Part shown: positions 1 through 64,000 of the stretch, in pieces
Layout of the letters: each line of letters opens with the position of its first letter
How positions within the stretch are numbered: position 1 is the first letter of the stretch
Assembly: GCA_027923505.1 (NCBI GenBank)
Contig: BROI01000026.1
Span: 124,001 to 188,000 of the forward strand
Direction of reading: 5' to 3'
Source: Mayamaea pseudoterrestris
Lineage: Eukaryota
DNA: 64,000 nt
The notes under the pieces: model-generated
Seen by the model: the letters and a program-made list of their open reading frames with translations, nothing else
What the model was told of the DNA's origin: nothing
The model's database searches: none
Position numbers and translations under genes: made by a program

Positions 1-839
1 CGTCATCATCATCATCCGCATCCTCCACCTCGTCGTCGAAAGGGTTCGATATGGACGACAACAACAACCAAACCGAAGATGAGAGCCGCATGTTGGATTC
101 CAACAAGAGTTTCGACGGCTCACACGCCAGTGGTAGCACTGCCACTGACGACAAGAAGGATTGGATGAGTGACGCAACGAGCGGATGGGACGCCCATCGT
201 GACTTGTTTGCCCAATCGGAGGAAAAGTTTTTTGACAATAACACTGGATACGAACCAATGTCATCGAGCGTCATTCGGTACGCTTTGGCAACGATGAAGA
301 AGGAAGCGAGCCGCATTGTTCGTTACGGGCCAGGGCACGAGCAAGATACAATGACGCAGCAACCAACGCCTTTGCAGCAGGTGCAGTGGAGGAAGCATTT
401 TGACGCGATTATTGCGTCGGTTCATCAGCGAATTCGCGAAGAAGGATTGCCCAATGTTTACATTCGAGCGGAAACGTCGTTTGACGCGACGGAGCTACTG
501 CCAACCAAGACGGCCAAGCTGTTGGAGCAGGCTCGCGAGAATGACAAGATGGCAGGAACACTCAAGCCCAAGCACCGCGAGTGGGAGCACAAGGATTTGG
601 AAGCCTCGCTGGCGAGGGCCGAACTTTCGCAAGAATTGGACCATTTGCTGAAGCAGGGACAGTCGCTGCGCCATCCGAGACTGGATGTGTTTCTAAACGA
701 GACGCAAAACGAATCGATTGCAAACGCTGCCAAGCCAATGACGCTCTACAAATCGGCTCCAGCTGGCAGCATGAAATTATTCGTGGACGGTTTCGCCGCT
801 CATTGCGAATCACAGCTCCAGAACGACTCTGTTGGTTGA
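1..839 (+). CDS. Hypothetical protein, 5'-partial
   Basis: 262-aa ORF 51-839; the same frame stays open (Ser-rich) back to the window start; no recognisable domain. Confidence 0.55.
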   Translation, partial: SSSSSASSTSSSKGFDMDDNNNQTEDESRMLDSNKSFDGSHASGSTATDDKKDWMSDATSGWDAHRDLFAQSEEKFFDNNTGYEPMSSSVIRYALATMKKEASRIVRYGPGHEQDTMTQQPTPLQQVQWRKHFDAIIASVHQRIREEGLPNVYIRAETSFDATELLPTKTAKLLEQARENDKMAGTLKPKHREWEHKDLEASLARAELSQELDHLLKQGQSLRHPRLDVFLNETQNESIANAAKPMTLYKSAPAGSMKLFVDGFAAHCESQLQNDSVG

Positions 840-974
840 AGCAATATTATTCATCGCTGCAACTGCTATTGGTACAACGCTCAATGATATTGGATGATAG
901 ATTGATCAACGTTAACATGCTAATTCATTATTTATTATCCACTGATCCCGATTCATCCATTCACCTCGCCACTA

Positions 975-2153
975 CTACGTCAGTGGCTGCGCCGCAGCCG
1001 CCAAGTTGATTTGCGCCCGCGCCAGCTTGGTGCGCAAGTAGTAAACGTAGGCGGCCAGCAGAACGGCCGTTGTCAAGAATAGTCCAATCGCCACTGCCGC
1101 CGCCTTACTCTTGCGCGTCGTGGATGTTCGAATGACGCCATCGGAGCGAACAATCTTGATTCCTTCCATGTAGCTGCATGACGACTCGTTGGGATAGTCA
1201 ATCTCGAGGCGCGTTTCGCATTTGCCGGAAAGACTGTACATGGTCGCGCAGCCTTCGCCAGCGGCGTCAGCAGCTGCATCGTCGCCATCCGCGTCATAGT
1301 CTTGACATCCTAGGCAGCGTGTTGAAACCAAGGATGTTTCCGAATAGGGCAAGACAAAGCCTCGACTCTTGTAGAATGCAGTTTCGCCATTGGACGCAAA
1401 GGTGGTGCATGCATTGTCGGAAAAGACTCCGAGTTTCACATCGCCGCCTTGATCGGCGCAGTAGGGTCCAATGTAATATTCCATGTCGTTAGCATCGTCT
1501 CCATTGGCATTCGCGTCATCTCCATTGGCATTGTCAATGTCAACCTGAGTGCAGTAGGCAAAATTGGCCGGCTGGAAGTTGTCATTGGCGTCATTGCCGT
1601 CGTCCAAGCAACTCGTCATGCCGTAGTCATCGTAACAAGTCGCCACGCAATTCTCCTCGTCGTCACTTCCATCGCAAGCAGCTTCGCAGTCAGTCTTGGT
1701 GGTGGCGCAGACGCTCTCCTGCTCATTCTCCAAGACTTGCAAGTACGACGAGACGAAACTACTCAAGTCGATAATGTAGTCGCCAAACTTGCTCGTACAT
1801 CCAGTACTCTTGTCATTGCTGCAACTGTCCGACGGACAAAGGCGAAAACGAGCCAGTCGCTTGGTGAGGATGCGGACGGAGTCTTGATCCTCTTGATTAT
1901 TGTTGTTATTGCCGTCGCCATTATTCTGCTGCGAGTTGTCGTTCCACTGCTGCACATGGTGACAGCCTTGAAACTTCATCGAGTAGCCGCTCAGAAAGGA
2001 ATAGTCGGCATTGTTATTATTGTTATTGTCGGCCAAGGCTCGCGCAATCAAGTTTGACGTTCTCGACGATGACGACAATGATGAGGCTGCACTGCATGGC
2101 GTGGAGGCAACGAGCAGCGTTGCAAGCAGAATGGAGGCGGCGAATTTCATCAT
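975..2153 (-). CDS. SIN1: Silicanin-1-like silica deposition vesicle membrane protein
   Basis: Signal peptide (MMKFAASILLA), RXL-type motif (IARAL), N/Q/D-rich Cys-rich luminal domain (YSMKFQGCHH, RFRLCPSDSC, YYIGPYCADQGG), one C-terminal TM helix and a ~20-aa cytosolic tail (YLRTKLARAQINL). Confidence 0.8.
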   Translation of the reverse strand: MMKFAASILLATLLVASTPCSAASSLSSSSRTSNLIARALADNNNNNNADYSFLSGYSMKFQGCHHVQQWNDNSQQNNGDGNNNNNQEDQDSVRILTKRLARFRLCPSDSCSNDKSTGCTSKFGDYIIDLSSFVSSYLQVLENEQESVCATTKTDCEAACDGSDDEENCVATCYDDYGMTSCLDDGNDANDNFQPANFAYCTQVDIDNANGDDANANGDDANDMEYYIGPYCADQGGDVKLGVFSDNACTTFASNGETAFYKSRGFVLPYSETSLVSTRCLGCQDYDADGDDAAADAAGEGCATMYSLSGKCETRLEIDYPNESSCSYMEGIKIVRSDGVIRTSTTRKSKAAAVAIGLFLTTAVLLAAYVYYLRTKLARAQINLAAAAQPLT

Positions 2154-2580
2154 TGTCAAGAGTATTCCAAGTCTTGATTCTATCCTCAATAATCAGTCAG
2201 CAGTCTGATCTTTGTTTTTGTAGTCTCTTGATTCGTTTGGATCCTTTCGTTCGACTTGCTAAAGCGCGAATGGACGATCCTCATTGTGCGAGGCGGTCGC
2301 CGATCCAAGTCAACGATGGTATCCCAGGAAGCGGCGCGCGTGGCAACAAGCCGGGCGACTTAGCTGTTTTATTGGGTGTCACGCAACCGGAAGAGGTGCA
2401 AACGAGCGGGACGTTCGAATAGGTACGTACGATAGGCCAGAGCAAGGCAAACGACTAAATCATATTGTCAAAGCAGCGGTCATGCATCGATCGACAGCTA
2501 GTACATATATATAATAGGATCTGGACTAAGCGGCGGCGCTTCTTAAACTGACGGAATACTTTACTCGTCACTCGTGTCAT

Positions 2581-4029
2581 TCACGCTGCAACCGGCAGCA
2601 CACAATCGCCCTTGCACAGATAAGGATTCTCAAGCAAGTGCACAAAAATGCAGTCCAAGTCTTGATTGACTCGCTCCAGGACGATTAATCCTTCCCGCTG
2701 GTGGCAAGTATCAATCGAGCCATCTGACAGATAGCTTCGTCCTGCCACATTGAGTTTCACGAGCGTCTCCACGGATTGCTTGAAGTTAGAGTCCCAATGG
2801 TTCATTTTCAAAGAAAGATCCAAGTCCGTCAAGTGAATGCTGCGTAGCGTATAATTAAGCTTGACGGCGTCAAGGAATTTGGGCAGAGTATTTGGCATCA
2901 TTGACTGGACGTCTGAAGAATTGAGGATTTGCAACTCTGTAAGCTGACCATTCTGCCGAACACAATCAGCCAAGGCGGCGTCAAGCTTGTTGGTGCACCC
3001 TTCAATATCAAACTTGAAGGACTTGATGGAGGGGTGGCGAGTGACTGCCTTTATCAACTTGATCAACACATCGTCATCAGCTTGATCAACCTGACCCATC
3101 ATCACCACGCCAGTTAGAAGCTCACAGCCCAATTCCTCCAATTGTGTCATGGACGATAACGTCTCTGCAAGCGTCGAATAAAATATACGGTTACAGTTGC
3201 CGCCTGTTTTGAACGAAAGTGCTCGCGTAAAACGAAACGACTTGATGCGACACGAGGCCACGGCGCTGAGCAATGGGGCAGGATCCTCATATTTGCCACC
3301 ACTCAAGTCAATGCCTCGCACGTTTGCCGTCGCAATTCCATGTAGCAAGACACTATGAGCTTCGGCATTGTTAAAAGTGAAATGTTGCAAGACAATTTGG
3401 ACAGGTAGCTTGGACTGCAAAACCTGGACGACTCCCGTTGCATTTAGCAAGGAGAGCCGTCCGTAGTTGCCCGTTCGAAGCCTGATTTCCTCGAGCGACC
3501 CCATTCGCGACAAAAGAGGTAGCATCTGGCTGTAACAGTGGGTTGGAATCAAAAGAATCAAGCATTTAATTGTAGAGAAACCTTGTAAGCTAACCATGGT
3601 CGAATCGAGATTTTCGCTATTTGTACCAGTCAATTTGACGGTCGTGACGTGAGTCAGATGCTTAAAGACAATGTCGCTCATCCATGCATCGCAGGTCGCA
3701 TAGCTATAATTTGCTTCGTCGAGCGTCGAGAGGGATCCCAGCGCCAGGCAAAGCTCACGCATACGCAGAGATGCACTTTCACCTTCCTTCGAGGCTCGGG
3801 GCGATGGAAGTCCCAAGTCGTGAAAGCGAGTCTCTTGCACCGGAGACGTCTTGAGTACATTCAAGACTTGCTCACGTTCCGATTCATCCATTAGCATAAA
3901 TGACGTGAAAAAGTTGCCGTCAATGTGCAGTGTCATGAGCGCATTGCGAGGCGATGAACGCGAAGGTGTCGGTGTCAGTCGCTGGATAATTTCGGCGCTA
4001 GAAAGGTTGGGACTCCATGTAACAATCAT
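2581..4029 (-). CDS. RNI-like/leucine-rich repeat protein of a diatom-expanded family
   Basis: 482-aa ORF with LxxLxL repeats and a characteristic C-terminus (NYTL...LNVAGRSYL...DLDCIFVHLLENPYLC). Confidence 0.6.
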   Translation of the reverse strand: MIVTWSPNLSSAEIIQRLTPTPSRSSPRNALMTLHIDGNFFTSFMLMDESEREQVLNVLKTSPVQETRFHDLGLPSPRASKEGESASLRMRELCLALGSLSTLDEANYSYATCDAWMSDIVFKHLTHVTTVKLTGTNSENLDSTMVSLQGFSTIKCLILLIPTHCYSQMLPLLSRMGSLEEIRLRTGNYGRLSLLNATGVVQVLQSKLPVQIVLQHFTFNNAEAHSVLLHGIATANVRGIDLSGGKYEDPAPLLSAVASCRIKSFRFTRALSFKTGGNCNRIFYSTLAETLSSMTQLEELGCELLTGVVMMGQVDQADDDVLIKLIKAVTRHPSIKSFKFDIEGCTNKLDAALADCVRQNGQLTELQILNSSDVQSMMPNTLPKFLDAVKLNYTLRSIHLTDLDLSLKMNHWDSNFKQSVETLVKLNVAGRSYLSDGSIDTCHQREGLIVLERVNQDLDCIFVHLLENPYLCKGDCVLPVAA

Positions 4030-4357
4030 CTTACAAATTAATATAGATTGTATGCATGCGGCTGCTCGGTGTCGTGTCTGAAATGAGCAAGTGTATACTT
4101 CAATGGACGGATGAACAAGTGAGGCTTAACTTGCACGCTTGGAGCGGTCGATTCGTCCGATGGAGGTTCGGAGTGTCAGAACTTTCGGTCCCGTTCCGAC
4201 GCGTGGAACATAACCGGTAAGACGTTTCTGCGTCGTCCATTGGCTTCCACCATGATTGCGACGGCCGGTCGGTTCATTCGACGAATCTACGCAGCCATTA
4301 AACTACGCATGGCCAGCAAGCTCAGCCATGATTCATCTACTCAGATATCAGCCTTTC

Positions 4358-5263
4358 ATGTCTACATCATCTGCGCTGCCATTAGTTGTGCTAATATTTA
4401 TGCTAGCAATCGTTTCCGCCGACCTCTTTGACGAGGTAGATTCCAATCACGACGGCGTCTTGGACCGCACGGAATACCAGCATGGAATAGATTCATTTTC
4501 AGCCTTTGTCAAGGAACATTCACAAGGCTCCTTTGTATCTTCTTCTTCCTCGTGGCTGTCCAAACTCGAACTGACCTCCTTCAAGGGTTTCTACACGGCT
4601 TTAACGTCAAGCATTGCCGTCATTTTAGCTACGGAGATTGGCGATAAGACATTCTTCATTGCGGCCGTCTTGAGCATGAAGCATGATCGCTTTCCAGTAT
4701 TTCTGGGCGCCATTTTGGCATTGATTGTCATGACATTCTTGTCGACGGCCATGGGCATGGTGCTGCCGCAACTGCTGGATAAAAAGTATACGCATGTATT
4801 CGGTGGTATACTATTCTTGTACTTTGGATGCAAGCTCGTTTACGATTCACGGCAAATGGACAAGGACAAGCATTCCGAGGAATTGGAGGAAGTGGAGGAG
4901 GAACTATTGCACAAGTCGAGTAAAAAGGATGATGCGGACGGTGGGGATTTGGAAAGCAATGGCGCACGGCGGCGCAAGCAGCCAGTATCCACTAGCAACT
5001 ACCAAGTTTTGCTGCAATCATTGACACTGACGTTTCTTGCCGAATGGGGCGACCGCTCGCAGATTGCAACCATTGCTTTGGCGGCGGCCAAGAATCCGAT
5101 TGGCGTCATGATTGGAGGCTGCATTGGGCATTCCATTTGCACGGGCGTTGCAGTGGTTGGTGGACGAATACTGGCAAGTCGGATCTCCGAAAAGATGGTT
5201 AGTCAATGGGGAGGAATTATCTTTTTAGTATTTGGAATGCATTCGTTGTTTCTGGAGGAATAG
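4358..5263 (+). CDS. GDT1: GDT1/TMEM165 (UPF0016) Ca2+/Mn2+ exchanger with N-terminal EF-hand
   Basis: Two family motifs EIGDKT and EWGDRSQ, acidic central loop, multiple TMs; signal peptide then DSNHDGVLDRTE EF-hand loop; start codon uncertain. Confidence 0.9.
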   Translation: MSTSSALPLVVLIFMLAIVSADLFDEVDSNHDGVLDRTEYQHGIDSFSAFVKEHSQGSFVSSSSSWLSKLELTSFKGFYTALTSSIAVILATEIGDKTFFIAAVLSMKHDRFPVFLGAILALIVMTFLSTAMGMVLPQLLDKKYTHVFGGILFLYFGCKLVYDSRQMDKDKHSEELEEVEEELLHKSSKKDDADGGDLESNGARRRKQPVSTSNYQVLLQSLTLTFLAEWGDRSQIATIALAAAKNPIGVMIGGCIGHSICTGVAVVGGRILASRISEKMVSQWGGIIFLVFGMHSLFLEE

Positions 5264-5825
5264 AGGAGTGATTGGCTAGGTCTGCTACATGTGTCGACGG
5301 CCAGTGTATTTGGACAACTCGTCTGAGCATGCAGCTGGTTCATGTTTAAATGCAACCTTCGCTTACATTCCAGACTATCGTAGTAAGTTATGTTAAACGT
5401 TATCTGTTAATCGAAATGTATAAGCGCTGCGTGTTTCACAAAGCAACAGGTGGCAGTAGTCAAAACTCGTACTGACCTCGGGCAGGGCGATTACTAAACC
5501 AAAGTTGCGTCAAGATCGCCGTCTCACCCATGAGTTGTAAGCCGCTTTTTGAACACTCTGTCGCTTTTTGTTTGCGTCGCCATTTGATTCAAGTTAGCGC
5601 TGGCGAACAGCTCGCTTGAACGACTTTGACCAACGACACACGACACTTGACGTGCGAATTTCCCATTTGCATCCCTCGCTGTCAATGGTCGCATTATTTG
5701 CGCACTGCTTGTCCACTGTAACGACCATAATGTTCGCCTCAATTGTACCAAAAAAGCCGACATGGCGTCCAGGTGGGTCATGGTCTATGGTCTGACGCTC
5801 GCTCCATTCCATACAAGCAAGTGTG

Positions 5826-6056
5826 CTACTTTACGCATCTTGTCCTGCATCGTTCGGCCGAGCATCTCCATGTAAATTGATCTAGTAGCTTGTCGTAAAC
5901 GTATGGCGAATTTTGAGCGGGATATTGTTGAATATATGCTACGCTGGGACTGGTGGACGAGGAGGCAGGAGTTGGTGACAGATGATGATGCGAGGGGACA
6001 AAGGCGGTGGCACCGGAGAGCAAGAGAAACACAGCGAGTGCTTCAAAAGATTTCAT
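5826..6056 (-). CDS. Possible first exon of a plastid-targeted or secreted protein
   Basis: MKSFEALAVFLLLSGATA|FVPS reads as signal peptide plus AF motif and S/P-rich transit peptide; downstream exons not resolved. Confidence 0.35.
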   Translation of the reverse strand: MKSFEALAVFLLLSGATAFVPSHHHLSPTPASSSTSPSVAYIQQYPAQNSPYVYDKLLDQFTWRCSAERCRTRCVK

Positions 6057-6190
6057 TCTTTCTTGTGATGATTGAGTATGTTGTAATAAGACGGGCAGCT
6101 ATTGACTTGACTCAATGATATCGGTGCAATGTCCTCCATGGTCGTCGAGAGAACAATACTGACTGTGAGTGAGAGTTGAAACGGCAGTGA

Positions 6191-6445
6191 AAGGCAATAG
6201 TATGAAACGAGTGCCAGTGTCAATTACGTCACAAGGCAATAGTACGAAACGAGTGCCAGTGTCAATTATGTCACGAGGCAATAGCACGAAACGAGTGCCA
6301 GTGAAAACTGCGTCCAAAGGCTATATTGTGAAACGAGTGCCAGTGAAAACTGCGTCACAGAGGCTATAGTGCGAAACGAGTGCCAGTGAAAACTGCGTCA
6401 CGAAGGCAATAGTGTGGAACGAGTGTCAATGAAAACTGCGTCACG
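6191..6445. repeat. 42-44 bp minisatellite, ~6 copies
   Basis: GAAACGAGTGCCAGTG core recurs at about 6204, 6246, 6288, 6330, 6373 and 6417. Confidence 0.9.
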
Positions 6446-7196
6446 CGCGTACGACGCAATCTAACTTGCGACTTCACTGGAAGATTTCATTCAAGCGCCA
6501 TTGTCCGCGCCATTGTCCAACATGCTTTCTTCTCTAATTGGAAAATCTTATAGTTATATCTCGCTGCTGGTGGAAGTAGCATGCGGATCGTATCATCTAC
6601 CGTAGAATGGAGAATGGGACCAAGGTTTGGTGTTTGATGTCGTCATGGAAGCGTTGCAGCGAAGCGTTTAAAGTATTGCTGCTTTTACTGCTGCAGCTTA
6701 TCCTTCTGTCATGGACGTATCAGTTGCTGCAACGCTTCTTGTCGAGATTCGCATTTACTTGTTGGTGGTTGCGCCCTTGCGACTGGCTGCGCTCTTGACT
6801 TGATAATCACGTCTACTTTGGCATTCTTGCGCTGCAACGCCGCATCGTTACCTCGTCAATTTCTGCAACTTTCTAATTTACTCTATTCTCTCGCAGTATC
6901 TGATGCAGAATATTGTTTGTTGCTTGTGCGCTACAGCATGGTTGATGGTTGACGGTCGTTGGTCGTTGGTCGTTGGAAAGCAGTCGAAGGCATCCATGCC
7001 GCCACGCGATGAATTAAGGAACAAAGTAACAACGGTAGTCTCTAATGATTCGACTACTGCTGCTTGTGAGAGCCGTGGTCGCCTTTGGAAGGAGCAGGCT
7101 TGTCACAAGGCAGCAGCGGAGGCAAGCATCATGGCGTTACGGCGTTACCGAGTCGCGTGTCGAATCTTGTTGGTCGTGCATTGGTCGTGCATAATA

Positions 7197-7502
7197 ACAC
7201 TGTGATTCAAACAGTAGTGCCAATAACTTTGATTTTCATCGTACGTACGTTGACTGTGGCTCAAACAGTACTACCAATAACTTTGCTTTTCAACGTACGT
7301 TGACTGTCGCTCAAACAGTAGTAACAATAACTTTGATTTCAACGTACGTTGACTGTTGGTCAAACAGTAGTGCCAATAACTTTGATTTTCAGCGGACTTT
7401 AACTGTGGTTCAAAGAGTAGTACCAAAAACTTTGATTTTCAACGGACTTTAACTGTGGTTCAAACAGTACTGTCAAGAACTTTGAAAAGTGTCCAAAGTT
7501 CT
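7197..7502 (+). repeat. 50-bp minisatellite family, copy A (~6 units plus terminal hairpin)
   Basis: Unit ACTGTGGCTCAAACAGTAGTGCCAATAACTTTGATTTTCAACGTACGTTG; ends in AGAACTTTG-N9-CAAAGTTCT. Confidence 0.9.
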
Positions 7503-7768
7503 GCTTTATTTGCGCTGCGACGTGATTGAAGGAAACGGAACGAACGGATTTGCATCGCACATGCATGCTTGCATGCACCTATCTCCTTGATTCATTTGTC
7601 ACGACACGATCCAAAACCATCACGGTCACGACTCATCAGCACATGTAGTATGCGTGTCTACGATTTCGTCGCTGCTGCGGATGCATTTGCTAGCTGCCGC
7701 CTTGCTGCTGGCGTGAGCGTGGATGTTCATCATCACTCTCGCTCGTTTCTTCATCGCTCCTTCACACC

Positions 7769-10183
7769 ATGCATGAAACCAACCAAGCTGCGGCAGTCAC
7801 CATGAGGATCTCCATTATGAATTCAGCGACGATTGTTAGCAGCAGTAGCAGCAACAACAAGATGCGCATGGAGATTGACGCTACGCCGCATCGGTCCGTT
7901 AAGGATCTGTTAAAAAAGTATGAAGTCAAAGCGGACAAGCCCATGGCAAAAATCGCCAATGTTCCAACGAAGCGAGCGAATGCTGCATTCCAAAAGACAG
8001 CTTGGCAGCAGGCTGACTTGAAAACGAAGCCTGGATTATCTATTGAATTGCCATTGCCGACGGAGCCGTCGCCAAAGACTGCAGCCTTTGACTCGCCAGA
8101 GCCTAAAAAGGCAACGCTGCTCAACATGATTACGTCTACTGCTGCTGCTGCTTCCAGCGAGCCATTGAAAGATTACAGCATGAACTCGCCTGCTACTTGC
8201 TCCACGGTTGAATTGTCGCCGGATTCTACTGCGGCGAGTGACTCTGACTTTGTTAATATTCCAACGCCGCCAGTCGATGAACAGGATCATGCTGCAACAA
8301 TGGCAAGCAGCAACATAAACACGACCAAGTTGACGACTAATCCTTCCAGCAAGCTGTTATTGCGCAAGCCGACGACGGCGCGAGTCAGAATTGTGTCGGA
8401 CAAGATCAAGCTTTTGTCATTGCCATTTACAGTCAACGCGCAACACGCAGCGCCGTCCTCGCTGCTAGTCCCCAAACCTATTGCCACACGCAGGACTGAT
8501 ATCTTTGAAGAGACGGCGGCAATTTCAACAAGGACCATGGCGGAGGAGGAAAAGGCGGAGTGCGACCAAGTATTATTGCCATGTTTAACACCAACACGCT
8601 CATCGCGCCTGTACAAGTTTCCGATCAAGGCGAATTCTGACGATGCCGCAAATGGATCACCAGCAGCTGTTCAAGAAACGACGACGATGACGCCAACGGC
8701 GGAAAGTATTTTGGAGGAGCTGTTACGTCTCGATGCCGGCAATGCTCAACTTTCAATGGCGTCAACAATTACGAATACAACTTTTAGTGCCAATGATTCG
8801 CCCGATCGGACCATGATACATTCCAACTCTTCGCCGCCATTAATGGTGGAACAACCCTTATCACCGGAAACTAATGGCTTGATTCAACCCATGGAAGCTT
8901 GTCTGTCGTCAACACCCGACAGTCGCGTTTCGGAACGCTCCAAAATGCACGCAATCAATCTTTCGCCACTCTTTCGGGCCAGTTTGAAAATGTCGCCTCG
9001 TGGCGAACCGGAATGCAAGCAGGAGGTGTCACCTCCCGTTTCGCCGCCACGTTTGCTCCGCGACTCGTTGCAACGCCAGTCCAGTGCGTTTAACCAATTG
9101 AGTTTTAACATGGACAATCATATTTACGAACGGATTGAAAGGGATGACGGTGACGACGACGAGGACAATGAGGACAACGACGACAATGATGACTACAGTC
9201 TGAATGTGCAGCCGGATCAGCACGAGCCTCGCGATGAGGATGAGAATGAACACGAAAATGAGGAAGGATGGTCCAGTGATGACTCGAGTGGCGACGGTGG
9301 TTCAATGGAAGGCACGATGGCACCGGTGGGCGGTGTGGCGATTGAGCAAGCATTGATGGATGCGACTACCATAACCACTGGTCAAGGTAATGATCGGTTC
9401 GCTCGGAAAGTCATTCCGAATTTTTCTCGATGGTCGCGCGATGACGAGAGCAAACTTGACCATGAGCCGGATGCAGCATGTTACAATAAACAACGGCACG
9501 ATTATCCGGTGCAGGAGTCGATTGCGGCAGCGGCGTACCAACAGCAGTATTACCAAGAGTGTGATTTGTATCAGCATTCGCCAATCAACCGAGGACAGTC
9601 GTCTACAGCGCAGGTGCATCAGTCGGCAATGACTGTCAGTACGCTGCTCACATCAAGCTCTCGGCTTCGGGCATCGTACAAGAACCACGAAGCACTATCA
9701 TCCGAGTCAGATGAAGACGATGACGACGATGATGATAATGTTGCTGAGATTTGCCGCCGCGGCAATCTTTCGGACCGTGCCTTGGGCGATTTGCTTGCCG
9801 ATTCCAACAGTGAGGGCGAGGCTAGCGCTACCAAGCAATCGCCGCCACGTCCACCGCCCCAGTTTGTCGCCAGTCTATGCAGCAGTTTTGACGGAGGCTG
9901 CATGACTCCAGTGAATCACGACACTATTTCGCAGGAAGGTGATGAGCATTTTGTCATGCAATTGGCGGCGCCAACAATCGAGTCTTCGCGTCGTCGCCAC
10001 AAGGCTTGGTTTCGCCGCCGTCCGCGTATTTTGAAAAAGAAAAGCAAGGCGCAAACAAAGAATGTTTTGGATGATGATTTAGCTTCGCTGCATGCGGAAC
10101 CAGTAATGTATGAGTACAGTTGCATGTCGCCGGAAAGCACAGCGGCGACGGAGGAAGAAGTGGAGACGGTACTGATGGAATGA
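7769..10183 (+). CDS. Low-complexity, probably disordered hypothetical protein
   Basis: 804-aa uninterrupted ORF, S/P/T-rich with acidic tracts and a basic NLS-like stretch near the C-terminus. Confidence 0.65.
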   Translation: MHETNQAAAVTMRISIMNSATIVSSSSSNNKMRMEIDATPHRSVKDLLKKYEVKADKPMAKIANVPTKRANAAFQKTAWQQADLKTKPGLSIELPLPTEPSPKTAAFDSPEPKKATLLNMITSTAAAASSEPLKDYSMNSPATCSTVELSPDSTAASDSDFVNIPTPPVDEQDHAATMASSNINTTKLTTNPSSKLLLRKPTTARVRIVSDKIKLLSLPFTVNAQHAAPSSLLVPKPIATRRTDIFEETAAISTRTMAEEEKAECDQVLLPCLTPTRSSRLYKFPIKANSDDAANGSPAAVQETTTMTPTAESILEELLRLDAGNAQLSMASTITNTTFSANDSPDRTMIHSNSSPPLMVEQPLSPETNGLIQPMEACLSSTPDSRVSERSKMHAINLSPLFRASLKMSPRGEPECKQEVSPPVSPPRLLRDSLQRQSSAFNQLSFNMDNHIYERIERDDGDDDEDNEDNDDNDDYSLNVQPDQHEPRDEDENEHENEEGWSSDDSSGDGGSMEGTMAPVGGVAIEQALMDATTITTGQGNDRFARKVIPNFSRWSRDDESKLDHEPDAACYNKQRHDYPVQESIAAAAYQQQYYQECDLYQHSPINRGQSSTAQVHQSAMTVSTLLTSSSRLRASYKNHEALSSESDEDDDDDDDNVAEICRRGNLSDRALGDLLADSNSEGEASATKQSPPRPPPQFVASLCSSFDGGCMTPVNHDTISQEGDEHFVMQLAAPTIESSRRRHKAWFRRRPRILKKKSKAQTKNVLDDDLASLHAEPVMYEYSCMSPESTAATEEEVETVLME

Positions 10184-10547
10184 GTGACTGTAAGGGGACC
10201 TGCAAAGGCTTGTATAATATGATGACGTTTTCTTTTGCAATTTTATAATTTATCACCCGTAGTATTGGATAAAAGATGGAACAGTCTAGCTGGGGCGCAA
10301 TATAAAGTGCTCAGGATCCTGATCAAGCCGGTCAAAATTTACATTCTCTGATGGCATAAAAGTACCGTAAATCCAACCCTTTCTCATGTTCACTACTCAG
10401 CTCAAGCACCTGCAGCACTACCTGCATAGTACATGTACTTTTCAGCTAACCCAAGCTGATTTCTGTCGTATCGGTTTTGCTTTTTGCGCGACGACGCATT
10501 TTGTTCCACTTGATTTTTAACGTCTGGCACCAAAAAAGGCATCAAGA

Positions 10548-12137
10548 ATGCGACGTTTACTCTTCTTCTCCTTTTTACTAATTGTATCACCATTTACAGT
10601 ATGTTTTGTTCGTGCAGAAAATGCAGTGATGCAGTTCAAGTCAAGAGCAGCAGCTGCAGCAGGACGACGAACGAGCAGCTTCGGCAAACGAAAGCACAAT
10701 TTCCAGCAAGTACAGCGACAATCATCATTTTCTATTCAATTGAATAGATTCAGAGGCGGCGATCAAATGCAGGAGGAAGCTCTTGATGGTGAATCTGCTC
10801 CTGCTGCCGTGTCGATGGAAGGGATGCACAATCATGACCATGACGGCGGCGACGAACCCTTTGTACTCGACGATCTTCATCATCCACAAGAACCAGCAGA
10901 GCCTTTCAATACTGCCATTAACATTCCAGTCAGCAGCAAAATGATGACAATGACTCGCAGCGTTCACTTGCAATCGCTGCTTGCCTGGACGTCGTCCTAC
11001 TTGCATGCTGCCTTGGCTCATCCTTCCTTTGCAACGCTGTATGCACTCGTCCTGCTTGGATCATCCGTCGGCTTTTACCTATTCGTCTACTTTACTTCCA
11101 TTGGATACTCGCTTGGTATTGGCTATGCAGCGGCTTGGTTGCTTCTTTCAGACTACTACTATCGTGGTGGCGGCGGCAAATCTATGCAACTACATTCCAT
11201 CTTGGTGGTGGCATGGTCCATTCGACTGCTTTGCTTCTTGCTGCACCGCGAATTCATCGCCTGGCCGGCCCTGCACCTTCAGTATCGGCGCACCAGACAG
11301 CAACGAAAGACTAGTAAGAAGCAAAAGAGGCATCAGAAACGAAGTGCTGCAACGCCAGTCTCAGTCGATGATTCTGCTGCGGCTGATGAAGAACAACCAT
11401 CCACAACAACGACAGCAGCAGCAGTCGCGACGGATGGACCACCCAAAATTGTTCAACTCTCATGCTGGCTAGTCTATTCACTGCTCTACACCTGCCTTGC
11501 TTCGCCATGCTACTATTTTCACAAGCAAATGCGCGAAACTAGCAAGACGCAACACTGCAAGGTGGCACTCGCTCTACAAATCTTTGGCTTGTCGGTGGAA
11601 ACAGTTTCCGACCTGCAAAAGTCGCGATTCAAGCAACGGAGACCAGCTGACTGGTGTCGCGTTGGAATATGGAAACATGGAAGACATGTCAACTATGCTG
11701 GCGAGTGGTTGTTTTGGCTTGGAACGTATTTGGCTGGTGTGAGTGCGGTAGTGACGAGTGCTTTGACAAGGACAACGACAACAACGAGCACATTGGCATT
11801 TTGCTCCAGGGCACTGACAGTCATGAGCATAGGATTCGCGTTCATCACGCTCGTGCTGCTGGGAGCGGCAGAGTTTGTCGGTGCTCGACAGCTGGAAAAG
11901 TATGGGCATGACTTTGACTACCTTCAGTTTCGCGAAACCCATGGATGGCTTGGTCCCAACTGGATGACAATGAAACGAACCATTGCGGCAACGGCACTAC
12001 CCAAGCTCCAAAGTATCAAGAAGCTTGGTCGACGGAAGGAGAATCTGTCGAATACAACAACATTGGAGCAGGACGATTATGCTGGTGATGGACAAGCCGA
12101 CGGAAAGGCTCAGTCGGACGGATCGCTACTGCTGTAA
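10548..12137 (+). CDS. DUF1295 / steroid 5-alpha-reductase-like membrane protein
   Basis: Signal peptide, several TMs, ETVSDLQKSRFK...WCRVGIWKHGRHVNYAGEWLFWLG motif. Confidence 0.75.
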   Translation: MRRLLFFSFLLIVSPFTVCFVRAENAVMQFKSRAAAAAGRRTSSFGKRKHNFQQVQRQSSFSIQLNRFRGGDQMQEEALDGESAPAAVSMEGMHNHDHDGGDEPFVLDDLHHPQEPAEPFNTAINIPVSSKMMTMTRSVHLQSLLAWTSSYLHAALAHPSFATLYALVLLGSSVGFYLFVYFTSIGYSLGIGYAAAWLLLSDYYYRGGGGKSMQLHSILVVAWSIRLLCFLLHREFIAWPALHLQYRRTRQQRKTSKKQKRHQKRSAATPVSVDDSAAADEEQPSTTTTAAAVATDGPPKIVQLSCWLVYSLLYTCLASPCYYFHKQMRETSKTQHCKVALALQIFGLSVETVSDLQKSRFKQRRPADWCRVGIWKHGRHVNYAGEWLFWLGTYLAGVSAVVTSALTRTTTTTSTLAFCSRALTVMSIGFAFITLVLLGAAEFVGARQLEKYGHDFDYLQFRETHGWLGPNWMTMKRTIAATALPKLQSIKKLGRRKENLSNTTTLEQDDYAGDGQADGKAQSDGSLLL

Positions 12138-12311
12138 TTTATCATTGTCAAAAATAACTCAATTTGTAAAATATGGTAGCATTATATCGTTGCTTTCCTC
12201 GTCGTGTGGGGAGCAACAAATTGTGCGGTTATCGCAGACGGCAGTGTACAACTGCTCACCTCGCATCGGCGTCGAATGAACCATGCGTCGCCATAAAAAT
12301 CCAGCAATATC

Positions 12312-14183
12312 TCAAACAATATACGAGGTATTGTGATAATTGGATGCAGCACCCGCCGTGGCTGCATTCGTCCGAGCTCCTTCGTCGCTACGGCCGCGCA
12401 GCAGGTGGCTCGTTGATTCTCGAAGCTCCAACTCCTTCAAAGTCTCCGCGTTACCGCTGCCACTTCCATTGAACATTTTCATGTTCAACATTGACCCATT
12501 TCCACTGACGTATGGACTACTGTGCCGACTCGTCTTGTACTTTTGACCTGGTCCATTGCTCCGGCTTCGCTTGCTATCATTTCGCCGTCGTAAACTCTTG
12601 GCCGTCAGCGCGGCAATGAATATAAACACGCCGAGTAAATGTTCCAGCGTGCAGACATTATGAAACAAGAAGAACGACAAAAACAATGTTGTAGCCTTGC
12701 GCGTGACGCTGGTTATACTCATGGTGAGCGCACCAAACTGCTTGGTGATTGCCGCGCTGCAGCTTGAACCAAAGAACCCCATGCTTGAAAATAGAATCAA
12801 AACGCCAATTTTGGCCGGCACTGTCCACGTTCGTTCACTCATTGGTAGCGATAGTTCCTGGTATGTTCCAGGCTGCAGCAACCAGTCCATGCCTTCGCGC
12901 AAGTCGCCCTTGATTGCCGCCGCCGCTGAAATGGCCACTAACGCAATCGAGTACATTTTGAAGATAAACTCATCTTGTCCAACTCCAAACCGCTGCATGA
13001 TGGTTTCACTCACATTGGTGATGGCGCCGTCACAAATGAGCGACACAGTCAGCATAATGACTCCCATGGGCGCAAAAATGGCGCTGGAATTGGCGTCGGC
13101 GTGCAGAAAGAGTGCCAATCCAAGTACCATGGTTGATACGATCAGATAGTCCTTGCAAACGTAGCGTTTCTTGGACAAGATTACGCCAAACAGCATGGTA
13201 AAAACGACTCGACTCGACTTGAGTAGCGTCTTGGCTGGGTAATTCAAATATTGCATGGCAAGATTGGTCATGCCCAAGTCAAGTGCGCGCAGCAGCGACA
13301 ATCCCAAGTAAAGTATGAACGGCACTGGAATGGTATTTGCCGCCGACATGCCCGAATTGGATGGCGGCGGCGGTGGAACATTCGAGTAACTCTTGTTGCT
13401 ATTTCCATGCGGCAGTTGCAGCGACTGCTGCTGCAGCCAGGTTGCTTCGGCGAGTGCGGCAAACTGCTTGCGCTCGTGCTTTTCGTAGACGAAGCGTCGC
13501 AGCAAGTATGCCAGCACGGTATATCCAACAAACTGCACCGTTGCTAGAAACAATCCGAGTTTGCGGTTGCAAAGCTGCACGCTAATCAGCTCCTGCAAGT
13601 AGCCGTAGAGCAGCGAAAAGACAAACACGCCGGATGCGCACATGACAAACTGCAAATTGCGCGAGTATCCGGATATGTCAAAGCCCAAGACCAAGACTGG
13701 TTCCGAAACCAAGTCGTCAAAGAATTCCAAATCACTGCTCGTATTTGGAGCAGCCTTGATGGGATTTGGAGGTGGTAAAGGATGAGCGTGGTGTTGTTGA
13801 TGATGATGAAGGTGATGCAATGGTGGATTGTTACTGCTGCTGTGGCTGCTGCCAACATGATGATCATTTTGCTGCTGCTGCGAATAAATCGTTCGTTGCT
13901 TCGGAGCTAATTGAGACGTTGTTGTCGTTGGAGCCAAGTATGGAATCTCCAAGTGACGCAATGGTTCCTTGTTGCTGCTGCTGCTGCTCATAGCAGAAGT
14001 CTCCTGCGATCCAGCCGCAGCATCAGCGTCGTCAATACTCAGTAGACGCTGCATTAACGTTTCGTCTTGCTGTGAATGACTCGAGTGAATATGTAAATGT
14101 TGATTGTTGTTGCTGCTATTTAATGATCCCTTTTCCGGAGTTGTTGTAGCGGATGGTTGTCGCTGTCGCATCATGGTCGTCAT
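12312..14183 (-). CDS. PAPS transporter 2-like (SLC35B3/UAA family nucleotide-sugar transporter)
   Basis: YGYLQE, LNYPAKTLLKSSRV, FGALTMSITSVTRKATTLFLSF motifs; ~10 TMs; long low-complexity N-terminus. Confidence 0.8.
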   Translation of the reverse strand: MTTMMRQRQPSATTTPEKGSLNSSNNNQHLHIHSSHSQQDETLMQRLLSIDDADAAAGSQETSAMSSSSSNKEPLRHLEIPYLAPTTTTSQLAPKQRTIYSQQQQNDHHVGSSHSSSNNPPLHHLHHHQQHHAHPLPPPNPIKAAPNTSSDLEFFDDLVSEPVLVLGFDISGYSRNLQFVMCASGVFVFSLLYGYLQELISVQLCNRKLGLFLATVQFVGYTVLAYLLRRFVYEKHERKQFAALAEATWLQQQSLQLPHGNSNKSYSNVPPPPPSNSGMSAANTIPVPFILYLGLSLLRALDLGMTNLAMQYLNYPAKTLLKSSRVVFTMLFGVILSKKRYVCKDYLIVSTMVLGLALFLHADANSSAIFAPMGVIMLTVSLICDGAITNVSETIMQRFGVGQDEFIFKMYSIALVAISAAAAIKGDLREGMDWLLQPGTYQELSLPMSERTWTVPAKIGVLILFSSMGFFGSSCSAAITKQFGALTMSITSVTRKATTLFLSFFLFHNVCTLEHLLGVFIFIAALTAKSLRRRNDSKRSRSNGPGQKYKTSRHSSPYVSGNGSMLNMKMFNGSGSGNAETLKELELRESTSHLLRGRSDEGARTNAATAGAASNYHNTSYIV

Positions 14184-14396
14184 GAGCGTTCGACGAAACG
14201 ATTGGTACTGATAATCTAGCAAGTTAGCAAGCAGCAATCAAGAGAGTCAAGTCAGTCTTTGACGAGGGTGCTTGTATAATGCAAGGCGAAATGGATGCCA
14301 TGGTTCACGTCGCCGTCGTTGGCGGCCTTTTCCTCTCGTCGCTCGTTGTTGCGTCAGTTGTTTTCTACTACTGCCTCATGAGTCATTGATTGTTCG

Positions 14397-14625
14397 ACAC
14401 TGTGGCTCAAAGAGTAGTGCCAAAAACTTTGATTTTCAACGTACGATGACTGTAGCTCAAAGTGTAGTGCCCAAAACTGTGAAAGATATCAAATTTTTTG
14501 ACACTGTGGCTCAAAGAGTAGTGCCAGAAACTGTGATTTTCAACGTACGATGACTGTGGCTTAAAGTGTAGTGCCAAAAACTGTGAAAGATATCAAAGTT
14601 TTTGGCACTATGGCTCTAAGAGTAG
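14397..14625 (+). repeat. 50-bp minisatellite family, copy B (alternating plain and hairpin units)
   Basis: Same unit as 7197-7502; hairpin GTGCCAAAAACT...AGTTTTTGGCAC at 14571-14608; ends AAGAGTAG. Confidence 0.9.
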
Positions 14626-14656
14626 GCAAGCTGAGCAACGCTCATGAAAACCAGTC

Positions 14657-16066
14657 ATGAATGACCGCGCGCCTCGTTTCGTCCGATTCGACCCGACTCG
14701 CTTCACCAAGGAATTGCTTTGCCGCGCCTTGACTCACTGCAAAGTCACTTCATTATTCTCGTTCCATCGAATGGCCGTCGAAAGACTCCTGGACAAGGAC
14801 AAGAGCGATAACATTACATTCATCAATTCACTTTTCAGTCAATCTGCAACCATGACCATTCTCCGAGCATCATCGTCTGCTGCCTTTGGCGCACCGCCCA
14901 ATACTCCTCCTCTTTCCGCTCGAACAAGCCCATCCCTTCGCTCCCGCGCAAGTCGCATGCCGTCAAATCTTGAGCTTTCCGTAACGAAAATGTCGAATGT
15001 TGATGACTGCTTGGGATGCAACGATTCCACGTGCTTGACTTGCAGTACCGCCATGTATTGCTCCTTTGTGACACCTACGAAGAGTCGTAGTACCATGGAA
15101 GAGATGACGACTACAGTCGCGGGAGTCTCGCGCATGACGCCTCCATTTCCTTATCCAGCAGCCATGGCGTTGCGAGGAAATGCAAAGAGTCCGACATTGA
15201 CAGCAACTTCCTTAACGAGTCGGCAGCGTCGCGTTACTCCAACGAGCACCAACAACAGCAAGCAGAATCAAGTCTTTTTTGAGCGACGTCGGCCCAGTGA
15301 CAGCATGACTATTCCAGCAGCGTCATCAAGCACTCGCATGCAGCAACTGAATACGTTGTCGCAGTACGCCGCCTGGTTCTGCGTCTTGGACTGCACCGTC
15401 CTGCCGATGCTGCTCGTTGTCGTGCCGTTTCTAAGCGTGTCGCCAGCCGCCTCGCACCAGTTGCACGTACTGACGCACGAGATGGCACTCAAGTTTGTCC
15501 TTCCGCTGGGAGTAGTGACGACCTTGCTGAATTTCTATTCGTCGACTACGGCGAGTAATAGCAGTGGTGCGAGTGACGCTAAATTGGCAGCAGCATCAAC
15601 CACAACGACTTTAACTAAAGCGACCGTCAATCGACCGTCATTGTCGCGTCGCTTCCTGCTTCCCTACCTTTACACGGCCTTGGCTGTCACTGGATTGATT
15701 CTCATTTTCCTCGCCAACAACGAGTCGGCGCTGGCGACAGTCATGAGTAGCATCAAAGGTGGACTACATAATGCAGCGGCAGAAACAAGTCACGGTCATT
15801 TGCATCATGCTCATCACCACCACGCGCATCATCATGTTCATGCTCATGCTCACGCTCACCATGCTCATGCTCACGTCCATGGCCACGCTCATGACATTCC
15901 AGAGTGGCTGCATCGGGTGGTGAACATTTTCGGATGCGCCTGCCTCATGACAGCCAACTACTTGACCAAACAGTTTCAAAAGCAGACGAACAATGGAGGC
16001 GATAGCAATGGAGGCGATAGCAGTGGAGGCGGCTTCTTTTGTGCGAGTCCGAGCTGCAAGTGTTGA
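14657..16066 (+). CDS. MerC-like membrane protein with His-rich loop
   Basis: LSQYAAWFCVLDCTVLPMLL resembles the MerC N-terminal CxxxC helix; ~4 TMs; long poly-His/Ala tract; Cys-rich tail CASPSCKC; true start may be downstream. Confidence 0.6.
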   Translation: MNDRAPRFVRFDPTRFTKELLCRALTHCKVTSLFSFHRMAVERLLDKDKSDNITFINSLFSQSATMTILRASSSAAFGAPPNTPPLSARTSPSLRSRASRMPSNLELSVTKMSNVDDCLGCNDSTCLTCSTAMYCSFVTPTKSRSTMEEMTTTVAGVSRMTPPFPYPAAMALRGNAKSPTLTATSLTSRQRRVTPTSTNNSKQNQVFFERRRPSDSMTIPAASSSTRMQQLNTLSQYAAWFCVLDCTVLPMLLVVVPFLSVSPAASHQLHVLTHEMALKFVLPLGVVTTLLNFYSSTTASNSSGASDAKLAAASTTTTLTKATVNRPSLSRRFLLPYLYTALAVTGLILIFLANNESALATVMSSIKGGLHNAAAETSHGHLHHAHHHHAHHHVHAHAHAHHAHAHVHGHAHDIPEWLHRVVNIFGCACLMTANYLTKQFQKQTNNGGDSNGGDSSGGGFFCASPSCKC

Positions 16067-17195
16067 GCAAAAATAGGATTCGTTTGCGAATGGAATGGAA
16101 CAGAGTGGATTGCAATTGGAATGCAACGATGAGGTGTGTTCGAGCGACGAGTCACGAACAATGAACGGACGACTTGCGTATTTATACATGTATATATTTT
16201 AGAAATCAGATGCATTAGTTACTTTCGATTTTCATTTCGTGTAGCACAGTGCTTACTCACGCAGATGCAGCCAGGATTATGTATGTCAAGTGGCGGAAAA
16301 TGGCAACGATAACAAGCGCAGGCATGTCGACATTTTTCATGACCAAAGCTATGAGCTCGTGGTTACTCAAGCGTCGCATCCATCTTGTTCACCAGCAGCT
16401 ATATTAAACGGCATACCGCTTCCTGACAAATCGCTCAACGATGCTTGTTGGCCGCTGCTTCCTGCAAATCAGTTTGCATTGCATTGAGACACTTTGTGCT
16501 GCGGCCAATGGGAGGACACTTGGCAATCTTTGCTGAAGTAGTAAACACCCTTGCCCTGGAGTATTAAAAAGCACTATCAGGACGGATGATTGTAAGCAGG
16601 CTGAGTCTGTACAAGTGCTGCACTTTCATCGCGCTTGGCCTTTCAAGTGTATTCTTGATAGCATTCAAATATGCTCGTCGTGTTGTCTCGATAATGAGAT
16701 TGATTACCAACTCGTCTACCGATAGGTCCGCAAATTCATCTTTTCGAAAACACTTGGGATGATGCAAAAGCAACAGCGATAGCATGTCGAGCAGCCTGCG
16801 GTGTGCGGTGTCTGATACGGGGCTGAACGACGTTGGTTGCAGTCCAAGCTCTTCGTCTGATGCGAAAGCATATAGCGCTTAAAAAAGAAACCGACGACTA
16901 CGGTTGCAGTCCAGCCAGATTCCGCCTCATGCAACGACTTGACACTGAAATATCCGCATGGGGATGTCGACCCTCATCGCCATCATGAACGCCCTGCCAT
17001 GCCAACATGCGTGCATACAGGCCTTCAAAGATCATCTACCGGTAGCAGTTCTACCAACAAATACACTCCGGCTAGGTCACAAAGGTGTGTTTCCTTCTCC
17101 ATCAGGTGCAATGATGAAGGAGCAGAGTCTATCAAGTTCGAATGCACTGCACGAGAGGCCGAAATGCTTCATCACAACATCGCTCGACGAGAATG

Positions 17196-17516
17196 CTACT
17201 CTTTGAGCGACAGTGCCAAAAACTTTGGTATCTTTCACAGTTATTGGCACTACACATTGAGCCACAGTTAACGTACGTTGAAAATCAAAGTTATTGGCAG
17301 TACTGTTTGAGCTACAGTGAACGTACGTTGAAAATCAAAGTTTTTGGCACTACTGTTTGAGCCACAGTCATCGTGCGTTGAAAATCAAAGTTATTGGCGC
17401 CACTGTTTGAGCTACAGTCATCGTACGTTGAAAATCAAAGTTATTGACATAACTCTTTTAGCCACAGTCAATGTACGTTGAAAATCAAAGTTTTTGGCAG
17501 TACTGTTTGAGCTACA
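17196..17516 (-). repeat. 50-bp minisatellite family, copy C (inverted)
   Basis: AAAATCAAAG recurs exactly every 50 bp (17281, 17331, 17381, 17431, 17481); reverse complement ends in the same hairpin and AAGAGTAG as copy B. Confidence 0.9.
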
Positions 17517-17790
17517 CAACTCGTTGTTGTTCTTCGTGAAATGAGGAACTATCTGAATCATGCAAAATACCTGCGCGCCCGTCGGCTACGGGCAACGGCA
17601 ATCTCCGGGTCGCACAGCATTCGTCCACCATGGCGAGCACAAGTTTTTGATGCGACAGCACCTCGGCAACAGCGATCACAGCAGCAGAAGTATTATAGCT
17701 ACAGCAAGCAATAAAGAAGCACTTGAAACTCTAGCGCTTAAAATTTAAAGACGAAGTTGCTTTTTAATCGAGCATTTTGCAGCAGCAACA

Positions 17791-20700
17791 ATGGCTGACA
17801 CCTCGTCACTGCTTCGAGAGGAGAACTTGACGCCCAACTCGTCTCCAATACGTCCGATTCACAAGAAACCATTAAGCGAGCCAGCAATTGTCAATTTTGA
17901 TGGAATCGCAGCCTTTGGAGGAGCAAATTTGACGACTGGAAGCAATAGCAATGGATTGGACTCAAGCTACTTGAGCAGCTCGTCGTCATCGGCCGGAAGC
18001 GATGATTTAATGACGGACAATAGCAGCATGCTCATTACGACTGATTTCGTAGTTGCGACGGAGGAACGAGAAACTGATAGTCAAGCTTTCTTGTCGAGTC
18101 AAGAAACCGCCATGACGAACGCATCGCGCGAGCATGACGAGTACAACAGCAGCAGCAGCAATATCAACGACGACGGCGATTACGAAATGCAACAACCACC
18201 AGCGACATTGAATCGCCTTCCTTTGGGTCCGCTTCGTCGCCAGAGTCTTGGAGGACCCATGCAGATTCGTAAAACGCCGCCGCTTCCTCCCAATAGTCGT
18301 CGCGCCTCGCTGGATCCGCGCCTTCTTCCAGTCATGCCGCGAGTGCAGCAGCAGTCGCAGCCAGCGACTCTTTCGCAAAGTAATGCAACGGAAACCGACG
18401 CAATTGAACTGAAGCAGGACAATGAGACCGCATCATTTCAGGACGATTCCATGGAGTCGTTTGACGAATCGACGGACCATGACGACACTAGCGGCAGCCA
18501 CGTGCAGCGCCACCAAGTCAAGCGTAGGCAAACATTGGGAGGAAATTTGCTGCCGCCTCGTCCGCTGGCGCAAAGCAAGCGACGCATGACCTTGGAGCCT
18601 GGACTAGTGCCGCCTTGGCAAATGAATACATCAGCTACTACGACAATGGAGGCTGCTGCTGCTGGCGGCGACGTGGAACAAGCTCCGAGCATGATTCATA
18701 CTGAAGGTGCGGCAATGAACGCAAGCAATGGCGAATCGATTCAAATTTACACGCAAGAGTCCGTGTTTGATGATGAGGAGGAAGACGATGATTTTCCGGT
18801 CGCAAAACATCCTCGTCGTCAAAGTATTGCTGGCGTTCCAGCTGATCCACCTGTCACCAAGACTTCCTCCGCTTTGCGTCGACGCATGTCAATGGGGCCA
18901 GGCGTTCCTCGACCCAAGCAAGCAACTACCACTGTTAATACAAACGCAAGCATCAATACACGGATCATGACGCAAACCGGGCATTCTGATTCAGCCGCGA
19001 CCAATGAACAAGCGCCAATGGAAGACTTGACAACGGATTACCAAGACGAGACTGCCGGATTGCTAATGCTTTCGACACCAAAGCCGCATGATCCTCGTCG
19101 TCATACTCTGGATCATGGATCCGTTCCAATGCAGTCGACCAAACAATCTGCGAATCTAGAAACACGTCGCATGAGTATGGGACCGGGCATTGACATGACG
19201 AGTTCAGCAGCCATGCAAGTCTGCCGATTGGATGGCAATAGCAGTACGCCTGGCTCGAACGCGAGCGCTGCAACGACTCCTGGCAGTGCCGCAAGCTCGA
19301 ATGGAAAGTCTTCATCCAAAAAGAACAAACGACCGTCAGTGGATCGTTTGCTGGTGCGCGCGGAGGAAGCCAAGAAACGACGAATTGCAAAGGAAATGCG
19401 CCGATCCAGCATTGGGCTGCACGACAGCCACTCGGAGCAAAGGCCAATGATTGGTAGTAACGACACGGCTCGAGTTTTGTCGCCGATGAAGGTTGCCGAG
19501 CATGGTGATACAACAGCTAGCTTTGGATCGTCCTTCTTATTGACGACCGATTTGGAAGACACGGCCAACCAGACCCATGATGCTCGATCAAACAACACTC
19601 ATCGGCAAATGTTTTCAAAGGAAATCGACAATCAAAACGAGACCATAATCACGAATGATAACATGCTGTTTAGCGACGGTGCAAGTACTTCGCGTCCATC
19701 CAGTACCTCGTTTGCTGGGAAACGCGATGCCGAGTCGACAGAAACATACAAAAGAGGCAATGCTATGGATGAAACGGCCGATGCTGACGCGCTGGCTCAA
19801 CTTTTTGACTCCGACGACGAGTCCGATAAGCGCATGTCGACGGCAACGAGTGGATCCTTTTCAAATATGCTGGGTGAAAAGGCGCAAGCTTCGTTCCATT
19901 CGCCAGGAAAGACTAGGCAAATAAGCAGTGTGTCTTCTCGCAGTCCATCGTCAACTCGATCAAGCATTCCAGTCCTAGGATCACCGGCAAGGCCACCAAG
20001 CGTTCTTGACGTCGTGCTTGGCAAGTCGCCAACGCGTGAACGATCGCCTCACCGCCCTGCGATTGATCGTCATTTACTTGATGCTCAAGCGACAAGCCCC
20101 TTCAAGTCTGGCAAGGTGCGCGAGAGTTTGCTGCTGTCGCCAATTCCCATTTACGAGGACGATAATAATAGCAAGAGCCCCAGCGGATCAGAAGCAAATA
20201 CAAGCCGCGAGCGGCGGATCAGGAACATGGATAGTTTGTTGCAGTATCGTGACGAGTTGACGACTCGGCTCGACCGTCCCGACCTTTTCATGTACGAACA
20301 AAATGGAGCTGCGGCTTTGCCAACAGAAAGCGGCTTGGAGACGAATTGCGCTAATGACGGACCTAGAGAAAACTCGTCGCTGCTGATTCAGGACGTGTCA
20401 CTCACCGAGTCGTTGCATCTGTCACCGGCTCAAAGCACGCGCAGCGCTCAAAGACGTCGCAAGCTTGCTAGCACATCGGATGGAGTCGGCAATATTCTTT
20501 TATTTGCTAGCACTGGGAAGAAGCGTCCAAGTCGGAAGAACTCCATTGTTTCACCACGTCGCGAGAACTTAACAAAGGACGATAGTGGAGCCGATGATTC
20601 AACTCCTTCGGCGAGCACTTTATTGAATACCAGCAAGAGTTACACGTCCACCGATAATGACGCAGGTTTTTCCGCGGTGGCATGCACAAATGAAGAATCC

Positions 20701-23657
20701 AGCTCTCCAGGCGGCTCTGCGGCGGCGAGTCCAACACGTAAAAGCGTTACGCCAAAAGGAAAGGGCAAGCATCTGCAGGCCGACGCAAGCAAGAGTCCTA
20801 AGCGATACAGCCAAAGGAATGATGTACCCATGGCGGACTCTCCGGCTCGCAACACACGCAGTGCAGAAAAGGCGCGCCTGTTTCATGGTGATTCTGACAA
20901 CGCAATACTTCCGGTAGCTGCGACTTTATCGGAAGCGGCAGATCCGGACCACGGCAAAGATTCGAACGACTCGCTAGCAAGCACAAGGATCAACCGATCA
21001 ATGGACACTATTGATGCAAACGCTGCGATAGACAAGTCTACATTTGGCTCACCCCAAAACAAGGCTGAAACTACCAGTATTGATTATGATGCAAACACAA
21101 TCAACTTTGAGACAGGAACGAAGGGCGCTGAGAAGCGGATACTTGACGACACTCAGCCGACCCGCAGCGGCGAGAAGAGCATGTCTTCTCCAAAATCACA
21201 AGGCTCCATGACGGATACGACGAGCGCAGAGAAGCGGATGCACAATAACACTCACCCAACGTTCAGCGACGAGAAGGGCATGTCTTCTCCAAACTCACAA
21301 CGCTCAAAGATAGACAGCAATCATCAAAAGTCCGCACTGCGCAAAAATAATGCGTCTCACTCCTCCTCCAAAAAGTCTGTTGCATTCGGATTACCGGAGA
21401 TTCGCCAGTTCCACTTGGGCAGTCCTGTCGGCAAGTTGACGCCAGTGACCAAGTCCCCTTCTTGCCCATCTTCGAATGCTGGTCGAACGCCTCTCAAAAC
21501 TTCGGCGCTTGCTAACCAAGAACTGAGTGACGATAGCTCGATGAACATGTCTGTCGACTCCGAATCGCCAAATGAGCTCGACGGAATGTCGTCTTTTAAC
21601 CATGCTCTTTGGAGCGAAGAAATTAGTGAGAGCCTTCCGGAGCAAGTGCGTGCTGATGCCGAAGAAACAGTGGAATTGGAAGCCAACATGTCAGACTTGT
21701 TTTCGGATAACCACTTGTTTCCTCGCCATCCCACGTTTCTTGAAACTGTCAATGAACGAACGTTGGATGGATCCTTGTCGACGACAGCCACATCTGCCAT
21801 GGAAATTGATGAAACGGTCCAGTTGGCGGCAGTAAGCTTGCTTCCCCTGATGCATCCAGCAGATGACGAAGTCACCGAACGAATGAACCAAGGTGATGTC
21901 ACTCGCTTGTCATTCGCGGACTTTGCCGACGAAATGAAACAAGATTGTGGCCAGCAGCCGATACCAACAGCACACAAACCTGTTGTCGCTACAGAACCGG
22001 AAATCTTCAGCTCAGCGGTGAGGTTGCGATCAGCCCCTCACAGTGTCGACCGACGACAGCGCCGGACTCCACGATCTGGTCGACGACTAACTCTGACGCC
22101 TCAACCGCGACTCTCGCTTGCGGCTAACGGAGACGTCATTATCAATGATCCTCAAGTCAAAGTTGCACCTGCCCTGAATTTTGACGAGTCTCCACCGAAG
22201 AAGGAGGTACTGGATCTGCAAGTTAGTGAACTGGTTGAGGCAGTGCAGTTACTTGGATTGTCATCTGGCGATTCAATCGATATTATTTGCGACATTCACC
22301 AAGCCATTATCAACACTCGTTGTCCCAACCTCTTTCAAAAATATGAACTTTCGATGGCAGGAGTCTGCCAAGAGTTACACATTCAGTGCCAAAAGGAGTT
22401 TGGAATGGATTTAGATGTTGGCACAAGCGAAGAAAGTGAATTGCACTTGCTTACTTTGCAGCATGCCGTCCGCAGCCCATCGGAGTCTGAAGTTGATTTG
22501 CAACACTTCGCGAATGCAGCGTTCGAAGAGACTGAGTTTGATCTTGACGTCTGGTTAGTTCAACTAGTGAGTCAAATGCTTACGCTCTTACAGGATTACA
22601 TGCAAGAAGTGACTCTTTTTTCCCATCAGGTCGACGACAATGCGAAGTTCATTGACGAGGAAGCGGAAGTGCTATCAACATTGAACTCGAAGGCATTTGA
22701 CAAAGCTAGACGCCGCAGTCTCGATCGCCGCAAGGTGCGTTTTCACTCTTTGCTTACTGGTGTCTTTAGCATATTGCGGAAGTACTCACACTGCTTTCTT
22801 GATTGCAACTTTAGACTGCGGCTGCTGTGCTGGAAGAAGAAATCGCCATCTTGGAGGCTAACATCAATCGAGTGGACTTAATTGTGGAACAGAGCGAAAA
22901 GCGATTGGCTACATTAAACGAAATTGACCGTCAAACAGATCTATCGTCAACGCTTTGTGTCGAAACTGCAACGTTACAGGTAGAGACGGCACATCTTGAT
23001 CGCCGATACAGCATGGCCAAAAGCTGCTCTATGCTGACGCCCACTCGACTCACTGCCAATGAGATTTCTTTTTATTGCGTGGGACCTTGTCCTGCAGCCT
23101 GTTTTTGCGTTACGTTTCAACCTGTGAACAGCACCGAGAGTTGGCGTTGTGATTTTAATGTGCAAGAGGAATTGTTCGCCGACTTTGTTGGCCGTCCTAT
23201 CAAGTCTGTCACACCACTTTACCAGTTGCGGATTCAGTCATTGGCTTGCGCCGCGAAGCAGATGGAATTACACCCATCCAAAATTGGTTTCTTCCTGCAG
23301 GAGCTCAATTCGAAGATGAACCGAATGCAGCAAACTGCTGTGGAACTCGCATCTCTCAAGCGTCGGTACCCTGCATCGTCGCTGTTTGTGGACGAAGACG
23401 ACGACCTTGTCTTCAAAGTGACATTTAAAAGCCGCGTGTGTGCAAAGACATTCTTCGCCACTTTCGAAGTTACTGAATCATACCCGTTCTTGCCGGTGAC
23501 CGTGGATGTTGACGGCGATGTTAAATTCGACAAGGTGCTGGAACTGTTGAAAAAACACGCGCAACCTGGATTTGGCTACCTTTCTAGAACGTGCGACCTT
23601 CTTGCCGCTCATTTTCGATGCGAGACTGAGTCCGCCTTGACGAAATTCAAAAAGTAA
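17791..23657 (+). CDS. KNL1/Spc105-like kinetochore scaffold (2 exons; intron 22735-22814)
   Basis: Very long disordered region; SILK-like KSALRK followed by RVxF-like KKSVAF; MELT-like motifs (DSSMNMS, ETVELE, SAMEIDETVQL); C-terminal coiled coil and an RWD-like region (FFATFEVTESYPF); GT-AG intron joins the two ORFs in frame. Confidence 0.6.
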
Positions 23658-23708
23658 TCATATCCACTACGTTCACTGATAAATAAAGAAGCAATAATTA
23701 ACATTACT

Positions 23709-26350
23709 CTATTCGACATAGCATTCGATAATGTCGCCTGGTTCAAAAGTTTCAAAGTCAATCAAACCTATTCCGCACTCGTTCCCGGCCTCAATCTTGT
23801 CCGTCTCAGCCTTGAAGCTACGGAGTGTTCTGAACTTGGTCTCGCACATGATCTTGTCACCTCGCATAACACGGGCATTAGCGCCCTTTTTCAGATATCC
23901 TTCAGTACATCTGCTGCCAGCGATATTACCTGTACCGCCAATGTTGAAAACTTCTTGGACAGTCGCTTCACCAGCGTACTCTCCAGCTGGTGTCGGTGAA
24001 AGAATTTCTTGCATTCTTGACTCCACTGATTCAATGGCATCGTACACGACACTGTAATATTCAATAGGTATGCTTAGCGCTCGGGCGTCGTCCATGGCCG
24101 ACATGCTGGCTGCCACATTAAACGCAAGAACCGTCGTTCCAGGAGTCACGCTCGCAATAGCAATGTCGCTCTTGGAAACTTCGCCCGCCTCGCTGACAAG
24201 AACCTTGATGGTAACGACCGCTTCGTCATTCTCAAGCTTCAGCTCACGCAGCGCTCGCGTCAACGCCTCGGCCGTCCCTTGTACGTCAGCCTTGACGACG
24301 ACACACATTTCTCGGACAGCCTTCCGACTTCCAAACGCTGCCGACACAGAGTCGAACAGCCCAGACTGATACGAAGACGACTGGCGCTCCAAAGCAATCC
24401 TTTGACGCGACTCGGCCAGTTGGCGAGCCGTTTGCTCATCGTCACAGACCACGAGAATGTCGCCTGCGCTTGGAATGCCTTCAAAACCAGCAACCAATAC
24501 TGGCATACTCGGGCCAGCTTCATCCATACGTGACTTTCCATCTGTCGTGGAGATCAAGGCCTTGACCTTGCCAAACGTTTCTCCAGCAACAAAAATGTCA
24601 CCGATGCGAAGGGTTCCACCCTTGATGAGCGTTGTCGCGACTGTTCCAAGCCCCTTTTCAATGTTTGCTTCAATAATGATACCGTCAGCCATGCGATCAG
24701 CGTTTGCTTTGAGATCCTGGATTTCGGTTTGTAGCATAATCTTGTCCAAAAGATCGTCAAGATTGGTTCCTTCCTTGGCACTAATTTGAGACGACAGCAC
24801 TTCACCTCCAAAATCCTCGGTCAATATGTCATATCCAGTCAGGTCCGTGGCAACTCGGTTCGGATCAGCAGTCTCTAAATCGCACTTGTTGATTGCAATC
24901 ACTAGCGGAACTCCAGCCTGTCGCGCGCATACAATCGAGTCGGCCGTTTGCTGCTTGACGCCATCATCCGCCGCCACCACCAAAATGACAAGATCCGTAA
25001 TGTTAGCTCCGCGCTGACGCATGTCGGTGAATGCCGCATGGCCAGGTGTATCGATGAAGGTAATGGGTCGGCCCTTGTGTTCCACCTGGTAGGCTTGAAT
25101 GTGCTGCGTAATGCCACCAGCCTCTCCGGCAGTGACGCGTGTGTTGCGGATCTTGTCCAGCAACGAAGTCTTGCCATGATCAACGTGTCCCATGATGGTG
25201 ACGACGGGCGGTCTGGGTTCCAAGTCATCCTCATCATCCATAAAGTCTGCCACTCCCGTCTCCAGCGCGCTGTCTTCCATGTCGTATTCGTCATCGTCCT
25301 CATCGTCGTCTTCATCATCATCCTCGTCATCGCCCATGTCGCTCACTCCAACGACAAACTTTCCAAAGCCTTCCACGACAGCGACACAAGTAGCTGGATC
25401 GAGTGTTTGCGTCATGCTCGCCATGACTCCAAGGTCCGTCATGAGAAACTTGATGACGGCTACTGGCTTTTCGTCAATCGCTTCGGCAAGTTCACCAACC
25501 GACAGAGGACCTCTGCAAGAACAAAACAAGGTTAACTTGAGCAAACCTTTCCTCGAAAATCACACACAATACAACAAAACCAGCAGCAGCGACACGACTC
25601 ACTCCTTTAACACAACCATGCGTCTCTCCAAGTTTGCTTCGGCGCGGGCCATCTTGTCCGCCGTGTATCGATTCTTCTTCTTTAAGCTGCCACGCCGCTG
25701 CGCTCCTTCGGCCGAGCGTCCTCGCTTGGTGGATCCACCGAGCTTCAACGACTGTCTTCCGGCGGGCCTTCCGTCATCATTGGCCCCAGGCTTGCGCTTG
25801 CGAAATGCTCCGGCGGCACCTCCCGGTGGTTTGGCTCGTCCAAAGGTGCCAGGCTTGCGATCCATGGTGGGACCTGATGGCGCACTGCCACCGGAATTGT
25901 TGCTTCCTCCCGAGTAGCCGGATGAGTCTCCTGTGTTTGGAAGGAGTATAATGATTGTGAGACGGATAAATTTTGGAATGGAGAATGAATCGAGACAGCA
26001 TTCCATGGCAAGCGCTAGCACTTGTTACAAGTACCATTTCACGTACTCGTCCGTTGCTGTCCACCATTTGGATTCATGGTACTAGCCGAAGCGACATATC
26101 CTCCTCCTCCATTGGGACGATTACCATATCCTCCATTGCCATTTCCACCAGGCCTTCGTTGCTGTGGCGCATTGGGGTCTCGCTCGCGCCGCTCACCGTT
26201 GCCGCGTCCGCCATTGTCGCTTCGTTCCCTCCGCGGAGGAGCCTCCGCCACCAGTCGTACCAACTTGAGCGGCTGGCTGAGCTTGAGGACGCCCTGTCGC
26301 TGCTGACTGCGTTGCTGCTGACTCTGACTGCGAGGTTGTTGTTGTTGTTG

Positions 26351-26387
<37 letters not shown>

Positions 26388-26765
26388 GATGGTTCCGTCG
26401 AAACGTAGAGGCTGGTAGCGAAGAGTATAAAAGCGAGGCGTGAGAATCAAATGAATAGAGTGTTATGGATAAATGATTGAATGAATGAATCGTCTCGCAA
26501 TTAGCTGCTGCTGCACCTCAAGTCGAATCACTCAGCATTCCGCGTCCAGCATCATTCCAGCGACACGAGCACAATTTTCTTACCGAGTCTTCCTTGCACA
26601 TCTAGTTAATGTCTTTGCATCATACGAAAAGTCATGTTGACTTGCTGCGTTTCGACTTGGTTGCGATGAAAGGACAAAGGCGTGTGACAGCTGCTGATGC
26701 CTCGTCAGAATCGACAGAAGGAAGCAAACCAAGAGACTGCAGCTTGTCTTTGGTTGCTGCAGCAT
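23709..26765 (-). CDS. infB: Translation initiation factor IF-2, probably plastid-targeted (multi-exon)
   Basis: RPPVVTIMGHVDHGKTSLLD, GEAGGITQHI, DTPGHAAF, NKCD motifs; IF2 C-terminus ECGIGL; N-terminal signal peptide ending SHA|FV. Confidence 0.92.
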
Positions 26766-27189
26766 TGGAATATGAAAATACTATTATAAAGAAGTAGCGG
26801 ATTGCTGATTGACTCTAGATTGCCTTTGCTTCGATTGATAGCTACTGCTTTCGTGAGTGTCGAGTTGAAGAGTCAAAGACAACGCAACGACGGCCATCAT
26901 GATCATCGTCCGCGGGTCCATTCGTTGGTTTCATTTTCTTCACTCGCGAGGCGATCTTCTGCAGTGCAATCGCACGCCCGAGAGGAGCGCGGTGCGACAA
27001 AAGATTGGGAATTTAGCTATGCAGGTGGAATCTATCACAAATGTAGCAGCGAGTCCACTGACAAGCAACTACCGTACTTTTACTCGTTCAATTTATAAAT
27101 ATTGTATTATGAAAATACCGCGACTGCTGCTCGATAATCATAGGTGTCGAGCACCATCATTTATTTATACCGTCGTCATGCAACGATTG

Positions 27190-28335
27190 CTAAGGATCCA
27201 ATGGACTTGCTCCTTCACCCACTGGCGGTAGTTTGCCCTCCCGATGGAGTTTGTCGACGAGAAATAGTGCACTGCAGGTTGGAAGTGTTTAAAGAGCATG
27301 GCAATGGTGAGACGAAAAGTTGGTTGAACATGGCAGCCTACAGCCAACCACAAACGACTACTTACAGCATGGCCTTGGCATCATGACAAACTTTCCATAC
27401 TTCATCCATTGGAACTACTCGCAACGTGATGAATTCCCCATGCTCCCGCAGTCCCGTCAGTTTACCCTTTAGTTTCTCCAGTTGCTTGCTTGACACTGTC
27501 TTTTCCAAATACAAGAGTCGAACATGCTCGTCGGATCCACCCGGCGAAAGAGCTATACCATCCGCATGGCCCGACAGTTGCGTCAAGTCAATGAGTTGGT
27601 CGTGGTCGCTCTTGTTCACGTAAATGTTGCATTCCTCCGCCAGTTCCTGCACGGCCGTTCCAGCTAAATGCATGTCGTCATTGTCCATCATGCCGGCTGG
27701 TAGCTCCAGACAAGCAACTTGGCCAATGGCAATGCGAGGCTGCTCCACCAACAAGCAATGCACTTGACTACAATGACTGTCTTCGCCATCTTGGCAGACC
27801 AACGCGACGAGAATGGCAACCGCATCGCCACGGAGGAAGCAAACGCCTGGCAATGCATGTTGCGATGGCGATGACGACGAGGACTGTTCGACGGGATTGT
27901 CGTCGTCGTCATTGCACAATGCGCAGTCCGCTTTGAGCTTGATGAATCCAACGCCACTATGAATGAGACAGTAATGAGTGATGCGATATGCGATTCGTTC
28001 CGTCGCATTATAGCAAAAGTGAATGCATTCACTCACGTCAGCTGCACTCACCGCTTTCCAAACAAGTCGACGCTCTGAAGTTCAATTCCATGCAGCTCCA
28101 GTCTTTGATTGTGTGTTAATGATGACTCACTGTCAGATTCATTGTCACTGCGTTCGCAGTTGGCGAGCCATCGAGAAAATATGGACGACTCAATCGCCCT
28201 CTCCGCGACTTGGACGGAAATTTGTGAAGGAAACGACACTGGAATTTCAACGTCGCGAAAATGGCAAGTCAATTGCTGCATTGTAGATTGAAGTGAGACG
28301 GCGCTCGTCGCTCGTGGTTGCGAATCGACTGTCAT
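27190..28335 (-). CDS. Nudix hydrolase, ADP-sugar pyrophosphatase-like (3 exons)
   Basis: QSVDLFGKR | VGFIKLKAD, PGVCFLRGDAVAIL, Nudix box LELPAGMMD...AVQELAEEC, GLREHGEFITLRVV. Confidence 0.85.
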
Positions 28336-28448
28336 GTTGTGATGAGCGCACAAGTGGTCTGCATGTTTCTCGCGTTTCAACGTTTGCAGCTGTTCGTCGG
28401 ACCGGTAATCATTGACGTCATCATCTGCTAGCAGTTGAGACTATGCAT

Positions 28449-31234
28449 ATTCAGGCTGCGCTATAAGATGATAAGCTTGGCTGGTGTCTCAGAAGATGGT
28501 AATGTATTTGGTGACAACTTGTCACCAGTCTCAGCCCGCAGATGCGGTGACATTCAAACGCCCCTACAGCAAGCCCTGTAGGTGCCCAAAATACACCAGA
28601 ATGGTGCCAACAACATTAATCAGGCTGCGCTACAAGATGGTAGGCTTGGCTGGTGTCTCAGGGTATGGCAATGTATTTGGTGACAACTTGTCACCAGTCT
28701 CAGCCCGCAGATGCCGTGACATTCAAACGCCCCTACAGCAAGCCCTGTAGGTGCCCAAAATACACCAGAAATGTGGCAACAACATTATTCAGGCAGCGCT
28801 ACAAGATGGTAGGCTTGGCTGGTGTCTCAGGGGATGGCAATGTATTTGATGACAACTTGTCACCAGTCTCAGCCCGCAGATGCTGGACATTCAAACACCC
28901 CTACAGTAAGCCCTGTAGGTGCCCAAAATACACCAGAATGGTGCCAACATCATTATTCAGGCTGCGCTACAAGATGATAAGCTTGGCTGGTGTCTCAGGG
29001 GATGGCAATGTATTTGGTGACAACTTGTCACCAGTCTCAGCCCGCAGATGCCGTGACATTCAAATGCCCCTACAGCAAGCCCTGTAAGTTGCCAAATTAC
29101 ACCAGAATGGTGCCAATATGATTATTCAGGCGGCGCTACAAGATGGTAGGCTTGGCTGGTGTCTCAGGGGATGGCAATGTATTTGGTGACAACTTGTCAC
29201 CAGTCTCAGCCTGAAGATGCTGGACATTCAAACATCCCTACAGCAAGCCCTGTAGGTGCCCAAAATACACCAGAATGGTGCCAACATCATTATTCAGGCG
29301 GCGCTACAAGATGGTAGGCTTGGCTGGTGTCTCAGGGGATGGCAATGTATTTGGTGACAACTTGTCACCAGTCTCAGCTGCAGATGCCGTGACATTCAAA
29401 CGCCCCTACAGCAAGCCCTGTCGGTGCCCAATATACACCAGAATGGTGCCAACATTATTATTCAAGATGCGCTACAAGATGGTAGGCTTGGCTGGTGTCT
29501 CAGGGGATGGCAATGTATTTGGTGACAACTTGTCACCAGTCTCAGCCCGCAGATGCCGTGACATTCAAACGCCCCTACAGCAAGCCTTGTAGGTGCCCCA
29601 ATTACACCAGAATGGTGCCAACATCATTATTCAGGCGGCGCTACAAGATGGTAGGCTTGGCTGGTGTCTCAGGGGATGGCAATGTATTTGGTGACAACTT
29701 GTCACCAGTCTCAGCCCGCAGATGCTGGACATTCAAACGCCCCTACAGCAAGCCCTGTAGGTGCCCAAAATACACCAGAATGGTGCCAACATCATTATTC
29801 AGGCTGCGCTACAAAATGGTAGGCTTGGCTGGTGTCTCAGGGGATGGCAATGTATTTGGTGACAACTTGTCACCAGTCTCAGCCTGCAGATGTCATGACA
29901 TTCAAACGCCCCTACAGCAAGCCCTGTAGGTGCCCAATATACACCAGAATGGTTCCAACATCATTATTCAGGCTGCGCTACAAGATGGTAGGCTTGGCTG
30001 GTGTCTCAGGGGATGGCAATGTATTTGGTGACAACTTGTCACCAGTCTCAGCCCACAGATGCCGTGACATTCAAATGCCCCTACAGCAAGCCCTGTCGGT
30101 GCCCAAATTACATCAGAATGGTGCAAACATCATCATTCAGGCTGCGCTACAAGATGGTAGGCTTGGCTGGTGTCTCAGGGGATGGCAATGTATTTGGTGA
30201 CAACTTGTCACCAGTCTCAGCCCGCAGATGCCGTGACATTCAAACGCCCCTACAGCAAGCCCTGTAGGTGCCCAAAATACACCAGAAAGGTGCCAACATC
30301 ATTATTCAGGCGGCGCTACAAGATGGTAGGCTTGGCTGGTGTCTCAGGGGATGGCAATGTATTTAGTGACAACTTGTCACCAGTCTCAGCCCACAGATGC
30401 CGTGACATTCAAACGCCTCTACAGCAAGCCTTGTAGGTGCCCCAATTACACCAGAATGGTGCCAACATCATTATTCAGGATGAGCTACAAGATGGTAGGC
30501 TTGGCTGGTGTCTCAGGGGATGGCAATGTATTTGGTGACAGCTTGTCACCAGTCTCAGCCCGCAGATGCCGTGACATTCAAACGCCCCTACAGCAAGCCC
30601 TGTAGGTGCCCAAAATACACCAGAATGGTGCCAACATCATTATTCATGCTGCGCTACAAGATGGTAGGCTTGGCTGGTGTCTCAGGAGATGGCAATGTAT
30701 TTGGTGACAACTTGTCACCAGTCTCAGCCCGCAGATGCCATGACATTCAAACGCCCCTACAGCAAGCTCTGTAGGTGCCCAATATACACCAGAATGGTTC
30801 CAACATCATTATTCAGGCTGCGCTACATGATGGTAGGCTTGGCTGGTGTCTCAGGGGATGGCAATGTATTTGGTGACAACTTGTCACCAGTCTCAGCCCG
30901 CAGATGCCGTGACATTCAAATGCCCCTACAGCAAGCCCTGTAGGTGCCCAAAATACACCAGAATGGTGCCAACATCATTATTCAGGCGGCGCTACAAGAT
31001 GGTAGGCTTGGCTGGTGTCTCAGGGGATGGCAATGTATTTGGTGACAACTTGTCACCAGTCTCAGCCCGCAGATGCCATGACATTCAAACGCCCCTACAC
31101 CAAGCCCTGTAGGAGCCCAAAATACACCAGAATGGTGCCAACATCATTATTCCGGCTGCGCTACAAGATGGTAGGCGTGGCTGGTGTCTCAGGGGATGGC
31201 AATGTATTTAATGACAACTTGTCACCAGTCTCAG
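28449..31234. repeat. 169-bp tandem satellite, block 1 (~16.5 copies)
   Basis: Head-to-tail units; shadow ORFs recur at 30001, 30170, 30339, 30508, 30677, 30846, 31015 (169-bp period). Confidence 0.97.
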
Positions 31235-31563
31235 TGACACGATAATATCAGACGAACCTTTATTCCAGTGACTACAATGGACTAGGAGCGATCAACCTCT
31301 TCGTCCAGCGTAAAGCAAACAAACAAACTCAATTGCTAGAATAGTGCATGTTACTCGCTACTCTACTCGTGCGCTTCTTTCTCGTTCTCACTGGGTTCAC
31401 GGTCGAGGTTCACGCCTCGATCGTCAGCGATTTCACTCATGTATGTGAGGATTCGGTCACAAGTGTGACTCAACCCTGCACAGGATTAAATGCATACAAA
31501 ACACAGGTAGCTAACCGTCTTGTCATGAGACGCAGGTCAACTCAACTCAATAATATTGTGTCA
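31235..31563 (-). mobile_element. 3' LTR (329 bp) of copia element 1
   Basis: TGACA...TGTCA termini; near-identical to 34907-35235; preceded on the minus strand by purine tract AGATCAAGGGGGA (PPT). Confidence 0.92.
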
Positions 31564-31574
31564 TCCCCCTTGAT

Positions 31575-32124
31575 CTAGGCTTGTGACAATGATCGGTTTG
31601 CCGTATCACCCTTCCAGAAAAGAATCGGAATGATCAGGGGTCGGAACGTGGCATGCGGCAAGAACTTGGTAAGAACGTCGGCGACGTTCTGCTTGCCGAT
31701 GATGTGCTCAAAGTACAGAACATTGCTTGCAATGGCCTCGCGAACTCGGTGGTAGGCGAGCGCATTGTGTCGCTTAGAAAGTGTGGAGTGCGGGATCGTT
31801 GACGACTTCTTGACACTTTCGTTGTCGCCGAACATCCAGGCTGGTCCACTCAAAGGAACTCCCAACATGCGTAGGGAGTATCGGAAATCCATAATCTGTT
31901 CCGTCGCGGTCTTGGCGACGACGAACTCGGATTCGTACGTTGCAGTCTCAACAGTATTCTGACGCTTGCAGAACCATTCGACGGGCGTCTGGTTCAGGAA
32001 ATGCAGGACTCCCATTGCGGAACGTCCAGTAGTGTAATCATGGTACAGGTTCGCGTCCATAAAGGTAGTTAGTTGCACAGGCTTGCCCTTCGGGATCGGC
32101 ATATTCCACGGCAGCTCTTCGGCA
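31575..32124 (-). pseudogene. RNase H remnant of Ty1/copia pol (diatom CoDi-type)
   Basis: DANLYHDYTTGRS, CKRQNTVETATYESEF, MFGDNESV, KRHNALAYHRVRE, NVADVLTK; truncated at its 5' side by the satellite. Confidence 0.92.
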
Positions 32125-34820
32125 GGCCCTACAGCAAGCCCTGTAGGTGCCCAAAATACACCCAAATGGTGCCAACATCTATATTCAGGCGGCGCTACAA
32201 GATGGTAGGCTTGGCTGGTGTCTCAGGGGATGGCAATGTAAAATGTCACCAGTCTCAGCCCGCAGATGCCGTGACATTCAAATGCCCCTACAGCAAGCCC
32301 TGTAGGTTGCCAAATTACACCAGAATGGTGCCAACATCATTATTCAGGCTGCGCTACAAGATGGTAGGCTTGGCTGGTGTCTCAGGGGTGAATGGCTTGA
32401 GACAACTTGTCACAGCTTCAGCCCGCAGATGCTAGATTATTTAAACACCCTACAGCAAGCCTGTAGGTGCCCAAAATACACCAGGATGGTGCCAACATCA
32501 TTATTCAGGCGGCGCTACAAGATGAGGCTTACTGGTGTCTCAGGGGCGAGTAATGTATTTATGACAACTTGTCACTCAGTCTCAGCCCCGCAGATGTCGC
32601 GGATTCAAAACGCCCTACAGCAAGCCCTGTAGGTGCCCAAAATACACCAGAATGGTGCCAACATAATTATTCAGGCGGCACTACAAGATAATAGGCTTGG
32701 CTGGTGTCTCAGAGGATGGCAATGTATTTGGTGAAAACTTGTCACCAGTCTCAGCCTGCAGATGCTGGACATTCAAACACCCCTACAGCAGCCCTGTAGG
32801 TGCCCAAAATACACCAGAATGGTGCCAACATCATTATGCAAGCTGCGCTACAAGATGGTAGGCTTGGCTGGTGTCTCAGGGTTGGCAATGTATTTGGTGA
32901 CAACTTGTCACCAGTCTCAGCCCGCAGATGCTGTGACATTCAAACGCCCCTACAGCAAGCCCTGTAGGTGCCCAATATACACCAGGATGGTGCCAACATC
33001 ATTATTCAGGCGGCGCTACAAGATGGTAGGCTTGACTGTCTCAGGGGATGGCAATGTATTTGGTGACAACTGTCACTCTTGTCTCAGCCCGGATGCGTGT
33101 GAATTCAAACAAAGAAGTGAGGTGCCCAAAATACACCAAAATGTGCAACATCATTATTCAGGTGCGCTACAAGATGGTGGTTGGCTGGTGTCTCAGGGGT
33201 GGTGTTTTGGTGACAACTTGTCACCATTCTCAGCCTGCAGATGCCGTGACATTCAAACACCCCTACAGCAAGCCCTGTAGGTGCCCAAAACACACCAGAA
33301 TGGTGCCAACATCATTATTCAGGCGGCGCAACAAGATGGTAGGCTTGGCTGGTGTCTCAGGGGATGGCAATGTATTTGGTGACAACTTGTCACCAGTCTC
33401 AGCCCACAGATGCGGTACATTCAAACACCTCTACAGCAACCTGTAGGTGCCCAAAATACACCCAGAATGGTTCCAACATCCTTATTCAGGCTGCGCTACA
33501 AGATGGTAGGCTTGGCTGTGGTGTCCTCCGGGGATGCCAATGTATTTGGTGACATCTTGTCACCAGTCTCAGCCCGCCCAGATGCCGTGACATTCAAACG
33601 CCCCTACAGCAAGCCCTGTAGGTGCTCAAAATACACCAGAATGGTGCCAACATCATCATTCAGGCTGCGCGCACAAGATGGTAGGCTTGGCTGGTGTCTC
33701 AGGGGATGGCAATGTATTTGGTGACAATCTTGTCACCAGTCTCAGCCCGCAGATGCCGTGCGACATTCAAACGCCCCTCAGCAAGCCCTGTAAGTGCCCA
33801 AAATACACCAGAATGGTGCCAACATCATCTTCAGGCTGCGCTATAAGATGGTAGGCTTGGCTGGTGTCTCAGGGGATGGCAATGTATTTGGTGACAACTC
33901 GTCACCAGTCTCCGCCCGCAGATGCCGTGACATTCAAATGCCCCTACAGCAAGCCCTGTAAGTGCCCAAAATACACCAGAATGGTGCCAACATCACTATA
34001 TAAGCAGCGCTACAAAATGGTAGGCTTAGCTGGTGTCTCAGGGGATGGCAATGTATTTGGTGACATCTTGTCACCAGTCTCAGCCCGCAGATGCCGTGAC
34101 ATTCAAACGCCCCTACAGCAAGCCCTGTAGGTGCCCAAAACTACGCAGAATGTGCCAACATCACTAGAAAGCAGCTGCAAATGGCTGAGCAGCAGATTGT
34201 CTCAGTTGATGGTAATGTATTTGGTGACAACTCGTCCCAGTCTCCGCCCACCAGATGCCGTGACATTCAAATGCCCACAGCAAGCCCTGTAAGTGCCCAA
34301 AATACACCAGAATGGTGCCAACATCACTATATAAACGCACCGCAACAAATGGTAGGCTTAGCTGGTGTCTCAGGGATAACAATGTATTTGGCGACACTCT
34401 TGTCACCAGTCTCAGCCCTTGAATGCAGTGTGAGACATTCAAACGCCCCTACAGCAAGCCCTGTAGGTGCCCAAAATACACCAGAATGGTGCCAACATCA
34501 TCATTCAGGCTGCGCTACAAGATGGTAGGCTTGGCTGGTGTCTCAGTTGATGGCAATGTATTTGGTGACAACTCGTCACCAGTCTCCGCCCGCAGATGCC
34601 GTGACATTCAAATGCCCCTACAGCAAGCCCTGTAAGTGCCCAAAATACACCAGAATGGTGCCAACATCACTATATAAGCAGCGCTACAAAATGGTAGGCT
34701 TGGCTGGTGTCTCAGTTGATGGCAATGTATTTGGTGACAACTCGTCACCAGTCTCCGCCCGCAGATGCCGTGACATTCAAATGCCCCTACAGCAAGCCCT
34801 GTAAGTGCCCAAAATACACC
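32125..34820. repeat. 169-bp tandem satellite, block 2 (~16 copies, more indels)
   Basis: Same unit and orientation as block 1; several copies carry small indels. Confidence 0.95.
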
Positions 34821-35235
34821 TCAGTCGTTCTTGTTGTCGACGCGCAGAGCTTGCTGCGACAACATGTCGAAAAAGATAGTCATAATCTTCCGCAAGACTG
34901 TTAATCTGACACGATAATATCAGACGAACCTTTATTCCAGCGACTACAATGGACTAGGAGCGATCAACCTCTTCGTCCAGCGTAAAGCAAACAAACAAAC
35001 TCAATTGCTAGAATAGTGCATGTTACTCGCTACTCTACTCGTGCGCTTCTTTCTCGTTCTCACTGGGTTCACGGTCGAGGTTCACGCCTCGATCGTCAGC
35101 GATTTCACTCATGTATGTGAGGATTCGGTCACAAGTGTGACTCAACCCTGCACAGGATTAAATGCATACAAAACACAGGTAGCTAACCGTCTTGTCATAA
35201 GACGCAGGTCAACTCAACTCAATAATATTGTGTCA
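34821..35235 (-). mobile_element. 5' LTR (34907-35235), PBS and ~86-bp leader of copia element 1
   Basis: 329-bp LTR with two substitutions seen versus 31235-31563; adjacent non-satellite leader. Confidence 0.88.
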
Positions 35236-36565
35236 AGTAGGTTGCTCCAAGTGGTTCCACCACATCAAAGTTTCAGATGGGATTTGTATAGTGATGCAAC
35301 CTGGCCACCAAGAATCTGAACCTGCTACTGCAATCCGCAGAAGGCGCTTGACAAGGTCCAAGGCATGGAAATTTGAAAACAGCAGCTATTCCGGCAGTGG
35401 CTGTGATGTGACTGAGACTGAAACAAGTAGGGTGTTCCATGTGCCAAACACAGCAAAGTTTCAGTTGGGATTTATGAGATGATCCAACTTTGCTAGCATG
35501 ATTCTGAGCATGCCATGGCAATCAGGATAAGATGTTTGACAAAGTCAAAGGTTGAGATTTTCCAATTTGGAAGCCAGTCAGCCAGTGTTCATGCGTGAAT
35601 ACAGCAAGTAGGTTCCTCCAAGTGGTTCCACCACATAAAAGTTTCAGATGGGATTTGTATAGTGATGCAACCTGGCCACCAAGAATCCGAACCTGCTACT
35701 GCAATCCGCAGAGGGTGCTTGACATGGTCCAAGGCTTGGAACTTTGAAAACAGCAGCAATTCTGGCAGTGGCTGTGGTGTGACTGAGACTGAAACAAGTA
35801 GGGTGTTCCATTTGCCAAACACAGCAAAGTTTCAGTTGGGTTTTTTGTGATGATCCAAATAGGATGTAGAACAGACATAACATGATTTATTTGGTTTGTG
35901 CGCAAGAATAGATTATTCAATGTGCTTGTGGGTGCCAGAGCAAGTGGCATATAGCAGGAACAATGGCTTGGCCCATCATTTATGTTTCATAATACAATGG
36001 AAATGGAAACTATAATGAGTCATGGCGCCCTTCCACTACCATGACAGGACAGCAATGGCCTGTTTGACTGATCATTAATGCACTGAGCCTCCTTCAGCAA
36101 AAGGTTGGAGCCTGGTTGGTTTTTGGTGGTCAGTTGGTGTGTCATTTCCACACAGTCTCTGGAGCATTGGCCAGAGCTTGGAGAGACCCTGGTGCATGAT
36201 ATCCATTCCATGGGATGTAGAACAGTCACTAACATACATGTTTTGGGTTTGTGCGCAAAAATGGATCATTCCATGTGCTTGTGGGTGCCAGAGCAAGTGG
36301 CATATAGCAGGAACAATGGCTAGGCCCATCATTTTATGGTTCATAAAACAATGAAGTATAGACTATATCGTGCCATGGCGCCCTTCCACTACCATGGCTG
36401 GACAGCATTGGCCTGTTTGATGGATCATTGATGCACAGAGCCTCCTTCAGCAAGTGGTTGGTGCCTGGTTGGTGTTTGGCAGTCAGCTGGTGCAGTTTCT
36501 TCAACACATTCCCTGGAGCATTGGCCAGAGCATGGCCAGAGCGTGGTGCATGAAGTCCATTCCAT
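35236..36565. repeat. Two diverged tandem duplications (~371-bp and ~353-bp offsets)
   Basis: AGTAGGTT(G/C)CTCCAAGTGGTTCCACCAC at 35236 and 35607; GTGCCAGAGCAAGTGGCATATAGCAGG at 35932 and 36285. Confidence 0.85.
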
Positions 36566-37188
36566 ACACCCAAAGTCACACCAGAATAGTGCCACATCAT
36601 TATTCCATCTGGGACAGATGGAGTTTCAGGTGGGTGCCTTAGTAGACTGCAATGTGACTGGTGAGAAGTTCTCACCAGTCTCAGCCCACAGATGCCTGAA
36701 CATTCAATTTCCCATAAAACATGCCAGGTATACACCCAAATCAGACCAGAATGGTGCCAACATCATTATAAGTCTGCGCTACAAGATGGTATGCCTAGCT
36801 GATGTCTCAGTATACTGCAATGTGACTGGTGAGAACTTCTCACCAGTCTGAGCCCTCAGATGCCGTGACATTCAATTCCCCATATAACATGCCATGTATA
36901 CACCCAAATCACACCTGAATAGTGACAACATCATTATTCAGTCTGCGCTACAAGATGGTATGCCTAGATGGTGTCTCCATGGACTGCAATGTGACTGGTG
37001 ACAAGTTGTCACCAGTCTCAGCCAGCAGCTGCCATGCCTTTCAAATGCCCATACCGTGAGCCATGTGTACACCCAAATCGCACCAGAATGGGGCCAACAT
37101 CATTATAAGTCTGCGCTACAAGATGGTATGCCTAGCTTGTGTCTCAGTGGACTGCAATGTGACTGGTGAGAACTTCTCACCAGTCTCA
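36566..37188. repeat. Diverged subfamily of the 169-bp satellite (~4 copies, 168-169 bp)
   Basis: Shares CCAGAATGGTGCCAACATCATT, CTGCGCTACAAGATGGTA and CACCAGTCTCAG with the main satellite; dyads at 36656, 36824, 36993, 37161. Confidence 0.9.
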
Positions 37189-37663
37189 CGGAATTACATG
37201 ATGGGAACGAAAGGGTTGGGAATAACATTAAATTGGTTGACAGTGTCCATGAGCTGGGCATAGTGGTGCATGGTTGATAGGGCCTGAATGTGGAGGTAGC
37301 GGAGCATGGCGTCAGAGTGCTAGCAACCAATTAGGCGAATGTGGTCGGAGTCCAGGTTGGAAATAAGTGAGCTTGGGCGCCACCCGCGCGAAGCGAGCGG
37401 GCGTGAGCAGTGCAAGCCCGTCGCGTGCTCACATGACTTTACTGGGCCCCGCCCTGAGCATTCTGTCATCAGATAAGTGCCGTTGATATGTACCGGTACA
37501 TCCGACTGCCAGGATTTCGGTTTGGCTTGTTGAACCGGTATGTCGCAGCGGCTAAATGAATGTCGCTCAGGTTCTCACCACCATTCTTTATTATTATTTC
37601 GTCGCCTCCACAAAATTCGAGAGACATGCCTCGCAACATAACTCTGGATGCCGATCAATTGAC

Positions 37664-37796
37664 ATGTCATTCAACCGGAGGGAGCTTCTTTGCTTCGCAG
37701 GAGGAATTATATTGTATGGAACCGTTTCGCAGCTTTATGGAGCGCAATCAATGACGTCGTCAGTGGCTGAACAACCGGTCTCGATCGAGGACTTTA
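37664..37796 (+). pseudogene. 5' part (signal anchor) of a sulfotransferase-like gene interrupted by copia element 2
   Basis: MSFNRRELLCFAGGIILYGTVSQL...SIEDF; joins in frame to 43028 onward once the element and one TSD copy are removed. Confidence 0.8.
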
Positions 37797-40700
37797 TGTT
37801 GGATCTAGAATATATCTTGCGCGCCCTTGAAGCGACACTAATGATTAAGCAGAACAGAGTCAATAAAACCACTTTACTTATTTTCTCCAAGAAGTGATCG
37901 TCCTCGATCCACTCCTTCGGTTGCCGCTTACCGCGCTTACTTAAATGTGACCGTCTTCGTGACGTCACCGCTGCCGCTTCGGTTTGGGTTCTCATCCATG
38001 CTCAACACACTCCTTTGGGCCGAGTAGTACTTACTGCTCGAGGCCAGATTCATAACCAGGTTGCGGAGCTTGCCAAACTGGGCTCCCTGCAATGGTTTCG
38101 TGAAGAAATCCGCGACCATGTCTCCGGTCGGACAATGCTCAATGTTGACTTCACCAGCTGCCACGCGATCTTTCACAAAGAAGTACCGAACATTCATGTG
38201 TCGCGTGCGCTTTGTACTTGAGCTTCTGCCATTCTTTTCCAACAGCATTGAACTCATATTGTCTTGATACAATTTCGTGTCTTTGACCCCGAAACCTTGC
38301 GCCTTCAGAAAATATCCTGTCCACAGCAACTGCGGTAGCACATCATGAACTCCCACAACTTCGCTCTCCGTCGAGCTTCTTGTTACCAACTTCTGTTTAG
38401 CCGACGTACTGTACACTGATCCTTGGCCAAGTGTCATTGTTCCACCAGTGTGACCCTTCATGTCTGGGTGCACCGCGTACGACGCATCCACCCACCACTG
38501 GACTATCCCGGACTGGTCCGCCTTCAGCGTCAACACCATGTCCACGCTTCCGCGTAAATATTTAATCACTCTTGCAGCCTTCTTATAGTCGTCTTCGTCA
38601 GGCTGCTGCAGCCTCGTGCTCAAGAAAGAAATCGCTGTGCGAATATCCGGTCGCGCTCGCTGACTCAGATACAGACACTGCATCACAATCGTCACAAAAA
38701 TCTGCTTCTTCGCTTCGCTCAACATGACAGGATTTTCCGATATCTGAAACAAGTGACTGGCTGCCGGAGTAGCTGCCGTTCCATCCATGTCGTCTGGCGC
38801 ATGATGCAGGATGTTCTTCACATAGTCAACCATGTTGATTGCTACTTCTCCAGGCTTAGTATAGTCCAATACCATGCCGAGGTAGTCGTGCACTTTTCCG
38901 CGTGACTTATTCATTGGAGTCTCCTTGCCAAACTCCTCATCCATCTGCGCGATGAACTCATCCACTACGCTCACGTCGACGTCAGAAATCTTCAAATCGT
39001 CCACGTGCCATCCCACGGTGATTTGCTTCCCATTGACAATCTTGTTGCACACACACGGATCGTACGGGTTCTTCTCGAAGCCCCACTCAAGCAATTTTGC
39101 GGACAACTTCTCCCAGAATAGTCGCGCTGCTCGAAGCGTACCATAAAGCGCCATGAGTAATTCAACATACATGACTTTCTCGCCATTCTCCATTGTGACG
39201 CAAGGCTCGTACATCTCGCGATCAATTTCCAACAGTAGCTCCACCATCTTCCCAGTGAAACGAACGTGCACCAACTCATCCATTTCCGCTTGCATGAAAG
39301 CACCGGTACATCAACCACAGCAACCTCGCGCCCTTCCATAGCGTCAATGATAGCTGTCAGAAAGATGGCCTCTGTCGCTATCGTTGGAGATGCTGCGTCT
39401 TCCTTTGCAGTGTATGCTCGTTGCTTGCGTCCATCCGCGCATCCGCGTCCCTTCACAGTCCCGCATCTCTTGCGCTTGAGAAACATCAAATACGCCAGAG
39501 CGTCCTTGCGCTGCTGCGGAGTCAGAGTGCATTGGGGGACTGCCTTCATGACGTGCCTGTCGTGTAGCTGCTGCATTTCCTTGCGCACTGCCTCCACTCC
39601 AGCATCGCCAAAAGCCTTTAAACCTTGTCGCATATTCATCTGTGCCGTGACGAGTGGCTCCGACACTTCCTCTGCAGCGTCGAGCGTGAACAAATGAGCG
39701 AACGAGCGAGGTTTGCGCGCACGCAGGCCATACCGACCAGTGCGTGGGCCATAGCGCGCATCGAAATCCTCTTCGTCTGCAGCAGCTGGCACTCCTTCAA
39801 TTTCGCCTTCACCGGGCACTCCTTCAATTTCGCCATCATCCACGGCTGGCGCGTCGTCAAGTTCGCCGTCAATGGCCTCACCATCCTCGTCGTTCGGCAC
39901 TCCTTCGATTGCGCCGTCAGCACCATCGTCGTCGTCGTCGTCGTCATCGGTCGCATTCACTCCTTCGCTTCCGCCGGCAGAGTCGTCGTCACCGCGAGAA
40001 GCGTCGTCATCATAATCAGAGTCATCATCATCCTCGGCGTCATCTTCGTGCCCACATGACTGGCTCAGCAGCCTCCGCAACACGGTGGCGGTCCATGAAC
40101 ACGATGCCCGGATTGGCCTTCTGTTGACGAAGCGAGACGATGCACGCGCTCAATGACATCATCAGGCATGGGCAAAGGCGTAGCGTGCCCACGATTCAGA
40201 ACTTTGCCCGAAGACAAACTGAGGAAATAAAACCCACCCTGCACATTACCAGTCGGGCGCAGAGCCAGCGCACCGATCGTGCGCGCCTGCATGTCATTGC
40301 TGTGCGACTCATGCGTTTGCACATACTGACCAAATTCATACTTGCAATGCCGATTAAAGTCAACTGTCTGACCAGTCACAATAGTGCGTGGACTGAGATC
40401 CTTCGAAATGCCACGCTCGTTCGGAAACGCATTCACACAAAACACGGCAGACTTCGTCATTTCGATAACCAAGCGTGCCGGCACGTGCTTAAATGGCAAC
40501 GTGTTGTATGTCGCGCGCACCCGTTCTTTCACGACACGGATAAAACGTTCAATTTCGCCAACGTGTTCATCCTCAGATGTCGCATTGAGCGCCACTCCGA
40601 GATCAGCCAACGCGCCAAGCATTGGAGCGAACTCCCCATCCATCAGAGCCGCGACGACACGGAACCCACCGCGTGCGTAAATCTTCAACACAGACTCGAT

Positions 40701-43022
40701 TGCCTTCAACATAACCGGAAGCGTACGGTTTTGAATCACCTCAACCGTAGCAAAACGAATGCTGCGGGAGAACGTCACCAACATAGGGACTTTGTTGATA
40801 TACATGATGTCAGCACAAAGAGTAACGTCTCGATAGCGACTCATGATAGCCGGTGGAAGCTGCTCAACAATCGCAGGCTTCACCAGATGCGACGCGCGAC
40901 GCGTCGTCTTTCCTTTAACGAGCCAACATCTGGTCCAAAGATGTGCTCAGCAGCCAGGATGTCGGCCTTCGTCACAGGACAGTTCGGCAACTGATTGCTA
41001 GTAACGATGCGCAGGTAATCCTTGAGGCTTGGCCGTCCAATTTTGATTTGCAGTTCCCTAGCTCTAACAGCGCGTAAATAGTCATCATTGGTGTAGTTAG
41101 TACGGTTATCGTCTACCGTAGTCAACATCGCCACTCCATCCTTGACATCGCTGCGCTTGCCCTTCGAAAAGCTCTCGCAAACATACAGCCCAGAGTCAGT
41201 CTCGACAAACTCTCGCTGCTTACCATCCGGCTTCTCCACAACGAACATTGGACGATCCACGCCGTGCATGAGATACTCCACGGTAAACTTCTTGCGGACT
41301 TGCGCCAAACTCAAAATGTTCGCCAGTCCCTGCGGATACCACCACACCGGACCATAGCCCTCCAGGTCGCCCATCATGTTCGTCCTTACTGTACCAGCGT
41401 TGCACTTGATCACCATCCACGTTGGCACCGGGCGAATGTTCGTCAGCATCTTGGCGTTGCAGAACAGATCCACTGTCGACTGATTGTCCAAGAGCACAGC
41501 CTTCTTCGAGATGTTCACCTTCGGCGGCTGCGCGAACATGTATCCGACCTCATCGTCGTCATCGCTTTCTTCCTCGCTACCCAGCGTGAAGTGCTGCGCC
41601 CCACTAGCCTCTGCAGCCGGCGCACTCTCCGTAGACTCCGTTCTCGTAGGACAGTCTCGCTGCACATGACCAACCTGTTGACAGGTCCAGCATCTGGGAG
41701 GGTCACGCGCTGTACCAGTCGTGTGAAACGCCACGCCCTCGTTCGTTGGCAACGTGGCTTCTCCATCCGCATGCTCACGACGCTGCATGATGTTGTATGC
41801 ATCGTGGATCGTCAACGGGAAGTTGTCGTGCCCGTCGAGGTAGCAGTTGCGCAAGTGCTTGCAATACCCAGCGTATTCGCCCGTTGCGCCACGCACGAAA
41901 AGCATCGCAAGCTCGAGCTCTTCGGCGGCCTTGATATCCTCCTTGTTCGCCTTGTTACGATTGTCATCCTTGGCAATGTTCAACGCCACAATCTCGTTGT
42001 GCATCGTGACGCCAACCGCCTTCGCCACGTCTGCCAGCGTGACCATGCTTTCGTAATATTTCTGCAGGCTTTCGCGCGCTCCTTGAGTACGTCCGAACAA
42101 CTCAGCTTGAATGTCCACGACTTGATCCACAAGTTTGCAGCGCCCTTCGTACGTATGCGAGATCTCCTTGATAATCGCCAGCAACTTAATTCCGTCCGTG
42201 TCCTCCTCGGCGTCTCGGAACTTGGCGTGCGACTTGACACGATCCTTCATACGCTCCGTGCATTGTCCATGCAACACGGCGTAGAGACCAGCGAGGAAGT
42301 CGGAGTATACACGCACGCGCTCGACATGCTCTTTCTTGTCGGCCTTGTATTCCTCGAGCATTATGGACCAGTCCGAGTCCGTCGTGTCGGCATCCTTCGT
42401 TGGACGTGCAGGCTCGTCAGGAATCTCCAGTTCCACGTTGCGCATGCCCTTGAGCAGCTCCTTGGTATATTTCTTGTAGGAGCGCCCGACGAAAGTGATG
42501 ATCTCGTTCGTCGTACGGATGAATCCATCGGGATCGCGCGAACCGTTATAGTCGTAGATGAATCCAGCGAGCGTCGGCTCGCTTCCTTGGAAATTTCCAC
42601 TCGGCGCACGACTCGGTCCGTTGAGTCTGTTACCATTGCCTTGATTCCCGGAACGATTCCCAGCACGATTCCCACGACGATAATGACGGTTGCGTCGGTT
42701 TCCTTCGCTTGCTGGCGGAGCGGGAGGTGCACCTCCACCGCTCGACGCCGCTCCTGTCGTCGGAGTATTGCTCGTCGAAGACATGTCTTTTCACTCGCTT
42801 CTTGGAGAAAATGTTGGATCTAGAATATATCTTGCGCGCCCTTGAAGCGACACTAATGATTAAGCAGAACAGAGTCAATAAAACCACTTTACTTATTTTC
42901 TCCAAGAAGTGATCGTCCTCGATCCACTCCTTCGGTTGCCGCTTACCGCGCTTACTTAAATGTGACCGTCTTCGTGACGTCACCGCTGCCGCTTCGGTTT
43001 GGGTTCTCATCCATGCTCAACA
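37797..43022 (-). mobile_element. Full-length Ty1/copia LTR retrotransposon (element 2, CoDi-type)
   Basis: Identical 211-bp LTRs (37797-38007, 42812-43022; TGTTG...CAACA), 5-bp TSD CTTTA (37792-37796, 43023-43027), domain order gag-PR-IN-RT-RH. Confidence 0.97.
37937..42784 (-). CDS. Gag-Pol polyprotein of element 2, broken into four ORFs by frameshifts
   Basis: Zinc knuckle CWTCQQVGHVQRDC, protease LLDNQST, integrase ADIMYIN...MDGEF...HVGEIER, RT KGRGCADG...ALYGTL...WHVDDL, RNase H DASYA...ADFFTKPL. Confidence 0.92.
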
Positions 43023-43027
43023 CTTTA

Positions 43028-44783
43028 CTCTTTCAGTCATTGGCCTTTCGCAATCAATCCAGCGAAAACAAATGGCTCTGGAGAAAGAGAAAAATACAGC
43101 GGACAAACTGGCAAATGCAGCAGTAGGAAATGACGACGACGACGACGACGACGACAAGCAACTTCTTAGCGAAAAGGAACGATTAGCAATCGCCATGGAA
43201 ATCCAACGACGCAACCGAAGGACCCGAAAACCGCGAGGAAAGAACAAACTTCCGACGCCAATCTTTCTGCTCTCACTTCCCAAGTCGGGGACGACTTCTA
43301 CTCATAAATTCTTCACATGTGGCTTGGGTAATACGTATGCTTCAGCCAATCATTGGGTGCAACCCATTGGCAAAAAGCAGATGCGGGCAGGCCAATGCAT
43401 GTACGATAACGTTCAAAAGGGCCGAAACATTTTAAAAGGCTGCGGAAACTATCAGGTCTATACAGACATTGGTGCAGTTTGGAATGATCGGATGAGCAGT
43501 ACGCGATCGTCGTCAAACTGCTACTACCCTTCCATTCATGGCCTGGACGCCATTTACAACGACTATCCCAATGCAACGATTATGATTGTCCATCGCAACA
43601 GCACGGACTGGGCCAAAAGCATATTCACATGGAACAACTTGGCAGGTAGACTAAGTCGGTGTCCTGGCTTTCCCGTGACGCCTTACTCGCCCGAAGACCA
43701 AACGCATGATCATTTGCAGGAATGGATCGAGTTTTACGACCAGCATACCCTATCGATTCGAAAATTCGCTCGAGACCATCCATCAATGACCTTTGTCGAA
43801 GCCGCACTTGAACCAGACAAAACTGCCAGTCGTCTTAAAACACTGACTGGTATTGACGCTGATTGCTGGAAGAAGTGCAAGCCGGAAGTTGGGTGCGTTG
43901 AGACGGATGCCCACGGCAATGAGCTGCCTATGTCAAATGCACTACAAAAGGTTCGACAAAGATTGGCACGAAGCAATTTGAACTTTGCTCCATACCAGCA
44001 AGGTGGTCCACTGTTTGAAGCGCCAAGCACATCCATTGCCGTCAATGAAATGCTTAACGTTCCGCTACCAATATTCGTCTTGTCGCTGCCACGGACGAGC
44101 CTTCATAGAGTACGTGAACCAAATCTGTCATATAAAGCCGTCACTCGTACCTCATGCCACCAGCTCACCATGCTTTGTGCTAATCGTCACAACAGATACA
44201 TTCATATTTTAGATGCGGATTCAAAGAAACGAATAATGATGCTGCCAACGTCCGTTATCGGACTGTCGTTGTCAACGACCGCGAGAATTATAGTGAGGAG
44301 ATAGAAGCCGGTCGGAAAATGTGGAAAAATAAGCAGGCTGGTCTTTCTTTAATGCATGGTATTGACATGGAAAGTATTTTGACAGATATAAGTTCGTTTT
44401 GGGAACAAGATGGAAAGTCTATCTGCTATTTTCCGTCTCTTCATGATCTGGAAGGTCTCTTCGATAGCGCGCCATCGGCAAGCTTTCTGCTCCTCACACG
44501 CGACAGCGTCGACTGGGCGAAAGAAATACACAACAATGCCAATCTCATGGGAAGACTCTCAATGGCTTGTGGTGGAGACGGGTTTCCACAGTCTCCCTAC
44601 GAGCCCGAGGATCGCACGCAAGACGATATACAGGAGTGGGTCGACTTTTACGATGAACACACGGAGGCAATACGCACGTTTGCCGCCGAGCGTCCATCGT
44701 TGACCTACATTGAAATTAATATGGATATCAACACTGGTGATCAGCTGGAAGAGCAGATTGGTATTACTGCGTCCTGTTGGTAG
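43028..44783 (+). CDS. Sulfotransferase-like (P-loop) protein with two tandem domains; 3' part of the interrupted gene (intron 44110-44195)
   Basis: PAPS-binding-like IFLLSLPKSGTTS; second, degenerate domain IFVLSLPRTSL; internal repeat GFPxxPYxPEDxTxDxxQEWxxFYDxHT in both domains. Confidence 0.7.
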
Positions 44784-44958
44784 AATGGTGCTGGGACGAG
44801 AATACGCTCCAAGTTGCTTGCTGCGTGGTTGGTTCTAAAAACGTTCTATGCTATCTTGCGCAGACCCTATTCCTGAGCTGCTCATACTATGCGAGCATTT
44901 CATCAAGCTTGATAGTAATTCGTGGGTTCTCTTGCTGAGCAACAGTCTTCAAATATAT

Positions 44959-46323
44959 CTAATCCAGACCACGCTTCGCCAAGTCGCTGGCAGCAAACGA
45001 TTGCACTGGAACGTCATCTTGATGTTTGTAGTGGAAAAGCAGCAACAGCTCTGGATCGAGATGCTCTTTGGCAAATGCAATGTCGTTGGTGGTCATTCGC
45101 GAGAATCGATCGTGGTTCACGCCATTCTTGGCCAGCGCAGATACTAAATCATTGGATGTATTTTTCTTTGAACTAGCGCGCAACGCAAACGGTCGAAATG
45201 TGTCGTGCTTGAGTGGGATGCCCGCGCACTCCGCAATGGCTCGAAAAACCTGCTCCGAGTGATACAAAGTGTCTTCATAGCGAACAACAAGGCGCGGAAA
45301 GTCGGCTTCGACGTACTGCTGGTTCCAGTTACTCCACATGTGAACCAGCGATTCATACTCGACAGATGTCCTGAGTGTCGGTTCTTTCAGGTCAAGCCAA
45401 ACATGAACCGAAGGTTTCAGCATGAATTCGCTCCTGTTGTCTGGGTACGCAACAAGGTTTGGACAGTGCCGGGCGTCCTTCGCCCAGCGCACATTGTAAT
45501 GAAGCTTGCACATGCCGGCCATCCACCGGTAGGGATCTGCGGTCGAATAAAATATTGGTAAGACGAATAATCACTTTGTAGACTATTAATCAGCATTATA
45601 AAGTTGCAACAGCGTCGAATCATCGCTGTCAACCATGGATTGACCGCAATGATCATGCGTACCTCGAATGACAACGACGGGAAGCACATGATGCTTGTTT
45701 TCGTGCCAGTCATATAAGCGCGCCGTCACATTATAACGATATTCTAATGGAGTATGCTTGCGCCATGGTGTATTGTAGACGCGAGGGTTATTTGATCGTA
45801 CACTTGGATTCATCGCCAAATTGTCGAAGAAGGTATCCGCAAGCGCATTCGTTCCGGAATTGTGCAACCCCGCAACGCGGGGCATTGAGTAGATCGGTAC
45901 TAATGACGATACATTGGCTTGAGCCAGCATGTTTCTGTATTTCTGACAAGTGTCCAGCCCAAGGATGCGAGGCTTGTTTCCATACAGACTTGTCACTTGC
46001 GTCCAGGTTGGCATCATTTCGCAAATGATTCGTCGCGTAGTATTGTTCACTAAACGGATCCCCGTCGACTCGACTATTTTCAGCAAGTGCTCCTTGTCAT
46101 GACACGGATCAAGCTCAATGGTTGTATCATTGAAAATGGCATCAGTTGCGGTATAAAATGGCGGACGAGTGCTTGACGTCGGTGTCACGCTGCTCCAGTG
46201 CCACCACGACGAGATCAAAACCATGAGAGGACAGCACATTAATGTGGCGACCAACAACTGCCATCTATTCCAGTCTCGTTGGCTCTCCTTGGGGCTGACT
46301 CCGCTTGAACTCACGCTCTTCAT
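44959..46323 (-). CDS. Sulfotransferase-like type II membrane protein (2 exons)
   Basis: N-terminal TM anchor; VAGLHNSGTNAL, PWRKH, VVVIR(DP), VVRYEDTL motifs. Confidence 0.65.
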
Positions 46324-47003
46324 TTTTGTTTGCCGACAAAGTTTGTATTGACTATTGACCGCACTTTGTCCTTGGTCGTTGCGTCGTTGCCACCTGCCGA
46401 CTGTCTGTGCCAATACGAGCTCATTTTCTCAGAAATCCAATTATCTCTATAACCCGACACGCACATCTAATGGAATATTGAGGCGGAGAAGTTGCTAGCT
46501 CTCCTTTTAGGTCATTCGAGCGGGACCATCGACACGAGTCGGTCGTTGTGACAAGCGCAACAAACGCGCAACGCATCGGCGATGGCGCGCGCAAAATTTC
46601 ACATCCGCGAACCGTATGAGTCATCATAAGTCATAGTGACGCCCATCATCTGTCACCTTTACTATTGCCCAGGATATTCAAGATGGCGGAAGATCCAGCC
46701 TCGCCACGCAGCGCGTGCCCAAGGAAAGGATTGAACCAGACAAATCTCTGCCAGCTGCTCTCCATACAACATAACGACGATCTTCCTCCACTCTCCACTC
46801 GCACTCGATAAATCGAACTGTCCATTACAAAGCTACTCTAAGGTGATAGTATGGAAGAAACTACTCGAGAGCTGAATAGGTAGGAACAGAGCTGGGGAAT
46901 TCGAAGACGTACTGGAATTGGTTTGTCGTCGATCGTCGTCGGAATGTGAACGCTTCAAGCTATGAATGACTCATGAAACATTTCCGTCCTTCCCTTCTTC
47001 AGC

Positions 47004-48753
47004 ATGCAGAGCTCGGAGAAGCGGCAATTGGGTTATTCTGCAGGAACAATGCCAGGATATAATGCAGCAATTGATGCTGCAGGAATCAATGGTACGGATT
47101 TTCCTCAACAAACTGGCCGAGAATTCTTTGACCCGCAGCAGCAACTACTCGTGCAGCAAGCTGCTTGGAATACACTATCAGATTTGGGGAAACAGCAGCA
47201 ACCTCTTATCGCGCATAATGGAATGAACGCTTCCTATCAGCAGCAAGTGTTTCCGGTTGAACAAACTGCAACTTATCTGAATAATTCGTATCAATCTGAT
47301 AATGGTGGCTTTCGCAGGGACAAGACTAGTGAAAAATCTTGCTTCATACCGCGTCCAGGAACTGTGCACAAGCGATTAGTGACTGATTACGATTCCTCCG
47401 ACATTTTGGCTGCTTCTCCACGAACCAAACGTCGCAGGACGGAGTCTCACGAGTCGGCGACAATGGGAACGAACTGCGCTCTACTCATGCTTGCCGAAGC
47501 TACATCAGGAGTGGAGGATGCTCATGAGCTCACTCATCATGCTGGATATCAACCGCAGCAGTCGCCACTGGGCGCTCCGTTTGGTATCGAAGCAGCAACA
47601 GCAGTAACAGCAAACTATTACTTACCGTCGGATGCATCGTGGGATGCTCATTACCAATTGATCGAAGCTTTCCATGCCAAGTACGGACACTGCGTCGTTC
47701 CGCCTGGATGGAAGGATCATCCCGAGCTGCCAGAGTGGCTGGAGATGCAACGCCTGGAGGGAGGGAAGCTGATGCAACAACAAAATAGCCAAGTGCTTGG
47801 CGATGCAGCTGGATTGGGTTCCGCCATTATGCATCAACGCATGGCGAAACTCAACCGACTTGGTTTTGAATGGACAGCGCCCGAAAGCTGGGACGACATG
47901 ATGCAGAAAGTGAAAGCGTTTTTCCATGTGCATGGTCATTCCAATGTCAGTTGTCGCCTTCCTGTTGTGAGGTATCTGTTGTTTCTTGTGCTCACTTCTC
48001 ACACTGTCAAATGATTATCATTCATCGGCAGGTCCCTAAACGGTACAAAGAAGACCCAAAACTTGCACATTGGGCTGATAAGCAACGTGAGCTGTACCGT
48101 CAACGCCAGGAGGGACTGGAAACGCCGCTTACTGACGAACGCATCCAAACGCTCACAATGTTCGGCTTCAAGTTTGAAGTCGGACAAGCAAATCATGAGA
48201 CATTTGACGGCATGTTTGAAAAGCTACTAGATTACTTTGCGAAGCATGGTCATTGCAATGTCCCCGACAAGAGCAAGGAATACCCTAAGCTTGGCCGCTG
48301 GTTGCGCATGCAGCGTCGCCACTACAAGCTGCTAAAGGAGGGAGCTTACTCGTCGCTGACAGAGGAACGAATACAAAAGCTTAATAGCATTAACGTGCAG
48401 TGGAATGTGAAAGAATCGTGGCTAGATATGTTTGCCAAATTGCAGGCGTTTCAGTGCGAGCATGGGCATTGCAACGTAAGTCAAACCTTTTCTCTTGGGT
48501 CGACGGGCTTGCCGACTGTAAACTAATGACGTGTACCCCTTTTATTACCTTCCAGGTCCCACAGAAGTGGAAACCTAATCCCAAACTTGGAGTATGGGTA
48601 CATCACCAACGGAGGTTTTACAAACTAAAGTTGGCGGGCAAGTACTCCACGCTTACCGACGATCGGATCGAGCAGCTAAATCGCATCAAGTTTTGCTGGA
48701 ATTCTCCCGACAAGAACCCATACTTGTTTCAAATGCAAGTGCCCATGGTTTAA
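47004..48753 (+). CDS. Helicase-associated (HA) domain repeat protein (multi-exon)
   Basis: Four repeats of W..mf..L..F...HGHcnVP......LgxWv..QR..Y......LT.ERI..Ln..gF.W; introns near 47946-48031 and 48476-48555; 5' exon uncertain. Confidence 0.85.
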
Positions 48754-49143
48754 GATGGAAGCGATATTGCAATAACATGGCCATGCCAAATCTGATGTCT
48801 GCTCGTGTGCTGAGCCACTACTCACGTCCCAAATGCGGTTGTTGCCTCTCATTGATTCAACCTTGTAAATTATGTATATAGCGTATGCAGCATGAGTCGT
48901 TCATTTATTTAACTATTCGTCGTTGGCGAAGCTCGTAGCTACTGTACCATACTCGAAGCCAACATCGCGATAGCAACGAAGTCGAGACGATATGAAAACG
49001 TCACGGCGTCGGTCCGGGTTTGAATTGCTGACGATCGTTCTTCACCATGGTGAGACTTGAAGACTGATGGCCGCTCAAAGCGCGTTGTACCAGTCGCTGC
49101 ATATAAATTCACGTGATCAACTGGTAGAAGAAAGGATTTCATC

Positions 49144-49893
49144 ATGTCGAAATTAATCGCGTTTACGTTACTTGCTGCATGCTTTTGCTTCCAAATTGCC
49201 AATGCCTTCGTTGTCGGCGTCACTCCTTCTCCAAGAACACATCATTCATCAGGCACGCCACTAGCGTTACAAGCTTCCACTCAGACGGATGATCTCATGA
49301 CACCAGCATACGAGATTGAGAAGATTCCAATTCGCATTGGTCATGGCTTCGACATTCATCGCATGGCTCCGATTGACGATGCCGGCCAACCAGTTGTGAT
49401 TGGAGGCGTGACGATTGACCACAAGCCGCAACCGTGGATTGATGCCGACGGCAAGTACGTTGAAAAGGGTTGCGTGTATGAAACAAAGCTTGGAGTCGTG
49501 GCTCATTCGGATGGCGATGTTGTCTATCATTCCATTGTTGATGCAATCTTTGGAGCACTGACACTGCCGGACATTGGACAAGTCTTCCAAGACACTGATC
49601 CACGATGGAAGGCTTGCGACTCGAGCAAGTTTATGGAGTATGCTGCGCAAGTCATGAAAAATTGTGGCTACAAAATTGGAAACGTTGATGTCACGCTGAT
49701 TTTGGAGCGGCCAAAGGTGGCTTCCTTCAAGCCAGCCATGAAGGAAAACATTGTCGCGCTGCTTAAAACGACGCCAGGTCGAGTCAACATTAAGGCACGA
49801 ACCCATGAGCGAGTCGATTCAGTAGGTGAGTTGAGGAGTCTATCCTGTCACGTCGTCTTGACACTGGAGCTAGCTACTGAGCCTTCCATATAG
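49144..49893 (+). CDS. ispF: 2-C-methyl-D-erythritol 2,4-cyclodiphosphate synthase, plastid-targeted
   Basis: RIGHGFDIH, AHSDGDV, PDIGQ, NVDVTLILERPK, VNIKARTHE; signal peptide plus ANA|FV. Confidence 0.95.
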   Translation: MSKLIAFTLLAACFCFQIANAFVVGVTPSPRTHHSSGTPLALQASTQTDDLMTPAYEIEKIPIRIGHGFDIHRMAPIDDAGQPVVIGGVTIDHKPQPWIDADGKYVEKGCVYETKLGVVAHSDGDVVYHSIVDAIFGALTLPDIGQVFQDTDPRWKACDSSKFMEYAAQVMKNCGYKIGNVDVTLILERPKVASFKPAMKENIVALLKTTPGRVNIKARTHERVDSVGELRSLSCHVVLTLELATEPSI

Positions 49894-50249
49894 TAGAAGC
49901 ACTATTATTATTTATTGTCAGTGTTAGCTGATGTGTATGCACGCCTTGTTGTGGCGATCCAAACCAAAATCTTGGCAGCTTGCGTTGGCGTTAATGCTTT
50001 GCTAACCTGGTCAAACTCATTGGCCAAGTCTTTCCCCTTTTTGCGAGTCGTTCGAAGCTCCTGCAGCACTTCAAGCGCCTTTTCCAAGCATTCGTCGAGT
50101 CAGATGAAGACACTCATGTTAACAAGCAAGCCAGCGAGTGTAGAAGTAATTGTAGTTGAAAGAAAACACAGATCACCGGTGATAGTCTGGCGCGGTCGGC
50201 ACATGGAAGTTTCGTTGTCCCGTTCACAGTCAGTACCGCTACGATTTCG

Positions 50250-50732
50250 ATGAATGCATGCGCGCCGCCGCGCGATGCATTTTTGACCATGGCCACAGAA
50301 CCATTCTCCGCAGGCGACAGTCAACGCGACGCCAACAAACAGAGCAAGTCACAATTTCGATCGCTTGGTGGACTCTTACGATACTTTATTGGCCTTGAAA
50401 TTGGCGTGGAACTCAAATCAGGCCGAACGTATCGCGGCATTTTAAGCAACACTGAAGGCGAGTCGATGAACCTGACCTTGACAAACGTTACCAGTATCAG
50501 CGATTTAACAGAAAGGACCAGTAAAACTAGTGCCGGTATAGATCAACAGCAGCCTTGTCATTCAGTCTTGTCGGTACGAGGCAGTCAAATTCGATACATT
50601 CACTTTCCCGACGACGCACATCTTGAAGCACTCATCAAGCAGGGCATGCAACGAGAAGCCGAGGCGCGCAAAAAGTACCAGCGACAGACGCGCAAGGTTA
50701 AGAAATCACACAAGGAGCAACCGTTTGCATGA
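50250..50732 (+). CDS. Sm/LSm-domain protein, LSm10-like
   Basis: SLGGLL...VELKSGRTYRGIL...MNLTLTNV...VRGSQIRYIHFPD. Confidence 0.7.
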   Translation: MNACAPPRDAFLTMATEPFSAGDSQRDANKQSKSQFRSLGGLLRYFIGLEIGVELKSGRTYRGILSNTEGESMNLTLTNVTSISDLTERTSKTSAGIDQQQPCHSVLSVRGSQIRYIHFPDDAHLEALIKQGMQREAEARKKYQRQTRKVKKSHKEQPFA

Positions 50733-52414
50733 ACAAGTGCTGGCTGATTGCCTCGTCTGCTGCTTCTGCTCTCTTGTTGAAAAGGTCGACGCAAGCATTG
50801 AAGGCGAGTACATTGCTTGCCTTTCGCTCGAAAACGTCATTCGAAACGCTGTCACTAGCAAGCAAGATTTGCGTGTCATCTGTAGATCATTCTGAGACTA
50901 GTTATCGCAAAATGAATGGTGAGATCAACGCTTCGAAGGACGAGATGAACAAAATTGACGCGTCAACTGCTCCTACTGCTTGGACTGTCTGCAAAGTATG
51001 TCGTGGCCAGGGACGAATCAATCGTCGACCAGCTCGCAAAGCAATGAAACGCAGTGACGAGGCAAGTAATGGCAGTGAAGTGACGGCTACAAAACCGAGT
51101 CAACGTCATGTTCAAATTTGTAAACAGTGCCAGGGAGCGGGAATAGTCAAGCCAAGTAACGACAGTGCTACAGCCAATGTTTCTCCGTCACCCAATCATT
51201 TGCAAACATTTCCAAACGGCATTGCCATTATTGGAGGGGGCTTGGCGGGCTTAGCTTTGGCGACTGCTTGTCGTCATCGCAATATTCCTTGCCGCGTCTA
51301 TGAGCGAGACAGCCATTTTTCCGATCGAACCCAAGGCTACGGGCTCACATTGCAGCAAGCCAGCAAGGCATTGATTGGTTTCGGTATAGAGTCATTGGCA
51401 AATGGAATCGTTTCCACGAAGCACATTGTCCACAAGACGGATGGAACTATAATCGGCGAATGGGGCTTTCGCCAGTGGGGACGGTCCGAAGCAAAGCAAA
51501 ACAGGGACCCCAAGAGACAAAACGTGCACATTGCACGACAGGCGCTCCGGCGTGAGCTACTGCAAGCTGCAGGAAGTGTGAATGGTGTCGAGTGGAACCA
51601 CAAACTAGTTTCGTTCAAAGAAGAAAAGGATCATGTATCGTTAAAGTTTCAGGTCGGCAATCACCTTGTGGAGGAACGAGCAGACTTGCTTGTTGGTGCG
51701 GATGGCATTCGAAGCGTTGTGCGCAATCGATGGATTGGAGATGCTTCCACTCCGCTCCAGTACCTTGGCTGCATGGTGCTTTTGGGAATTTGCTCGCTAC
51801 ATGATCTCGATGAAACGGTGCAGCAGTCAGACCTACTCGATGGAGCAACCGTCTTTCAAACGGCCAATGGCGAGACTCGAATATACATGATGCCTTACTC
51901 CAAAAGAGAGTACATGTGGCAGCTATCGTTTCCGATGGAGGAAGTAGTTGCGATGGAACTCGGCGGACGGGGGCCGGCGGTGCTCAAGCAGGAAGCATTG
52001 ACGCGCTGTCAATCATGGCACCAGCCCATTCCACAGATAATCGAAGCGACTCCGGATGCATTGGTGTCTGGCTATCCAGTCTATGATCGATCATTGTTAA
52101 CGAGTGACAAGATGGATTTGTCAGGCCGAGTGACACTGATTGGAGACGCCTGCCATCCCATGAGTCCATTCAAAGGACAAGGCGCGAACCAGGCCATGCT
52201 GGATGCCTTGCAATTGGCGCGCGCTTTGTATATGGTGAATGACATTGACGCTTTAGCACCTGTGTTACAAACATTCGAGCGCGAAATGTTGGAGCGCAGC
52301 GCCGTCAAGGTACGAGCGTCTGCGCAAGCCGCGCATTTTTTACATAGCGAAATTGCCATTCAGCAAGGCAACATGACTCGCGGTGCAGCGGCGGCGGCCG
52401 CTAGCAAGTCATAG
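50729..52414 (+). CDS. FAD-dependent monooxygenase with N-terminal CxxCxGxG pair
   Basis: IIGGGLAGL, DLLVGADGIRS, LIGDACHPMSPFKGQGANQAMLDA; CKVCRGQG and CKQCQGAG; start may be 50912. Confidence 0.88.
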   Translation: MNKCWLIASSAASALLLKRSTQALKASTLLAFRSKTSFETLSLASKICVSSVDHSETSYRKMNGEINASKDEMNKIDASTAPTAWTVCKVCRGQGRINRRPARKAMKRSDEASNGSEVTATKPSQRHVQICKQCQGAGIVKPSNDSATANVSPSPNHLQTFPNGIAIIGGGLAGLALATACRHRNIPCRVYERDSHFSDRTQGYGLTLQQASKALIGFGIESLANGIVSTKHIVHKTDGTIIGEWGFRQWGRSEAKQNRDPKRQNVHIARQALRRELLQAAGSVNGVEWNHKLVSFKEEKDHVSLKFQVGNHLVEERADLLVGADGIRSVVRNRWIGDASTPLQYLGCMVLLGICSLHDLDETVQQSDLLDGATVFQTANGETRIYMMPYSKREYMWQLSFPMEEVVAMELGGRGPAVLKQEALTRCQSWHQPIPQIIEATPDALVSGYPVYDRSLLTSDKMDLSGRVTLIGDACHPMSPFKGQGANQAMLDALQLARALYMVNDIDALAPVLQTFEREMLERSAVKVRASAQAAHFLHSEIAIQQGNMTRGAAAAAASKS

Positions 52415-52513
52415 ATAAGCGTCTATCATAGCTCACACAACATAACGAAGAGTGGAGCTCACATGACGACGTACGGTTTTTACGGCTATAATCATTTTAG
52501 CAACATTCGTTAA

Positions 52514-53155
52514 TCACCAAAGCTGCCACCACTTTCGTTTCCTCTCAACCTTTTTCGCCAAAAAGCTCATGGGATACCAACCAATCGATGCAAAAGGATG
52601 ATCTTCATCTATTATCGTTCGACATAGGTTGTACTGCTTGTTCGGACCGACTCCTTCCTGCAAGACTTGTAAGACTTGATTTTGACGAACATTCGTCAGT
52701 CCATGCGTCCCTCCCATTTCGTAAACAACCTCGACGGTACATTCAAATAGAGCTGGATGATTCTTGTATTTATCCATCAAATCTGCATGGCGTTGTTGCT
52801 GCTGAATTTGCAGCGAAGCAGCCATGCTTTCCGTTGTTTGCTGTCGGTTATAGTCATCGTAATATTGAAGCGTTCGATCCAGTAGCAACAGCGTCACACC
52901 GGCGCCTCCAATGCCGATGAGAATGGTTCCACTGTTCCACATATCGCGTATCTTGCTGAATAACGATGCTGATGTATCACTCTTGGACGCAGATGACGTG
53001 AAATGATGCGCATTCTGCTTGCTCAATGTAGATTTGAATTTTGGAAAATGTCGTCGAGCATGACATGCTGATGCGGAATTGCCTCGGCAGGAGCCATTCT
53101 TTGGCATGCGGCTGAGACACTGCATCATTATAGCTCTGCCAGTTAACAAAGTCAT
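52514..53155 (-). CDS. Hypothetical single-TM protein, possibly mitochondrial, with SH3-like C-terminus
   Basis: Basic S/R-rich N-terminus, one TM, C-terminal ...QVLQEGVG...GWYPMSFL. Confidence 0.55.
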   Translation of the reverse strand: MTLLTGRAIMMQCLSRMPKNGSCRGNSASACHARRHFPKFKSTLSKQNAHHFTSSASKSDTSASLFSKIRDMWNSGTILIGIGGAGVTLLLLDRTLQYYDDYNRQQTTESMAASLQIQQQQRHADLMDKYKNHPALFECTVEVVYEMGGTHGLTNVRQNQVLQVLQEGVGPNKQYNLCRTIIDEDHPFASIGWYPMSFLAKKVERKRKWWQLW

Positions 53156-53664
53156 GCAGCTGTAGTATCTTTATCTAAATCTGCAAAGCTGCGCTCGCAA
53201 GCTGACTCATTCGTCATGGCGATGAATGCAAGACTTTGCGTTGCGCGTCGTCCTGAGTACCGGTCAGACTTTTTAAAACCGCTCCGACAACTTCGTCTTG
53301 CCACGTCGGCAATTTCTCGTCTTGCCGCAGCGCGCGCGTCTGCTTCGTCGCCGAGAGGTGCCAACGTTCTTCTTCCCTTGAACAATCAATCATCATCAAA
53401 CTTGCTTGCTTCTTTGCCTCCGCTGCTGCTTCAGTCGTACTAAACTACTGACGCGAATCGATCAAGCTTGCATATAACGTGTCAAGAAGAGACTGTATAA
53501 TAGTTAACGCAGACAAGCCGAGCCGAGTCACACCAGCCTCATCACAAGCAAAGCCTCGGAGTCACACTCGCTTGTTTCCGAACATATACACGCGAGCTCC
53601 AAGTCCTGGAACCGAACTTTTCTGCCGTTGCATATCATTCAGCAAACAAGAGCGAGGATCTGTC

Positions 53665-55009
53665 ATGTGTCAACTACTTGGAATGAACTGTGCTGCTCCT
53701 GTAAGTATTGTCTGCTACTGATCGTTTTCTCTTCAAGTTCTGCTCGAGACATTATCAAACTCACTCACGGAATTGCAATACTCCAATTTTGTATTTCATT
53801 TCGCAGACTGACTTTTCCTTTAGCTTACGCGGCTTTTGCAAACGCGGCGGCGATACTGACGTTCACTCGCACGGCTTTGGCGTTTGCGTCTACCAGGGAC
53901 GAGGCTTGCAGTGCTTTCACGACACGCAGGCTGCCTGCAAGAGTCCCATTGCGCAGCTGGTGCAATACTATCCCATGCGAACGCTCAACATGATGGCGCA
54001 TATCAGGTATGCGACGCAGGGAGCTGTTTCGCTGGAAAATGTTCATCCATTCACGCGCGTATGGAAGGGCATTCAACTTTGCTTTGCTCATAATGGAGAT
54101 TGCCCCAAGTTCAAGCAAGTCGAAGGCATTGGACAAGCCATTCTACTGCTTGGGAAATCGACTCCAGAAAATATTTTGTATCATCCTGTTGGTGATACAG
54201 ACAGTGAAGCCGTCTTTTGCGCCATTTTGAATGCGCTCAATGCAGAGTTTCCAGGCAATCAGCTTCCAACGCTTCCCGTCCTACATGAATTCCTAAGCAC
54301 ACTCTGCGACGAAATTACTAAAGGCGACGGACCAGACGAAACTATTTTTAACTTCTTGCTCGGCTGCGGACAGTACACGCAGTTTGCCTTTTCGTGGCCT
54401 GGCAAGCGACATGGATCGTCGGTATGGAACGGCTTGCACTACCTCATTCGCGAACCGCCCTTTACCATTGCCAAACTTGTAGATGATGACTATAGCATTA
54501 ACTTTGCGGAAATGACAACCATTAATGATAGAGTCGCAGTCATTGCAACGAAACCATTGACGGGCGAAACTGGTTGGATTGAAATGGCGCGCGGCGAGCT
54601 CATCATGTTTGACAAGGGCAAGGCCTATCGCACTCCCAAGTGCTGCGAAATTGTCGAGCAGGAGGGGCGCGGCCTGACATGCAAATGGTTTGCCGAAAAG
54701 TGTCACTCGTGGAAAAAGACGGTGCGGTTGCCAACGCCGTCGCTGCCCAAACCAATTCCAATCAAGCAGCAGCGAGTATCGAGCAGTCAAAACCTTGCAT
54801 CGTCGGTGCATGCGGAAACAATTCTAACGTCGCCGGCACTGACCAATATACCAAGGGTTGTTTCTTGCAGCCTGGCAGACGCCATTCCCGAGCCTCCGGG
54901 CGTGTCCGAATCGTCCGCGAATGCACCGTCGCCAACGACCGTGGCGCTGGAGCCTCGACATGACGAGGAACTTGAACATCACTTTGTGCGACTTAATGTT
55001 AGTCGATAG
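53665..55009 (+). CDS. Class II glutamine amidotransferase (YafJ-like; intron 53701-53806)
   Basis: N-terminal nucleophile MCQLLGMNC in exon 1; HSHGFG, MAHIRYATQG, ENVHPF, FAHNG, GDTDSE, VIATKPLT. Confidence 0.9.
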
Positions 55010-55102
55010 TTGTGAAAATATATGTGTGTGTTCCAGATGATAATTGAATAGTCTAAACATGTAAGTACTTGTTTATTCATACTACTTACTTTACTGCTTG
55101 GG

Positions 55103-56083
55103 TTAGTATTCGTCCTTTTCATCATCAATCTCGTGTGCGGACACTCCGCGACGCACGGCGTTGGCTACCTTGCTGCGGGCGCTTCCATCGGCGTACTTTT
55201 GAATGTGTTCTAAATATTGATCCTTGTCGGGTAACGTTCGCTTGACGCTCTCCAGATTCATTACGTGATGATACCAAGCGTGGTATGGTTCAAATTCAGT
55301 TGACAGTGGAATGGTGTAGCTCGGGCCTCGATGGTGCGCCAAGACGTAGTATCGAAAGGCCCAGGGCACGAGCGCCAAATCAACACTAGACAATTGTTCA
55401 TTTGGTAGAAACAAAGGTCCAGTCGTCTTGCTCAGCTCCTTGGAAAAGTTTCGCAAGCCGTTGAGCAGCGCGTCAAAGTGCGTCCGGCGTTCCGACTCCT
55501 CCTTGCGCACCAAGACGCCGCTGGATGAAAACGAGCAAGCGCAACTGTTAGTCAAGCAAGAGCAGTCTGATTTGAAGGCCCTCAAACACTTTCACGTTGC
55601 TCTTGCTCTCTATACAAGAAAGTATTGTACTTACTAGTACGGTGAACAGCATTCTCGATTGACCTTGTCCGCCCAAATACGCTGCCGAGCCGCTTGATAG
55701 GGATCGTCCGATACGAGTCGATCCTTACCAGTAGCTTTTGACACGGCGTCAATATAGTCAATCGTCACGAGCGACTCGTATACTGCTTTCGATTCGTCTG
55801 GAACGTTTGTCGACGAATTGATTGGAATGAGTGTTGGCACAAGTGCGGATGGATTGGCTCGCTTGAGTTCGTCCGCCTTCCAATGATAGTACCACTCGTG
55901 TGAATTACCCGTCACTTGATCCTTGTCTTCCTGCTGGTACCAGCCAAGGGCTTCGACCCATTCATAGTCAACCTTGTTCTTGTGATGCTCGAGTGCAAGC
56001 GTCGCCCGATGCGCGTACGGACAGAACCAGGCACTCAAGTATCGGAATTTGGGAATTGCTGCTTTGGAAGTTGATGCTGCCAT
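55103..56083 (-). CDS. Glutathione S-transferase, omega-like (2 exons)
   Basis: WFCPYAHR active site, LVPTL, ESLVTIDYID, LSSVDLALVPW. Confidence 0.85.
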
Positions 56084-56397
56084 GTCTTTATTATTAGTAA
56101 AAGCGACCGTTAGTGTAATATAGCAAGCAGCTTTTCTTGATCGTTTGAAAGAAGGTTGCCGAAAATGTAACACTCATCCACCCATCCATGGTGGCGAGGA
56201 ATAAACACTGTGAGTGCCGCTGCGTCTCACGTGAAAACGCCAGACGTCATCTCTAACTAAGCTCTTTTCGAGCGAGGAATCGTCGCTGAACCACAACGAC
56301 GAGCAGCAGCGACAAAAAATCATTCCGCAACCGACAAAGCATCTTGCCTCCTTGCCCTCCTTTGCTACCATTGCAAAGACTCTAATAAAATCCAAGC

Positions 56398-56625
56398 ATG
56401 GCTATTCCTTCTACAGTAATAAGCGGAACCATCAGCTACCTCTTGCTGGGAGCGCTTGGACTTGGATTGCTTTACTCGTCACGAGCGACTGGGTTGCTTT
56501 CCAAGGACAATACCGACATTGGTAATGTTGTCGTTTCGATTTGTACCTTTTGCATGTGGCTCTTTTGGCTCTGCGCATGGCTGCACCAGTGGCATCCTCT
56601 GATTGTTCCCATTTATGAAGGATAA
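56398..56625 (+). CDS. VHA-e: V-type proton ATPase subunit e
   Basis: 75 aa, two hydrophobic helices, CMWLFWLCAWLHQWHPLIVP signature. Confidence 0.9.
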   Translation: MAIPSTVISGTISYLLLGALGLGLLYSSRATGLLSKDNTDIGNVVVSICTFCMWLFWLCAWLHQWHPLIVPIYEG

Positions 56626-56905
56626 AGCGAGCGAGCGATGACACAAAGATTACGTGGTTGTGGTGACACATTGACAATGTCACTGGCATGGATCGCGTAT
56701 AACTTGGCGCTATATTGCAATTGACTCGCTTTTAATGTCTAGCGTAATTGGGAATAGATATGAAATTTATTCGTCCATTTTTTTGCTTATTGCCTTCTTG
56801 TAGCCTTCACTTTTCACTTCATAAAAGGCGTATTCGATTTACTGTTGTGACTGGTTTCTCTCGTACATTTACTGTAAACGATGTTTAACTCTCTTTCATT
56901 TAATG

Positions 56906-63528
<6,623 letters not shown>

Positions 63529-64000
63529 GGCAAAAGACGAGACTTTTATGGTCGAACGTTTGCCAGTAAGAACGATGATGGATTGAATGAGCAAGATGCA
63601 AGATCGCGAAGCTGCTGCCTTGTTTGTGGTGCTTCGCGAGACGAAAGTCGTACCGGTATGTGTATGTCTTTTCAGTCCCGCTTTTGTAATCGTTTCGCGA
63701 TGCTCGACCATGCGCGATGGAACGAATCGCTGCCGAAGTAAGCCGCCAGTAGATTGTAGACATCACAACATCTTTTGTTATCAAAGCGATACTTCGAGAT
63801 AAAAATACTTGTGATAGTATTGCAAAGAAGGATTTACTCTACTGCAAGCTGAAAGAGCAGCTACGCTATCAACACAACGAGTACGAGTTACGATACCACC
63901 TGCAATGAGCTCGATTTACTCCACTCTATCATCCATATGGAGCTCCATACTCTACAAACTTGGATTATGGGAAAAGCAGGCAAGTCTCTTGGTCTTGGGT

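Follow-up and report, generated by a model that had tools for sequence, protein, structure and literature searches.

A Ty1/copia retrotransposon in a diatom contig probably uses its own RNA as the primer for minus-strand DNA synthesis, in the manner described for Tf1 of Schizosaccharomyces pombe; we put the probability of this reading at roughly 85%. The element lies on the minus strand of the window, the 64,000-nt stretch of the Mayamaea pseudoterrestris contig BROI01000026.1 that was analysed. The complementarity between its long terminal repeat (LTR) and the candidate primer binding site (PBS) is conserved in relatives with full covariation.

A repeat search indicated that the element is bounded by 211-bp LTRs that are 100% identical to each other. 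The raw repeat pair (37796-38008 and 42811-43023, start-to-start spacing 5015) was afterwards trimmed to TG..CA, which gave 43022..42812 and 38007..37797 and placed the last base of the 5′ LTR at 42812 (Table 1). The GGAGTG/TGTTGA junction between the polypurine tract and the 3′ LTR was also present in two relatives, L003 and L010.

Table 1. Features of the element, listed 5′ to 3′ along its own (minus) strand
Feature	Position in window	Strand	Basis
Target-site duplication TAAAG, upstream copy	43023..43027	-	Read from sequence
5′ LTR, 211 bp, TGTTGA...TCAACA	42812..43022	-	Identical repeat pair, TG..CA trimming
TCA immediately 5′ of the self-primer, initiator-like motif, predicted +1 = 42909	42910..42912	-	Sequence and relatives
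Predicted self-primer CTTCTTGGAGAAAAT, first 15 nt of the predicted transcript	42895..42909	-	Complementarity; equivalent site in relatives
Remaining R and U5, 82-nt loop closed by the primer/PBS helix	42813..42894	-	MFE fold; inner hairpins predicted only
Candidate PBS ATTTTCTCCAAGAAG, first base = last LTR base, without TGG	42798..42812	-	Sequence
Frame 1: gag (zf-CCHC) and downstream	40880..42784	-	ORF and Pfam
Frame 2: probable integrase region, lead only	40065..40946	-	ORF
Frame 3: acidic linker and beginning of RT	38992..40149	-	ORF
Frame 4: RT (RVT_2) and RNase H, extends into the 3′ LTR	37937..39310	-	ORF and Pfam
Polypurine tract AAAGGAGTG adjoining the 3′ LTR	38008..38016	-	Read from sequence
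3′ LTR, with a second copy of the primer sequence at 37894..37880	37797..38007	-	Identical repeat pair
Target-site duplication TAAAG, downstream copy	37792..37796	-	Read from sequence

The assignment to Ty1/copia made in the preliminary description was borne out by an RVT_2 match in frame 4, zf-CCHC in frame 1, the TG..CA LTRs and the 5-bp target-site duplication. The RT-RH is the final coding part and ends at the polypurine tract and the 3′ LTR. Membership of the Tf1/sushi clade (Ty3/gypsy chromoviruses, with a gypsy-type RT and the order PR-RT-RH-IN) was ruled out by this terminal position of the RVT_2 RT. The zinc knuckle and the RT are about 700 aa apart. Neither Pfam at E up to 10 nor a PDB sequence search returned an integrase match in frame 2; in the nearest Atlas clusters, 13-21% of members carried rve, SH3_retrovirus or gag_pre-integrs, which is a lead only.

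The element was recently inserted. Contigs from four of four sequencing runs differed from the window by four single-base indels at its frame breaks, located at 39302, 40051, 40130 and 40913, and with these applied the element reads as one 1617-aa frame. Identical LTRs, the target-site duplication and this intact frame in other contigs make the family look active. The window copy, with its four frame breaks, may therefore not encode its own proteins, unless the breaks are assembly errors. The best named matches of the neighbouring IF-2 gene were to Bacillariaceae, Nitzschia and Fragilariopsis (75-78%), in agreement with the diatom host proposed earlier. A second element within the same region had also been described, with a putative half-tRNA primer. 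Apart from the element itself, the window contained a single RT/RH-like trace (minus strand, 31997..31635, 28% identity). This trace is flanked by two 300-nt repeats that pass into 169-bp satellite, and no LTRs or PBS could be defined around it.

The preliminary description reported a 15-nt complement starting at the LTR-terminal base, and this proved to be real: on the minus strand, CTTCTTGGAGAAAAT (42909..42895) and ATTTTCTCCAAGAAG (42812..42798) are perfect reverse complements of each other, and the complement begins at 42812. The two arms are separated by 82 nt, and allowing one mismatch lengthens the inverted repeat to 18 nt (42912..42895 / 42812..42795). The surroundings were likewise as described: reading the sequence after the 5′ LTR confirmed that TGG is absent, TCA (42912..42910) directly precedes the 5′ arm, and the AT-rich TTTAAGTAA lies at 42960..42952, 43-51 nt upstream of that arm. 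The ATG of frame 1 (42784..42782) is found 13 nt beyond the PBS. Dinucleotide-preserving shuffles of region 42600-43100 were scored for their longest perfect inverted repeat with a spacer of 20-400. Most shuffles gave 7-9 nt, the runner-up in the real region being 8 nt, and 1/2000 reached at least 15 nt. By simple arithmetic the chance is far smaller, about 198/4^14, if the 3′ arm must start at the LTR end. Folded as a whole, the window's own primer/PBS region was only modestly better than shuffles (z = -1.78).

Self-priming had been made to depend on LTR/PBS complementarity being present in related elements as well. The outcome was strongly positive. Relatives with an RT-RH 39-71% identical to that of the element were taken from 79 metagenome loci, of which 30 shared the architecture, a helix of 14-17 nt between a site next to the LTR end (..CAACA) and a second site inside the LTR that directly follows TCA. 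A blind scan of the 342,223 nt of these loci for perfect inverted repeats of at least 12 nt with a spacer of 30-300 gave 43 repeats, 29 of which had their 3′ arm at ..CAAC(A) and their 5′ arm after (T)CA; all 29 sit downstream of RNase H or upstream of gag. The 30th relative, L010, forms 13 Watson-Crick and 2 G-U pairs. For an independent test, the 17 loci with a tblastn match to the gag N-terminus and at least 250 nt upstream were used. Fourteen of them were perfect at 14 nt or more, L010 had its two G-U pairs, L024 a 1-nt bulge and L026 nothing, so that the unbiased rate of the helix is 14-16/17. Even with G-U pairs and two mismatches allowed, no such helix was found in L026 or in L038, the most distant relative (39% identity).

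Across the 31 elements (the window element and its 30 relatives) there are 25 distinct 14-nt PBS cores, which differ on average at 8.0 of 14 positions and are 80% A+T, and TGG within 0-5 nt past the LTR end was found in none (0/31). RNAalifold analysis of 21 sequences predicted only the primer/PBS helix, with compensatory changes in 12/12 pairs. Because MAFFT misaligned the 5′ arm in about 6 of the 21 rows, pairs were counted by position relative to the LTR end. In the resulting anchored table of 30 distinct rows, positions 1-14 were paired in 30/30, with 2-5 pair types each, a figure that partly reflects selection since the 31 positives were picked by the helix itself. Both edges of the helix were sharp: position 0, the LTR-terminal A, was paired in 25/30 rows, against 0/30 for position -1 and 6/30 for position 15. 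When 14-mers were taken from neighbouring offsets (-1, +1 and +2), an LTR complement was found in 25, 7 and 1 of the 31 elements, respectively. The single shuffle that reached 15 nt is what speaks for a chance complementarity in one element. That explanation has next to no probability and is refuted by the same architecture in 30 further elements with other sequences, and by 21 other offsets used as controls, which gave an LTR complement in 0/31.

The same data bear on whether a host tRNA or tRNA half binds 42811..42798, the LTR complement being incidental. Half-tRNA primers are known in several Ty1/copia lineages, with Drosophila copia and the Osser and Bianca lineages described as such (PMC6317226). 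However, 25 differing, A+T-rich cores in 31 related elements cannot all match a tRNA, every core matches its own LTR perfectly, TGG is absent, and Rfam contained no tRNA-like or other family at the site. Priming by a tRNA is thus very improbable here. ARAGORN found no tRNA gene in the 64-kb window. An Rfam match to mir-2238 at 43020..43097 lies outside the LTR and scored 23 bits against a threshold of 52 bits; it was taken as chance.

The MFE fold contained the helix in 31/31 elements, and most of these folds had one or two hairpins inside the loop, which RNAalifold did not return on its imperfect alignment. A helix closing a multi-branched predicted fold could also be a structural RNA at the U5/leader junction, serving packaging, dimerisation or translation control, with some other, unrecognised primer; structured U5 elements have been described in retroviral and Tf1 leaders. 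This explanation is improbable, albeit less so than a tRNA primer. It does not account for the position of the 3′ arm, which starts at the last LTR base in 25/30 rows and one base later in the others; by the logic of LTR formation, the LTR end is the place where the minus-strand primer is required to anneal. Moreover, there is no other conserved PBS, as the 45 nt downstream of the helix are unrelated among the 31 elements and no element has TGG just behind the LTR, and an occupied PBS would block any other primer.

The anchored table also pointed to a transcript start. The positions before the 5′ arm were A in 27/30 rows, C in 26/30 and T in 23/30, and all 30 rows continue with H and then W. 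An initiator-like consensus TCAH+1W, with +1 after TCA, has been described for diatoms (Kadono 2015, PMC4686930). This +1 is where the helix begins at its 5′ end, and transcription of the window element is predicted to start at 42909, within 1 nt of the position of about 42910 proposed in the preliminary description. None of the sequencing runs listed was recorded as RNA. Four contig-only runs showed no pile-up of molecule ends; the window flanks at 43096-43500 and 37507-37713 had no cover in them, a gap that carries no weight either way. None of the fetched contigs ended in poly(A) or poly(T), so no transcript-like contig marks R. A sigma-70 and terminator scan gave no match, these models being irrelevant to a eukaryote.

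We therefore propose a self-priming cycle similar to that of Tf1, with the following steps. The RNA would start at 42909, the base after TCA, and its first 14-15 nt would fold back across the 82-nt R/U5 loop to pair with a 14-15 nt stretch whose first base is the terminal base of the 5′ LTR; the two strands of this helix may belong to a single RNA molecule or to the two packaged copies. The RNase H of the element would cut the RNA at the 3′ end of the helix, and from the freed 3′-OH synthesis would proceed through U5 and R, yielding strong-stop DNA that would be transferred to the 3′ R. Plus-strand strong-stop synthesis would then run off the end of the short primer. Such a run-off at the primer end would account for the exact coincidence of the helix end with the predicted transcript start. 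It would also account for a PBS that is rewritten from the primer in each cycle and so remains perfectly complementary.

A close mechanistic parallel is Tf1, whose first 11 RNA nucleotides anneal to the PBS, with the RNase H cut falling between nt 11 and 12 (PMC7175516, PMC4600332, PMC5341516). As described for Tf1 and Tf2 of S. pombe, Tj1 and the Tf1/sushi group of Ty3/gypsy elements, the PBS after the 5′ LTR is complementary to the element's own transcript start, which is predicted here. Tf1 also resembles the diatom element, which has no TGG behind its LTR, in lacking a tRNA-type PBS and in the closing of a structured U5 loop by the helix, the latter again predicted in our case. Unlike Tf1, a Ty3/gypsy element, the diatom element belongs to Ty1/copia and has an RVT_2 RT at the C-terminal end; its helix is 14-15 nt rather than 11 nt long and takes in the LTR-terminal A in most members (25/30 rows).

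Within Ty1/copia, the plant lineage TAR, to which Houba and Osr-1 belong, has been predicted to self-prime (Neumann 2019, PMC6317226). The criterion described for plants is an LTR complement of at least 10 bp that starts 0-5 bp past the 5′ LTR (PMC6317226); the diatom element has a perfect complement of 15 bp from the last LTR base. TAR thus shares the superfamily and the same in-silico evidence, its hosts being land plants in contrast to the diatom host here; the two were likened by their description rather than by RT sequences. The fungal copia element GalEa also lacks a tRNA PBS, and its branch holds the diatom CoDi elements (PMC5445492). GalEa is described as having a conserved palindromic 9-bp site and a local hairpin, no LTR complement being found in that account (PMC5445492). 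This Conserved Hairpin Site was ruled out for the element studied here, whose PBS is hypervariable, non-palindromic and complementary to the LTR. By their description, the CoDi elements are similar in having a diatom host, in belonging to Ty1/copia and in being young with near-identical LTRs (Maumus 2009, PMC2806351). The main text of that paper does not mention a PBS in the sense of a primer site, primer binding, tRNA or priming. The preliminary description overstates the novelty, since self-priming had already been predicted for plant TAR. In the literature searched we found no description of how reverse transcription is primed in diatom copia elements and no report of self-priming for them. 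The element would be an addition to an already known self-primed kind.

A wider reading, to which we give about even odds, is that self-priming is the rule in a deep, diatom-associated Ty1/copia clade (RT-RH to about 47% identity) and arose independently of Tf1/sushi and TAR. Each family would then hold a private 14-15 nt primer/PBS 'address' that is rewritten by the replication cycle, because the PBS is copied from the primer. Stress-activated copia elements have been described as shaping diatom genomes (Maumus 2009, PMC2806351). If the wider reading is true, such families would be tRNA-independent, unable to cross-prime each other and invisible to PBS-directed small-RNA defences built on tRNA fragments. 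LTR pipelines that demand a tRNA PBS (e.g. LTRdigest filters, PMC7466962) could discard the elements of a self-primed clade. The 25 primer/PBS pairs form a natural covariation data set on the length and geometry of self-priming beyond Tf1, and the proposed start at 42909 is a prediction to one nucleotide. The self-primed elements would gain a further Ty1/copia lineage outside land plants, a point relevant to whether hairpin priming is of ancient origin or has evolved repeatedly. Promoter choice has been shown to switch transposition competence in Tf2, and since the predicted primer starts at the diatom initiator +1, promoter choice would likewise switch the transposition competence of these diatom elements on or off.

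Two direct repeats, 100% identical and with a spacing of 5015 nt, were found on the window at 37796-38008 and 42811-43023. Trimming the pair to TG..CA gave the LTRs of a minus-strand element, the features of which are listed in the table. Four successive open frames lie between the LTRs on the minus strand (40880-42790, 40065-40946, 38992-40149 and 37937-39310). Since the first contains a zinc knuckle and the last a copia-type reverse transcriptase, the element was assigned to Ty1/copia; the presence of an integrase, expected between these two frames, is a lead.

Features of the minus-strand Ty1/copia element
Feature	Coordinates	Strand	Remark
5' LTR, 211 bp	43022..42812	-	repeat pair trimmed to TG..CA
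3' LTR, 211 bp	38007..37797	-	repeat pair trimmed to TG..CA
Target-site duplication TAAAG, 5 bp	43027..43023 and 37796..37792	-	flanks both LTRs
Polypurine run AAAGGAGTG	38016..38008	-	adjoins 3' LTR
zf-CCHC knuckle	frame 40880-42790	-	first frame
RVT_2, copia-type reverse transcriptase	frame 37937-39310	-	last frame, enters 3' LTR

The preliminary description had claimed that the primer binding site (PBS) of this element is complementary to its own LTR, that no TGG follows the 5' LTR and that the LTR-internal arm is directly preceded by TCA. All three observations were reproduced. The 15 nt of CTTCTTGGAGAAAAT (42909..42895, within the 5' LTR) and of ATTTTCTCCAAGAAG (42812..42798) are exact reverse complements of each other, and the latter begins with the final base of the 5' LTR, 42812. 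The two arms are separated by 82 nt, TCA stands immediately 5' of the LTR-internal arm, and there is no TGG after the 5' LTR. The runner-up inverted repeat in 42600-43100 measures 8 nt; dinucleotide shuffling of this region produced an inverted repeat of at least 15 nt once in 2000 trials.

Metagenomes contain thousands of relatives of the RT-RH frame, with identities of up to 78%. Twenty-six of these were aligned, and a single scan of metagenome contigs with this alignment returned 79 loci at 39-71% identity. One 69%-identical RT, P0008, is labelled as derived from a Comamonadaceae MAG; a eukaryotic contig was probably misassigned to the bacterial bin. Many locus contigs are "circular" permutations (L001, L003, L004, L008, L011, L012, L025 and record 17 of run X8; overlapping by 78-201 nt at their ends): the two LTRs were merged into one during assembly, giving the order RNase H, polypurine tract, one LTR, PBS, gag. 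Such contigs are useful because polypurine tract, LTR and PBS are all on one contig, and they could pass wrongly for circular DNA. The polypurine tract/LTR junction GGAGTG/TGTTGA is conserved in L003 (252-259), L010 (5575-5590) and the window (38016-38002), as is the LTR end TCAACA in relatives, the rest of their LTRs being unalignable. Locus L010 retains both LTRs (93% identical) with real flanks, and the unrelated sequence after its 3' LTR confirmed that the LTR ends at CAACA.

The sense strand of the 79 loci, 342,223 nt in total, was scanned blindly for perfect inverted repeats of at least 12 nt with a spacer of 30-300 nt. Of the 43 detected, 29 have one architecture in common: the 3' arm begins at the A of the terminal ..CAACA or one base later, and the 5' arm lies 49-205 nt upstream, immediately following (T)CA. 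The other 14 are unrelated, and include low-complexity repeats in L030 and L041, single cases in L011, L015, L042, L051 and L078, and four within a single nested palindrome of L038. This palindrome (8016-8475) consists of nested long perfect inverted repeats with arms of 14-32 nt and is unrelated to self-priming.

We also assembled a test set without reference to the helix, from loci that gave a tblastn match to residues 1-100 of the gag frame in the window and that extended upstream of the inferred gag start by 250 nt or more. Among the 17 loci obtained, the helix is perfect, at 14-16 nt, in 14; L010 has a G-U form at the same site (13 Watson-Crick and 2 G-U pairs), L024 combines a 1-nt bulge in a homopolymer with a mutated LTR end, and L026 has no recognisable helix. 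LTR/PBS complementarity is thus present in related elements as well; its absence from them was one of the conditions under which the preliminary description would have dropped its proposal. No helix was found in the most distant locus, L038 (39% identity), which is not part of the test set because its first gag match begins at residue 155.

The window's element and 30 relatives showing the helix (31 elements) contain 25 different 14-nt PBS cores, which are 80% A+T and differ on average at 8.0 of 14 positions. Numbered from the LTR-terminal A, positions 1-14 were paired in all 30 distinct rows, with 2-5 pair types per position. The terminal A pairs with U in 25 rows, the C preceding it is never paired (0/30), and pairing at position 15 (6/30) is at chance level. 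The 30/30 pairing comes partly from the selection of the set; selection does not account for the abruptness of the edges or for the diversity of pair types. RNAalifold, run on 21 of the 31 elements after alignment with MAFFT, predicted this helix and no other, with compensatory changes in all 12 pairs called. For 14-mers taken near the LTR end at 21 other offsets, no upstream complement was present in any of the 31 elements; at offsets -1, +1 and +2, a complement was present in 25, 7 and 1. The helix lies within the minimum-free-energy fold of every element (31/31). For most of the R/U5 loops, the folds predict a short hairpin immediately 3' of the primer, in many cases with CTGGTTT or CTAGTTT at its start, and a longer one that stops a few bases short of TCAACA. 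Judged by these folds, the loop hairpins may be the counterpart of the Tf1 U5-IR stem-loop.

Priming by a host tRNA or tRNA half would require a PBS conserved to match the host RNA. Few stretches of the element vary as much as the PBS, which is complementary to its own LTR only and begins with TGG in none of the 31 elements; such a primer is therefore very unlikely. A purely structural role for the helix is hard to reconcile with the 3' arm sitting exactly beside the last U5 base, the site required for a minus-strand primer, and with the finding that nothing is conserved downstream of this arm in the 31 elements.

Directly 5' of the helix, T, C and A occur in 23, 26 and 27 of 30 rows, and the first two helix bases are H and W in all of them. 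Kadono et al. 2015 proposed TCAH+1W, with +1 after TCA, as an initiator-like consensus in Phaeodactylum, and also cite CAY+1A for FCP genes (PMC4686930). If this Phaeodactylum-derived consensus applies, the helix would start at the first transcribed base, giving a predicted transcript start at 42909. Plus-strand strong-stop DNA would copy the primer out to its 5' end, so that PBS length would equal primer length; this could account for the sharp 5' edge of the helix. At the 3' edge, where the helix includes the LTR-terminal A in 25/30 rows, either the last U of the primer would complement this A and remain on the cDNA, or cleavage would occur one base earlier. According to the title of Atwood-Moore 2006, the Tf1 self-primer is not removed.

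Contigs from four runs (three studies) match the element, most of the aligned pieces at 99% identity or more, and all four runs share four single-base indels relative to the window, with one base more after 39302 and after 40913 and one base fewer at 40051 and at 40130. These indels coincide with the window's frame breaks, and with them applied the element is a single 1617-aa frame. The prevailing family sequence is thus intact; the copy in the window either is defective or contains errors of assembly. The outer LTR edges in these contigs are loose ends with other sequences, representing further insertion sites. Identical LTRs, an intact target-site duplication and the intact family sequence point to recent activity of the family.

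The surrounding genes are of eukaryotic type (F-box, WW and SNF2/HSA domains), and an IF-2 gene (23709-25442) has its best named relatives in Bacillariaceae sp., Nitzschia inconspicua and Fragilariopsis cylindrus (75-78% identity), which marks the host as a diatom. Some 50 bp (43023-43072) separate the element from the ATG of a 410-aa ORF with a weak Sulfotransfer_3 match (43072-44304, plus strand), upstream of which it lies in divergent orientation; it was therefore inserted in the promoter or 5' UTR of this ORF. Directly beside the element, a 169-bp satellite forms large arrays in several diverged blocks (28369-37190). Two 300-nt repeats that are 99% identical (31235-31534 and 34907-35206) merge into this satellite and enclose a weak trace resembling RNase H on the minus strand (31997..31635), 28% identical to the element. 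This trace may be the neighbouring "element 1" to which half-tRNA priming had been ascribed; no LTR or PBS could be defined around it (31235-35206).

In Tf1, the first 11 nt of the transcript pair with the PBS (PMC7175516). Pairing of the transcript start is the defining feature of that system, which the element would share if its start is 42909. Tf1 has been shown to self-prime, and the same has been proposed for Tj1, Tcn1 and the Tf1/sushi group; all of these are Ty3/gypsy elements. The element resembles this group in its predicted priming mode, whereas its RVT_2 RT and copia-like domain order place it outside the Tf1/sushi clade. For the plant Ty1/copia lineage TAR, a prediction of self-priming was made by Neumann et al. 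2019, who also refer to a previous proposal concerning Houba and Osr-1 (PMC6317226); self-priming of copia elements as such is thus not new. Fungal GalEa elements are described as being without a PBS and having a conserved palindromic hairpin site instead, and their authors report having sought a Tf1-like LTR complement and found none (PMC5445492). That hairpin site is a different solution from an LTR-complementary PBS. The openly available article texts searched yielded no report on priming in diatom elements, and the main text of Maumus 2009 nowhere mentions primer binding site, tRNA or priming. Collectively, helix position and covariation in relatives support well the Tf1-like self-priming put forward in the preliminary description, and we put the probability that the element is a Tf1-like self-primed Ty1/copia retrotransposon at roughly 0.85. 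Its membership of a broad clade sharing this predicted self-priming is well supported by sequence comparison.
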